Part shown: piece by piece, positions 1 to 64,000 of the stretch
Numbering within the stretch: position 1 is the stretch's first letter
Layout of the letters: each line of letters begins with the position of its first letter
Assembly (NCBI RefSeq): GCF_041146345.1
Contig: NW_027191404.1
Coordinates: 1,116,001-1,180,000 of the forward strand
Length of the DNA stretch: 64,000 nt
Origin: Neodothiora populina
Taxonomy: Eukaryota
Reading direction: 5' to 3'
Translations under genes and position numbers: made by a program
The notes under the pieces: generated by a model
Databases searched by the model: none
What the model was told of the DNA's origin: nothing
What the model saw: the letters and a program-made list of their open reading frames with translations, nothing else

Positions 1-410
1 TGGATATGAAGAGGGATGAAGATTTACCACAACCAGGATCACCTTGTGCTATAGATACAGTGTTTCAAACAGCAGAATGCCGATTGAACCAGCCTACGAT
101 CTGTCCGCAGCACCGCATCATTGATAGCAACGCTTAGGAAAGTCCTTTGATTATATCACAATAGTGGTTGAGGAGAACATGGTATATGGGACTGTAGGTG
201 AGAAACAAAGTCTTGGCAGTGACCGCATGGATGGTTTGGAGGGGAACAGACTGACTCACAAAAGTTTCCCACATAGTAAATGTTACCTGAATCTAAGGCA
301 TGTATGCAGTGCAGAATTACACCCAACATATCACCATAGTCGATTCTTGATAGTAGAGAAAGACAGTATCTGGCATTCCTTCGCTTCGTTCGTCGTTTCT
401 CTTGCCCTCC

Positions 411-2828
411 ATGGCACCCAAAGGCAAGAAATCGGATGGCCACTCCAAGCAGCGCGAAGAGGAAGTCGAGGAGCCTCTTCAGGCCGTGGTAAGTGTCAAC
501 TCACTACTCTATAATAGTAGGCAGACATGAGTGCAGTCTATGCTAATAGCTTCAGATCCTCGCCGACTCTTTCGAGACCCGGTTCAGTCCCTTCAATCTC
601 GAACGACCTCGCGTAAGTCCCTCCTCCGGAAGAGCAAGACATGGCGCAATGCTCAGGACAGCATTTTGACTGATCATCTCAGTGCCTCATCCCTCTGGCG
701 AATACGCCGTTGATAGAATATACATTCGAGTTTCTTGCAAACGCCGGTGTCGAAGAGGTTTTCGTTTACTGCGGTGCTCAATGGGAGCAAGTTCAGGAAT
801 ACATCGAGTAAGAACGCCACCATGCACTGTAGCATTACCTCCGTAGCAGAGCGCAACACTTACAGTACGCGACACAGGCACACAAAATGGAAGTCGTCGG
901 TATCTCCCTTCTCCAGGGTGGAAATACTCCACAGCAGCTCTTCCTCTATCGGCGATGCAATGCGTGACCTGGATGCGCGCGCGATTCTGGCCAATGATTT
1001 CCTCGTTGTCTATGGAGACATCATCTCCAACCTACCCATCGACGGCGCCATGGCGGCTCATCGTCGACGTCGTCAGAAGGATAAAAACGCAATCATGACC
1101 ATGGTGCTGCGCGAGGCAGGAACGAGACACCGAACCAAGAGCCAGGACATCACCCCGGTCTTTGTCATCGACCCTACCAAAGACAGATGCGTCCATTACG
1201 AGCAGATGCGTCCCCACCAGACCAGCCGCTTCGTCAACATCGACCCCGACATTCTGAAAGAGCACGCTGAGATTGAGGTGCGCCAGGACCTGATTGACTG
1301 TGGAATCGATATCTGCACCCCTGATGTGCTCGCATTGTGGTCTGACAACTTCGACTACGAATATCCCCGAAAAGGCTTCTTGCACTCGGTGCTGAAGGAC
1401 TACGAGCTGAACGGCAAAACCATCCACACGCACATTGTCAACGATCATTACGCAGCCCGAGTAAAGAATCTTAGTGCATACGGAGCCGTCAGCAGGGACA
1501 TCATGGGCCGATGGGCCTACCCGATCTGCCCCGACAGCAATCTAGTAAGAGATCAGACATACAGACTCCTGAAGGGCAATGTGTATAGAGAAGAGGGAGT
1601 CGTGCTGGCTCGCTCCTGTCACATTGGCAAGAAGACGGTCATAGGTCGAGCGACGGCCATCGGAGACGGCAGTGTTGTCAGCAACAGCGTCATCGGCAGA
1701 AGGTGCGTTATCGGAAGAAACGTCAAGATCGACGGCGCATACATCTGGGACGATGCCTTTATCGGTGACGGATCAGTGATTCAGGATGCGATTATTGCAA
1801 ATGAGGCATCTGTGGGCAAGAGATGCAAGATCATGCCCGGCGCATTGTTGTCGTACGGAGTGCACATAGCTGATGGCATGACGGTCAAGGAGGGCAGCAG
1901 GATCACGCAAAAGAAACGAGTGGCAGGATACGAGGAGGACGAGATCGTCAGCGGTGACAACGACCTCAAGCTTGTCGGACAAAATGGCACAGGTTTCGAG
2001 TATGAGCCAGATGAGGATGAGGAAGACGAAGAGCACCTCGGTCTGAACCACGCAACCATGTACAACATGGCCAATCTGTCTCTATCGCAAGACTCGATCT
2101 CGACGCTGAATTCGGAAGATGACTACTCGGACGATTTCAGTGCGGGACGAAGTGGAAGAACGGAGAGTTTTGGGTCGATCGGATCAGTGGCATCAGACGA
2201 CAGCAATATCGACGAGCGGGCAGCATTGGATTTTCACCATGAAGCAGCGGCCAGTGTCTACGACTCACTACAAAAGGGCGACGAGAGCTCCAACATCCAA
2301 CTCGAGCTCACTTCTCTCAGAATGTCAGCCAACGCGTCTCCGTCGCAAGTGAGGAGAGCGGTCGTGGCAGCATTCATGAAGCGGATAGCTGGCCTCGTCG
2401 AGGACGGGCTCAGTCCGGCACAGGCGGTCAAGAAGACAATTCCGGTGCACAAAGTGCTGCTGGAGAGGACCATGTTCGATCACGGTGACGATCACGAAGA
2501 GAAGCCAGACCAAGTGGAGTTCTTGCTTCTCATGCAAACCGATCTCTGCCACAGAAAGGATGGCGAGCAGATCATGCTGTACGCGAGCAACGACCTCGCC
2601 ATGAGCGACGTCATCGACACAGAGGGCTTCGAACAATGGTGGCACGACGAGAAGAGTCAGGCCAACGATGAGCTGAAGCATGTGCGAAGCTTGATGGGAC
2701 AATTCATGGACGCCATTCTCAGCGACAGTGAGGAAGAAGAGGAAAGCAGTGATGAGGAGGAGGAGGAGGAGGAGGAGGAGGAGGATGACGATGACGAAGA
2801 AGAAGAATCTGATAGCGACGACGAGTAA
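411..2828 (+). CDS. GCD6: Translation initiation factor eIF2B epsilon subunit (4 exons)
   Basis: ATG at 411 (MAPKGKKS...EEPLQAV/ILADSFETRFSPF..ERPR/CLIPLANTPLIEYTFEFLA). Introns 489-555, 613-682, 808-877. Nucleotidyltransferase-like N-domain, hexapeptide (LbH) repeats, C-terminal W2 domain and acidic tail. Confidence 0.96.
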
Positions 2829-4351
2829 GAGGGGTCAGAGATGTACTTGTAAGCTATGATGACTGTAGAGTAGGCCTGCAGGCAAGGCAGTGATACCCAC
2901 GTGACACGGCGAAAGAGTATAAAGTCTGTTATACAGTTGATAAACGTATATATTATTGCAGTCGCACTCATATGGTCTCTCTGCGTTTGGGTGTGTATAA
3001 AGTTTGACTGGTGAGCTGTTTTACATGAGACAATACTTGCGGTGTTGTACTATTGAGTGAACCGGCCATGGCAGCACTTTGAGGTTTGTGAAGTAAGCCG
3101 CCGTCGAATACGAAGGTATATACCATACACCCACAACACTTTATCTGGAGAATATTGAGATGCTAGTAACCAGTAACGAACGTTGGAAAAATGCTGAATG
3201 ATTGCCCCTGTGTGAAAGGTACTTTTGTTTTTAAGTTGTCCACCCACATCAGTGGCTCAAATGGGGCTTTTTGTGGCATCTACCTGAAATCTGCCTGGAA
3301 GCCACCCGAATCTAGGCACAGTACGACCAGGAATCACAATTGATTACCTAAATCCAGGTACCGATCTCACACAACTCAAGTCAAGTGCACTGCAGTCAAC
3401 GAACAATGACGCATCCAGGCAGACGCGCGCTTTAGGCGATTTGATTGTTCAGCCTCGGAACGGCGTCGCCATTTTCAGGCTTCAGGGTCATAACTACAAT
3501 CAATAAGGAACAGGATAAGGGCTTCACATTCGGGTTCAAAATTGAATTGGAGGAACAAGTCCTTTTTGTGTCAAGTTTGACGACGACGACGAATACTTCT
3601 TTTTCTGTCTTTTCTTTGCTTTTCGAAAGTATCAGGCTTCACGCATCATCTCGTCTGCAAAAATCATCCTCTCTCTTTCCCCCACGCCTCATTCCCAAAA
3701 CCTTCTTCGAATCAGTCGTCAGTCGTCAGTCATCAGTCATCAATCATCCAGTCATCCCGTTCTAGACTCATTCACGTGCACCGGGTCGCCGACGCCCAGC
3801 AGGTATCCTGCCTGCGCAGCCAACACACACCCGCATAGACGCCCTGTCCGGAGTTTTTCCATCATTCTTTACTTGTCCGAAAAAGCAACGAGCGTCACTT
3901 GGTAGCAGTAGACATCGCTCTGCTCCCCGTATTAGTCGGATCTACACTTGTACGAGGCCCGGGTTCGTCACGCCTAGACTAGGCCTCATCCCGACCGGCT
4001 TTAACCATCCGTTCGTTCCCTCTGTCTCCGTGAATACCTGACCTTACCTTATCCCGCTTTCCGCTTCTCCACATCCACGACGACATAACCGCCGCCCACG
4101 TTGCCTGACAGCCACCACACGCAGACAGACATACCGCCGTCTTCCTCCTCCATCACCCACCCTTTTCCCTTCGTCATCTGAGGCGAAGGCTTCACATATC
4201 GCCCACCACGCCTCCACTCACGCGTAAACGAAAGCTCGAAGCCGCCACAGCGCAGAGTGCCCTTCTGTCTGTCGAGCCTGCTCTTGCTGTCACCAACCCT
4301 GACGCCACGAATCCGTCGTCATCGGCATCCGCCGCCCTCAAGAAATCCACA

Positions 4352-4384
4352 ACCACCACCACCACCACCACCACCACCACCACC
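4352..4384 (+). repeat. (ACC)n microsatellite (poly-Thr in the frame upstream of ARI1)
   Basis: About 11 tandem ACC units seen directly. Confidence 0.95.
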
Positions 4385-4555
4385 GCCGCCGACGCTGCCA
4401 CCGGTCACCAAAGGCCCAGAGGCAGCAGTCCTGTAAAGAAGCAGAAGGTCGAGCTTCAGCCGCCCGCAACTCCAACTCCTCCGACCTTGCTGTCGTCGCC
4501 CCCTCCCACGCTCAAAAGCGAAAAGGTGCACCAGGTGCAGCAGATCCAGACCCCA

Positions 4556-6234
4556 ATGGACTCGGACGATGACTTCAACTCTGTGGCCAGCGGGAGCGAC
4601 ATGGAGTTTGACGACGACCAAGACAGCAGTGTCGACTTTGGTGCCGCAGGTGAGTCTGCATGTGATTGTTCTCTTGCTGACAATGACTAATCAGATCCGC
4701 CATGTAGATTCGGACAACGATCTGGACCTCGAAGATGACCCCGATATCGGCTTCGACACACAAGAAAAAGACTACAAACCACGCAGAAAGGCCTACGAGG
4801 TCGACTTTTCCGTCTACAGCCCGCAAGACATTCAAGCACAACAAGACAAACAGGTCGAGGAGGTGTCAAATATCCTAGGTCAACCCCACGAAGCCACCGC
4901 TGTTCTACTACGCTACTCACGATGGAACAAAGAACGCCTGATCGAGCAATACATGGACAAGCAAGACGAGATCCTAGACAAGGCCGGCTTGAGCCATGAC
5001 GAGACGTGGAAGCCCGAGGTCAAGTCCATCGATGGCTTCATGTGCGATATCTGTTGCGACGATGCCCCCGGCATGCAGACCTTCGCCATGAAGTGTGATC
5101 ATCGCTACTGTGTTGACTGCTACAAACAATACCTGGCGCAGAAAATCAAAGAGGAGGGCGAAGCTGCTAGGATCAGATGTCCTGGCGACGCCTGCAACCG
5201 CATCGTAGATTCCAAGAGCTTGGACGTGCTTGTCGACTCGGATCTCCGGAACCGCTACCAGGAGCTGCTGACTCGGACCTACGTCGACGACAAGGACAAT
5301 CTCAAGTGGTGCCCTGCTCCGAATTGTGTTTATGCCATCGACTGCGCGGTCAAGCAGAAGGATCTCAACAGAATCGTACCCACTGTGCAGTGCGACTGCG
5401 GCCATCCCTTCTGCTTCGGCTGCACCTTGTCGGATCACCAGCCCACGCCGTGTGTCTTGGTACGGAAATGGCTCAAGAAGTGCGAGGATGACTCTGAAAC
5501 AGCGAATTGGATATCAGCCAACACGAAAGAGTGCCCCAGATGTCGCAGCACCATCGAGAAGAACGGCGGATGTAACCACATGACGTGTCGAAAATGCAAG
5601 AACGAGTTCTGCTGGATGTGCATGGGAGTGTGGAGCGAGCACGGAACGTCGTGGTACAACTGCAACCGTTACGAAGAGAAGAGCGGACATGACGCCAGAG
5701 ACGCCCAGGCAAAATCTCGCCAGAGTCTGGAACGATATCTTCATTACTACAATCGATATGCCAATCACGAGCAGTCGGCTAAGCTGGACAAGGACATCTA
5801 TCTCAAGACCGAAAAGAAGATGACACAGCTGCAATCGTCTTCTGGCATGTCGTGGATAGAGGTGCAATTCCTCGATTATGCTTCGCAAGCTCTGCAGCAA
5901 TGCCGACAGACTCTCAAGTGGACGTATGCATTCGCATACTATCTCGCCCGTAACAATCTCACCGAGATCTTCGAGGACAACCAGAAGGACTTGGAGATGG
6001 CCGTCGAGAACTTGTCAGAGATGTTTGAGAAGTCGACGGATCAACTGGCAGCGCTCAAGGTCGAGATGATGGACAAGACGACGTACTGCAACAAGCGCCG
6101 TGTCATTCTTCTCGATGACACGGCGGAGAACCTCAAGCAGGGTAAGTGTTTTGTTGGCAGCCATGGATTGCATACAGTGTGCTAACAATTTCTTTCTAGG
6201 CAATTGGGAATTTAACACATCCTTGATGCCTTAG
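4556..6234 (+). CDS. ARI1: Ariadne-family RBR E3 ubiquitin ligase (ARIH1/Hel1-like)
   Basis: ATG at 4556 (MDSDDDF). Introns 4650-4707 and 6142-6199. RING1 (CDICC..CDHRYC), IBR (KWCPAPNC), RING2 (KECPRC..IEKNGGCNHMTC) and Ariadne domain (LERYLHYYNRY). Stop TAG 6232-6234. Possible non-AUG extension from 4208 (see findings). Confidence 0.95.
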
Positions 6235-7250
6235 GTCAAGTCTGGAAGATCGCGTGCGCACGATACACAGCACCACACGGATCGCGGCCATTACCCAGCG
6301 GGCTTGGTTCTTTCTGACGTGCCTGACTTTGGGCTGCATGTCCGATCGCTCGACCGAAAGTGTGAACAAGTCGCCATACCCATGGACAACACTGAGTGAT
6401 GTCGGACTGGAGTGAGCGGCACCAACCGCATGACTCTTGGGTACACTCAGACCTGTCATATGGTACAGTGAGTGTCATACCAGCTCTACCACAAGTTGTG
6501 GTATGCACTGCTGCAAGCGATATTGCATTAACTACAGGCCCACCTGGTCCCACGACGAACCACGATCAGTAAACACTTCTTTTGTCTCGACACCAACAAC
6601 CAATCAACCATCCATTCGTTACTCCACCATCTGTTTCCTTTGTCCTCCTAGTCTTTTTTTCTGCCAGCCAAGCCAGCCAATCCTGCACAAGACGTTGTTG
6701 ACGACGATCGACATGCAACAAGATTACATATCACCGGCGCTTTTTTTCTTTTTTTTTCCAAGGGCTCTCTCTCATGCGTTTTGCTGCTGCTGTAATGGAA
6801 TACGTTGTGTGCGTTGTTCTTTCCCATCGCTTTCTTTTGGGTGGATGGGGAGGAAAGGGAATCTGCTTTGCCGTACTGGAGCAATATGGGTTTTGGAGAG
6901 GGGGTTTATTGACCGCTTCTTGGGTTTGGAGGTCTTTGGGGAATCGAGCTGGCGTTTTTTTAGGGAGCGGTGGGGGGGGGGGGAAGGGTTGTTAGCCGTA
7001 TATATTGACGCAATGACTGTGAATTACTTCTCGATTTTTCTTTCGATTTCTCCTTTTCTCACAGGAATGATTGATTTTTCTCCAAGAAGAAAGAGTCGGT
7101 CTGTGGAGTTCAGGCGTTTTTTTCAAACTCTTGGTTTTCATTGGGTTTTATATCTACAGGTGGAAAAGACTGGCAGGAGCCTCGCTGGCTCTGTCTTCGC
7201 TCTCCTTCTCTCTCCTTCTTTTTTCTCCTTCCAGGCAGCAGTAGCAACAG

Positions 7251-7252
<2 letters not shown>

Positions 7253-7285
<33 letters not shown>
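7253..7285 (+). repeat. (AAC)n microsatellite
   Basis: Tandem AAC/CAA units seen directly. Confidence 0.95.
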
Positions 7286-7286
<1 letters not shown>

Positions 7287-7480
7287 AAGACGACAGGACA
7301 GCTTACCACCATTATGATATCAAGGTAAACCCAGACAGACCACTCGCCCGAACCCAAAGGGAAAGGAAAACAAGTACCAGAGGAAGCAAAGAAACAACGG
7401 ACAAAGAAACCAACGAAGGGTTCTGGGAAACACGCTAGGGAAAGACTATACTAGTAGCTAAACAGACCAGAGAGCGGGAC

Positions 7481-7650
7481 AGACAAGAGACAGAGACAGA
7501 CAAGAGACAGAGACAGACAAGAGACAGAGACAGACAAGGGACAGAGACAGACAAGAGACAGAGACAGACAAGAGACAGAGACAGACAAGAGACAGAGACA
7601 GACAAGAGACAGAGACAGACAAGAGACAGAGACAGAGAAGAGACAGAGAC
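7481..7650 (+). repeat. 17-bp minisatellite, 10 copies (AGACAAGAGACAGAGAC)
   Basis: Ten head-to-tail units; copies 4 and 10 each carry one substitution. Confidence 0.95.
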
Positions 7651-7679
7651 ACGGCAAAACAGACCAGAGCGAGAGACCA

Positions 7680-7720
7680 GAAGAAGAAGAAGAAGAAGAA
7701 GAAGAAGAAGAAGAAGAAGA
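7680..7720 (+). repeat. (GAA)n microsatellite
   Basis: About 13 GAA units just past the stop of the INP1-like gene. Confidence 0.95.
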
Positions 7721-7729
7721 AACACTACA

Positions 7730-7848
7730 TTACATGCCCCACTCCTCCTCATCGTCCGAGAAATCAAAAGACCCCGGCACGACGCGCCTGTGGCCGCGGC
7801 GCTTTTGCATTTCCGTTTCCGTTTGCAGGACCGAGGTTCTTGTCGCTC

Positions 7849-7883
<35 letters not shown>

Positions 7884-10022
7884 GATGATGTTGATGCCGA
7901 GGAAGAGGAAAATGATGACGACGATGACGGGGAAAAGGACTTCAAAGGCAGAGGGGAGAAACCTAGGGAGGCGTAGGCTGATGCTGGGGATATCTCTTGT
8001 TTGCCGTCTATAAGCGGTAACGTGGAGGACTTTGACGGGGTGATTTCTCTGTGCAAGAGCTCGTTATCGTCGGCGCCGTGCAGAGGCACAGTGATCGCCT
8101 CGTAGAACTCGTCGCGTCCATGCCGCCGACCATCGTGGCCGTGCTCGTCATCGTCAGTCCCATGCTCAAGCGCCGAAAGCAATATCCTCGCGGCAATGCG
8201 TAACATGATATGGACGAGATGCGCCGGAGGACCCAGGAAGATGGTGGCTGTTTTCTTGACCAGAGCCGTTGTCGTCGAGGATAGAGTTGTCACTGTTGAT
8301 GATGACGGAGTGGTTGGCGTCAGAGATCGCAGGGCTTGTTTCGTCGCTGATGATGCGGTTGCGGCGGGGAGGAGGAGGGTGGTGGGCGTTACTGTGCGCG
8401 TGTGGTGGGTGCGGCGCACGAGATGTTGGTCGGGCGGTGTTTCTGTGCTAGGGGCCGTGCCTGATGCGGACGCGGTAGGCGCGGGTGAGGGTTGTCGCGT
8501 TGGTGGCAATGAGTGGTAGCTTGATGATTGAGATAGGGAGATTGTAGAGTTGTTTTTGCCATTCGCTGGCCATGAGTCGACGCAAGAGAAAGAGGCCGAG
8601 TTGGATGAAGAGTCTAGAGACGGCTCCGGTGCAGGAACTGAAGTGGCGATTGGTCGTGGCGTCGAGGGAGAGTTGAGGAGAAGAGAGTCTTCACTTTCCG
8701 AGATGAGAGTTGGCACTCCAGTCGCTTCCACATGATCACCATCCCCTTCTCTTGCGCTTTCCTCTTCCGTTACAAGAAAAGGTGAGGTGAATTCGTCCTG
8801 CAATGACTCAGGGGTAGGCGGTAGTTTGGGTGTCGACGCATCCGAGTGTTGTCGTCGTTTGATTGGCCGAGGAATCAAAGTGCTGCCGCTTTGCTGTCTC
8901 ACTGCCTCGTTGATTCTCCCGGCAATCTTGGGGACTGTGGTCTTGGACGGAGCGCGCGATAGCTTGCTGCTGAGCTGTGGCGGAGCTGTGACGGAGCGGG
9001 CGGTACGTGAGTGTAGAGGAGAAGGGGATGGCGTGTGGCTGTCGACGGTGGCTGGTCTCTCTTCTGCTTCTGCTCCTGCTTGTGATTCCTCCTCGTCCTC
9101 TTTCTCCTCCTCGAGTCTGCTGTATTGATGGCCTTGCGCATGTTGTACGGCATAACGTCCCTCGTCGCGGATGCTGCTCAACTGCGACAAAGCCTCCAAA
9201 TTCCCTCTTTCGCCTTCCGGTCGCCATCTCCTCTCGAATGTCCATTTCTTCGCCCGCCCCACAGATGCACTCCGCGACAGACTCCTTCGTGGCACTTCGG
9301 GCATCTCGGGCAGGGCATCCCCGAAGCCTCTTCGAAAGGGACAAGCGGTGCGCTCATAATACAGCACTTTACTCAAGGTGAGCTTCAACCCTTCGACCAG
9401 CTCTTCCTCGCCCGGGTTTGTGCTGGGTAGCTCGATCCGGTAGTACGTGTCCGGACGGATGCGAAAGACAAACTTGGAGACGCCGTCGACGCACCAGCAC
9501 TGCGATCGCGGGAGGATGGCATGGAGCAGAGCGCCAGAGTGCAGGAAGGAGACGCTGCCGGGCACGCGATAGATCTCCAGAGGACCTGGGACCCTGGTCA
9601 AGAGATGTGAGAACAACGAAAAGAGACAACATACCAGCTGCGAGTGTCCTCTCCGTCGCATTCTCCCATGCCAGCCCATTCCCCCAGTCTCCGTCGCTTC
9701 CGCCGCTATAGCTCTCGAAAGTGCTGCTGCTTCTTCTGTTGACCGAAGCCGACGATCCCGGTCGTGTCAAGGCATTAGCAGATGCCGCCGTGGTGAAGGA
9801 TATAATGCGCGCTCCGGGGTGGACATAGAGCGTCTCTATGGCTTCGGACGCCCCGATCTCCACCCCACTGCCACTTGTCTGCCTCGTCGCGTTTGGTGCA
9901 TCGGTCAATTTGGCCGGCAGAGTGAATGAGCGCTGCAGGGATGCCGCATTTCTTTGCGTGAACGAAGAAGTGTTGTCATTGTTAATAGGGTGATGCACTA
10001 CTGGTGTCGTCGGCGTCGACAT
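7730..10022 (-). CDS. INP1: Inheritance of peroxisomes protein Inp1-like (2 exons)
   Basis: ATG 10022; intron 9586-9634 joins TERTLAA to GPLEIYRVPGSVSFLHSGALLHAILPRSQCWCVDGVSKFVFRIRPDTYYRIELP, typical of filamentous-fungal Inp1-domain proteins. Long S/T-rich tail. Confidence 0.8.
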
Positions 10023-10969
10023 CAGAGGCGTCTAGTCTTTTCTCACTATTTGTTTTTGTATTCCTCTGGTGGTGCTTTGGTTTGCTTAGACTTCCATGGA
10101 TGTGGATGCCTCAGAGCCGCGTGGGGAGAATGAGAGACATTGATCGCTGCTGCTGGCTGCGGACGGTCGATTGTTTCTGTGTGTGAAAGCAGTGTGATGC
10201 GGTCACTACTGTTTCAGGTTATTGCTATTGCTCGCTCTCTTTTTTTCTTGTCCTTTTCTTTCTTCTTTTTCCGATCATGAGCTAGCTCTCTGCTCTTATC
10301 CTGGCGAATGACAAGCAGAAAGGGAAAGAAATCAAGACGCGCCTGATCAAATCGTGTTTGTTATCTCAGGACCCCCTTTGCATGACATCTGCCCATCTCC
10401 CCTTTCCAAGGCAGATAAACTACTGTGCTACTACCGTAGCTCGCGACCAGAACCCGTTGCGAGGAAAGACCCTGGACACGCTGAACAACCCAATCCACTC
10501 GTCCATTCACCCCCTTGGCGGTTGACTTACATTGATCACACTACCTTACATACTACCTACCTTACAACTACAGTGCCGTGACTCAGTCATCGTACTTGTA
10601 CCATCAAGCTAGGCACTGCATCACTGCATACCGTAGGAAAACGAGGGAGATTTGGTGGTACACTACGTCTTCGGTACGGTAGAGCTAACAACGGTTTATG
10701 CGGAGAAAGCTTTCTGTGATCGGCACTTTGTTATTTCGGACCTTTCTTTGCTTGTAAAAGTGCCTCATTGATCAACTAGTCATATAAAGCACTGTAGATC
10801 GGCCAGAGCTGCACATCTGCAAATAGTACTTCCGCTTGCCAAAAACATCCACCCAATTTCCACTATAGCCGCCATCCTAACACGAAAAAAAAATAGAGAA
10901 AATGAAATTCACTCTCGGCATGACTGTCATGGTGAATGGATCAGACTCAAACAAAAAGAAAAAAAACCT

Positions 10970-12369
10970 TTACTTCTTGCCAGCAAAGGCACACGCGCCC
11001 ATGTCGATCTTCCCGATCGCCGCCTCGGGCCGGATGTCAAAGTCGAAAATGTCCACAGGTAATCCCAATGTTGTGCATGCATTGGGGATGTCGACTATGC
11101 CGGCGATGTGTCCCTGCACAGGTGCACAAGACAGCAGAAGATATATCTGATAGTCCGAGTAACCTGTGTGAACCAAATGTGTCAGCCAAAGCACGGCCGC
11201 AAGTCGCTGCTTATCATCCCGCAGAGACTTACCGTATCTCCTCAAATACTCAATCACCCTCAGACAAGTCTGTCGGTATGCGATTGTCGCGTCCAAGTAA
11301 TGCTGCTTGCCCGCCGAATCCACGCTGAACCCCTCAAAGTAGACATATCTTCCGGGGCCGAACTGTGGCTCGACTGGTCCAGGCACATAGATTGGACTCT
11401 TCATCGCGAGCTGCTTGACTCCCTCTTTCATGACTGAAAACTTGAGCGTAATCTCGCCTGCCATCTCGATGGCTCCGCAGAAGCTAATCTCTCCATCACC
11501 CTGCGAGAAGTGCAGATCGCCAACGCTGAACTTGGCCCCAGCTACATGCACAGGCAGGTAAATCTTTGAGCCTCTGCTCAGGTTCTTGATATCACAGTTG
11601 CCACCATGCTCTGGCCTGCCAGGAATCGTTCGTGCGCCCTCTCGTCCTACCTTCTCCGTGAGTGTCGAGTCTGCAGATCCGGCGTGCACGTTCTTCGGCT
11701 CTGGTGGTTTTGCGACGTCGCGGCCCATATGCGAGCAAGAGCTAATGAGGTCACCCTCGCGGCGGTTCCATTCCTCGAGGATCTCGGCAGACGGTGCGCA
11801 GCCTAAAATACCAGGGTGAATGAGGCCGGCAAAGCGCACGTGTGGGATGTGCCGCGAGGAGCAGAAGATGCCTTCAAAGTCCCAAATGGCTTTTGCACTA
11901 CAATGGAAGAGAAACTCAGTACACATATCCTCTCGATGTATAACAGCATGGACATGACAAGAGTAGGCAGGATCAGTATAACTTACGCCTCGGGATACTC
12001 TTCGTCCAGAAAGCCGCCTCCATTCTCTTTAGCAAAAACACCCGTGAAGCCCCAGGGCTGCTCCTGCAACGGTTGAACATCCAGAATCTCCACAACAAGC
12101 ACATCACCAGGCTGAGCGCCCTCAATCTCAAAAGGTCCACTGAGAAAGTGGATCTGAGTAAGATCAACGTTCTTGATGTCGTCTGCGTCGTCCGTGTTCT
12201 TGATCTGCCCTCCTGTCCAGTCCAGGCATTGGATCTTCACAGGCTCATTGGGCGCAATGGTACCACTGAACGGGATGTCGGGGTGCCATCTGTTGTGAAG
12301 TCCTTTTTGCTCCGATGCAGGCTTGTTAAGGTCGACTTTTGTCGCGTAGCGAATCTCTGACTTGCCCAT
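10970..12369 (-). CDS. fmdS: Formamidase (acetamidase/formamidase family)
   Basis: LHNRWHPDIP, CLDWTGGQI, GARTIPGRPEHGGNCDIKNL, VGDLHFSQGDGEISFCGAIEMAG, VDIPNACTT. Two introns, near 11896-11986 and 11165-11232. Confidence 0.96.
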
Positions 12370-12474
12370 TGTCCTTTTTTGCTCTTCAGAATGAATATGT
12401 CGATTTTCTCACTCTTGTCGATTTAATCAAGTCTTCCGTGAGAGATGTCCACAAATATCCGCAATGTCACAGTG

Positions 12475-13016
12475 TGATAAATGAACAACAGAGGAACACG
12501 AAAGGAGCAATAGCAAGGAAATAAACGAGAGCTCAACACTCGAGCATAATAACAAGAGGCGGGGTAACGGGACGGCAAGCCTCTCTTATCGCAGCCCTTG
12601 ACTTACTCTATGATGATGATGACTGTCTAATCGTGCTGGGTGACATGTAAAGGGCATGAGTAACAGAGCCTAAAGAGAAATGGCAAATGTCAGGTAGATC
12701 ACTCGATAAGGTGAACCAAGAACGCCAGTGCGTTGCGCCGCCCGTCGGCCACATGGCTTCTTGTGCTTCTTGAACATTGCTATCCTACTGTACCGTAGAT
12801 CATGCTTCGAGGTCTCCACGGCTCGTCGCGTGAGATATGAGGTTCCATCCTACCGCGGTAGATTCACAGGGATGATAAGCCTAAAGGAACTTGGGAAGGT
12901 CGGTACTCGGTGTACGGCAGCATGTAATCGTGAAGCGAGACGGGACTCACGATAGAGCTGTTGATGTTTAGGGGGTGTGTGTGTGTGTGTGTGTGTCAAG
13001 TGCGGGGCAAAGATAA
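12475..13016. promoter_or_regulatory. Cluster of GATAA (AreA/Nit2-type) sites upstream of formamidase
   Basis: TGATAA 12475, CTTATCG 12585, CGATAA 12704, TGATAA 12873, AGATAA 13011. Fungal formamidase genes are known to be under nitrogen metabolite repression. Function of these sites is inferred. Confidence 0.45.
12975..12996 (+). repeat. (GT)n microsatellite
   Basis: About 11 GT units seen directly. Confidence 0.9.
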
Positions 13017-13181
13017 ACCCAGCAAAGGCCGGCCATAGCTTCACAGAGGGGCAGAAATCCATGACGAACGATGGGAGACAAATTTGGAGATACACGGCTC
13101 TAGCCAGCTCAAACGAACCCAATTCCATCTCATCTCGATAGCTGTGTTCTCCTCGAGCAGGAAAGCAATCAACACTGCAGC

Positions 13182-13769
13182 ATGAAGCATAGAGTACAAA
13201 GACGTTCAAAGGGCCCATCGGCTCCAGTCCGCAAGACAAACAGGCGCGAATTGACCGCATTCAAACGAGGCGTTGCCTTTGTCGCGGTCCACTATGGAGC
13301 TTCTCAGAAGGAAGTTGCGCAGAGTCTGAACGTGACACACACGACGATATCCATGTTGATCGCGCGAACGAAGAAACGCATGGAGGCGACGGGATTGAAC
13401 ATGTATCAGGAGGAGCTGTACCGTTCCGACAACGACCGTCGCAAGCGTCCGGAAGTCTTGACTGATGCCCATTAGGATATGATCGAGTCGGCCATCACGG
13501 CGGATGAAGCCAGTAGCGTGACCCAGTCGCGCATGATTGCCGCTTCTCTGCCTCCGAAATTCCCCAAGGTCTCCGTTTCTACGATTGAATGTGCTCTCTA
13601 TGAGCGTGGTTATCGTCGTTATAAGGGCCATTGGTCAAAGCCTGAGCAGGATTTCGGTCACAAGAAAAGGGATACAAGTCCGTCTGGCGTCGAGCCTGAT
13701 CATCTCCGCGAACAGACGCCTGAAGAGAGACCTGAAGAGAGGCCTGATTTGGAAGAATACTATTTCTGA
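13182..13769 (+). pseudogene. Tc1/mariner-like paired HTH DNA-binding ORF with one in-frame TAG (13473-13475); no DDE domain
   Basis: Two same-frame ORFs separated by a single TAG. RRELTAFKRG...SQKEVAQSLNVTHTTIS (HTH1), a RKRPEVLT (GRP-like) linker and VSVSTIECALYERGY (HTH2) resemble Tc1 N-termini. No TIRs recognised. Confidence 0.6.
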
Positions 13770-13958
13770 ATGACTATGCTACGATGACTTGCGCGAAGTG
13801 TATGGAAAAATATTTTTTCTTTCTTTCATCGTGCCCCTGTTTGTATCTCTAGTATGGCTCTGTGTATGCTGAGTTGTGTTTCAGGAGCTGCATCACTTAA
13901 ATGTACTGCCAGCGGTCTCCTTCCCGCTATATATCATCGTCGTCTAGGTGCAGCAGCC

Positions 13959-15310
13959 TCAAGTGAATTGCCTACCCGTGACATTAGCCGCGTCTGAACT
14001 TGGGTTTGCGGCACCTTCATGCGCACTCCTTATGTTCATCGCATCGAGCTTGTCCAGGGGCAGCTTCAAAAAGTCCTTTTTGTTGTTCCAATGCACCTGA
14101 CTCTCGACCTGTTCGGGCCATTTCTCGGGTGGTGGGGGAGGATCGGTGATCTTAGTGATGAGGAAAGCCGTCGATGCCTCTGCGATGCCGTAAATCAGTA
14201 CTCCCAACAAGGGGATCTTGAGGAAGACGTAGAAGCCGACGCCGAATCCGAAAAGTACACCCTCGCGCTCACGAAACCAAGCGGCCTTTTGAGCTTTGCC
14301 ATAGCGGACACGTGAAAAGTATGGTTCGAGCTGCGAAAGGACAGTCGATCAGCGAAACTTCCAAGAATGAGATGATGCAGCATGCTATAATCCACTCACC
14401 AGCTCTCTCATCAAACTTCTTGACGCAAAGTAGCTCTGCAGGAAGTGCACGAGATATCGCTTCGGCAGAAAAATGCCACTCCCGAAAATGACGACGGCGG
14501 GAAGCGGCCCTACGGCCTTGTTGAACGTATAGAAGGATGCCGCAGGTAGAATGAAGCGGCCGACATATGGCAAGTATGATGCAAAGTATACGGCTAGAGA
14601 GATACCAGCTTTGCGAGCGAATCTCATGGCGAACTTGTATCCCGCCTCTTTGGGTGTCTTGTTCTGGGATGTGGCACCGTGAGTGGGGTACGTCTTCAGA
14701 TTAGGATAGTACATGTCGCGTAATTGACTGGGGTCGTCCTTCTTGTGCTTCGCAACATAGGTCCGATCAACCCAGCGTAGTGACTCCATGAACCTGCGAG
14801 CAGAGTGTCAGTGTCGAAAGGGATGCACGCAGCCGATGGCATACTGACATGTTGTCCAGAGTCGGACTGACGTATCTGAAGAAGCTCATGAGGAAGAAAG
14901 GTATCTGGAGCACCGAATGCTCGATGAACTCGACGCCTTCGAGTATCTCATTGTCCCAGTGGCTACTCTTGAGGTCTGTGAAGAGGCCAACGAATGCAAT
15001 GAGAATTCGAACGCCCAGAGTCTACGCCATCCATCAGCAGCGAGCTCTATGCATTGCTGCAAAATATGCCAAGGCAGATACCTACAGGAATGGCCACAAG
15101 CACACGAATGGCAATGCCAGCAGCTACAGCAAGTGCGGCTTGTCTGTAGTGATCAGAAGTGAAGAGTCCTGGATTCTGCAAGGCTCGATAAGCTACTGAG
15201 TGTCAGCACATGTGATACACACTATACGCAAAACAATCCAAGGTCGACATACCACCAACTACTGTCAATTGCGCTCCACGCAGGATGGCATTGGGGTCGA
15301 AATTCGACAT
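13959..15310 (-). CDS. usgS: Transmembrane protein UsgS (multi-exon)
   Basis: MSNFDPNAILRGAQLTVVG...ALQNPGLFTSDHYRQAALAVAAG...FMESLRWVDRTY...FASRSLMREL...LIYGIAEASTAFLITKITDPPPPP. Lies directly upstream of formamidase on the same strand, as in Aspergillus nidulans. Confidence 0.85.
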
Positions 15311-16129
15311 TGTGCCAGCTCCCTGATTGTGTAGTCGGCAAGGTGTGATCTCGAAGATCGATCTACAAGTATTTGTTCGACCTAGGAGAGAGGCACAGAT
15401 TGGACCACTCAAGATTGCAAATAATATGAGAGTTGAACCGTGTTCCTGAGTTCAATTAATTATTACCTACTTTGTCAACTTACTTCGGAGTAATCCATTC
15501 TCGGTGTAATGACGTCAAATGTCAATGTCGGGAAGTCATAAACAAAGGTCCGAATTCCGACTTCCGGATTCGAGTCAGGTTCTCAATATATCTCCCAGCA
15601 CCGTGACAATGTATGCTACTGTGAAATGCAAAGTACGCAAACTGCACAGCTGCAATGCACAATCATGCACTGGGGGGGAGTAATAATCTGTCGACAACAG
15701 TACAATACAGTACAAGTCAGGAGCAAGACTAGTACCGTCGAGCCCTCGGCTACTCCCCAGCATCTCGCACCCGATATAGGGTCTCGGTAAGGTCCTGCTT
15801 ATACTTGTGTATAGAGCTAACCCGCAATCCACCGAACTATCCCGCATCTATGGCGGTACACTTCCGTCTCGGAAGCATCTCGCGGCAGTCCACCGCGCTC
15901 GCAGTGTAGGCAAACCATGATAATAGGTATGGCATGCGGTCAAGAGATCGGATATAGGTACTAGTCCACTTCCCGAGCTCTCTCTCTCTCTCTCCACTCT
16001 TATTCAGTGTTGCAACTTTTCTCTTTCTCTCGTCCTTTTCCTCGTGTCATCCTGGTTGTTGTCGCTGTCCTGGTTTTGTTTATTTCCTGAAATTGTTCGA
16101 CCCTAGCTCCGAATCCACAGTAGTCCAAG

Positions 16130-17796
16130 ATGCCTTCAATCACACTCGCTGCGCGGACTGCCGCTCATGTGGCACGCAATGGCACAAGCGTGAGTCTTCA
16201 TTTGGTTCAGATGTCTACATAGTATCACTAACACATTACATCAGCCTTTCAGCCTCGCTCGCGCTTTCTCCGCCTCAGCTAGAAGAAGAGAGATCAACAA
16301 GGTCTTGCCTTCGGCTGCCGAAGCGATCAAGGACATGAAGAGCGACAGCACCCTTCTATGTGGTGGCTTTGGTCTCTGTGGTGTTCCAGACACACTGATC
16401 AATGAGGTCGTGAAGAACCCACAACTCAAGGGCATCACTGCTGTCTCAAATAATGCTGGTGTTGTCGGATCAGGTTTGGGTTTGTTGTTGGCATCGAAGC
16501 AGATCAAGAAGATGATCGCTTCGTACGTCGGCGAGAACAAGCTGTTCGAGAACATGTATCTCAAGGGAGAGATTGAGCTGGAATTGACCCCCCAAGGTAC
16601 CCTTGCAGAGCGCTGCAGAGCAGGTGGCGCAGGCATCCCTGCTTTCTACACCCCGGCTGCCGTCGGAACCGTCGTGCAGACTGGTGAGCTTCCTCTCAAG
16701 CACAACGCGGATGGTTCAGTGCAACAATACTCGGTTGCAAGAGACGTCAAGGTCTTCGACGGCAAGGCCTACGTGATGGAGGAGTCCATCAAGGCCGACT
16801 ATGCCTTCATCAAGGCCTGGAAGGCAGACAGACTGGGTAACGTCCAGTTCCGCTTCGCCGCTCAGAACTTCAACGGCGCAATGGCTCGCAATGCCAAGAT
16901 GACCATTGTGGAAGCCGAGAACATTGTCGAGCCTGGCGACATTGACCCAGTCGCTGTGCACGTGCCCGGAATCTACGTCAACAGGGTCATCCAGAGCACC
17001 ACCGAGAAGCAGATCGAGAAGGTGGTCAACTCGAAGACCCCCGAGGAGATGAAGGCAGGCGCACTCGGAACCGGTGCAACAGCTAGCAAGCGTGAGAGAA
17101 TCGTCAAGCGCGCAGCAAAGGAGTTCAAGAACGGCATGTATGCCAACTTGGGTATTGGCATGCCTATGGTAATTATCTTTGACACTCTACCTCTAATCGA
17201 ATATGTGCTAACTCTGCTCCTAGCTTGCACCTACCTTTGTCGATCCCTCCGTCGAGGTTCAACTGCAATCCGAGAACGGCATCTTGGGTCTCGGACCTTA
17301 CCCAGCCAAGGGCCTCGAGGACGCAGATCTCATCAATGCAGGCAAGGAGACAGTGACGCTCCAGAAGGGTGCTGCTTGCTTTGGATCTGACGAGTCATTC
17401 GCCATGATCAGAGGAGGCAAGATTGACTTGACCATCCTCGGTGCCATGCAAGTCAGCGCCAAGGGTGATCTCGCCAACTGGATGCTTCCTGGAAAGATAA
17501 AGGGCTTCGGTGGAGCCATGGACCTTGTGTCCAACCCCTCGGCCACCAAGGTCGTTGTCACTATGGAGCACACGGACAAGAAGGGCAACCCCAAGATCTT
17601 GAAGCAATGCGAGTTTCCATTGACCGGTAGGGCTTGCGTCTCGAGAATCATCACCGAGCTCGCTGTGTTCGATGTCGACTTCACCAACGGCCTCACTCTC
17701 ATCGAGCACGCCGAGGGTGTGACTGTCGATGAGATCAAGTCCAAGACCGAGGCTCCCTTCGTTGTCTCATCAGACCTCAAGGTCATGCAGCAATGA
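16130..17796 (+). CDS. Succinyl-CoA:3-ketoacid CoA transferase (mitochondrial SCOT)
   Basis: ATG 16130 with a presequence-like N-terminus. Introns 16190-16244 and 17169-17223. Motifs [34 protein letters not shown]. Confidence 0.96.
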
Positions 17797-18585
17797 GTAT
17801 GTGAAATGTTACGCAGATCTTAGGAGCATGGAAATGTAGCGGGAAAGAAAAGGCCCTGTGTAAATATCACTAAACATGTTTGTGGCGTTTGAAAGCCGCC
17901 AATACCACATCTGGGGGCGTTTGTATATGACTTGTCGTTTTATCTCTTGAATGAACATTGTTTATACCACGAATCAATCATCAGCAATTGCAATCAGGAC
18001 AGAACCGTCTCTCGTACCACCGTGTGTCCGCCCCCTAGCATGCCCATGTTATGTCTTTTGCAGGCATGTACCCATGACGCACAGCGAGCCTTATCGTGAA
18101 GCCAACCGTCCCATTGGGCGACGCGAAACCCCCTCCCTCAAACGAAAGCCAGCGCACACGTTTCATGCATCCTGCTTGCATCCTGAAAACTCCTTGGCTG
18201 CAACGCGGACGTTGCACAAGAACTAGGCAATCACGGAACGACTTTTGTGCTGTTATCATCCTCGAATAGGAGTTTCCAGGCGTCGACTGTTGACGCCATG
18301 GATACCTTCTTTTCCCTTGCCTGCGATGTCTCGTCTCTTCTGCGTTATCTTCTGTTGTCTTGAGTTTCGATAGCCCGTTCTGCACCTTAAGTGGCAGATC
18401 AAGACAATGTTGTTGGGTCTTTCTTGATAGAGTATAGTAAAGACATAAAATGAGTGGTAGGTCATGTTGAGCTACGCAACAATGGGGCAATATCTTGACC
18501 TTCCACGTTCAGCCTCGATAATCATAAGACCGACACACAACTTTCAAGCACCACACAGCCGGCACTAAGCTTATCTACAATTAAT

Positions 18586-20651
18586 ATGAGTGTAAGCGAT
18601 TCAATGTAAACCGAAGGTCTACTGCCATTGATTTGAACGATTCTGAGGCTCACGTTCCAAAGCCTGCAAAGCAAACGGACAAAACAGATCGGAAAGGCCG
18701 ATCAAGTAGACTTACCACGAATGCGTTCAGCACCGCGGCAAAGAAGCTTCCCAAGGACGCTCGACATGGTTCCTCTCGAAAAGCTCAATATGCCACTAAC
18801 TCGACCATCATTTTTGGAGGCTGCAGCGATACAGAACACCTAACAGGTCACGACACCAGCGACAGCGTTGCGCATAGTGAGATACTGACTCACCTGGGTA
18901 TAAATGGTCCGGATGAGCCGTCGCTCGCCTCTGCATCAGCACCGAAATCAGACGACAATAACGCTACATTGACCCAAGCATCATACTACAATTTGAGTAA
19001 TGACATACCATCGGATGACCATGAGAACCAAGTCGACAAGGGATCATCAGGGCTGCAGCCGCTCAAAGCCTCTGTTAAAGACGATGAACAGCCCTCGGAG
19101 CATGGCGTTCGTAATGAAAACCCCGAGCGCCAATCAGCATCTCCAACTTCGAGCATGGGGAGTGCTTTAAGCCCATTGAATGAATGGGAAACTCCATCGT
19201 CGAGGTTAAATGAACCTTTCCCTGACCTCCAAGGCCATACAGCCAGTAACCCTGTGACTCACAAGCAGAGCGAAGTAACAGACAATCATTGTGGCAGCGC
19301 GGAGAATGGAAATATAAGCCCTCAAAAGATCCTACAGGGTGCAAAGCCAAGGTCATTCAACTCGAATGAAGCAAGTAGAGAGAAGGAGTACACTGGGGAG
19401 GCGTACCACGCGCACAGTCGTGAGGACCATGCAAGCCACCGTTTGCAAACACAAGAAGAGGCCGTCCGTAATTATATCTTGGATCCTCAGTACGCGCAAC
19501 GACCTTGGAATGGTGGTCAAGTGCGGGCATCCGGCCTTCACGGGTATAGCCAACAGTCAGAATACCAATCGCGGGCTATCGAGGGTGGCGTATTAGCTCT
19601 GCCACCACCCAGTCAACATGCCTTCACTGCGTCTCAGATACCCCCAGGTCAAAGTCCAAAGGCGGAAGTCCCCGAGCCGCCAGATTTGAGTCGGACGACT
19701 TTGGCTGGATATGAGCTGCTTGCATCACAGTTGACGGATGCACATAGTACAATTCGCCCATTGTATCGTAGATTCGAGACCTTGCACCACCGCATTCTTC
19801 TACACATCCAGGACGAGTTGTGTGAACTGGAAGGAAATTTACGACGTTTTGACGAAATGATAGCGCAGATGAGACCGCGAGACGAGGGAGGCTTTCCGTT
19901 GCCAGCGTCTCGGAGAGCGGAGACGCATCACGGTGGTGAGCTGTATCAGGGGCGAACACAGCTATTGGGTCAGATATTCTTGAAGGCAGATCAGTACCGT
20001 AAGTTCCCTCGACTGGCGACGTAGCTCGAAATTTTTTCGTCCAGGACCGCCGACATTTCGGACGCTTCAAGATCGACCGGCTGACATTCCCGCGATTACA
20101 GACAAAGCCATGTCGGCATACACCAGTATGGTTGGCAGCACGGAACAAGCAAGCCAGGAAGACATAAAGCATTACCGTACTTGGATGGCGATGAATCGTC
20201 CCGTGCATCAGACTGAAGGAGCTTTCCTGGATGAGGGCAAAGATCTGGTGGCTCTTCCACAACGAACCAAATCGAGCTCGCGAGCTGCGCAGCTGTCAAT
20301 AGCGTCGCTTGCTTTTCTCCCATTCCTGACATTAGGTGAAGGCACATATATGATACCCAACAAGAGGAAATGCAGGCTTACGAATCAAGCAGTGGCGTTC
20401 ACCCTAGTGCCCACGTTCCTGGGCCGGATTGTTGTGACTGCAGCTATCACCGGCTACAGTTGGATGTTCGTAGCTAGCAATGAGACAAGACTCCCCTTAC
20501 GGGACCACGATTGGACTATCGCAATTGTGGCGTGAGTTAACATGTCATTTGCATCGATACTTCGAGCATTGATAATATTGTTTGGCAAGAGCTGACCAGA
20601 CAACATAGTTATCTTGTGCTCATGACTATCATTGCCGGCATTGTACAATGA
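18586..20651 (+). CDS. DUF6594-type protein (disordered N-terminus, C-terminal TM helices)
   Basis: LAGYELLASQL...PLYRRFETLHHRILLHIQDELCELE and a hydrophobic C-terminus. Inferred micro-exon ATGAGT plus intron 18592-18662, and further introns starting near 19999, 20336 and 20532. Terminal exons are tentative. Confidence 0.7.
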
Positions 20652-21863
20652 CAAGCGAGAAAGCGCGAACGGATATTGTTCTCTTTAGGGGTCCCTCGGC
20701 TCTGAGGCGAAGCGATGTTCAAATGGGACTCACAAGATATATCGAATATATATGATAGCGGTTTCAGAGTCTCACCCCCATAGATTCAGTCATGCAAGAA
20801 AGCGCCCTAGTGTAGCAGCTGTGCTCAGGTGGCCCAAGACATGGTTGCGGCTCACAAAGTCGAGATACCGTACGACGACCAGGACCATTGACGGAGACTC
20901 GCGAGGCAATCAGAGTAAGAGTTTAGAATATCAGACGGCAACAGCGTCTCGATGTCGCTTGTTTCATCTTTCAGGCATCTCTGCCATACGGATGAGCGTG
21001 CTTCTTCATAATGATTTTCCCCTGGTGCTGCACGCAGCTGTATGCATGGACCACACAGGGATCAGGGCAACTATAAATAAGGACCTAGAAGATCTACAGT
21101 GCCGAGCGTGACGCCGGGGGACAGTGCATCTCGCAATTTGTCGCACATGCGGATGATGCTATCGGGTGCGCTACCTGGGGCCTATAGCCGCACATCAAGA
21201 CAGAGAGGACGAAGTGGAAAGGATTGTCTCTTTAGCTCGCCATGGGAGTAGACTTAATTTGCGTCGGCTTGCAATACTGGAAGAGGTCCATCTCGGCAAA
21301 GGGGGGATTGTCCTTGTCCCGTATCTGGCGTACCTGGCGTACCTTGGTTGTACTGTATAGGGCAATACACTATGACTCCACTTCCGAATTCGCGATCGTG
21401 GAATCTACTAACGAAGCGATGGATAGTGGCGAGAGCGGTACACATTGGATTGCGCCGTAAAGTACCAGAGTACACAGATGATGGCACGAGTGAATCAGCA
21501 ACGCTGCTTTTACAAACCGCTGCATCGACGAGATGCACGAGTGGGGAAAATAGCAGCTCGGACAAGGTCCTGGTCGATGTGTAAATTAATGGAGCACTGT
21601 AGGGTTTCTATCTGTACCGAAGTGTGAGAGGACCCTGGTGGACCAAAGAACGCTTTCCACGCATCGGTACAGTACCTTGCGGTACATCGCAGCAGCGTCT
21701 GTCCCAAGTATCCACCCCTTTTGACTCGAAGCGGTGGTTCAGCGTATCCTTTCCGGCTTGGGCCAAAGTTTAGTGTATGCACGATAGATGCACCAGCTAA
21801 CTCTGCCCCTCTAGAGAGCTGAAACATTCCCCTAAAACACGTTTTCCCTCTGCAGCGCCCTCA

Positions 21864-21876
21864 CCCCCCCCCCCCC
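21864..21876 (+). repeat. Poly-C run (13 nt)
   Basis: Seen directly, upstream of the RasGAP gene. Confidence 0.9.
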
Positions 21877-22593
21877 AGTCTAATGGTAAGGTAGGGTACT
21901 GTACTGTACATGGTACTTGTACATTCCTTGCACTCCACTCCCCTTTAACTCCACATTTGACAATTTACAAAGTGGCATTAGCAGTTAATTTTGGCTGTGG
22001 TATGCCACGATTGACAAGCTCTCACCGTTCTACTCTCTGACACGGCGCCTTGCATTGCTTCACCTTGTCTTTATCCCAACTTTTTTTTAACTCTTTTCAA
22101 AACTTTTTGCCTTTGCCTGTGCCTTGCCTTCACGGCTGCTGCTCATCACTGCGCGCTCCCGTGCTCCCGAAAGATACCCGCGCACCACCCGCGCGATTCG
22201 TCACAGCACTCTTCGTTTTGTGTTTTTCTCCCACATCTGAGCTCTTGCACGGTGCTGTATCTTGCTCTTAGTCGTCTTTGAATCTCAGGCCCTCTCCGCT
22301 GCCCGAATCTGGCCATCGCACATCACAGGAATCGCAAGTCGCACATCGCACCTCACCCATCGTCTCTCATCTCGCGTAAGCTAGCCTGTGCACGCCTCTG
22401 TACAACCCTACGCAATAACAACGCCTAGTGTGGTGCCTGTCTGTCTGAACAAACATAATCGCCAACCTTTGGCTTTTCTGTGTGATTGCAACCTTTGTTC
22501 CGGAAGTGCAGCCTGGCGCTTTCCGATAGGACTTCCAAGGACACGCGATCATACTCGTATCTGGAGCACTAATCTCCCCAAGTCCTTGGGTTC

Positions 22594-25181
22594 ATGTCGG
22601 TCGCAACACTGCATGCTCCCTCCAGAGCCTCGACGTCCTCTTCATCTTCCTATCTCCCAATGATGGCCCGCCAGAACACCACCCGGTCGTCTCACGATGG
22701 CTCGAGATCCACGCGCACATCGAAGCGCTACTCTGTCACTGCGCTCTACCTCTCTATGAATGCAAACTCGAGAGAACTAGAAATTGAGGACGACCTTGCC
22801 CGCGGTATGCTCCATTGCTCCTCCAACCTGGCCCAGTACTAGTACTGACAGTCCATGCAGCACAGAAGATATTGCGCGAACTGAAAGCGAAGATCTCTTC
22901 ACAATCGAAGAAGAACTTCGTGCTAGAAAAGGATGTCAGATACCTGGATTCTCGCATAGCACTGTTGGTGCAGAACCGTATGGCTCTTGAAGAGGTACGA
23001 CCCACGGCATCTGACTGCGAGTGTTTCCATTGACGATACTATAGCGCAATGAGGTCGCCGATCATCTTGACGACACCGCAGAACTCGACGAGGGCACTTT
23101 CCCCAACGATGACAAAACACAAACATATGGCAATCTGCTCTTCCTCTTACAGTCCGAACCCAAGCACATCGCTCACTTGTGCCGACTTGTGACCATGGCC
23201 GAGATCGATCAATTATTACAGACTGTCATGTTTACAATTTACGGAAACCAGTACGAGAGTCGCGAAGAGCATCTTCTGCTCACCATGTTCCAGGTACATG
23301 ACTTTCTTTGAGCGCTGATTTTATGGTATTTGTTCTCGTATGCTAATTAGTGCGTGTAACGACAGTCTGTCTTGACCCACCAATTCGATAATACGGCTGA
23401 CTACTCCTCTTTGCTCCGCGCCAACACTCCAGTATCTCGCATGATGACAACATACACTAGAAGAGGACCCGGTCAGGGATATCTGAAGACTGTGCTCTCT
23501 GACCAGATCAACTATGTTACTTCGCAATTGAAAGAAAACGATCTCGAGATCAACCCGCTCAAGGTATACGAGGCCTTGATGAACGATCAAGGCTCGTCAC
23601 GAGGTTCCATACACGGAATGCCAATAAGTGTCACAGCCGAAGAAGCAGCAGAGAACCCCAAAGTACAGGCTGTGATTGGACAGAGAGTTGGTCTGCTGAT
23701 GCGTGTTGCCAACACCTTCCTCGACACCATCATCAATGGCTTGGAGGAGACTCCGTATGGCATCAGATGGATCTGCAAGCAGATCCGAAGTCTGTCGAAA
23801 AGGAAATATCCCGATGCTCAGGACCAGACGATATGCACCCTCATCGGAGGCTTCTTTTTCCTTCGTTTCATCAACCCCGCCATCGTCACGCCCCGATCAT
23901 ACATGCTCATCGAGCAAGTTCCGGCCGATAACCCAAAACGCACATTGACATATATTGCCAAAATGCTTCAGAACTTGGCGAATAAGCCTTCGTATGCCAA
24001 AGAGCCTTACATGGCCGTTTTACAGCCCTTCATTCAGCAGAACAAGGACCGTATGAACAAGTTCTTGCTCGATTTGTGCGAGGTGCAGGACTTTTACGAA
24101 ACGCTCGAGATGGACAACTATGTGGCTTTGTCGAAGAAGGATCTGGAATTGTCCATATCGCTTAACGAGGTCTACGCCATGCACGAGCTGCTCGAGAAGC
24201 ATTCGACCGAGTTGACCAAGGATGAGGGCTCGCATCTGAACCAGCTCCTCCAAGAATTAGGCCCTGCCCCGAAGCAGTTGCCCCGCAAAGAGAACCGCGC
24301 CATCAACCTGCCTTTGTATAGCAAGTGGGAGACTGCTCTGGACGACCTGACAGCTGCCCTGGATATCACCCAGGAGGAGGTATTTTTCATGGAGGCGAAG
24401 TCCACCTTTGTCATGATTCTGCGATCCTTGCCAACCAGCGCTGTGGCGACGAGGAGGCCGTTGCGCTTGGAGAGGGTGGCGGAAGCAGCAGCGACTACCA
24501 AGAACGACTCGATCATGGTCCGCAAGGGCATTCGGTGCATTGAGCTTCTGAATCAGCTGAACGAATGGGGGGTCGTGGACAAGGGTGATAATTATGCCTC
24601 GTTGCGGGACGAGGTCGAGCAGGAACTACAACATCTCGGCTCGCTCAAGGAGAAGGTCGTCACAGAGACGGGCAAGCTTGACGAAGTATACCGAACGATA
24701 CGCGACCACAATACATATCTCGTTGGCCAGCTCGAGACGTACAAGTCCTATTTGCACAACGTGCGCGGTCAGTCCGAAGGTACAACGAAGAGGATGCAGA
24801 GCCAGAAGGTACTCGGTCCTTTCAAGTACACGCATACACAACTCGAGAAGGACGGAGTGATTCAGAAGAGCAATGTCCCGCCGAATCGCCAGGCCAACAT
24901 ATACTTCAACATGACCAGCCCGAGTCCTGGAACCTTCATCATTTCACTACACTACAAAGGTAAGCCCATAACGGCGCTACTGATGAGTGGCATGTGGCAT
25001 TGCTAACAAGGGCTTCACAGGTCGCAACCGAGGACTTCTGGAACTCGATCTCAAGCTTGATGATCTGCTCGAGATGCAAAAGGACGGACAGGAAGACCTC
25101 GATCTAGAGTATGTCCAATTCAACGTTTCGAAACTGCTCGTTCACCTGAACAAAAAGTTCGCCAGGAAGCGAGGCTGGTGA
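22594..25181 (+). CDS. gapA: Ras GTPase-activating protein (GapA/Sar1 type, RasGAP plus RasGAP_C)
   Basis: [13 protein letters not shown] arginine finger and [13 protein letters not shown] signature. Introns 22805-22860, 22995-23044, 23294-23365, 24960-25020. Probable 5'-UTR intron from 22376. Confidence 0.93.
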
Positions 25182-26328
25182 AAGCGAAGGAGGGGCTCAG
25201 ATGCAGCCTGAGCCGATGGTGAGAGTGCAGAGACTCGCAGAGGGCGGCGAAAGGGCAAAAGCCTGCTCTGATTTGTTGGGAATATACGTTAATGTCATAT
25301 CATGGTAAAGTGTCAGCTGGGCGTAACGACGGAGCTGGGGCGCTGAGGAGGTTTGTTTTGGTTGGATTCCGAGATACCCCGGGGTTAGGTAATAAGAGAC
25401 ATGCTGAGGTACGGGTGTAGAGAGCTATAGAGTGGAAGGGAGAGGGGCAAGGGGCAGAGAGAGTGAGAGGGCCGGTAGAGATGCTTACATGAGGCGGAGA
25501 GAAGTCTCTGCAACACGGCATGGACTTTCTGCTCTTTCGACTGCAAGGCCTAGGTGGATGGCAACGAACAGACGTGGCGGTGGTAGGCGGGCGGTCTCGT
25601 TCATTCATGAGCAAAACAAAAGGCTGGTCCATTGTATTGCTAATTTAGTTCCTTGAGCGGCGCAAGAAACAGGAGGCAGGCAATCCGGTATTGCGGGAAT
25701 CGGGATGATATCCATGTACAATAGTTATTATTGTGGCTTTTTGAAATGATTACATTGAACAGCAGAGTGAATGGCGTGTCGCATGCAGTGTTAGTGAGTG
25801 CACCTTTTGAAGAACAGGCGATCAAGCAGACAGGATTGCTTTGCAGATGAAGTGATATGTTCTGCAGCTGTCTCCGAGATGCATACTATACCTGATCCAC
25901 CTGTACATCAAATAAGGTAGGGCGCAATAAAGACGCAGTATATTATCGCATATTCAGACCACAAGCTAAGGTATAAAGCACTGATCTGCATGTGGATTGG
26001 TGGTTTGAGGAACGGGGAACCCTGATGGGCAATTGAGTCATGTGGGATTATATTGGTCGAACTAAGGTACCGTAAGGTAGGCAGCACAGCACAGTGGAGA
26101 GGTGCAGGGCAGGGGACCTACATCGTCACCTTCTCGGGCCACATCGGGGGCCAGCCTGTAGTCTCCTCGTACCCGCTTCCAAGTGACAACACCGCCTTAA
26201 ACCGACCACCGCTTCGACCTCAGCCTTGACTCATCGCACCAGAAGTGATTGAGTTGCTCTTTTTTCTCTTTTCCACTCTTCGTTTTTGGACAAGTCAAGT
26301 GTACTACCCCTTCACAAGTGCCCCAGTC

Positions 26329-26981
26329 ATGTCTTCACCAAGAGCGATACCGAAACGCCAGCAGCCGAGACAGCAGAGCAGCGTTGGCGGCGGCTACAAT
26401 TACGGGGCAGGAATGAGTGCGGCTTCCTCGTCGTCGTCCTACTCGGCGTGGGATAAGCCCATGCATAGCTCATCGCCGTCCACACCAACATGCTCGTCGT
26501 CGTCGTCTTCTTCATCCACACCGTCGTCATCCATGGCACTGCCGTCGACTAGCAGATACGCCGAGCGGAGACCGTCGTTGCTGAGTTCGACTTGCCTCGT
26601 GATTGCAGATGGGATCGCGAAAGACTGACAATGCATACAGGCAGCTCTCTCTCCAGATCAGAGTATACAGTGATTAATGTTGGAGGCCCGGACGGACCTC
26701 CGAGACTGGTATGTTGTGCCGCCTGCTCTGTGTCGTATCTCTACAGATGTCTTACATACAACGAACAGATTACGTGCGTCAAGTCGTCTCAAGGATTTGA
26801 CTGGAACCAAGGTATACTCGAATTTATGTCTAAGATATACAGGATTGAGATGAATAACATCTTCACAGACATCTTCTTGCCGTCATACATGGACTACGAA
26901 TCCGACCTCGAGCACCGCCCGGATCCTGTAAGAGAGATTGTCCTGACGGACGAGGAGGCAGCTGCCATATTTCCTCAGTAA
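26329..26981 (+). CDS. Small uncharacterised protein, 159 aa, 4 exons
   Basis: Introns 26585-26640, 26709-26768 and 26812-26868 join into one 480-nt frame: Ser-rich N-terminus, RRPSLL, YTVINVG..PRLITCVKSSQGFDWNQDIFLPSY...VREIVLTDEE. Confidence 0.8.
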
Positions 26982-27457
26982 TGAGATGGCTTAATATCTC
27001 AGCGATGATTATCGAGTCACCATGGCATTCACGACGATGTGCATTTTATTGGGAGAGCAGGCGCTTATATCTGGCTGGAACACCGTTGACTGAGGCTGGG
27101 TTTGGGCGAGGGGTGCAGGTTACACGACGCACGGCAAAGGAGTTTCACGAGGCACACGGTGTAATCATTATGGACGAAGGCGTTTTTCGGTACTTGTTTT
27201 GAGATATATAATAACTTCTCTCATCAGTCCGTTTTGCTCCTGTGAGCCCTTCCAGCGAAGGGCAGATTATCCTAGAGGGGCCATGTCGCACAATGACTGA
27301 CATGCGCTTATCACCACCATCGAGAGCACTAAGTCCGAGCGACCCATTACTGGCAAAGGCATTGCAGCGATAATGCCCAACACGACATCCACAGTACACA
27401 TAGATGAAAACGAGCAGTATGACATGGACGACTCCCGACTCGATAGAGATCCAAGCG

Positions 27458-27492
27458 CAAGCAAGCAAAGCAAGCAAAGCAAGCAAAGCAAG
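27458..27492 (+). repeat. GCAA/GCAAA short tandem repeat
   Basis: CAAGCAAGCAAAGCAAGCAAAGCAAGCAAAGCAA seen directly. Confidence 0.85.
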
Positions 27493-28171
27493 AGCACCCG
27501 AGTGGGCGTGTGATCCGAACCCCGCCTTATCAGCGGTGAACCCTGAACAATGAAGCCCTGCGAGCCCTGCCCTGCCGTTATCTACAGCAAGAGTCTCTTG
27601 GCACTTTGACATTTGTGCGTAAGGTAAGGCATCGTATATCGAATACGTCACGCCTTATCTCTCTCACACGGAAAGTTCATTGTCGTTTTCTTCCCCGCAC
27701 ACAGACCAGATGAGCCGCTTGACTCTTGACTCGAGTCGAGTTCTGTATCGGCGCAGGTTCGGGGTCGGCGTTAATCGGAGGGGAAAAAAGAGCAGTCGCC
27801 GCGCTAGATTCTTTTGGGAGTTTTTGAATGGAAGGCGCGAACAGCAGCTTGACGGGTGTAAACAATTGAATGCGGATTTGTATAGATTTGCATACAGTGA
27901 CGCTTTGCGCAGCGACCCAACGCGACAAGTTTGTGTTCTTTTAGTTTCATACGGATCTATCGATTTACGCTCAAAGTACTCTCTGCTGTAGAAACATTGG
28001 CAGTCTGCCTGTTTGCATTCCGAGCATCACCATCACTACCAAAATAAACGCGCATCGCCCTTGTCGACCGAAAGCCTTCGACCACGACAAGAGTCTACAT
28101 TATATCCGACACTACGATAGCATATTCTTCTCTTCTCCGCATCAATAGCAAGAGAGACTACCGAGCCCAAA

Positions 28172-28953
28172 ATGGAAACAGCCCACCGAAGGATCGAGCT
28201 CCAGTCTCCAGCCGACCTGATCTATCTTCAGTCCAACACGACACGCGCCGCCCGCGCGAAGATTGATCTGCACTTTCCACCTTCTGCGGCACCAGAAGCC
28301 GGCGAGGAAGATGTCATGAGGAAGAGAGTGGAGGAGCTGGTCGATCAGGTATTTTTATTTTCTTATAGCAGACCGAGACCGAGAATGCTCATTCGATAAA
28401 GTACATACGCGCGACATTCGACCTGACGAAACCAAACCTCTCCATAAACGGCATAGACCCCGACGAAGACTCTTCTAAATCATTACCATCATCGACAACC
28501 GACACAGCTGAAGTCTACGAAGAGTACGAACCCTTCGACCATCGCCTGGCCTCCAAAATCCAACTCCTGACCTCCCAAATCGAGGCCTTGAACTTACAAC
28601 TAGCGAACCTAAGACGCAGCGCTCCTGCATCTGCATCTCAAGCCTACAAGACGCGCTCTCAGACGCAGCGGCTCGCTCACGTCGAGGCGCGACGAGAAGC
28701 AGAAGAGAAAGCCCTTGCGCAGGCTCTGGAAGATGAAACAAAGGAGTTGATGAGCGCCGTGGCGAAGGATCTCGAGCGAGTGGATGAGATGAGGGAGACT
28801 TGGGAGAAGGGCACCAAGACTCTGGGCGATGTGAGGCAGGGCGTCGGAGCTTCGACTGCGAAATTCGAGAGGGCGAGGCGCGCGGTCGATCATTTGGAGG
28901 GCATAGGAGGAAGTAACGGAGCGGCTGCCGCTTCTGGCGCTGCTGGCGCGTGA
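28172..28953 (+). CDS. mis14: Kinetochore Mis12-complex subunit Mis14/Nsl1-like
   Basis: HRRIELQSPADLIYL...AKIDLHFPPSA...RVEELVDQ/YIRATF...NLSINGID...EEYEPFDHRL. Intron 28349-28401. Confidence 0.8.
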
Positions 28954-30248
28954 TCGTGGGATCAAAGCTGTCCTCGATCATCACTCTGCCCCTCGACCAA
29001 CCCTCCTGAACGCTTACCTTGTTATTCTCCTCTTCATCGCCGAGACAGGACGAGACGAATTCAGATGGGTGCTCTTCGTCCTGTCTCTGAATCCAGCAGT
29101 TTCATGAGACAGGATTCATCCAGCGGTTCCGAAGTACACACCTGGTCCAGCAGAGCCATGGTACAGACTTCACCGAGCAGAGCCGCGAAACACGACCGGA
29201 CTGATTCACCGCATCTGGAAAACAACAGGATATACCCGCCATATCAGAAGACCGGGATTGACTAAGCGGCAATCAAGTCGCAGACAGGACATAGCGGGAG
29301 AACATCAATGCGTCCTCCCTGTCTGTCTGCTACTTACTCTACTCGCAACTTTGTCAGTTGCAATGCCTGCCTGCAACCTACTTCACTCGCAAACCCGACC
29401 ATTGCAAAGCCTGACCCGACAACTGTCCTCGGAGGAGGAAGAGAAGCGAAAAGGAACAGAAAGTGGGAAAGACGTGGAAAAAGCGCAGGCTTCGAGGTCG
29501 TGAGATGACTACTGCAGGGCCAACCCTGTCCCTTCCTTCATTTCGTCTGGTCGTTTTTGTGTTTAGCTACCTTTTTTTTACCTTGTCCGATTGCTACTCC
29601 TTCCCTCGTTCTTTTTCTGATTAGATACCCATCCTTGAATACATGTCGTCCCCATCAACACATGATACGTACATACACATGTACTAGAGTCGATGGTTGA
29701 AGTGAGTGTTCCGCTTCTCACTTTGGTGCTGTGTCACTAGGTGATGCGACATCGAGAATGACAGTGCTTTGTTACCATGTTATACACCTGGAGCACTTGG
29801 TATATACAGCTATTCTTGGTGTAAATAATACCTCAAGCACTTCATGATTACAAGCATCTCTCGGGAACAAGTGAGGTAAAAGAAGGTGTCAATTGGCGGA
29901 ATGTATACAAACACATACACAATCAGAATGAGACTTGATAGTAGAGACCGAGAAAAGGGCAATAAATACAGAACCTCTCCCCATTGCCAAGCAGAGAGGT
30001 AACGCAAAAAGTCAAGAGAAGGTCAAGTTACACAAACTCGAAACAAAAGCGCATAACAAAGAGCCCCGTGTGTCTAAAGAAAACCCACGACACCTTCGCT
30101 AGGAACAGAACAAGCGACCAAAAAAACCTAGCGCCTATCCAGCGCCGCATATTTTTTGAAGCACAAGAACACCCCGTATCAAAAACGACCACAGATACAA
30201 GAAAAAGAACTTCGAAGCTCGAAAAACTTCCCTTCGTTACATGTTTCT

Positions 30249-31250
30249 TTAGACCTCCATTTCCAGGAAAAGCCATTTGTCGCTGATACATGCTGGTGTG
30301 TTTGACCATTCGTCGAGCGTGGCAAGCTCGAAGCCAACCCAGCCCAAGTCTCTGGTCAAGTCCTTGACGTCCTCGCCATCGGCGGAGCGATCGACGCACA
30401 CTACGAGCTTGGAGCACTCGAAGTCGTCGCCGCTTGCAAGCTCCAACAGGGACATGAGTCTAACGAGAAGATTAGCCGAGGTCCTTAACAAGAGATGCAA
30501 AAGACAAATTTACCCTTGCTTAAGGTCCTTGCCGATGACTGGATTGTCGAAAAAGACGAACAACGCTCGTGATCCGTCCTTTTCGGCAACAAAGCCTCTG
30601 AAATGCACGCCTCCGGCGTAGTCCCAGATTTCCACCCACTCCATGACGTGCGATCCTGTGGTAGATGGCACCGGATAGGATGCGCCAAATCCATCCGAAG
30701 ACGGAGAAGGAGTGGGTAACTGGGCGCCAGAGTCGTGACGACCAAGACGACATTGCTGTCGGTCTTTGTTAATCGACATACCCGTCACTAGCGAGTCCTG
30801 AGTGGCAGAGTTCCCCTCACCAAGGAAAACAGCGCTCAGTGTCTCGCAGAAGAGTCTCTCACTCTCTTCCGTGATGGTGTATGCGGCGCCTCCGCTGCGC
30901 CTGCGGGTCTTCAAGCCAGGTCGTGCTGGCTCTACTTGTTGCGAAGACCCGTAAGGTGCGGCGCGCGGAGACGGCGGCGGAGATGGTATTCCCGTGCTGA
31001 CCTCAAACCCACCACCCGGCCCCTAGATTACGATCAAAGTCAGTCCTCGAATCGATGCGAAAACGGAAAAGAACATGTGCCACGTACCTCCTGCCCCGCA
31101 GGTAGAGTAGTGGAAGCCCTTGAGCGCCATCGAGGCAGCGTCGACGGTGTAGGCGCTGGCCTGGATGTTGCTACGGGCGGCAACCTCCTTGGTTGCCTGG
31201 TAGTAATTACTACTACTACTTTTATTCATTTGATTGGTAAAATTCGCCAT
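30249..31250 (-). CDS. OAZ1: Ornithine decarboxylase antizyme, expressed by +1 ribosomal frameshift
   Basis: ORF1 from ATG 31250, intron 31023-31087, ends TGG-TGG-GTT-TGA (31014-31003). The +1 frame continues EVSTGIPSPP...EESERLFCETL...WVEIWDYAGG..FRGFV...DLKQG (intron about 30461-30513) LMSLLELA...LVVCVDR...RDLGWVGFEL. Confidence 0.93.
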
Positions 31251-32838
31251 TGCAATGATGAGCCACGGTTCGGGTTGAGTAAGGGTTGACTCTGAGAGTG
31301 ATCTTCGTTGAATCGACAAAAAGCGAGGTCGGTGCGAGTGCCGGAGTATCTGCTGTAGACGAAAATTGGATGGCTGGCTTTGCAAACGGCTAGCGAAGCG
31401 TCTGTGTGTTGTTTTGACTTCTGTGGTGATGATGAATCTGGCGATTGAGTGTTGTTCTACGGAAAACCGGATGAAGAGAGGAGGAAGGAACGAGGGAGAG
31501 GAGGAAGTCGACGACGCCGCTGCTCACAATAAGGTAGGATTCGAACGAAATTGCTGGCCTGTGCGGGGGTAAGCGCAAGCGAGTCATCCAATCACCTCAT
31601 TGCCCGACACACGAGTCTCCTGTCCCAATCAACGAAGCCCCTCTCACAGTCACATGCTAGTATATGCCTTTTTTCTAGAACATGTCTGAAGTCTGAAACC
31701 ATGACACAATGCAAGCTGTATACAACGTGCAGCACTATGTCCTGCACCCACATTTCCCCCTCGAGATCAGATGTCGCCAGCATCGTACAAGCAGCTGGTC
31801 ATCAGACGTATCAGACGTATAGATACAAACAGTTGATGTTTGCCATGTTGGACACGTCTCAAGCATGCAAGTTCAATGTACGCATACTGTCGAGTACATT
31901 GCTCTTACTGTCATCACGAGGTAAGATATGCCGTTGTGCGTCTGCTTTGTATCTGCAACTTCATGCGCGTGCATCTTTCCGCCTTGAATGCATGAGCCCG
32001 CGATCTCGGTGTCAGCAAGATAATAGCCAGCATGAGGTTCACGATCGCTGGGTCCAATATGCATTAGACGATATGCACCCTCACGAGTGCCATTTTAATC
32101 GCAGCCTCACCATCCCACGTCTCTCTGCAGCGATTGCGATGCCCTTGTTGGAAGACCTTGCGATCGTGACACTTCCACTCCGCCAATCCCCCTCGGACAA
32201 CGCAAGCGTTGACGTTGTGAGAGGATTATCCGGTTTCAATTCTACGAATATTGTGGCATCATGCCTTGGCATTCATTAACCAAAACAGCCGTTCGCCCAC
32301 CCGCCCTGCCTATTCGGCAAATTATAACTTCTGCACTCATTTGACAGCTGATCCGTACAACCGCATTTCTCTCGAGGGAGCAAACTGGTAGATGTAGTCC
32401 GAGTCATCCACTCAGTGACGATGGATGTCCTGGTGGGAACAATTAGATTTCATATATGACAAGACCCTGCAAAAGCAGAAAAAGACGCTGGGGTATATCC
32501 GAGGCATACAAAGCGATGCTGCAAATCAACAAAATGCTAAAGTATTGTAAATCCAGATGACCGACCTAAGGCGATGTTCGCACTCTGCCGGCGTTGATGT
32601 GCATTGACAGTTCCAGCCGTCTATATGCGAGACGAGCATGTTCAAGCGAACACCCGCCCGCAATTCATTCCTTTCCTTCCCACATAGCTAGCCCGGGACC
32701 AGCAGTCGAGGGATCTGACCTCGGCAGTGGCACACTGACAAGTTGCTGCTGCTTGCCAAGGTTGGAGCTTCGTAAATAGAGTATGCATCCCTGTGGAATC
32801 TGGTTCGTAAACTCGTGCCATGGTCCGTATCAGCTAGA

Positions 32839-35800
32839 TCATCGTGATGTGTATGTAGCCTTGGGGTTGTAGAGGTCTGGGGATAGGTCCAAATACTGCT
32901 GCAAGTCCTGGAGGATTTTCAAGTCGAGGCATGCAGTTCTGGAAGAATCTTCTATCCTCCGTAGAAATCTGATGGTGCGCTCCAAATAATGACCGAGATC
33001 CTCTCGACTGACTAGGGCGCTGAGCCAACCTATTCTGGACGTGTGAGTCGCAGCTAGCACAAGTATATTTCCAAATTGGCTACAAGGTTTGCAAGTTAGT
33101 CGAGCTGCATTCTTCGACGTGAGAATAATCAAGACTTACGCGTGCGCTGTGCCCATTATGTTTGTGACAATCAAGCGATGGTCATCAACCTCGTCAAAAG
33201 CGGTCGTGCTTTTGATTGCTGACTCGATGCAGATTCTAACCTTCTCCTTGATGTTATCTTCAGACACCATCTGAATGGCTTTGAACAGTACAAGCTCCTG
33301 CTGCCGTATGTTACCTTCTGCATTTTTGGCAAGATCTTCGAGCTTTTGTCCCTGGTTGGCCCCTTCCATGATATGGAGTGCGTAATCGAGGAATGGTCGT
33401 GTGATCACATATCGGGCTCCGTAATACTTTGCCCGAAGCCTAGCAGCTAGTATGTCATGATGCGGGGCCTCATTGTCGTCCCAAAAAGTGATGGGATGAG
33501 GAAGCGCTCTCCAGCCTGTGAGCGTCCAATCCAAATCCTCTAGTGTACCCGCTAAAGATTTTGGGTCCTGTTTTGCTACTGTTCATTTGTCAGCAGGTAT
33601 GTTATTGAACGAAAAATGGGTGATGCTGACATCCTACGCTATAAACGCGAGTGTGAATTTGATTCAGGTGTTTTCTCAAGAACAGCTGAGCCGAGTAGTA
33701 GATATTGATCATGTCGAGATCCGTGGCTGATGCTGAGACGATTTTACGTGACGCCTCTTCATCTAGCACATTGTTCGGCCAGTTCACAATGCCTTCTAAG
33801 GTTGATAATCCACTGTGTGGATAGTCGAGCTCCGCTAGAATGTCGCTGGGCACAGTCAGTATTCTGTATCAAGTGTCATAGGTTTGTAGCTCAATACCTT
33901 TCCAGCTGTAAACATGTCCAGTAGGCTAGGAGCGTCAGATTCTTGGTTTTGTCGAAAATCTTGTGGGGATTATAGGTCTTATTAAGCCCCTCCCTGTTGT
34001 CCAAGTTAGTATCACAGATACAGAAGCAGACTTTGAATCTCCTTACCTCCTGATCCTGTATTGACAAGTACGAGAAGCAAGATGAAGCCAATTATAGCTC
34101 TCTTGCACTCGAGAGAGTTGTCCCTTATATAATGCCGCTAGTAGACGCGCCTGAGCACTCGGAAGGTCATTTGCATCCGCAAAGTCGCCGAGCATTGAGA
34201 CTGCCTCTCGGTAATAATCCAGGCCGGGTATTACATCCACGTTTGTGACATACTTCTTCGACATGCTGGGGGAATCCTCGACAAATGACGAACTTCGGCT
34301 GTCCATTTTAGAGTCTCCGCCCGTCGGAGGGGTGAAACTTGTAGTAGTTGAAGGAGGAGAAGAAGGGGAAGGCTTCACATTCATCGGGGAATCGCTGGTC
34401 TGGGATTGACCTATGATGTTCGACTTGTTCTCGTTCTCAAGAGGCCCAGGTATCTTGACAGCCCCACACACTTTGCCGAGAGCAAAGACAAGGTAGACGA
34501 CAGCATTGATCACTGTCCGCTCGGGCTGCAAGCGGCGTTTACTGCTCGTGTCTGAAGACGAGCAAAAGTAGGAGCTGCCTCCCAGATTGTCGGATCGTTT
34601 GCGTTTCGCACCAGCCCTTTGATTGTCGCTGATGCCATTGACAAACATGGGGGAAACAGGATGTTTGCTCGAATCGGAAGAATACATGCTAATGAACCAT
34701 TTGACGTACTTGCCAAAGTTGTCGATATCGAGGAAAGGATGCAGCCGATGAATGTGTTGTTTGTACTGCTCATACAGTCGTAACAAGGTCGTCGAGTCCA
34801 TTTCCATACGTGCGAGCGACGATGACTCGGACCGTCCAGACTCGTCGCGGCCGAAGAGGCTCCGCATTTCAGGTGATGGCGCGTTGCACAAGTCGTCGCC
34901 TCCCATGCTTTGAGCTGCTGGACTGACAGCACCGATCGCTATGTTCTCTTCGAGAACGCGTTGCTCTCCTCGGCCATATAGCCTAAGACAGCCACGGTCT
35001 TCTACGTCGATGGGGTAGTTTTCGGCTATCGTGTCTTTTTCAGGTATGAGCCTGTTAATGGACGGCCACCGCCACAGCAATTTGTGTGCTGCAGTGGTGT
35101 GTTCGGCATAGTCGCTGTCGTCTAGGACAGCGGCGGTACGCGATTCTTTGTCGACTCGAGCCTGCCTCTCCTGCCCGTCGGCACTCGCCGGGGTGTCTCC
35201 GAGGCTAGGTTGGGCAGAACTGCGCTCCTTTTTGACTGGACCGTTCTCCTGGATTTGCTTCTCCAGGCTACCAATCCGATCGGTCATGGCCTTTAGTTGG
35301 TCGACCATTGTTTGCATGGTTTCCGCGAGCTGTGCATTGCTCTTGTCTACCTTTGATGGTTGACTGTCCTTGTAATGACACTCGATGTTCTGTTCCTTAC
35401 ACGTCGAACACGGTCGTTGCTCGTCACATTTCGATTTCCTCTCCCGACACTTGTCGCAGGCCTGAATGTACGTTAGTGAATCCGAAGGCCAGAATCGATC
35501 GACGCTGAGAGCTGATTGCATCTTACCTGGCTCGCTCGCATACTTTTCTTCCTAGTATTTTGGTTTGCCAAGTGCTGCATGTTGGGATAGAGATAACTCT
35601 GGGGGTGGTAGGCAGGATGAGGCGCATAGGGACCATGCTCGAGTATCGCAGGCCCCGGATGGGGCTGCGGTGGATACATCATATGGTGCGGCTCGTGATG
35701 AGGTGGCGGTGGTGGGGGATGTGCCGCGTACAAAGTCTGTGTGTGATGACCATTCTCCATCGGCAGTGGTCTCTCTATAGGTGGTGGTGCCTGACCAGGC

Positions 35801-36186
35801 GGAAGCAGTGGGGTGCTTGGTGTTCGCTGGAAGGGACCTTCGATATGATTCCTCAGTGTAGGCGTTGCTTGACCAGAATGGGGCCCACTGTAGCCATGGT
35901 CCGGTTTGTCCTGTGCTTCGGGATGCGATTGGGTCGAGGGAGTGTGTGACGTGGTATGCAGCGGTGGAGGCGGAGGGGGCGGAGGTTGAGCAGGATGGAA
36001 GCGTGTGCTTGACAGTGAAGAGAGCCCTGGGAGATTCTGAGGAGGATGCTGTTGACTCGAGGCTGGAGCTGCCACTACCGGCGACAGTATTGCCGGGCCT
36101 GTCGAGTATCCAGTCTGGTGGTAAGGAGGGAGAGTGTGAGAATGATGCTGGTCAGCAAGGATGCTCACGTTGCGCTTGCTTGACAT
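32839..36186 (-). CDS. Zn(II)2Cys6 transcription factor (multi-exon)
   Basis: RASQ/ACDKCRERKSKCDEQRPCSTCKEQNIEC binuclear cluster split by intron 35462-35527. Pro/His-rich N-terminus, fungal TF middle region, C-terminal RLIVTNIMGTAHA/QFGNILVL. Start may instead be ATG 36296 via an in-frame intron 36194-36285. Confidence 0.9.
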
Positions 36187-37116
36187 GATCTCGCTACGCG
36201 CAGGCCATGCGTGTGGCTCATGCGAGAAAAAAAAAAGACGTCTATGCAGTACTCTCTTGGAATGACGCTCAGGACACACGCTCACACGCGCGGCATGTTT
36301 GAATTTCTGGCCGGCGAAGGTAAAGATCAGGAACAGTGATGGGTACTGCTCAAGCCTGTACGGGAGAGCCGAGACTCGAAGGATAGAAGCTTCCGGGGAT
36401 GAGGTCAAGCCCAAACGGCTTTCGCACAAACGGTAGGGCAGAAGTGGGTACTAACGATGTGCAAACGGATGACAGTTATGACGAAGGGGGAGAGAAAAGA
36501 AGGCTTGCGGTCAGTTGAAGCGATGGTAATCTTGCTGGATTTTCGAATGGGTTCCCGTTGCGTGGGAACGATCGATGGTGAGGGCAACTCGCTCCAGATG
36601 CTAAACCCAAGATTACAACCCTTGCTAGTAGATCTTCACCGTGCCCTCGGAGCAAGGATGGCTTGAAGCAGGCGCAGACGCTAATGGAGGTTAATCTACG
36701 CGTACTTAATTAGTTGGCCTCAGGCGGTGATAGAAGGAGGGGCTTTGGACACACAGCTGCTTGACCTGCTTGGGTAGGTCAGGTATACTACTGTAGGGTG
36801 CAGAGTAGTATGTACAGCTCACACTTCACGGAGCAGCACTGTATGCGTGTAATTGTGCGTGCGTAGGTGTGTGGGAGTGTGTGTGAGTGTGGTGTGTCGC
36901 CGTCGAGGACCTTCCCCAGTCGAGACCCTTCAGAGCCCAAGACCAGCTTCGAAACTTTGTCGATGGTTCGTTTCCTGCTAGCGGTCGGACACGTTTCTAA
37001 ATGCGGACCAATCGTGTGGCAGGCTCGCTGTCAGAAGAACAGAGGGAGATGACTGGTTTCGCAGATTACGTTGAAAAGAAAGGAGGGGTGTGGGATTGCG
37101 AGCTCACTCCACTCTA

Positions 37117-37118
<2 letters not shown>

Positions 37119-37150
<32 letters not shown>
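37119..37150 (+). repeat. (GCT)n microsatellite
   Basis: About 10 GCT units in the long region upstream of the Zn2Cys6 gene. Confidence 0.95.
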
Positions 37151-39257
37151 GAGGAGTTGGGATGATGATGACTACCGCTATTGCAGCTGATACTATGGCA
37201 GCTCGCAAGACAAGTCCCGCAACCTAGGTTTTAGCCAATGTTGCACAAACACGCCGCTTTCGTGATCATCGGGGTCACGTTCGCCTTCTTTAATTGGCGG
37301 TCTGCTTCGAGATGGTTAAGACGCGCAGCGTGAAGCAGGCAGGGATCCCATAGATCAGAGCAAGGGAAAAAAAAATTGGCCGAGAGCAATTCCAAAATCA
37401 GATCTCGAGGCTTGAAGTCAAGGCTGAGCTGCTCAGCACCTCCCACGTGCGCGTAGCTTTTAGATTGGCCAGGGGAAAGTCGGGCAGCGCATCTTCCGCA
37501 CTGCTACCACAACACAACTTGCCACCCACCGCTAGTCGAAACTATGACAGAATGGCCGGGAAAGCCTCTATCGCATTAGACCTTGAGTCCACCACGCCAG
37601 GTTCGGAGCTTCCACGTACTCTTTCTCTCGGCTTTCCCCCTTCCATGCGCATCAATGCTGTCCTTCAATAACACAATGCTGCTTTCCATATGAACTGAAC
37701 CACACCTGGAAGCTCGCGACGCAGACCTCATGCATGTACATCCAATCAGATCTCCATGATCTCTGCAGCAAGGTAATATCCCTCTGGATCGGTCGTGTGA
37801 GATCGGGTACCGGCCAGTCGCTTCTCAGCCGACCAGCGGCGGTGTGCGGGCAGTGATCTGCTGGGGGCGATGTGTTTCAGGATTAAACTTATTTCAGTCA
37901 ATGCTTATATGCCGGGTGTACCTGCCCACCCGCGTTCTTTGAGTTTGATGATTGAGCGGAAGCTCGAGATTTACAGCCGAGTGTACCGTCGGATCACTTA
38001 AGGTCGCCGAACCTTGATCTTAGTAAAGCGGGGGTTTCTTGCAATGTTCTGTGATTCCAGAGCTTCTATCATGGAGTACTGTGGTGTGTGTTCAGCAGAG
38101 GTGTAGAGCACCGGCATTGCGGTTTGTGGTGAGCGACCATTGGCCGACCGAGTCCACTCGATGTGGCCCGCGTAGGCTGCTTATTGGCGTTTTGGCCTCC
38201 ATAGCATGTCACCAAGACCCCAAGGACGCTGCATGCTGGCGTTTGCAGCAATAAAATTCCTACACTAAGGTACTCGAGAAAAGTCCATGAAGCATGTATG
38301 ACTCACGCTACAAGACAGCACAACAAGATCCTTGCAGTAGCACCGAACGATTCACCGTATAATGCGTACGCTTGCTCCCATGAGAATCGGCATGGGTTAA
38401 CCGCTCATTGTTCGTTCGTGAAAACAGCATTGCCATATAGATAGCCTATTCTTGACAAATCATTAGATTCGCGCCGCCGCTATCCGTTGTAGACCGCAGT
38501 CGGTCGTGCTATACTAAGGTAGGTACGGTATCCGATTATGTACGAGTACTGTATATCCGACCGGTGCATCGCATCTTGTCTACAGTACGGGATATGCAGG
38601 CCCGATGGTACGCAACGCGCACAAAGGAATTCGAGGCGCTTTACTTGCAGGCGAATGTGGCGTTGGCTTCAGGTAGCAAGCGCTTCATGGTAGACGCGGC
38701 TGCAAGACTATCGGCATAGCAGCGGTGGTCGGTTGTACAGGGCCAAGATGTTTTTGCGCCGCCTTCCAAATACGAGGGCTTACTACTGGCCATCGCACTG
38801 CAAGGGTAATATATTGTGGATAGTGATCTGCACTCTGGCGCCTCACAGCTTTGACACCTGTCATAATATCTGCAGCAGCGTTTCGCTAACTTTCTGATCA
38901 GTGATTCCAGTGTCCTGGTCATTCAAATAACAAGCCTATTATGCCGAACTGTTCCGCTGGTTTATTCATTGCCCTAATAAAAATGCTCGCGGGGGGCTTG
39001 AGGCCATCGTGCAAATACAAATCTTCCCGTAACCTTCTCATACTCAATGAAGACATGTCGTGCAGGGCTAGTAGCATGGCAGTGAAACGGTTTGCCCATC
39101 GGATCGATGGTGTGAGGGGCGCATGCATACAAACTGTAGTCACGGGTAAGCGAACCAATGATTGGGCCAACAGATATAGTAATCATCAATGTCATACTGG
39201 ACAGAAGCTGTTTCCGCTGTCCCAGAGGATCGGGGAGCGAGGAGAAGGCTGTAAACT

Positions 39258-40357
39258 TTACTTATCGTCGGATTCCATCTCTTCGTCTTCTCCAGGATTG
39301 CTGTGAAAGGCCTGCGGATCGATCGGTGCTGACAGTGGGATCTTGTGTATCTCGGCCCAGGCTCCTAATTTGTCCCTGCGAAGCACTACCCTTCCCAAAG
39401 AATCTTTAGTTGGCTCCATTAGGTCCATCTCATTCAGAGCTGCAATAACGTCTTCAGGCTGTATCCAAGTGTCCAGGACGATCTGGCCTACGGATAGTTC
39501 TGCCGAATCGTGGCCAAGAATGCTGCGACAAATCGCTGCAGACCAGTAGGCGATATATGCTCTTCGACCCAAGGATGAAAGTGCTGCCATGGTCAATGTC
39601 TTGGTCTTCAATTAATTCATGTGTAGGATTGCTTACGCTTTTCAGGCCCGCCGAGCCTCCCTTCTCTCCTACTAAGTTCGTAGCTTACCCCCATCAGTAT
39701 CTGCCCAAGTCCTCTCTTCTGCCACGGAGGAAATATCAGAATGCATGCAATGTTGTTACTATCCCAGCTCATCTTCTCTTTGCTGAAGAAGCCTACTATC
39801 TGCGGGCGACTGGCATTGGGATCATTCAAGAGTAACAGGTAGTATCGAAATGTCGAAACATCGTAGAAAACCGATTTCGTATCAAGAAACAACTTTGCGA
39901 ATAAAGAGAGATTTTGGCAATACAGCTGATGAACGGGTACGTCAGTTGGAGCATTGGTGGCTGCTGGTGTTGCAGTAGTTCACCTTGTGTTCTTCACCAT
40001 CGATTTCGTATATAGAATGATCATGAGTCGCGTATATCAGAGAGCCCCGTGATGGTTGCTCTTTCTGTGGACAGACTTTCTTTGGTGGCGATATATGTCA
40101 GACTTGATCGTCTAGCACGAATGAATTATGTATAGCATGGCACGCACTATATGCGCCAAATATGGCATGAGCTCCTTGGAATATCGGAAGCATGTGTCGC
40201 AGACGTACAAGCGGTCGACCCTCTTTCCGACGAGATCTTCCGGATAAAAGGAAGGATACCACGGCTTGATCAGCAAGTTTCCAAGGACGACTGTAAGCAC
40301 ATTTGGCTCCTTCGGTGTCTGCTCACGACTGTCGTCTGCAGGCGAGACAGCCGTCAT
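39258..40357 (-). CDS. MYST-family histone acetyltransferase (Sas2-like)
   Basis: PWYPSFYP, LYVCDTCFRY zinc finger, IYEIDGEEHK, QNLSLFAKLFLDTKSVFYDV, VGFFSKEK, NNIACILIFPPWQKRGLG, GGPEK. Three introns; compact, with no chromodomain. Confidence 0.9.
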
Positions 40358-41029
40358 ACTTTTACTGAAGACGAAAAGTTCCGCCAACAACGCGACATTC
40401 TACGGGGCTGTAAGTCTCGGAAGTCACAATGAACTCATGCGTTCTAGCAGAGGTGGTAAGAAGCACGTTCATGATTCAGATACACCGTCAGATTGTGTAA
40501 AGTAAAGAGTCCGTTTGCCAAGACTGCTTCATTCGTCCCGCAGAAGTAAAATAGGCGGACCAAAGCCTCTAACCCTGTTCGACGGCAATGGTAGACCCTA
40601 TGCGAAGCACACCACGCTGCACTGACACGGTGTGCACGAGACGACGTCCAAAGAACATCCTATAGAATGTTTTACTTTGAGGCAACTATGGAGGGACCTG
40701 GCATGCCAGATCTCCCTATAAGATCTACACTCAATGCATGAAACCCCCCAGCCGCCGGGAAGTCTCGTCGTGGTCAGTATCTTGTCCGAGTCCATCCACC
40801 TCAAAAGTTGGTATCGCGGCCTATTGATGCCCGACCTCCTTGACGCGCAGTATCGTGCGCTCCTCGCCTCCGTGGTACGCAGTTCTAGACTTACCCAGAG
40901 ACATGATCGTCCGAGACCAAGGGCTTTGCGCGATCGTTTTAAGAATTATTCAAGTGGCGTCTCATCTACTCCTGGTGACACGGATGCGCGTGCACATGGT
41001 ATCGCTACATGTCTGTTTTTCCTTCGCAT

Positions 41030-41989
41030 TCACATACCTATATGCTTCTGGTATGTTTCAAGGGTCGCCAATATACCCTCCGCGCTTGGTTTCTCCGCGG
41101 ATGCGTGCGGCTCGAAGCCAAGTTCGTTGATCAAATAATCCCGGGTGGTTGGCCCAATGGTCGCAATGCGAGTGACCAATGCGCCCTGTGTCTCGAGACG
41201 TGGATCGTAGCGTCCAGTGGACAGATCAAGCCATCCAAGACACTGTAGCATAGCCTTGCAACCTTGAGGGGAGAAGACGACCACCCACTGAAGTTTCGTG
41301 CCAGCTTTTTCATTGTCGGTCAATGCTCTGCTGAAATCGATATGGAATGACTCCATCTCCCCTGTCTCATACACCACACGCTCGACAACGCCAATACGTT
41401 GATCATCATCAAGGTCCGGGGACTGTAGTGTCCTCGGAATGATGTCTCTGCGAACCTCTCCGACGAGAAAAAGCAAGGGAAGCTTTTTGCCACATGGGCT
41501 GATCTGAGACGACGGGAGCGCATTGTAATGCTCAAGCATGAAAGCAGCAAGGGTCTGCCCATTGCCACTTTCCTCGCCTATGACAGGATTCGGTAAGCCG
41601 AGTGACCGTAGACCTCTTGCAGTGGCAGGGCCGACGACATATAGAGGTACATAGGCAGGAAGTAGATCTTGAATATGCTCGGAGCCGATTGATTGTACTA
41701 TCGACGAGAAGGCTTCCACAGCTCGTTGTGATGTGAAAATGAGACCGCCAAATTGGGGGTCATCCGTTCTGTCATGGCTTGGGATTGAAACAGAGCCTCG
41801 ATTCTTTATGACCGCCTCCAGCCATTGAATGACTTTGACCTTGAATCGATGTTCCAACACAGGAAGAAATGAGGGAGTATAATTGGACCCTTCCCTGCTA
41901 AACAATTCCTCGTAGTGGTCCGTCGGGACTGACTTGGTTTTTAGCAATAAGACTGGAACCTTCGCAGGCTCTGCTGTCCGAACATTCAT
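41030..41989 (-). CDS. HEM4: Uroporphyrinogen-III synthase
   Basis: VLLLKTKS, GLIFTSQRAVEAF, YVVGPATA, LLFLVGEVRRDIIP, VVYET, VVFSPQG, IATIGPTT. Single exon. Confidence 0.95.
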   Translation of the reverse strand: MNVRTAEPAKVPVLLLKTKSVPTDHYEELFSREGSNYTPSFLPVLEHRFKVKVIQWLEAVIKNRGSVSIPSHDRTDDPQFGGLIFTSQRAVEAFSSIVQSIGSEHIQDLLPAYVPLYVVGPATARGLRSLGLPNPVIGEESGNGQTLAAFMLEHYNALPSSQISPCGKKLPLLFLVGEVRRDIIPRTLQSPDLDDDQRIGVVERVVYETGEMESFHIDFSRALTDNEKAGTKLQWVVVFSPQGCKAMLQCLGWLDLSTGRYDPRLETQGALVTRIATIGPTTRDYLINELGFEPHASAEKPSAEGILATLETYQKHIGM

Positions 41990-42295
41990 GACGCGGTGTC
42001 CAGGCTCGACTGTCTATCGATAATATAAAACAAGATACACGATCTTTCGGTAGGAGAATTAAAGCCGAAGCTGGAGAGCACTGCCGATGACGTTAGCGGC
42101 AGAGGCCGATATGGCCGAATCGCAAGAGCTTTTATCCCCAGGCACGGACTTTACACATACAACCCCGGAAGGTTGACAAATGCGCCAGGTGGAGTGATTG
42201 CGATGCCTATAACGCAAACTCCGTATCCGATCCTGTCGCACTTCGGGTGTTCAGTCACAAAGGTTACAGGTGCACCGCCTCAACCCCAAGACGCA

Positions 42296-42918
42296 ATGCC
42301 TGAAGCAGTGGCCCAGACCGAGGGGCGTCAAGAGCAAGAACCAACACCGAGTAAACTACCAAAAGGTGTGGTTTTGGGACCGGATGGCAAGCCGTGAGTT
42401 GAATTGATCAGCTTGCATATACAAGGATGGATCTAACAAGTCTGTGTAGATGCCGCACTTGCACATCTGTCTCGTCGTGGATGGCCATGACAAGAGATCA
42501 TAACAAAAAGGCACCAAGTACCACAGCGACAACCACTCCACCCGCGCAAGCGACGTCCTCTTTATCACCACCAACAGATTGCCCTCCTGATGTAGAGCAG
42601 CTCGGCCGCTCAAGTTGGACCCTACTACATTCCATCGCTGCGACCTATCCAGAAAAACCCACCCCGACTCAGCAGTCCGAGACTAAACAGTTCATGCACC
42701 TATTCAGTAAATTATATCCTTGCTGGGTCTGCGCAGATGATTTCAAAACTTGGATGAAGGAAGGAAACGAGCCCAAAGTCAGTAATAGACAAGAGTTCGG
42801 CAATTGGTTGTGTCAGGCACATAACGCCGTGAACGTCAAGCTGGGCAAGAAAACATTCGACTGCAATAGATGGGAAGAAAGATGGCGAACAGGTTGGAAG
42901 GACGGACGGTGTGACTGA
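42296..42918 (+). CDS. ERV1: Mitochondrial FAD-linked sulfhydryl oxidase Erv1
   Basis: DGKP/CRTC shuttle motif across intron 42394-42449, then DCPPDVEQLGRSSWTLLH, YPCWVCA, WLCQAHNAVNVKLGK, RWRTGWKDGRCD. Confidence 0.96.
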
Positions 42919-43616
42919 TCAACCTTCTTTCAGTCGTCCATGGTAGGCCACGAACATTTCATAAGCACTTAGAAAGGGGATCAGGCGTTCGGGAAAATCC
43001 CTTCTCATCCATACTACCCTACAGAATATGTACAGCACTGTACTTGTATCGATACGAGGCGGTTAGAGTTGTCAATGATTTCTTGACGAGGACACATGTC
43101 AGAATACACAACAACCAGATTCATGATTTCTTTTCGCGGACCCTGCCATGGAGACAGAAAAGCTGATCGTGGCCAAACGCAGCATATGATGACTCTGTGA
43201 CTTCGAATTCGAGGTAAAGTTTTATGGCGCGACCTCTCCACTTCGCGAAGTCTATGACGTACACGCGATTCTGCGCGTAACCCCGTCAGAGGCACAAGAC
43301 AACGAGGTGAAATCACTTAAGGTACCATGCCTTACCCTATAAGGAGCTTTCTGGTTGATTAATACCAAGTCGTGAAGGGATCTCCTCAGCTTACCGTGTT
43401 GCAGCCCTTGCCTCCCGTTGCTGAGATACATATCATCTTGCCTTATTGTACCCCTCCTCACATTGCATCACGTCACAATATCATCACCCGACTGTAGCCC
43501 ATTCCCTACTTGTACCTGGATACCATCGTGCAATTCAATTGAGACTTGCTGTCCTCAGCACTGTAGTTCATCATACGCATCATCACATCAGCAGGGATCA
43601 TCAGAATCACCCCAAA

Positions 43617-45142
43617 ATGCCCGGCACTCGCTCCTCCGCTCGCCTTGCAGATATGCCCGGTTCTCCCTCAGCCGAAAACAACTCTGGTAACGGCATCAAA
43701 CGCAAAGCTGAAAGTAGCCCTGCGACTGGCGCAGCTAAAAAGGGCAAGACTGGAGAGAAGCATCAGACTACCATTGACGACACAATGACCGACGTCACCC
43801 AGATGCAGGCTATGCGTGAGTTCTGACCTTCAGCAAGACTGTCTGGTTTACCGCTAACAAAACGAAGATGGTGGAGACACGGGTAGTGATGCAAACAAAT
43901 CAGCAGCTGAGGCTGGGAATGCAGGCCATGAGAATGGACCGAGCTGTTGGTTCTGGGTCGACAATGAGGCTTATGACGCCTATAACGAAAAAGACAAAGA
44001 TGCCCAGGACCAGAAGAAAAACATCAGACCTGGCGAATCATTCGAGGGCACCACCAAGGAAGGCGAGGACAAAAGCGATCCGGAGAAATCTCTCAAGGAC
44101 TCGCGTGGTGGTGGCGGTCTCAACACCATGGACGTCGATAAGCCTGTGAAGAATGATGCTCCTGAAGTAGGTCATAATCTTCACCACCACATACTCTTGC
44201 TGACAATTCCTGCAGGACGATATCCACAACGATCCAAGCACCAAGCCTGCATCTACGACGGAGAGTGGCGCTGTGGAGACGAGCGATGAGCGTGCCGCCG
44301 CAATGCCATCCAACATCTTGGAGAAAGGCATCATTTACTTCTTCACTCGCGGCCGCGTTGGCATTGAAGATCCAGGTAGTGTTCTCGATCTACAGCGCAG
44401 CCATTTCGTTCTACGACCCCTGGCTCCGGGTGCAGCACTCAAGGATGGCACCATCGATGATATCAAGAACAACCGCCTGTTGGCTCTGCCGAAGAAAGTG
44501 TGGCCGAAGGGTCCACAGGACAAATTCATGGTCTTCGTCGAAAAGGGAAAGACCAGTATGGAAGATCTCAAGGAGAACTTCTTCCAAGGCTCCGAATATG
44601 ACACCAAGACTGTAGGAACAAGACAAACACCTCCAGTGACACCTATTGCTGAGGGTGTCTATGCAATAACCAAGGCGGGCAACCGTGACGAGACCCATCT
44701 GTCTTATATGGTCACAATCCCTCGTGATCCAGGCGAGATGCAAGAGGACATCGGAATTGGCTCCAAGGGCAGTTTCGTTCTATCATTGAAGAATCCCACC
44801 GTTAAGGGCCCTGCGTATACATCACTCGATGCTGGACCGGGCTTTCCTCAAGAGTTTATTGACGAGTTCCATGGCCGTAGCTGGATGCCAGTCGAACCAA
44901 AGCATCTTGACTACCCAAATGCTCAGATCCTCCTGATTGGAGAGAGTTTTAACTCAAGTCATGCGCTCGACGCAACTTCGAAGGACGACAAGGCTGATGA
45001 CAAGTCAACGCCGGCTGAGGAGCTGCAGAAGCTTGAAGATGAGGATGAGCTCCGTGTTGAGCACCTCAAGGGTGATGATAGCATCTTTGAAGACCTTCAC
45101 ATCAGCTCAAAGGAGTACCCCAGTGTGCCGACAACCTGGTAG
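43617..45142 (+). CDS. Conserved fungal protein of unknown function (disordered N-terminus plus globular C-domain)
   Basis: ATG 43617 (MPGTRSSARL..KRKA). Introns 43816-43867 and 44167-44215 give a continuous frame into ILEKGIIYFFTRGRVGIEDP...GSFVLSLKNP...LDYPNAQILLIGE. Confidence 0.8.
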
Positions 45143-46641
45143 GGTAAAGGAGACGGCTGACATCAGCCTGCTCTTGTATTATATATGTAGCTTTCGAATC
45201 GCATAAAAGCAGTCATTAGTATGACCATGTTATGCTCAACCCATACAATACTACTCATGGTCTCTCACTCGTGCCTGACGTACTTTCAATTGTTCTGCTG
45301 CATGGTCAAGCTCATCAAATGTGCGATTTGGAGGGGAACCCTGTCCATTTCATGCTTCCACCTTGATCTTACCTTCTGGCGATGTACGAGCAACATGCAA
45401 CCATTTATACTCTATCTCTTTGGTGTATCAGAGATATATGCTTGTGTACAGCTGTTGGTCTTGTTTGGTACAATAGTAGGTAGTCTGCGTGAGGCAGGTA
45501 GCATGTCTTCGAATGTCGATTATGCTCCGAAGGGTAGATTTTGCCGAATGACTTTGTGTTTTTGTGAAGGTTCATGGCAGCATTTACGTACTTGAAAGGA
45601 GTCATGCTAGCACATCTGTCCCAAAAACATCAACCACTGTACAGATGTGTACGATAAATTCTTTATCCCTGCAGACAATGATGGTGGTAGTGGCTCTCGT
45701 CCAGAGGCCACGCTGACGGCCGTTGTGACTTACCCATATGGTATATTGCCTTGGCAAGCATACTTACGATTCCCACACAATCACCATAAGTCTACACCAT
45801 AGGCTCTGAATGGAAGATAAGAGTAGTGTGTGACCTGAGAAGATCCATGGTATCATGCACCACGGCCATAGTGTCATGTTGATGACCGGGTCATCTGCAC
45901 TCGTTGCGGAACCTCACATGTAGAACACAACAGCACACTCCACAAGGCAGACACAGTACCAAGCAATACCCACCCCTAGTGAATTTAGCTGTGTACAGAC
46001 ATACTATCACCATTAATAGCCACAGCCCAGAGAGCAACTGATCGAGAGACGGTAGAAATCAACGTTGCTCATGCTCTACCATCCAGCCCGGGCCGTACCT
46101 GCTATCTGCGCTATTGGCGCTATCTCTCAAAACGGAGATGGTACCTGCAGCGGGCGATTGAATCTTCGAGCGCTAGATGGCTTTGAGCGATAAAGCAGAA
46201 CTCTGAGCCAGACAATGGCCCAAGCACCGAGGTTAGTTGGTATGGACGCCAGGGTGTAGCAAGTTCAGCATGTAGTGGTATAGTGTGTGTGCGTATGTAT
46301 ACGTCAAGTGAGGTAGACAACATTGATCACAAACACTATTTGCTGATCTTGATAAGAAGAAGCGTCAGCGATCCTCGTCTGGTCTGGGGTTTCGCAGTGG
46401 TCCCACAGCGACGGAAAGGTCCCGAGGGCGGTTTTGCGGTTGCCTAAACACTAAACACCGATGCTGCTGTGCTGCACTTGTACCACACGTCATCTGATTG
46501 GCGTCCAAGCTTCTCAGACGGCCGCCACGAACCCCAGCCTCCAGCTTCACCACCTTGTCGCCTCTCCTTCTCCTCCACCGCTTCTCCTCTCCACCCTTCC
46601 TGTCTCCATCGATATCACCATACCATACAATCATCATCATC

Positions 46642-47963
<1,322 letters not shown>

Positions 47964-49102
47964 AGGCAGAATCCAGGATTCAGTGGCGAGTCGCAGCTAG
48001 GTAGGCTTGGAGACATTCGGAGAGTAGGTGTAATCACAATAGCGCGATAGGGCGGAACGAATGTGGGCCCTGCTCAGCAATGGCCATCTGAGTGTTTTTA
48101 TTGTTGCGTATTGATTACATTGTACGAACATATGGCATAGCTCAAATCGATGTTATGATTGCATACAAGTATTGAACAAATCCATCAACATGATTCAGCT
48201 TTTGATGAGACACCAGTGTAGATACTCGCTGTAAAAGCAGGCGTGACTCCGGACATGCACTCGCTCATCTGGCGCTACTCTGCGCTGGCCAGGAGGATGA
48301 CTAGGTAGGTAGGGAGACGGTATATCGTCGGGGGGCGTGACCTCGGCTTGGCAGAGTGAGACGCCTCACATGCTCACATGAGTGCAGTAGTTCACTCGTA
48401 CTGTACATGAGGCATATAATCGGGTGTTCCAAGGTCTGATGCTGTGCTGTGCTGTGCTGCATTGTACTCGTAAAGTTGTATGCAGTAGAAATAGCCGGAC
48501 TTACCGTAGAGTACCTTTGTATAAGGATTGTACAAAGGTACAGTACTGCACATTAGTGTGCTGTAATCTAATCTCAACATCAACATGTTCCCATCTCCGT
48601 GGTTCTGTTGATTCATCTCCCAAGCATTTCTTCCATCCTTGTTCATCGTCCAATAGGACAACATGTAACCTTTCGGGCTCTGTTTCCGCCTCGAACCTCC
48701 AAAATCATCAGAATCGACTTCAGAATGCTCCCATCTTCAGCATCCAGGTCGAGTCACGACTAGCGCCTATCCACCGGACCCGGATCGTCACGCGCCGCGG
48801 TCAACCCCAGATTCAGCACTGTTGGGGTATTGACTTGGTAGCTTCCAACGTGCCTGTATAGCGCCCTGACCTGGCCGTGCAGAGAGGTGTTTCTCCCTCG
48901 GTGTGTGCCTGTAGTGGCTCATCTGAATCGCTATCCCTTGTGCCTGTCCCAGGCTGTCAGTGCCTTCCGGAGAACTCCCATCACCTGCGGCTTGTCCAAA
49001 TTCCTAGTCTAGACAGCATCGCCGCTTTCTGCATCTCCACATCGCGGCTGCCGTCGTCCTGTTCTGTGACGTTATCACACCATTCACGGAATCGAAGTCG
49101 CC

Positions 49103-52100
49103 ATGTCTGCCCACGATGCTCGTCGACGGTCACCACTAGGCCGCAGACCTGGCCGGCAGGATCGCGAAAGAGCCCTATCCATGGAACTACCCGAAAGACT
49201 ACGATATAATGAGCAGGAAGAAAAGGAAGAGCTGAAGGCAGCCAGAAGGGCAGACCAGCCTCAGCCCTTCATGGCTCAGAGCGTCTTTGGCATATTCGCG
49301 GCCACACAGTCCAAAATGAACTCCCAGACCTCGTATGATGATCACATGGATGCGAGCGAGGATGAGTTGGAGTCCAACAGTGCATCTGCAAGGCAACAGC
49401 CCCCTCAAGGCAACAGCTCCGGCAAGCAAGCATCGCAGTCATCGACCAAGTCCCGCCTCCGCCTCTCAAAGCCCAGACTGCTCAGAGCAATACCGGGTAT
49501 CAAGTCCAAGCCTGCTTTGCCCGCTACGACCATGTCGACTTCGCCGCACTATGCTCCCTCCTCGTTACGCTCGTCACCCTCCCCTTCGGTACCTACTCCC
49601 GCCGTGCCCTCCCCACCGCAAGAGCAGGAAGATCCTACGCCGGATGAGGCACCTTTTATGTCCCAGATGCTTCAGGCCAGAGCTAATGCCGACATCGACT
49701 CTTCGGAAGCTACACTTACAAGACCGAAGAGCGGAAGACAGAGTCCGAACCAGGGCTCCTCCACTCGTCGCCCCTCACTCGCCTTACCGGAAGCACTCAA
49801 AGACATATTTGATTTCGAGAATGCTGAAGAAGTCATTGCCGAGTACAAGTGTTGGTACCTACAGAGCGTACTGCTGGAAGGATACATGTACATCACCCAG
49901 AATCACATTAGCTTCTATGCATACCTACCGAAGAAGGGCAACGTCGTCATCAAATCTGGACATCTGTCAAAACGCGGCAGACATAATCCGCAGTATCGAC
50001 GATATTGGTTCGTGTTGAAGGGGGACGTGCTATCATATTATCAGAACCGGAACGACCCCTATTTTCCCAGGGATAGTATCGACCTGCGCTACGGAATATC
50101 CGCCCAAGTTGTGCCAGATAGAGCCGGCGCCAAGGACAATGATACCTTCTCCGTCACTACTAACACACGTACCTTTTACTTCCGAGCCGACAGTGCTCAG
50201 AGTGCCAATGAGTGGGTGAAGCAGCTGCAAAAGATTATCTTCCGCTCACGGAATGACGGCGACAGTGTCAAGATCTCCATACCTACCGATAATGTTCTGG
50301 AGATTGAGGAGAATCCCTTGTTGGACTTCGCCGACACAATCAGGATCAAAGTCATTGATAATGATGAGACATTTGCCATGGACGAGTACTTTTTCTCATT
50401 CTTCGGCTCGGATGGTGCCAATGCACTGCATGACTTGCGGGTCATGACGCAGAACACGGTCGCACAGAGGGCCATAACAAGCGATAAGGATGCACACGTA
50501 CATGACCGCGCGCTAGGACAGAAACTCAGTCCTATGGCTAATGTCACTTCTCCATGCCTAGCCCCTGGCACCCTTCACGAACACGTCAGGGCCGAGCTTT
50601 CGCCCTCCTCTTCGCATCTTTCATCATTCCAGAGCCCGAGCACCAGTGGCGAGCTTAGCCGGTCCAATCTCGATATCGGACAACCACTCTTCGATCGTTC
50701 CAGAAGCAAGCGCGGGAAGAATCTACAGGCGCGACCCAGTCCCTATGAGCCTGGTCAGCGTAAAGAACACTTCCCGACTAGCCATGAGTCTCAATACTCA
50801 TCAGATGCTTTTGCAACTTCCTCGGAAAACATAGACCAGAATATGGTCGAGTCCCGGGAGGGGACTGATACCTCGGGAAGTCAGATCTTGAGCGGCAGCA
50901 AGATGTTTCATGATCCTACTATTCGCAAGATCAAGGCAACCGCGGCCGACGAGAATACGGAACAACGATCAGCCTGGCATTCCGAGGACACATCTTCTGG
51001 ATCGGAACGAGTCTCATCTACGCCAAGGTCAAAGCACGAGGCAAGCATAGGACGCAAGTCTTCTGCCGCAACCAGCAAAGCCGAGGGCGAAGATGGTCAG
51101 ACAGCTCAGCAAGCTGAAAGCTCGAGTGCGCTGGGTGGAATCATACGTGCTGGCACCATACCCATCCAGCGCGCGACTGGCTACCTAAGAGGACCAGGGA
51201 AAGCTGTCGCCTCTTTGCTTGGCACCTCTCCGATGGGTTACTATGACCGAGTCACAGGTATGATCGCCGGTGGCCAACGGCACTATACCGAGGTTGAGGG
51301 TCTGTCACCCAACGACCACGTTCGAGATCCTGACGATGAGGCGGATGTTCAGCATGCAGAACGTCGTTTCAGAGAGCACTTTGCCTTGCCTGACTCCGAG
51401 AGACTCGTGGCTACATACTTTGCCTTCCTCCACCGTGTCTTGCCAATGTACGGCAAAATCTACGTCGGCACCACCAAGCTATGTTTTCGCAGCCTCTTAC
51501 TGGGTACAAGAACAAAATTGATTGTACCGTTGAAAGACATTATGACAGTCGAGAAAGAAAAAGGGTTCCGTTTGGGATATCAGGGAATGGTTGTGGTTAT
51601 TCGCGGTCACGAAGAGATATTCTTCGAGTTCGGCAAGCAGGCCCACCGTGATGACTGCACTATAACCATTCTGCGTCTCACCGACACTGTCACATCCGTC
51701 AAGGAGACTGTCGTGCTACAGGATGGCGAACACCGGACCCCTGAGTCGCAAGCCGCTGCAGTAGCCGCTGCCGCCGAGAACGATCGACTTACACATGCAA
51801 GAGAAGAAGGACAAGCTGACAGAAGCATTCACTCTCACAGCACACTGTACGAGCCAGAGGCAGACACCCCTGCAGTTCTGTTTGACGATACTTATGCTTC
51901 GATGCTGGATTTCAAGCCACCCAAATCGCTTCGCGTAGTCTGTTTGACTATAGGGTCTCGAGGTGATGTACAGCCATACATTGCCCTATGCAAGGGTCTA
52001 ATCGCGGATGGACACCGGCCGAAGATTGTCACTCACGCCGAATTCAAGGATTGGGTTGAATCACACGGTATTGACTTTGCTCCCGTTGGAGGTAATCCAG

Positions 52101-53524
52101 CAGACTTGATGAGGATTTGTGTCGAATACGGCATGTTCACTCCATCGTTCCTGTTGGAGGCTAATTTGAAGGTAATATCTACTCCAGAGCAAAAGGCTCA
52201 GACGTAATCGGCTAACAAGCATTACAGTTCCGCGGGTTCGTCAGAGAGCTGTTGGACACGGCCTGGGCGGCTTGCAAGGATGCCGAGCTCCTCGTCGAGA
52301 GTCCATCGGCTATGGCAGGCATACATATCGCCGAGGCTCTTGGGATCCCCTATTTCCGTGCGTTCACTATGCCCTGGACAAGAACACGTGCCTATCCACA
52401 CGCATTTGCAGTGCCAGGCCATAGGTTGGGCGGTGCTTATAATTGGATGACCTATGTACTGTTCGATCACCTGTTCTGGCAGTCAACGTCTTGGATGGTC
52501 AACCGCTGGCGCGGAGACTCACTAGAGTTGAAGCCGACGACTGCGGATAAGCTACAGCAAGACAAGGTGCCGTTTCTGTACAACTTCTCCCCAAGCGTGG
52601 TACCTCCGCCTTTGGACTTTAGTGAATGGATACGCGTCACTGGCTACTGGTTCCTGGACGAAGGCCTGGATTACAAGGCAGCGCGAGCTCTGCAGGACTT
52701 TATCGACAAGGCGCGTCAGGCCAAACAAAGACTGGTATACATCGGGTTCGGCTCGGTGGTCGTGTCGAACTCCAAGGAGTTGACTCAAAATGTAGTTGAT
52801 GCTGTCCTCAAGGCGGACGTTCGCTGCATCCTGGCCAAGGGTTGGTCCGATCGACTCGACAAGGGACCTGTAGACAACAAAGCGATCGAGGTCCCGCTTC
52901 CATCATCCATTCTACAGGTAACGGATCCTGTACCTCACGATTGGCTGTTCAGACAAGTCGATGCGGTTGTCCATCACGGCGGTGCCGGCACTACGGGAGC
53001 CAGTATCAGGGCAGGTGTGCCGACTGTCATCCACCCTTTCTTTGGTGACCAGTTTTTCTTCAGCAGTAGAGTCCAAGATCTTGGCGTGGGTATCGAAGTC
53101 AAGCACATTACCACGAAATCCCTGGGGCGAGCCCTCTGGATAGCTTGCCACGACCACAGGATGAGAGAAAAGGCAAAGGCCCTGGGCGAACAGATCCGAT
53201 CGGTAATTGCGTCTCCTTTCCCTTTCTATTCGATCGCACTAACAACCATTACAGGAGGACGGTGTCGGTACCGCGATCAAGGCGATCTACCGGGATATGG
53301 AGTACGCACGCACACTCGTCAAAAAGCGTGAGCCGTCCACCAAGCCAACGGGCGAAAGCAGCAGTGGAGATACCGAAGAGGATGACGAAGAAGAAGAAGT
53401 CGAGGAATGGACGCTAGTCGACAACGACAGTGACCCCGAGGCTGCGAGTCCCAAAGCGATGATGCAGCCCGAACGAGCTCGCTCTGCCAGTAAAGGTAGA
53501 CGTCGTTCTGGGCTGACGCATTAG
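49103..53524 (+). CDS. ATG26: Sterol 3-beta-glucosyltransferase (GRAM-PH-GRAM-UGT)
   Basis: GRAM and PH domains, then [47 protein letters not shown]. Introns 52172-52227 and 53203-53254. Confidence 0.96.
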
Positions 53525-54127
53525 TCTCCTGACTACAGCAATTCTACCTTACGCAGCGAACCAATATTGGTGTCGAGAATGCACATTATGATGACGACAA
53601 AGAATGAGAAATACCCCCACTCGTATGGTGAAATCCACGAGCAATGTCTTAGAATGCAAGAGAAGGAAGTTCCGGTTCCCCCACTCATACTTGCTTGTCT
53701 TTTTCCAGCTTTTCCATATACAAAGCGTGGAGTTTTGAGCGTTTGGGCAACAGATTGTCTGGAGTTTTTCTTTTTCTCTTTTCGGAAATGTTTCCGACGT
53801 CCTTTTTGTCCCTGTTTTCTGAAACGGCGTTATATGCGTTTTTATTATTTATTATGCTTCTTCCTTCGTTTTCGGCTTTGGTTTCCCGGGAGCACAGAGG
53901 AGAAAGCAAGGAAGAAATACACGATGATGAATACGACGAATGCAACGCTTTACATACGAGTTCTTGGTGTGCTCCTCCTTCGCCGTTTTTTCTTCCTCCC
54001 CTCTTCACTCACTATGACGTGTGGTCAGACGAGAAAAGCGACGACAGACAGGCAGTACGAATGGGGAGAATGGAGAGGAGCATGTCACGGAATGAGTCCT
54101 TCTGCCCTTTCTCCATTGAACGAGTTC

Positions 54128-54139
54128 AGGAGGAGAGAG

Positions 54140-54177
<38 letters not shown>

Positions 54178-54185
54178 GAAGAGAG
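54128..54185 (+). repeat. (GA)n-rich purine tract
   Basis: Imperfect GA dinucleotide repeat seen directly. Confidence 0.9.
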
Positions 54186-57012
54186 GTGTACTAGAACCAT
54201 GAAGCCAGAGACTAGCTAATGATCCATCTGACTATCTATATACAAAGTCTACGCATAGAACGAAAACCAGAAAACAATAACCAAGTATACCTACCCAACC
54301 TGACCTACCTAGCTAAGGTACCTATCTACAGTAATTCTTCGTGCCATATCCATCCGTCTCATCTCACAAGTCCTGTATTCTTCTCTCCTGTGCATAATAA
54401 TCAGGTGATGCGTCTCCCACTTACACACCAACGCATTCACGCACGACATCTCCTAAAGACGAAAGCTCGACGTACCAAAAGCAGACAGATATGAACCCGA
54501 ACGACGACAGCCAGCAGCGGCGATGACGCTATAGCAGCCACCACGCAACCACGGTGGCCACGGCTGGCGCCACTGCGGACGGAAAACCTGGTCTGGTCTG
54601 GCTTCGACGCCCCATGTCAGCCACTCGATAGTAAGAATCAATAGATTGAAGATAAGAGGAAGACACGAATACGAATAATGCCACAGATAACAGCAACGAG
54701 GATGATGAAGAATAGGAAAACGAAAGGTAAGGTACAGTAGATACGAAGAAGGATTAAAGTGACGCTCGAAGAACCAGGAGAGTGGAAATACGAGGTTCAA
54801 GCGTAGGGGTTCTCTTGAGTCGGTTGCTATAGCTCGCGAAGAAGTGAATGACCTCCTGCGTGAGCAAGATACGGTGGACTCTATTTGTTCTTTCTGGGTC
54901 TGCGCTTTGTTGCTTGTGAGAGGTGAGGTTTATTATTGTGAAAAGTATGCAGTGCAGTCGAGTGATTATGCTTTTTATCTTTTCGCGGTGAGCGGCCGGC
55001 CAGAACATGGAAATAGAAGAGCCGAAACTCAACTCAACTCAGAAACAGACAAAAGCATGCATTGAGATTAGCAGACAGAAAACCAAGGGTATTACTTGCA
55101 CTGTGTGGCAGTCTTCTCATTTGTTGAAAGTGAAAATCGAAAGTAAAAGGGAAAGGTTCAGAGAACTAAGGTTAGGTGCGAAAGTCAGAGGCGCGCAAGG
55201 TTGACCTGTGAGTTCAAGGGACCATGAAGGGATGTGGGCCAGTTCCAGACTCGCTTGGCAGCTTGCGCCCTTGGGCTTTGGTGGGTGGTGCCATGCTCCC
55301 CTCGGTACTTATGCTGTTTTGCAACAGGTTTCTTCGATGAACAATTCACGTTGCGCGCTGATATCCGGGTCACTGTTCGTCGACTCACCTTGAGGCCTGG
55401 GTTTTGGCGTGTTTTCTGTGCCAAGACGAGTAAGGTCTCACTGTCACGCTGTCTGCTGTCCTCTGGTCGTCGGCGTCTACGAAGCGCAACGGGTAAGGTC
55501 GGGCAGGTCAGATCTGTGTGAGTGAGTGCTTGGCCTTAATGGCGCATCGTTCAAGCCCATGGATACAGTATGACTGCTACAACATGGATGAGGCTTGCGT
55601 ATGGGCATACTACAATGTTTTATAGGTCATGTCGTCGATTGATTGCTATCTTGTCGTCTCGAGTCAGAATATTGGTCGAGTGGATTTGTGACGTCTCTCT
55701 CTCTGCCTCTATATCGCATTCTTCGCTACTGGAGACCTCGGTTCCTCCTTCGTCTCGTATACAGGCAGGCCATGTACATCATTCTGCCTCTCACGCGATG
55801 CAGTTGACACGGCACTTCTCGGAGGCACTTCCAGGCCGGGTAACAGCGATCAAGATGGAGATAAGACAGAGATAGGTCAGTATGACGGTGATGGGTTATC
55901 GACGCGAGATACCAAACGAACAGCGTACGGGAAGAACATAAAGACGTTGGAGAACATCTCGCGTGCGCGTGTCTCAGGTCAGGTGGGAAACACGAAATGA
56001 ATGATCGCACGTGGAGCACTCGATCTGTGCACCCACTGTTCTTCTCTTTTTCTTCTTCTGCCGCTTCTAGCGTAACGGTTGCAGGGCTCAGCGGTGCGTA
56101 AGAATATATGTCGGCAGCTTGATATTGATCGCCCAATCACCCTACGATCCGAATGCTCTTATAAACGGTCACCTGGAAACGGCTGGTTAGTCTCTGATGG
56201 GTAAGGCAAGATTGTCTCGACGCTATGTCCAAATGTTGCCCAAGAAAAGGCACGTCCGACAGGTATCGTACGCACGTGAGTTGTGAGACACGGGCAACCT
56301 TACACTGCCTTCAGCTTGTCTTTCGGCATGCAATCACCACGAGAGAGCCCCACAGCGGAACACATGGCAGCTAAGGTTCTCATTCAATCAGTCTGTCGGA
56401 GCGAAGTTTACTTGACTCACTGCTCGCATGCTTCGCTCAGCATGTAAGGGTCCGTGTAGTAGCGTGCAGTCGGTACCGGCCCTAGTACTGCGTACCTGCA
56501 CTCCATCTCAGCAAGGTTACTCGAATTTCCAAAAGCCTATTGAGCCCCATCTGCAGTGATTTCACCAATCAGACCTTCTTATCATACCGTTTCGATGAAC
56601 CCACCTCGTCCGTTTCTCGGTTGCGTTTGGTTTGCTGACCATGCGGCCACGCGCTTGTGGAGCTGCTAGATGTTCCTGCGTATGGCCATCTATACACCTA
56701 GCAAGATCCATGGCTCCTCCAAGACTTGTGGCGTTTTGGCGGACAGCATACGGGTGGTGGATGATACTTGTAGATGTCGAGATGCTATATAGAGTCATCG
56801 ACAGCCTTACGGTATCTCGAATCATCAATCGAGCCTGCCTTTTCACTCATCAACTGTCTATACAAACAAGACTGTGTTATTCCCTACCGTATATGCATAC
56901 ATTACCTTCGTTCTGGAAATTTGTCACTAGCTTCCTCGAACAATATTGCCGAACAGTGGCTGTTGCTTTGATTAGTAGCATCGTCATCGGCTCATCATCA
57001 ACAGCGATAACA

Positions 57013-57835
57013 ATGTCGACAACCAACACTCCATCGTATAGGCCTCACAATGCCACTCGTGCAGCCGTGGCATTCGTGTCATGCTCAGCAACAATCCTTT
57101 TTGGCATCGTCGTGTCACATCGTCTATCAGCTGCATCATATGAAGAGTTGAGCATCGACAATTATCTCGACCAATTACATCTTCCGGGCTCAAAGCCTTC
57201 GCATCACTCCAGAAATCAATGGGCTTGGGATGTCCTACCTATCATACCTGTAAGTCTATCAAGTCACCCCATTGGCTCCTGCGTTACTATCAGCGGACAT
57301 GTCACTGACATACCATTGCCTGTAGTCTGCAATCTCTACCGTCTGGAACTTGTTCTGCATGTTTGTCCTCACCAAGGACACCCACGATTGGTTACCAAGA
57401 CGTCTTGGCCTCTCCATGGAGCTTGTTTCTGGGGTTCTTCTGATCGTGCTTGGCTATCTGAGCCTCATCTTCAACGTCGTCAGTACCAAAGGCAGCCAAG
57501 AATGGTTGGGTATGCCCAAGGTCGATGCTGCATTAATGGTTGTGGGATTTGTTCTCCTGAACATTTCCGCAATCACACATTTCGTTCTTTTCTGGTTCGG
57601 AACCCGAAGCACAACACAAGAAGTGGATGTCGAAGGCGCAAACGTCGTCGTCGAGACCAGAGAAGTGGCGACCCCGCCGCCTGCCTATGTTCCTGGCATC
57701 TCACTCAACACCGAGACCACAAGTCTGCCGGGTTATGAGGAGACGTACGACGAAAATGTCGACGCAGCCTTCGAGCACGAGAAGGAAAAGGATATCAGGA
57801 TTGATTTCCGCGAAGTTCGATGGGAACATATGTAG
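57013..57835 (+). CDS. Four-TM membrane protein with C-terminal PY motifs
   Basis: ATG 57013 and clean intron 57250-57325 (GTAAGT..ACTGAC..TAG). Four hydrophobic segments; cytosolic tail with PPPAY and LPGY. Confidence 0.8.
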
Positions 57836-59333
57836 AGGACAGCGATTGAGCATTAACGAAATACCATGACATTTTCCAGATCATAAACCATGTTACTCTG
57901 CACATGGTGACCATTTGCCGTAGATGTCAGACTGTTCAGTTCCTCGGATCATGTACAGAAGTAGTGCTGCATGCGGCAGAAAGAAAGTGGAATCTCGAAG
58001 GAGAGGAATGCTAAGATAGTGAAGATGGTGCTGGCTTGCATGGTAGGGCACAAGTCACCATGCATGCAGGATGCACTAACACAATTACTGGATCTCTGAC
58101 AAGTGATTGGGCAATGTGATGACTTGGTGATTGGACTTAGAACCACACCGGGCTGGAAGCTCCAGGGTCCTGAGCCAAGTGGCCAAGCACGAAGCCCCCG
58201 TGCTGGCGAAACACGACTAAGCCAAGCTGATACACTTGTCCAGCGTCTGTGGAAGAAGGGCCTTCCGGTCTACTTGGCCGGTGGGCGTTTCAGGTTTCAC
58301 CAGCAGTGTTTCCAGCTAAAATTGATCGCTGGCGGTGGAAAGATGGAGTTTGATCGACCTCCTGGAGTCACAGTGCACAGGTAGAAAATAGCCAGGAGAA
58401 TGTGCTATGAACCAATGAAACTGCATGGTTGCGTATTTGGCGTAAATTGCATGGCGGCTCCTGGTGTGAAGGCGGTTGTCTGGTGTGCCCCGCCTTCAGC
58501 AGTGTGCAGCATAAACCACCCACTTTCACGCCTGACTGCATTGATTGCTGACTCTCTGTGTCTTGTCAACCAATGCTTTGATACGTTGCTTTTCCCACTC
58601 CTCATCCTTTGCCTCTCTCTGCTGAAACGACCCAGCTGAGCTCTGTCCCATCGACCATCTTGTGTTGTAGATACAAACATAGAAACCATCCGAGTCTATC
58701 CTCAGCGTACACAGCTCGAGCCGAGTTCCTGTGTGGATACATAAACAAAGGTGCGGGCCGGGAGTTTTATGGGGGATAGCTAGAGCTAGATGCAGAGCAG
58801 CGCAGCACAGCACAGCACAGCACATTATTTCCAAGTACTTTTAGCATACTTTAAAGCACGAGAACTAAGCGATACAAGCCCCGCAGTCGTCGACGTCTGA
58901 GCTTCCTCGCCCTCGTTCACGCCCTTTGTGCAATTCGAGCATCGGAAGATACAAATAACACTCGCCGGAAGTGGAAGAGAGCACTGCCTGATTCAGTCGG
59001 ACGCTCAGGTCTACTTTGTTTCTTTCTGTCTACAGTCCGCGGCACAAAGCAAAGAAAGCAATCTGCCATCCAGGGCGCTCACACTTCATCTTGCTTGACC
59101 TGACAATCCCAGCGCCAGACCGCCCTTCAACAACCCTTACCCATCCATCCGTGCTTGTGCTTGCGCATTCCAGTTCCAGCTCGGATTCCACCTCATACCT
59201 TCCCGTCTCGCTGCGCCAGTCGCCGGATCCAGAAGCTCGTCCGCACGTAACTTCCTCCTTGGCTGCCTGACAGGACGCACAATTGTCGCAAAGAAAAAGA
59301 AACCTTGCCGCTGGTCGACTGCAACAACCTCTT

Positions 59334-59443
59334 GTACGTCAATTAAACACCATTGCGCATCCTGCCTGATTATTTCTTGTTGACGTGGCTGTCGGAAATT
59401 TGGTTCCACTGCTTCCTCTGCGTATTAGCTGACTCTGAATCAG
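59334..59443 (+). other. Probable 5'-UTR intron of the MAPK gene
   Basis: GTACGT donor, GCTGAC branch, CAG acceptor, within an ATG-free leader. Confidence 0.6.
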
Positions 59444-59552
59444 ACAATCTACGCCGGGATCCTGTCGCATTTGTCAACATACATATCAATATCACGTCCA
59501 ATCCCTCTTTCATCTTACCTTTCCCCAATCACACATATACACAAAACTCACC

Positions 59553-60732
<1,180 letters not shown>

Positions 60733-60839
60733 TCATGCTTGTCTTGGTTATTTCTCAATCTATTGACATATATTTGCTATTTAAAAAGTACACTATATTT
60801 ATATCAGCAGACGACGAACTCATACTGATCAGTCGATAG

Positions 60840-61134
60840 CAATGCCTCGTTTCCGTATCGCCGTTGCGCGCCCGTTATTGTTCCTATCTACCAACCAACC
60901 ACTCATACCCAGACCCTTGCCAGTCCTTCCAATGCCAAGGACGACAACATCAATGCTCCTGCCGTAACCCTTGAACAGCATGACGGCCACAATTCTCTCG
61001 ACCACGATGTGACGAGTGGTGCTGTGCAGGCGTCCAAAGATGTGGACCACAACCAATCTCGTCCCTACACAACTCCATTGTCTGACCTTCCTATCAACCG
61101 TCCGGCTGCTGATGAACCCAACGATATGGCCTGA
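60840..61134 (+). CDS. Candidate alternative terminal exon of the MAPK (97 extra residues)
   Basis: Donor CG|GTAATC at 60729 overlaps the stop; branch ACTGAT 60824-60829; acceptor TAG 60837-60839. The join is in-frame and open to TGA 61132-61134. Confidence 0.5.
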
Positions 61135-61986
61135 AGGCGCGCGGGCGTGTCTGGGGACATCAAGAGGCCATGGTTCAGAACATTGTGGCCCTGGCTTTCT
61201 TAGACATGTCCACGTTGTCACATGCACCCCATTTTTTCTTTCTTATTGCGGCTCATTCCGAATTACATCTGGGCTTGCTATCTTGGCAGATCGTCGACAA
61301 AGGCTCAGAGGGTGGTTCCTGTCGACGAGATAGTCTCAACAACATACCCAAGACGCAATCAGAGAGTTGCACAACACGCGATTCCTTTTTCCAGCGCATT
61401 GCACTTCATCGGAAAATCCAAGAAGAGCAATGATGACGACAACAACAGCAATGGCAGCGGGCATCTATTTGTTGTTTTCCTCAAGAAAGACATTGTTGCG
61501 AGAAGTTATTTTCTTTCTTCCCTTTTCCTTTTGATCCTCATGTCAGGGATTTGCTACTACACTGGGGGCCCAGAGGATGTTCGGTTTTTGGTCTCCTTTT
61601 CTTATCCTCGAAGATTTCTTGCATCTGGTCGTATGTATGCATCGAGCGACAGGAGTAGGTTTTTTTTTCCGTGTCTTTTGCTTTCCAGACCAGAAATTCG
61701 AGCGTTCAAATGACCAACACAAGAAGTCAATCTTCTCTTTTTGCAGTGATAATGAGTGAAATTGGTAGTGTGCCTACGATACGTGGTTCGTATTCGAATG
61801 ATTCTTGTGATTGTAATCCCCGCTAAGGTTACGGACTTGAACACTCCGAATAGTCGACTGGCGAGGGTGAAAAGGGACGTTATATGTATATGTACAATTC
61901 CGAACCAGCCCAACAAAACTCTCGACTATATCTCGCTGTTCAGAAAACTTCGGCCATGATCAAACAGCACTCATAGAACAATCGAA

Positions 61987-63752
61987 TCAAGTGACTTTAG
62001 TCCCATTACCGGGCAAGGCAACCCTGAACAGAGCAAAAGGGCGCTTTCTATCCTCCGTGCCAGGCCAGATCATGGGCGAGAAACACAATTGATTGACTAA
62101 AGACGAAAAGGTCAGTAACGCGGCCCTTCCATACACAATTCCCTTTCCCCCCAATGGGACAAAAAAAGAAGGGAAGCAGAAGAGGAGAGAAGAAAACTCA
62201 CCAGTGAAATAAAGATAGCGTCCGGCAACACTCATGGTATCAACCCAATTAATCCTGGGATCGCGCACAAACACCCCATCAGTGCCATTGGCGGGATTGA
62301 ACACCCCTATCGCATTCTGCTCCGCGATGCCATGATAGATGAACCCGTTGGAGTCCGTCTCGTAGCCGTCGCTGACGCCCTTTTCGCCGCGCGTCTGCAC
62401 GCTGCCTTGGGCCAGGGCTTCGGAGAAGGCGCTGTTGTCGCGTAGCCGCGCTGTCGGAATAGAGTACAGGATTCGAGAGCCCACGCCGCCGAAGTAGAGG
62501 TCTTCGCTGTCCGCGGAGAGGGCGATGCCGTCTTTTTTTTGTGTATTGAATGTTAGTGATTGAAAACTGGGGTAGCAGAGAGAAAGGGGATGGATAATAG
62601 GGGATTGGAACTGACCTGCGCCGAAACCGAGATAGTTCAGTGGTTGGCCTGCGCTGTACGAGTAGAGCGGACGGCCCCAGACGTAGCCTACGAAGCCTGT
62701 CGTCGAGGCGACGTACTTGCTTCTGTCCAGGTGTCTCCAGCTCTCGCCCGTGCCTAGGTCGACTGTGATGAGGCCGGTGCGGCCTTCTAAGGAGGAGTCG
62801 GTGATGTAAGCCACGCCTTGGCCGCTGGCTGTGATGTTGATTCGCAGGTCGAAGCGGACGTCGTTGAGGTACGAGTCTGCGGGTGCTACTGTGGTGGGGA
62901 AGACGATTGTCTTGAAGACGGTGTCGTTTGACAGATTGATGCCTACTAATTTGGGGCCTCCGTAGCTTGCGGGTACCACAGTGCCGTTGGGAGACATTAC
63001 TGAGGTGGGAATAGGTTGTCAGTTTCATTGTTCTTCCGAATGTCCATCTCAAGCAACCGTCAGACAGCAGGAAGACATTGTGCATGTCTCATAAATTCGG
63101 AAGGGAGGGCCGAGTCATTTTTCTGAGTATTTGATGATGCACAATTGGGAGAGGTTCACAATATACCGATCAACTCGCATCTCAACACAAAGAGAGCAGT
63201 TCAAACTCACCACGACCAGTATCAAGTACCCATAACCGATCCGCGGAATCAACAACAACACTCTGCACGCCAATAAAGTGATTCTGATAATTGGCTCCAC
63301 TCGGCGGATAGGTGCTCATGTTGATCGCGCCACCAGGAGGACTGTTCCAGTCCACGCTGGGATATGCTCTCTCTGAGCTGTTCGCGGTGAGTTCAGCAAC
63401 GGTGTATTTGCCATTGGTGCCGTTGTTGGTGTTATTCATGTCCAGACCGCCTGTAGGAAAGAGATCAGAGGGTGATAAGAATGATAGAACTGAAGAGCGT
63501 GATATCTTGAGTGCACGATGTGTACAGGAGACGAGGGGTGGCTGCGAGAACTATTGTCATAAGAAATGACTTACCAGGGTAATTAGAGAACATGCGTCCA
63601 GTCGACGAAACGGCAATGCCCGTCGGCCATTGATCATAGTACAAGTGAACCAATTCGAGAGGTGGTCCTTGTTGCCCCGAGTCGGTGATGAGTTGGCTAG
63701 AACCCAAGAAGGGCAGCAGCATGGCTCCCGCATAGAGCGATGTCGGCCACAT
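61987..63752 (-). CDS. Secreted major royal jelly / yellow-family beta-propeller protein
   Basis: Signal peptide MWPTSLYAGAMLLPFLGSS, then WPTGIAVSSTGRMFSNYP, IGVQSVVVDSADRLWVLDTGR, YLNDVRFDL, AYITDSS, DGIALS, RDPRINWVDT. Four introns. Confidence 0.93.
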
Positions 63753-64000
63753 TATGTTGACCACTAGGGGTTTCACTTTTTGACAGTATGGTCTATTACG
63801 AGGCAAGGAGAAGAGATTGAGGTTGGATGAAAGATATGAACAAGATACAGAAAAAAGACGGGTAGGTATGTTTACCTTAATACCACTGTACCTTACCTTT
63901 AAAGTGACGTGCTCTGTCTACGACTTCATCACTGCATCTCAGATACCTTACCTTGATGTGAACAATGATCATACTGTGATACTAAATGTACGTCATTATT

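Follow-up and report, generated by a model that had tools for sequence, protein, structure and literature searches.

A gene for an Ariadne-type E3 ubiquitin ligase on the forward strand of the window (the whole stretch of 64,000 nucleotides of Neodothiora populina DNA analysed here) most probably yields two proteins from one mRNA by leaky scanning. The long form would start at the ACG at position 4208 and the short form at the AUG at position 4556, and the basic clusters in the additional N-terminal region of the long form are likely nuclear localization signals (NLS). Such a pair of starts had been proposed in a preliminary description of this DNA. From the sequence patterns described below, we infer that translation starts at the ACG as well as at the AUG and that the long form is imported into the nucleus.

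Gene structure and identity of the encoded protein

The domain order encoded by exon 2, namely UBA-like, RING1, IBR, Rcat (RING2), and C-terminal Ariadne, fits an Ariadne RBR E3. The profile matches had E-values of 2.2e-17 (UBA_ARI1), 1.8e-21 (IBR), 1.2e-16 (IBR_1), and 2.9e-11 (Ariadne), and their scores were 63, 76.4, 60.7, and 44.1 bits against cut-offs of 26.9, 24.3, 27, and 23.5, respectively; zf-C3HC4 scored 21 bits (cut-off, 21). The core-domain search gave 2028 orthologous proteins at E ≤ 1e-50, the best of which showed 90% identity over 100% of exon 2, and the core matches are named ariadne-1, dbl4, or RBR-type E3 by their sources. The encoded protein contains the Rcat stretch NGGCNHMTCRKC, which presumably includes the catalytic Cys of Rcat known from work on HHARI. 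Judged by its domains, the predicted gene product is an Ariadne-subfamily RBR E3 ubiquitin ligase. When the extension and exon 1 were used as a single query against longer proteins, no match was obtained at E ≤ 0.01 among 3863 candidates, and the relatives were identified by means of the core domain.

Table 1 Features of the Ariadne gene and its leader in the window.
Feature	Positions	Strand	Basis
In-frame stop TGA, bounding the extension frame upstream	4106–4108	+	Sequence
5′ leader upstream of the ACG	3575–4207	+	cDNA-type contig; within the ATG-free span 3407–4555
Initiation context CCCACC-ACG-CCTCC	4202–4215	+	Conserved string YCACC ACG CCU CC
ACG, proposed near-cognate start of the long isoform	4208–4210	+	Homologous column in 66 distinct sequences
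N-terminal extension, 116 codons, predicted to be disordered	4208–4555	+	Translation; in frame in all orthologues; structure model
Basic cluster 1, RKRK within TPPLTRKRKL, NLS-like	4223–4234	+	Alignment A2
(ACC)n microsatellite, 12 Thr, in frame	4349–4384	+	Sequence; insertion without counterpart in the other extensions shown in A2
Basic cluster 2, KKQK within PVKKQKVE	4436–4447	+	Translation; alignment A2
Conserved block 3, PPATPTPPTL (consensus LPATPQTL)	4460–4489	+	Alignment A2; annotated orthologues
Downstream AUG, proposed start of the short isoform	4556–4558	+	ATG in 65/65; M117 invariant
Exon 1 from the AUG, acidic MDSDDDFNS... region	4556–4649	+	Joint 4650–4707, GT..AG, skipped in an X2 contig
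Exon 2, UBA-like, RING1, IBR, Rcat, and Ariadne domains	4708–6141	+	Domain profiles; orthologues
Exon 3, stop TAG at 6232–6234	6200–6234	+	Joint 6142–6199, GT..AG; sequence

Open frame and ATG-free leader

Between the upstream TGA and the ATG at 4556, the Ariadne reading frame runs through 149 codons (4109–4555) without a stop. On the + strand, the ATG at 3406 is followed by that at 4556, and the exact ATG-free span is thus 3407–4555, where the preliminary description had given about 3410–4555. The window has 1203 ATGs on the + strand, spaced 53 nt apart on average, and no two neighbors are further apart than these (1150 nt). Under a first-order Markov model of the 1145-nt stretch, 7.1 ATGs were expected, and a fraction of 0.001 of 2000 simulations had none. 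The ACG at 4208 lies in the context CCCACC-ACG-CCT and is the only in-frame near-cognate codon with A at −3 between the stop and the RKRK block. The ATG at 4556 (ACCCCA-ATG-G) has C at −3 and G at +4. Translation from 4208 adds 116 residues, opening with TPPLTRKRKL, passing through 12 Thr (ACA followed by 11 ACC codons, 4349–4384) and PVKKQKVE, and ending with QTP directly before MDSDDD. The length of the open frame, both start contexts, the number of added residues, the two basic clusters, and the frame-preserving triplet repeat, all of which had been noted in the preliminary description, were reproduced when recomputed from the sequence.

Conservation of the proposed start codon among orthologues

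We compared 80 orthologous metagenome loci, 78 of which were informative (L019 and L054 are cut by a contig end), and used 66 distinct extension sequences for codon and base counts. The start column was defined as a column of the MAFFT alignment, in which L025 and L027 were shifted one column by hand. Start picking by a regular expression was discarded; it mis-assigned L076 and took unrelated upstream ATA, ATC, or ATT codons, including that at 4196 in the window.

In all 78 informative loci and the window, the extension is in frame and stop-free and opens with T-P-P-x-T-R-K-R-K. At the position homologous to 4208, 60 of the 66 distinct sequences have ACG, 2 have ATT, 2 have CTG, and 2 have ATG, and none has ACC, ACA, or ACT. 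The alignment of leaders proposed in the preliminary description revealed a conserved near-cognate codon followed by RKRK, and the homologous codon is initiation-competent in 66/66, which strongly supports ACG 4208 as the start of the basic-motif extension. Among the remaining Thr codons of the same extensions, ACG accounts for 107/493 (21.7%), and the Thr directly before RKRK (64 sequences) is encoded by ACT in 18, ACG in 15, ACC in 11, and ACA in 2. Many of the 80 loci may be close relatives, so that raw counts overstate independence and counts of clusters at 70% protein identity are safer: the 47 clusters comprised 41 with ACG and A at −3, 2 with ATT and A, 2 with CTG and A, 1 with ATG and C, and 1 with ACG and C.

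A at −3 accompanies 63 of the 64 non-AUG starts; in the one remaining case, L070, a new ATG is present in frame 5 codons further downstream. Both ATG-start sequences (L025 and L027) have C at −3. Counts of the commonest bases in the 66 sequences were 61 (−4 C), 63 (−3 A), 48 (−2 C), and 50 (−1 C) upstream, and 52 (+4 C), 65 (+5 C), 56 (+6 T), 51 (+7 C), and 64 (+8 C) downstream. C at −4 is retained despite the varying amino acid encoded there, and retention of the silent bases −4 C and +6 U indicates constraint at the nucleotide level. The prevalence of C at +4, where G is usually favored, counts against a start at the ACG. It appears rather doubtful that C-A-C-C-ACG-C-C-U-C-C together with codons 2–3, which encode Pro-Pro or other small residues, forms a dedicated, tunable initiation module in which bases beyond +4, slow eIF5A-dependent synthesis of Met-Pro-Pro, or both determine the number of ribosomes starting at the ACG. 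If it does, the nuclear/cytoplasmic ratio of Ariadne would respond to start stringency (eIF1/eIF5, eIF2 phosphorylation) or to the eIF5A/polyamine state across Pezizomycotina.

A start assisted by a downstream hairpin was also considered and is unsupported by the folding z-scores: no conserved hairpin was found in the 60 nt after the start, where the mean z was −0.68 in the 66 sequences (below −2 in 10/66) and z was +0.26 in the window.

Coding-like evolution of the extension

The extensions have 27 different lengths (44–118 codons), all in frame. Frame 0 is free of stops, whereas frame +1 contains 88 and frame +2 contains 129. For 12 disjoint close pairs, we counted 34/31/77 differences at codon positions 1/2/3, together with 62 synonymous versus 58 non-synonymous codon changes. 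The constraint is weak because non-synonymous changes nearly equal synonymous ones. Within the basic block, Arg codons switch between CGN and AGR, and Lys codons also vary synonymously. In alignment A2, R8 never varies, conservation of K7 and K9 reaches at least 90%, a second K/R-rich cluster with the consensus PxKK is present, and P89 is invariant in a block with the consensus LPATPxT, which is also seen in annotated orthologues. Outside these three short blocks conservation is poor, and the mean column identity is 18%. The structure model of the extension had a mean pLDDT of 56 and a pTM of 0.14 and predicted no secondary structure. Stops, frameshifts, or loss of basic motifs in orthologous leaders, named in the preliminary description as contrary outcomes, did not appear in the loci compared; the leaders are open and the basic motifs are kept. 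By these measures, the extension evolves as a coding sequence, with conservation starting at the start codon.

The conserved silent bases at −4 and +6 would also be expected if the leader were untranslated and the conserved string and basic-motif region were regulatory RNA or DNA elements of the 5′ UTR or promoter. However, the frame is kept over all extension lengths with stops confined to the other frames, third-position changes are in excess with synonymous variation of Arg and Lys codons in the block, and the only substitutes for ACG are ATT, CTG, and ATG. In addition, no Rfam family reached the threshold on 3300–4700 (best, PVX_3 with 17.5 bits versus a cut-off of 42), and a conserved downstream hairpin is missing. 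An untranslated leader is therefore extremely improbable.

Transcript-type contigs and other possible starts

Run X2 was derived from the same sample as the DNA and is labelled 'DNA?'. We read it as RNA-derived because one of its contigs skips both GT..AG introns (4650–4707 and 6142–6199); X2 contigs give no transcript 5′ ends. Another contig (X2 record 9) is collinear with the window on 3575–4339 without gaps. Given the RNA origin deduced from the two skipped introns, the mRNA probably includes the ACG, with an unspliced leader over 3575–4339. In DNA run X1 as well as in X2, the contigs are interrupted at 4340–4402, the site of the microsatellite, and the X2 leader contig and spliced contig are not joined across it. 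X2 does not cover 2800–3525, and this was not taken as evidence for the transcription start. Three small records of X3 were set aside; two are less than 90% alike and mostly run on into sequence unlike the window.

The preliminary description had named a transcript start downstream of 4208 and an upstream AUG exon spliced into the frame as findings that would speak against the ACG. The cDNA-type X2 contig begins 633 nt before the ACG and contains no intron over 3575–4339. It is very unlikely that the extension begins at another start, be it a spliced upstream AUG exon, an alternative transcript, or the near-cognate CTG 4178 or ATA 4196. The open frame begins at 4109 and contains 33 codons before the ACG, these two among them, and ATGs exist at 3406 and further upstream. 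Nevertheless, the contig without a joint and the C/C at −2/−1 before the ACG, in place of an AG acceptor, speak against a spliced-in upstream AUG exon, and CTG 4178 and ATA 4196 have C at −3 and no conserved counterpart. Among the 66 sequences, an in-frame stop lies 2–98 codons upstream of the start column (≤30 codons in 45/66 and as close as 2–9 codons in 10/66), and an in-frame ATG is absent between this stop and the start column in 64/66. Amino-acid conservation begins exactly at the ACG column with none upstream, and bases upstream of −5 are not conserved.

The downstream AUG and proposed leaky scanning

The downstream ATG was found in 65/65 sequences, with G at +4 in all of them and a purine at −3 in 48 (C in the window), and M117 is invariant in alignment A2. 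Within the extensions, only 3 ATGs were observed in 11,769 nt versus 56 expected (range, 37–78; 200 Markov simulations); L050, where a later, second MDSDD had mistakenly been taken for the start, was left out of this count. The nearest upstream ATG lies at a median of 246 nt from the start column versus a background median gap of 33 nt. The near-absence of AUGs between the two starts is predicted by selection for passage to the downstream AUG.

In the proposed mechanism, the 5′ leader of the mRNA would be at least about 980 nt long, unspliced, and free of AUGs. Some of the scanning 43S complexes would start with Met-tRNAi at ACG 4208 in the near-optimal fungal context C-A-C-C, giving a long isoform with a disordered N-terminal extension of 116 residues that bears (M/T)PPxTRKRK, another K/R cluster, and LPATPQTL. 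Complexes that pass the ACG would scan through a stretch free of AUGs in any frame and produce the short isoform from AUG 4556. Most likely, the basic clusters act as NLS, in which case the near-cognate start would set the nuclear share of the ligase.

Alternatively, AUG 4556 could encode an internal Met only, with essentially one long product made from the ACG, which we regard as improbable. MDSDDD opens a conserved acidic block that may be kept for protein reasons, AUG 4556 itself has C at −3, and in the lineages with an upstream ATG (L025 and L027) most ribosomes are expected to start there. On the other hand, the Met never varies, its codon is always followed by G at +4 and often has a purine at −3, AUGs are depleted in every frame between the starts, and the two ATG-start lineages keep the weak C at −3. 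Near-cognate codons normally engage only a minority of the ribosomes that scan across them, which also counts against a single long product. The use of both starts thus remains our preferred reading.

Putative roles of the extension

RKRK, which is near invariant in alignment A2, and KKQK lie in a region predicted to be disordered and fit the basic-cluster criterion of classical NLS. RKRK followed by L does not strictly fit K-(K/R)-X-(K/R); a run of four basic residues is a common NLS pattern. Based on these motifs, the basic clusters are most likely nuclear localization signals.

It is possible, although not likely, that the long form is real and its conserved motifs serve another role, such as nucleolar or chromatin binding, phospho-regulated TP/SP docking, a degron with N-terminal Pro exposed once the initiator Met is removed, or contact with a cullin-RING partner. 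The extension has several conserved T-P sites, including one in LPATPQTL, and residue 2 is always small (Pro in 51, Ser in 7, Ala in 4, Thr in 2, and Gly in 1 of 65), which permits removal of the initiator Met. As a further possibility, the exposed N-terminal Pro may turn the long form into a conditional degron substrate. However, two separate K/R clusters are present in a disordered N-terminal tail, which is the commonest form of an import signal, and the other roles are compatible with import.

Occurrence in other fungi

A profile search with the extension gave 179 clusters at 50% identity (E ≤ 0.001). Annotated orthologues with a chance upstream in-frame ATG show the same blocks and belong, by source name, to Dothideomycetes, Eurotiomycetes, Lecanoromycetes, and Leotiomycetes. 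Three annotated orthologues begin with M at the start column (MPPTRKRK, MPIATRKRK, and MTLTKKRK). A named profile search of the 8000 candidates sharing most words gave 9 matches, which adds Leotiomycetes and says little on breadth. Most of the listed orthologues are annotated from the downstream AUG, and the others from sporadic, non-conserved upstream AUGs.

Implications and comparison with known systems

Among the papers listed by our literature search, none dealt with a non-AUG extension or alternative starts of Ariadne/ARIH1 proteins. Other non-AUG starts are known to add a targeting signal, but conservation as deep and clean as here is found in few of them: the ACG in its fixed context is kept in 41/47 clusters, and its replacements are only start-competent codons. 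If the proposed mechanism is correct, filamentous ascomycetes would make a conserved regulator of cullin-RING ligases in two proteoforms from one mRNA, differing in their likely localization, and the gene would appear to be misannotated in most of the fungal records examined here. The conserved silent bases at −4 and +6 would then offer a natural test case for near-cognate efficiency in fungi.

In Neurospora crassa cpc-1, an ACG in a conserved context (NCC8) starts an extension across Pezizomycotina and initiates in vitro, and the extension has a dN/dS of 0.35 (Ivanov et al. 2017, PMC5487733). The Ariadne gene resembles cpc-1 in that an ACG in a conserved, near-optimal context (A at −3) lies in a long leader, precedes the annotated AUG in the same frame, and is followed by a region with coding-like evolution. 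However, cpc-1 has regulatory uORFs, several near-cognate starts, and G at +4 of NCC8, whereas the Ariadne leader has no AUG uORFs, one dominant start, and C at +4. For the cpc-1 extension, no role as a localization signal is described, and its initiation was proven in vitro (PMC5487733), while that at the Ariadne ACG is proposed here from sequence.

Ariadne RBR ligases such as human ARIH1/HHARI, Drosophila Ariadne-1, and S. pombe dbl4 have the same domain set and an acidic N-terminal region; dbl4 of S. pombe was named for localizing to DNA breaks. In mammalian FGF2, basic extensions started at CUG codons produce nuclear long forms, while the AUG form stays outside the nucleus. FGF2 and the Ariadne gene have in common near-cognate upstream starts and two localizations from one mRNA; FGF2 differs in being an animal growth factor with several CUG starts, an Arg/Gly-rich extension, and a reported IRES, and the two are unrelated in sequence. 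In yeast ALA1 (ACG) and GRS1 (UUG), an upstream near-cognate start gives a minor isoform with a targeting signal by leaky scanning. These two genes encode tRNA synthetases, and their signal is a mitochondrial presequence, in contrast to the basic nuclear-type motif of the Ariadne extension.

Ariadne gene and its ATG-free leader

An Ariadne-type RBR ubiquitin ligase is encoded at 4556–6234 (+ strand). The best of 2028 strong relatives of its exon 2, a Dothideales protein, showed 90% identity, and the Aureobasidium orthologue showed 85%. The preliminary description had proposed that ACG 4208, in an open and ATG-free leader, starts a longer form of this protein. The features on which this was based were confirmed: the Ariadne frame contains no further stop between the one at 4106–4108 and the annotated ATG 4556, the + strand contains no ATG in 3407–4555, and the base at −3 is A for ACG 4208 and C for ATG 4556. 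The region 3407–4555 is the longest + strand ATG-free gap within the window; approximately seven ATGs were expected there, and the chance of finding none was ca. 0.001 under a first-order Markov model. Further unusually long ATG-free stretches (table below) may be more AUG-free leaders or low-complexity DNA. Past the Ariadne 3′ region, open frames of the tandem repeats encode repeated RQRQTRDRDRQETETDK units together with long homopolymers of E, K, L, Q, and C, and the frame at 6434–7438 holds another (ACN)n run encoding eleven Thr.

Features in and around the Ariadne gene and ATG-free stretches in the window
Feature	Position	Strand	Remarks
eIF2B epsilon, upstream neighbour	819–2825	+	LbH_EIF2B (2.2e-37), W2 (2.7e-09); long, acidic C-terminal tail
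(ACC)n run, 12 Thr	4349–4384	+	Insertion without counterpart among the other extensions shown in the alignment
Ariadne introns	4650–4707 and 6142–6199	+	GT..AG ends; both absent from one X2 contig
Ariadne exon 2	4708–6141	+	UBA_ARI1, RING, IBR, IBR_1, and Ariadne domain above Pfam cut-offs
Low-complexity tandem repeats	7439–8013	both	
ATG-free stretch	22002–22594	+	592 nt
ATG-free stretch	58790–59553	+	763 nt
ATG-free stretch	36294–37267	−	973 nt
ATG-free stretch	62331–62995	−	664 nt

The conceptual translation from ACG 4208 runs in the order TPPLTRKRKL, twelve Thr, PVKKQKVE, and PPATPTPPTL, followed by MDSDDD. With 116 codons, this extension is among the longest (most others have 44–59), in part because of the (ACC)n insertion. 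Conservation outside the three blocks was weak (mean column identity, 18%), and the AlphaFold model of the extension had no secondary structure (pLDDT 56, pTM 0.14). Together, the weak constraint and the structureless model fit a disordered tail with short linear motifs.

Conservation of the proposed start codon

Orthologous DNA was obtained from metagenome contigs scanned with an alignment of the exon 2 start; 195 stretches passed tblastn, and the analysis used the 80 best. The extension was in frame with the downstream ATG in 78 of these loci, and the remaining two were truncated at the contig end. Including the window, we obtained 66 distinct extensions (47 clusters at 70% and 27 at 50% protein identity), and their alignment revealed the conserved near-cognate codon followed by RKRK that the preliminary description had proposed to look for.

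The column homologous to 4208 (start column) was taken from the protein alignment, and its choice was therefore unbiased by codon identity. The codon was ACG in 60 of the 66 extensions and ATT, CTG, or ATG in two each; no other Thr codon occurred in this column, and every replacement was an initiation-capable codon. ACG accounted for 21.7% of the remaining 493 Thr codons in the same extensions, and the Thr located four codons after the start, ahead of RKRK, was freely encoded by ACT, ACG, ACC, and ACA. The base at −3 was A in 63 of the 64 non-AUG cases. The residue preceding the start varies (T, I, N, or K), yet every such codon begins with A, and −4 was C in 61 of 66, though this wobble position belongs to codons that encode differing amino acids. 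With bases fixed despite varying residues, conservation is nucleotide-level and Kozak-like upstream of the start; downstream of it, the protein sequence is conserved.

The 47 clusters at 70% identity comprised 41 with ACG and A at −3, two with ATT and A, two with CTG and A, one with ATG and C, and one with ACG and C. Both ATG-start sequences, L025 and L027 (position 2694 in each), have C at −3. In L070 (2689–2706; duplicate, L073), the codon is still ACG, likewise with C at −3, and a new ATG lies in frame five codons further on, from which the extension would open MTLKR. On sequence comparison, these three loci represent start-codon turnover.

Codon 2 (4211–4213 in the window) was CCT in 45 of 65 extensions, compared with 84 of 362 for the other Pro codons there. 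The base at +6 was T in 56 of 66, also where codon 2 encodes Ser, Ala, or Gly; the CCT bias was absent from codon 3, which is also mostly Pro; and CCA occurred at codon 2 in three extensions, including L025 and L027. From these patterns, the silent +6 base seems to be tied to the near-cognate start.

Coding and scanning signatures

The extensions had 27 distinct lengths (44–118 codons), every one in frame, while their other two frames contained 88 and 129 stops. The upstream in-frame stop lay 2 to 98 codons from the start column, and an upstream in-frame ATG was present in only two of 66 sequences. In 12 disjoint close pairs, differences at codon positions 1, 2, and 3 numbered 34, 31, and 77, and 62 synonymous versus 58 non-synonymous codon changes were observed. 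The Arg codons of the basic block alternate between the CGN and AGR families.

Within 11.8 kb of extensions, three ATGs (two in L070 and one, in frame, in L074) were observed against 56 expected, with L050 entries left out of the count as a script artefact. Both the downstream ATG and the G at its +4 position are invariant. The median distance from the start column to the nearest upstream ATG was 246 nt, versus a median of 33 nt for background gaps. Such ATG depletion would be expected for unhindered access to the ACG and passage of bypassing ribosomes to the AUG.

Extensions in annotated orthologues

In 31 of 120 listed orthologues, the annotated protein has over 15 residues ahead of the usual MDSDDD because an in-frame ATG happens to lie upstream. 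Their beginnings are unrelated, followed by a common (T/K/I/N)-T-P-P-x-T-R-K-R-K, a second basic cluster, and LPATPQTL directly ahead of MDSDDD. By source name, they belong to Dothideomycetes, Eurotiomycetes (Aspergillus, Penicillium, and Blastomyces), and Lecanoromycetes, and a further search added Leotiomycetes (Lachnellula). In three proteins, Met is the first residue exactly at the column where others show Thr before Pro-Pro.

Annotations were inconsistent, and most other listed orthologues begin at the downstream AUG. P0008 shows apparent read-through of the first intron, since it has extra residues where other proteins are spliced; P0004 has an unrelated N-terminus of 191 residues; and P0128 is a fusion with an AAA ATPase (1412 aa). 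More distant extension fragments (P0129–P0278) include a second common form with Ile at the start column (e.g., K/T/N then IPPTTRKRKAAEA), to which the Lachnellula proteins belong. From the protein sequences, this suggests that such lineages may use AUU, AUC, or AUA in place of ACG.

Transcript evidence

Two runs of the same sample were compared: X1, a DNA run, and X2, labelled 'DNA?'. One X2 contig lacks both introns at the exact GT..AG borders; therefore, despite its label, we read X2 as RNA-derived, behaving like a transcriptome run. Another X2 contig is collinear with 3575–4339, which on this reading means that the transcript includes the ACG and extends at least 633 nt upstream of it; the 5′ end itself cannot be fixed from contigs. 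The portions of the leader with coverage (3575–4339 and 4403–4555) showed no intron. An intron at the 4340–4402 microsatellite was rejected, as both runs break there, an assembly effect. Because contigs of X1 and X2 both break at the (ACC)n repeat, its length may be variable or difficult to assemble. At about 3511–3593, in the leader or promoter, X1 is broken into several 54–56-nt contigs, some with a one-letter gap, which suggests length polymorphism or a heterozygous site.

Comparison with known non-AUG initiation

The best reading of these sequence patterns is leaky scanning, in which a minority of ribosomes would initiate at ACG 4208 to give a long Ariadne form and the remainder would initiate at AUG 4556. 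By their look alone, the two basic clusters would most likely serve as nuclear import signals. Our literature search found no link between Ariadne or ARIH1 and a non-AUG start.

Among described cases, the closest is that of cpc-1 in Pezizomycotina, whose extension starts at an ACG (NCC8) and for which the same kinds of comparative evidence exist (PMC5487733). There, initiation at ACG also has in vitro proof, whereas the Ariadne extension is known here from comparison, by which an ACG start is unusually well supported. Non-AUG-started extensions are already known as a kind, and Ariadne would be a new member.

Follow-up and report, generated by a model that had tools for sequence, protein, structure and literature searches.

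A proposed stop-overlapping splice donor and tail exon, and an internal stop before a conserved peptide, in a Fus3/Kss1-type MAP kinase gene of a Dothideomycete-like ascomycete

Described C-terminal variants and the kinase gene

MAP kinases (MAPKs) of the Fus3/Kss1/Pmk1 type are among the most studied signalling proteins of fungi, acting in mating, invasive growth and plant infection, and the usual view treats them as bare kinases, about 355 aa long, that owe their specificity to partners. For fungal glycolytic enzymes, cryptic peroxisomal targeting was reportedly described by Freitag et al. in 2012. Peroxisomal isoforms of these enzymes carry cryptic C-terminal signals that arise by alternative splicing or stop-codon readthrough, the latter driven in fungi and animals by a UGA CU(A) motif, according to the cited part of one study (Stiebler et al., 2014; PMC4207609). 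The MAPK tail discussed here resembles these isoforms, in that a short C-terminal peptide appears to be hidden behind a stop or an alternative splice in a minor isoform. However, the peroxisomal cases use either splicing or readthrough, depending on the gene, whereas both appear in series on one signalling-kinase gene in the present case, and the stop contexts differ (UGA AGG in the MAPK gene, UGA CU(A) in the peroxisomal ones).

Among kinases, ERK1c/ERK1b is a case in which the C-terminus of an ERK-type MAPK is altered by the fate of one intron with an in-frame stop, the new end changing partners and localisation (PMC8699841, in the part cited). There, inclusion of the intron makes the variant end and cuts the common docking region, whereas in the fungal MAPK removal of the intron would add a tail after an intact kinase. 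The mammalian variants have no sequence relation to the fungal tail, and fungi do not occur in that review. The edited Sordariomycete kinase genes FgDBF2 and PUK1, as far as the cited excerpts describe them (PMC13123824; PMC11156358), resemble the MAPK gene in having a conserved in-frame or terminal stop with a short protein-altering extension behind it; the DBF2 extension is described there as lacking recognisable structural motifs, whereas the MAPK extension ends in a conserved peptide.

Long-form models of the same MAPK exist in public annotation for Aureobasidium spp. (P0002, P0003, P0005-P0008, P0010 and P0011; 477-507 aa), Cladosporium sp. NU13 (P0001; 479 aa) and Cryoendolithus antarcticus (P0009; 486 aa). 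All are automatic annotations in which the tail follows directly after EIMR, so that the donor is the same as in the window, the 64,000-nt stretch of DNA analysed here. The Aureobasidium tails end in the same peptide as the window, TPW[YHFD]QT[ST]Q[RH]WL[LI], and, unlike the window, contain no internal stop. P0001 stops at an internal stop (…EMDC), leaving the extension behind it unannotated, and its tail used as a query found only P0001 itself. The initial annotation had suggested a possible, undescribed autoregulatory isoform switch. The word undescribed holds for the literature, in which searches, judged from their results, returned no paper describing a fungal Fus3/Pmk1 isoform with a tail, but not for the databases, where the models above already carry tails after EIMR.

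By sequence, the window gene is assigned to the Fus3/Kss1-type (Pmk1/MpkB-like) MAPKs of a Dothideomycete-like ascomycete. Its joined exons form a stop-free coding sequence (CDS) of 353 aa with a protein kinase domain (Pfam PF00069, E 3.7e-59, scoring 200.7 bits where the cut-off is 31.7), and both the TEY activation loop and the C-terminal L16 segment ...QLIYDEIMR are present in the translation. The kinase is 99% identical over 308 aa to the MAPK of Cladosporium sp. NU13 and 93-99% identical over 308 aa to proteins that their sources name MAP kinase, Pmk1 or MAK-2; orthology to Fus3/Pmk1/MAK-2 stands here for pairwise identity. The features of the locus are listed in Table 1.

Table 1. Features at the MAPK locus of the window, in window coordinates.
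Feature	Position	Strand	Basis
MAPK exon 1, ATG to ...GAYGVV, followed by donor GTGAGT	59553..59659	+	joined-exon CDS
MAPK exon 2, kinase core with TEY activation loop	59723..60648	+	Pkinase match, NU13 identity
MAPK exon 3 as far as the proposed donor: ...LIYDEIM and CG of the last Arg codon	60704..60728	+	sequence
Last Arg codon CGG and TAA, stop of the unspliced 353-aa form	60727..60732	+	sequence
Proposed 5' splice site GTAATC, overlapping the stop	60729-60734	+	sequence
Proposed third intron, 111 nt, GC 0.32	60729..60839	+	branch-like site, acceptor, shared junction
Conserved AT-rich element in the proposed intron, TTGACATATATTTGCTATTTAAAAAGTAC	60763..60791	+	alignable in window, L004, L006, L008
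Proposed tail exon, first part: C completing Arg, then 97 codons NASFPYRR...NDMA	60840..61131	+	codon usage, shared motifs
In-frame TGA inside the tail frame, context TGA AGG CGC GCG G	61132..61134	+	in-frame stop in relatives
Candidate 22-codon extension, RRAGVSGDIKRPWFRTLWPWLS	61135..61200	+	profile match
Predicted long RNA hairpin from 5 nt after TGA, status uncertain	61139..61215	+	-41.8 kcal/mol, z -3.5
Conserved terminal peptide, KRPWFRTLWPWLS	61162-61200	+	profile match, same frame as 97-codon ORF
Final stop TAG directly after the conserved peptide	61201..61203	+	fixed stop position

The proposed stop-overlapping donor and third intron

The gene ends in ATG CGG TAA TC (60724-60734), and the GT at 60729-60730 straddles the last Arg codon and the stop, as the initial annotation had pointed out. 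The stretch that follows is AT-rich, with a GC content of 0.32 compared with 0.53 in the CDS and 0.54 in the tail, and it contains a branch-like ACTGAT (60824-60829) placed 10 nt before an acceptor TAG (60837-60839). Excision of this stretch joins CG to C, restoring Arg, and leads into a stop-free frame, NASFPY...NDMA, of 97 codons closed by TGA. The GT donor, branch-like CTRAY, YAG acceptor and fungal size are those of a GT-AG intron. The terminal CGG, which had been taken as a sign of selection for the donor, is the sole CGG among the 20 Arg codons of the 353-aa CDS; across related loci, 13 of the 17 terminal codons for Arg are CGG, compared with 25 of the 284 that encode Arg within the kinase core, a position-specific pattern that fits this idea. 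At the other GTAAT donors that had been cited in the window (17169, 52172 and 53203), a CTAAC-type branch is present and a YAG follows 52-56 nt downstream in every case; these sites for that reason resemble real short introns, judged by sequence rather than homology. A search of sequencing runs turned up none catalogued as RNA that contains the stretch. From sequencing run X1 (share 0.05) came a 179-nt contig identical to 60708-60886, probably DNA and silent on splicing, together with an unrelated 38-nt piece.

Eighty metagenome loci of the same kinase were surveyed, of which 66 end in EIMR-stop like the window (...LIYxEIMR), 27 of them with CGG TAA. A CG|GTAA donor with an in-frame acceptor into a tail ORF is present in all 13 non-identical sequences examined. 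The junction TAG|CAAT (Arg-Asn) of the window is identical in L016, L024 and L030, while the annotated proteins P0001 and P0009 likewise read EIMR-N, their tails starting with N as in the window. Nucleotide identity between the window and L004 is 75% over 60692-60811. Alignment of orthologous loci, which the initial annotation had proposed, bore out conservation of the CGGTAA donor, the acceptor and the downstream frame within the clade. All 15 tail-bearing rows of the tree fall inside one 19-row clade (SH-aLRT 99), and the stop-overlapping donor and the tail appear to have had a single origin. The conserved terminal peptide described below can be assessed in the 53 EIMR-stop loci with at least 450 nt downstream; it occurs in 16 of the 23 CGG-TAA loci, besides L059, which is cut by the contig end, and in 0 of the 30 with other terminal contexts (Fisher test, with loci that are not phylogenetically independent). 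It was not found in L002, L012 and L013, which are assessable and lie within the tail clade, and L002 hints that CGG TAA and the peptide may be lost together.

If the intron were constitutive and always removed, there would be no switch: the long protein would be the kinase, its EIMR-stop end would be no more than the place where an intron starts, and the short-form annotations would be errors. A phase-2 GTAA/GTGA donor automatically yields an in-frame stop, which needs no selection of its own and is therefore no proof of selection for a short isoform. Furthermore, GTAAT-type donors look normal in the window and seem to serve ordinary introns there, so that the missing G at +5 is weak evidence for regulated splicing, and the purifying selection that the tail undergoes in relatives is also compatible with a constitutive exon. 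Against constant removal, G at +5 is missing from the terminal donor in 13 of 13 sequences but present at intron 2 of these genes in 12 of 12, and the homologous terminal introns, each with a branch-like site and a YAG, measure 81-226 nt compared with 53-68 nt for intron 2. Non-coding elements of the intron are also strongly conserved, with 30 of the first 33 intron columns invariant in Cladosporium-like loci and an AT-rich element alignable between the window and three other loci (Table 1). The absence of the +5 G and the conserved intron elements are hints of partial splicing, and a constitutive intron is considered rather unlikely.

Under partial splicing, the conserved non-coding elements fit a second role for the intron, that of a 3' UTR or of a poly(A) region. 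By comparison with the UAUAUA and A-rich elements of yeast type, TTGACATATATTTGCTATTTAAAAAGTAC can be read as a poly(A) signal, and it is a candidate element that may direct polyadenylation or regulation of the short form. Polyadenylation upstream of 60840 had earlier been proposed as a refutation of the isoform switch; such polyadenylation may instead belong to the mechanism, the intron holding this conserved AT-rich element.

The tail, the internal stop and the terminal peptide

The tail frame of the window has coding-like codons, as first described, and scores best of the six frames in codon-usage log-odds (0.151 per codon, the others at most 0.027), with 0.242 per codon in kinase exon 2 for comparison. 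The absence of an early AUG was likewise confirmed, the single Met being the penultimate residue of the 97-codon frame, and the expected SP/TP sites amount to one SP and one TP. Of the RR..VIV stretch that had been likened to a docking motif, just a YRR or KR stretch recurs, in some relatives. The 97-residue tail had no match among 1.84 billion protein representatives or among longer proteins, fell in no Pfam family and reached a best E-value of 0.89 against other tails, with no detectable similarity to those of the long-form models in public annotation. With no relative detected in this way, its homology rests on position, the junction, two short motifs and the terminal peptide; the features it has in common with relatives' tails are the N start, YRR and NAPAV. 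Comparison with L004, the closest locus, finds the tail saturated ahead of the stop (pS 0.75, pN 0.53), so that selection on the tail is not measurable within the window's own lineage.

In relatives, the tail evolves as coding sequence under purifying selection. Nucleotide alignments made without protein guidance covered seven Cladosporium-like and two Aureobasidium-like loci. Gap events in the tail were multiples of three in 15 of 17 cases in the former and 6 of 6 in the latter; the corresponding counts were 7 of 16 and 0 of 2 in the intron, and 7 of 34 and 1 of 4 beyond the final stop. In relatives, dN/dS ranged over 0.23-0.44 ahead of the internal stop; behind it the range was 0.17-0.59, apart from a single pair at 1.24. 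The eight annotated Aureobasidium tails are in frame throughout at 39-91% identity.

A new point is that the window's tail frame may pass its TGA for 22 codons to a conserved peptide, which may give up to three protein endings. The peptide has the consensus PW[YF]xTxxxWL[LS]-stop, in longer form [KR]x[PA]W[YF]xTxxxWL[LS]. With the window excluded, a profile of 12 other loci matches the 22-codon extension at E 2.3e-4, aligned to the end of the piece. Of the 2660 six-frame pieces that make up the 64-kb window, no other scored below 0.2, the next best reaching 0.22. An in-frame stop lies 22-32 codons before the end in 11 sequences, or 12 with the contig-cut L059; it is TGA in the window, L004 and L009, and TAG in L003, L059 and seven Cladosporium-like loci. 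The final stop has the same position in all 13 sequences, though its identity varies (TAG, TGA, TAA). Over the last 13 codons of these sequences, at least 15, 17 and 30 changes are needed at the first, second and third codon positions (chi-square p 0.04), and the Pro, Thr, Leu, Ser and Arg codons of the peptide vary synonymously; on this pattern the terminal peptide appears to be translated. The frame end at 61134 given by the initial annotation is a real TGA, but the biological end is probably 61203, to which the same frame runs through the conserved peptide. The PTS1 consensus is of the SKL type, and because its last residues (WLS, WLL, WMA) misfit that type, the peptide is not a PTS1. AlphaFold2 modelling of the long Aureobasidium protein P0010 from a 32-row alignment was poor (mean pLDDT 51.6, tail below 50), with the terminal peptide as a low-confidence helix at 468-476.

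A conserved in-frame stop before a conserved peptide suggests readthrough or editing. The stop is followed by different codons across the clade (UGA AGG in the window, UGA CGG in L004, UGA CAU in L009 and UAG GAA, GGA or GAU in the others), and the leaky UGA CU(A) context described in the cited part of PMC4207609 was found neither in the window nor in the relatives. The spliced tail might be real and yet end at 61134, the 22 codons behind it being an untranslated relic of an ancestral stop-free tail of the Aureobasidium-like kind. Stop-free versions do exist (L006, L008 and L011), the window's stop context is no known readthrough motif, and the post-stop stretch as a whole has no significant codon periodicity: the 32 codons of the Cladosporium-like loci show 22, 25 and 32 changes by codon position (p 0.37), with clear constraint apparent at the end only. 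The window's own extension gives no codon-usage signal (-0.074) and is too short to judge. However, peptide, frame and place of the final stop have been kept in the 11 stop-bearing sequences, with the truncated L059 agreeing, and these span several lineages whose tails are otherwise unalignable and whose pairwise dS is 0.5 to >1. Across seven loci the 32 post-stop codons are free of indels, whereas 27 of 34 gap events just beyond the final stop are not multiples of three, and the window's copy of the peptide is still recognised by the profile. A relic is judged unlikely.

Bypass of the stop might also proceed by A-to-I editing of the mRNA, which would turn UAG or UGA into UGG (Trp), perhaps stage-specifically as in Fusarium, in place of ribosomal readthrough. 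In Sordariomycetes, editing often corrects premature stops or abolishes UAG stop codons, kinase genes such as PUK1 and DBF2 included, according to the cited parts of two sources (PMC11156358; PMC13123824); nine relatives carry UAG with the preferred U at -1, and the UGA falls in a 4-nt hairpin loop of the window's predicted fold. Against editing, the window, L004 and L009 have UGA, in which the A follows G, whereas editing acts on UAG, and a review states a strong preference for U at -1. According to the same review, editing is documented in Sordariomycetes and one Pezizomycete, was not found in Aspergillus nidulans or Botrytis, and is not known in Dothideomycetes. Furthermore, the alifold consensus places the Cladosporium-like UAG in a stem and not in a loop. 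The combination of UAG with U at -1, an adenosine in a hairpin loop and a known editing taxon is not found in the window, and the UAG relatives have the sequence preference. Editing is regarded as distinctly improbable.

Of three further candidates around the internal stop, two were rejected. A conserved RNA structure after the stop is unsupported across clades: the hairpin is significant in the window only (z in relatives -1.6 in L004 and L024 and around 0 in four others, range -1.6 to +0.8), and seven loci together give a weak consensus fold (-10.8 kcal/mol). A second intron spanning the stop would need a shared frame-preserving GT..AG span, which occurs in 0 of 10 sequences, two having idiosyncratic ones. 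An acceptor just behind the stop (TGAAG|G) is possible and in frame in the window; as a conserved route it was rejected, since L004 and L009 lack it and the Cladosporium-like loci have it out of frame at their TAG.

The remaining question is whether the tail is a chance ORF in a 3' UTR, with an unused donor and with long database models that are artefacts of gene prediction. Taken alone, the window's 97-codon frame is no more than chance; comparative evidence lifts it above chance. The control comprised 19 orthologous loci in which the last Arg codon ends in a base other than G and the junction has no GT, with any YAG acceptor 40-400 nt downstream allowed and the best in-frame ORF taken; at least 97 codons were reached in 6 of the 19. 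The window's tail also has no relatives in protein searches, and the minus strand is open as well (60829-61242, 137 codons), although a minus-strand gene there was rejected, having just a sub-threshold DUF790 match (E 0.19) and a pattern of variation that fits the plus frame. Set against chance are the frame-preserving indels and dN/dS below 1 in two clades, the conserved junction and terminal peptide, the occurrence of the tail only together with CGG TAA and the position-specific CGG, and this reading is already disfavoured as very unlikely. That the 61162-61200 block is a 3' UTR RNA element, or the tail a separate small gene, neither being part of the kinase, is scarcely credible: in the window the block lies under a strong predicted hairpin, and L004 has an ATG just before the peptide, but changes in the block are of the synonymous type, the final stop keeps its place, the hairpin shows no conservation, and the tail ORF opens at the acceptor in all sequences with no conserved ATG (the window's Met being penultimate only).

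Proposed isoforms and their meaning

The preferred explanation, held to be moderately probable on the comparative evidence, combines a third intron with a CG|GTAA donor, forms of 353 and 450 aa, and a bypass of the internal stop to the terminal peptide. When the third intron is retained, or the transcript is cleaved and polyadenylated inside it, the TAA would stop translation and give the textbook 353-aa kinase ending in EIMR. Removal of the intron would keep the Arg (CG+C) and add a fast-evolving, probably disordered tail of 97 residues, for a protein of 450 aa. Some ribosomes could then pass the TGA to make a third form of about 473 aa ending in KRPWFRTLWPWLS. The likeliest route of bypass would be near-cognate readthrough of a leaky UGA, with editing of the mRNA to UGG less likely. 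We infer splicing in this organism, its partial nature, the bypass of the stop and a function of the tail.

The peptide keeps a constant distance to the free C-terminus, which suggests that it is a signal for docking, localisation or stability and that the stop gates it. More tentatively, the gene may have three nested C-termini under two levels of control, in which splicing, or competing intronic polyadenylation, is followed by a leaky stop that doses a Trp-rich peptide as such a docking, localisation or stability signal, making a gate on the pheromone/pathogenicity MAPK across a Dothideomycete clade. A splicing-plus-readthrough gate of this kind would have escaped notice because annotated models end either at EIMR or at the internal stop.

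If the explanation is true, a hidden C-terminal exon across a clade of Dothideomycetes, which include many plant pathogens, black yeasts and Cladosporium, would place a regulatory layer on the MAPK itself, and many database entries for this gene would be truncated or wrongly ended. The conserved in-frame stop with a conserved terminal peptide behind it is also a clear-cut candidate, in a filamentous fungus, for stop-codon bypass with a function, beyond the cases of peroxisomal targeting.

The kinase gene and the proposed donor over its stop codon

The short form of the MAPK carries a TEY activation loop and ends in LIYDEIMR. Its exon 2 matches the Pfam protein kinase domain (E 3.7e-59) and is 93–99% identical to proteins named MAP kinase, Pmk1 or MAK-2 by public sources, the closest named protein being that of Cladosporium sp. 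NU13 (99% identity). Judged by its best matches, the source is a Dothideomycete-like ascomycete. The initial annotation proposed that a splice donor overlaps the stop codon of this gene and opens a cryptic C-terminal exon. The features it cited were all located on reading 58800-62400: the CGG TAA end and its putative donor, the AT-rich proposed intron with branch-like site and acceptor (see table), an in-frame ORF of 97 codons up to a TGA once the intron is removed, and the rarity of CGG (1 of the 20 Arg codons of the gene). Furthermore, the three GTAAT donors that it listed at other places in the window appear to belong to true introns of 52–56 nt. Its placement of the tail end at 61134 is probably too early, as the frame continues past the TGA to a TAG.

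Features of the MAPK locus and its surroundings (positions within the window)
Feature	Position	Strand	Detail
(GCACA)n microsatellite, short	58800-58825		about 730 nt upstream of MAPK start codon
MAPK coding sequence, short form	59553-59659, 59723-60648, 60704-60732 (joined)	+	stop-free 353-aa translation
Last codon and stop	60727-60732		CGG TAA
Proposed donor	begins at 60729		GTAATC
Proposed terminal intron	60729-60839		111 nt, GC 0.32
AT-rich element	60763-60791		TTGACATATATTTGCTATTTAAAAAGTAC
Branch-like site	60824-60829		ACTGAT
Acceptor	60837-60839		TAG
Antisense open frame	60829-61242	-	137 codons, opposite tail exon
Internal stop	61132-61134		TGA
Post-stop extension and final stop	61135-61203		RRAGVSGDIKRPWFRTLWPWLS, then TAG
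Terminal peptide	61162-61200
Final stop	61201-61203		TAG
Predicted hairpin	61139-61215		-41.8 kcal/mol
Major royal jelly protein (MRJP/yellow) domain gene	61987-63018	-	convergent neighbour; domain E 3.4e-20

Taken alone, the 97-codon ORF is not more than chance would give: at least 97 codons were reached in 6 of 19 control loci, these being orthologous loci with a base other than G at the end of the last Arg codon, with any YAG 40–400 nt downstream allowed and the best in-frame ORF taken. Of the six frames, the proposed one scores highest in codon usage (0.151 per codon vs 0.027 or less). Searches with the window tail matched no Pfam family and found no relatives among 1.84 billion representative proteins, nor among longer proteins. 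The antisense frame, with a sub-threshold DUF790 match only (E 0.19), probably arises as a side effect of coding on the plus strand. Between the final TAG of the tail and the stop of the MRJP/yellow ORF lie about 780 nt.

Tails in relatives and their evolution

Among the best 120 MAPK matches, ten proteins (eight Aureobasidium clusters, Cladosporium sp. NU13 and Cryoendolithus antarcticus) have 122–136 extra residues straight after EIMR; another two bear tails that are shorter and dissimilar. In-frame alignment of the eight Aureobasidium tails gives 39–91% identity and a common end, ...TPW[YHFD]QT[ST]Q[RH]WL[LI]. In a comparison set of 80 metagenome loci of the kinase, 66 end in EIMR-stop, with CGG as the last Arg codon in 36 of these and CGG TAA in 27. 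Across 17 non-identical loci whose core is uninterrupted, which are not phylogenetically independent, CGG accounts for 13 of 17 terminal Arg codons vs 25 of 284 in the kinase core, a position-specific bias of the kind needed to supply the G at +1 of a donor.

A terminal peptide, [KR]x[PA]W[YFHW]x[TM]xxxW[LIM]x with a stop directly after it, lies downstream of the kinase gene in 16 loci (13 non-identical sequences counting the window), and one additional locus is cut by its contig end. Considering only loci with at least 450 nt of downstream sequence, the peptide is found in 16 (plus the truncated one) of 23 CGG TAA loci vs none of 30 with other terminal contexts. The orthologue comparison suggested by the initial annotation showed that donor, in-frame acceptor and tail ORF are kept in the peptide-bearing loci, in every one of which the acceptor joins the CG|GTAA donor to an ORF reaching the peptide. 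The window junction TAG|CAAT (Arg-Asn) is the same in three loci (L016, L024 and L030) and matches the EIMR-N of the annotated Cladosporium (P0001) and Cryoendolithus (P0009) proteins; the window tail also shares its N start, YRR and an [NS]APAV stretch with Cladosporium-like and Cryoendolithus tails. Near the tail start, a basic site, Y[RH]..RR[IV]S[AD][ST], is conserved in L016, L024, L030, L034-L038 and L009, where RRxS resembles a basophilic kinase site; at this position the window reads YRRCA, without Ser.

In a kinase nucleotide tree of the window and 37 of the 80 loci, hand-picked with near-duplicates omitted, all 15 tail-bearing rows fall in one clade of 19 rows (SH-aLRT 99). Of the other four, L001 is not assessable for the peptide, its contig ending just past the stop, and L012 and L013 keep the GT donor with no peptide found. 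The fourth, L002, reads CGA TAG and lacks a donor; the terminal peptide is also missing from its 423 nt of downstream sequence, and donor and tail may have been lost together.

In relatives, the tail changes in the manner of a coding sequence, as judged from nucleotide alignments made without protein guidance. Gap events in multiples of three make up 15 of 17 in the tail exon of seven Cladosporium-like loci and 6 of 6 in two Aureobasidium-like loci, vs 7 of 34 and 1 of 4 in the 300 nt beyond the final stop, and 7 of 16 and 0 of 2 in the intron. Pairwise dN/dS, a check that had also been proposed, is 0.23–0.44 for tails in relatives. The sole near relative of the window lineage is L004 (75% identity over 60692-60811, last exon and intron), and the two tails are saturated (pS 0.75). 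It is very probable that the tail exon is genuine, spliced and coding in this clade. The L036 tail has an additional in-frame TGA, between YVDP and DPQY, where relatives have Cys; possible explanations are a sequencing error, decay of this copy and bypass of a further stop.

The internal stop and the peptide beyond it

A profile of the final 16 residues at 12 other loci, the window excluded, was searched against the whole window cut into 2660 six-frame pieces. The only significant match was the 22-codon piece after the TGA, aligned to its very end (E 2.3e-4; next best 0.22). An in-frame stop 22–32 codons before the tail end occurs in 11 full sequences and the truncated L059, as TGA in the window, L004 and L009, and as TAG in L003, L059 and the seven Cladosporium-like loci; it is absent from the two Aureobasidium-like loci and L011. 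Annotated Cladosporium P0001 terminates exactly at this stop. In the terminal peptide, minimum changes by codon position are 15, 17 and 30 (13 codons, 13 sequences; p 0.04), with synonymous variation at Pro, Thr, Leu, Ser and Arg codons, and the final stop is fixed in position and variable in identity. The seven Cladosporium-like loci have no indels across 32 post-stop codons, with dN/dS of 0.17–0.59 (one pair 1.24); codon periodicity over this whole stretch is not significant (22, 25, 32; p 0.37). By eye, GAAGGCGCG follows the internal stop in the window (61132-61146) and, offset, in L037/L059: TAG GAA GGC GCG GAC in these relatives vs C TGA AGG CGC GCG GGC in the window would fit loss of 2 nt and gain of another 2 (CG), which together preserved a stop as well as the downstream frame.

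On the simplest interpretation, the stop would be passed during or before translation, since an intron removing it was rejected (no frame-preserving candidate is common to the sequences) and an acceptor immediately after it is not conserved. Ribosomal readthrough would suit both UGA, the leakiest stop codon, and UAG. The contexts are UGA AGG, UGA CGG and UGA CAU, together with UAG before GAA, GGA or GAU, none of which equals UGA CU(A), the readthrough motif shown for fungi (PMC4207609). A predicted hairpin starting 5 nt past the TGA spans the whole extension and final stop of the window (z -3.5; 1 of 200 shuffles folds as well) and is not conserved in relatives. Alternatively, A-to-I editing could remove the stop, which would fit the UAG-bearing relatives better than the window. 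Such editing is well documented in Sordariomycetes, kinase genes included, favours UAG with U at -1, and is not established for other classes (PMC11156358, PMC13123824). The complete model, in which the window's organism also passes the internal stop, is considered somewhat probable.

Possible regulation of the terminal intron and known systems

Several features hint that terminal splicing may be alternative. At donor position +5, G is absent from the terminal intron (13 of 13 sequences) and present in intron 2 of these genes (12 of 12). The terminal intron is also the longer of the two (81–226 nt vs 53–68 nt) and contains conserved non-coding sequence. Its start, GTAACGTCCCTTTAGAGATACCCAAAAATACA..., is invariant at 30 of the first 33 columns in L016, L024, L030, L034, L036, L037 and L038, vs 40–75% conservation in the remainder of the Cladosporium-like intron and a coding dS of 0.5–1.3. 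These 33 nt may be a regulatory or 3'-end element, because their conservation far exceeds a donor's needs. The AT-rich element is alignable between the window, L004 and the two Aureobasidium-like loci, L006 and L008, with flanks that are not, and is possibly a polyadenylation signal of the short form, judging from yeast-type signals. Against these hints, GTAAT donors seem ordinary in the window, and a stop after a phase-2 GTAA donor arises automatically. A search of sequencing runs found no RNA run containing this stretch; the one run listed gave a 179-nt unspliced contig, probably DNA. An AlphaFold2 model of a long Aureobasidium form was too poor for use (mean pLDDT 51.6).

At search-result level, no literature description of this MAPK arrangement was found; the long gene models of a few Dothideomycetes are automatic annotations that already carry tails. 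Besides these models, the nearest known cases are fungal metabolic enzymes with hidden C-terminal signals reached by splicing or readthrough (PMC4207609), fungal kinases with stop-loss editing (PMC13123824), and mammalian ERK1c, a MAPK in which the fate of one stop-containing intron alters the C-terminus. Compared with these systems, the tail here ends in a conserved non-PTS1 peptide, the feature sits on a core Fus3/Kss1-type MAPK, and a donor over the canonical stop and a second, conserved internal stop appear to be joined in one gene.
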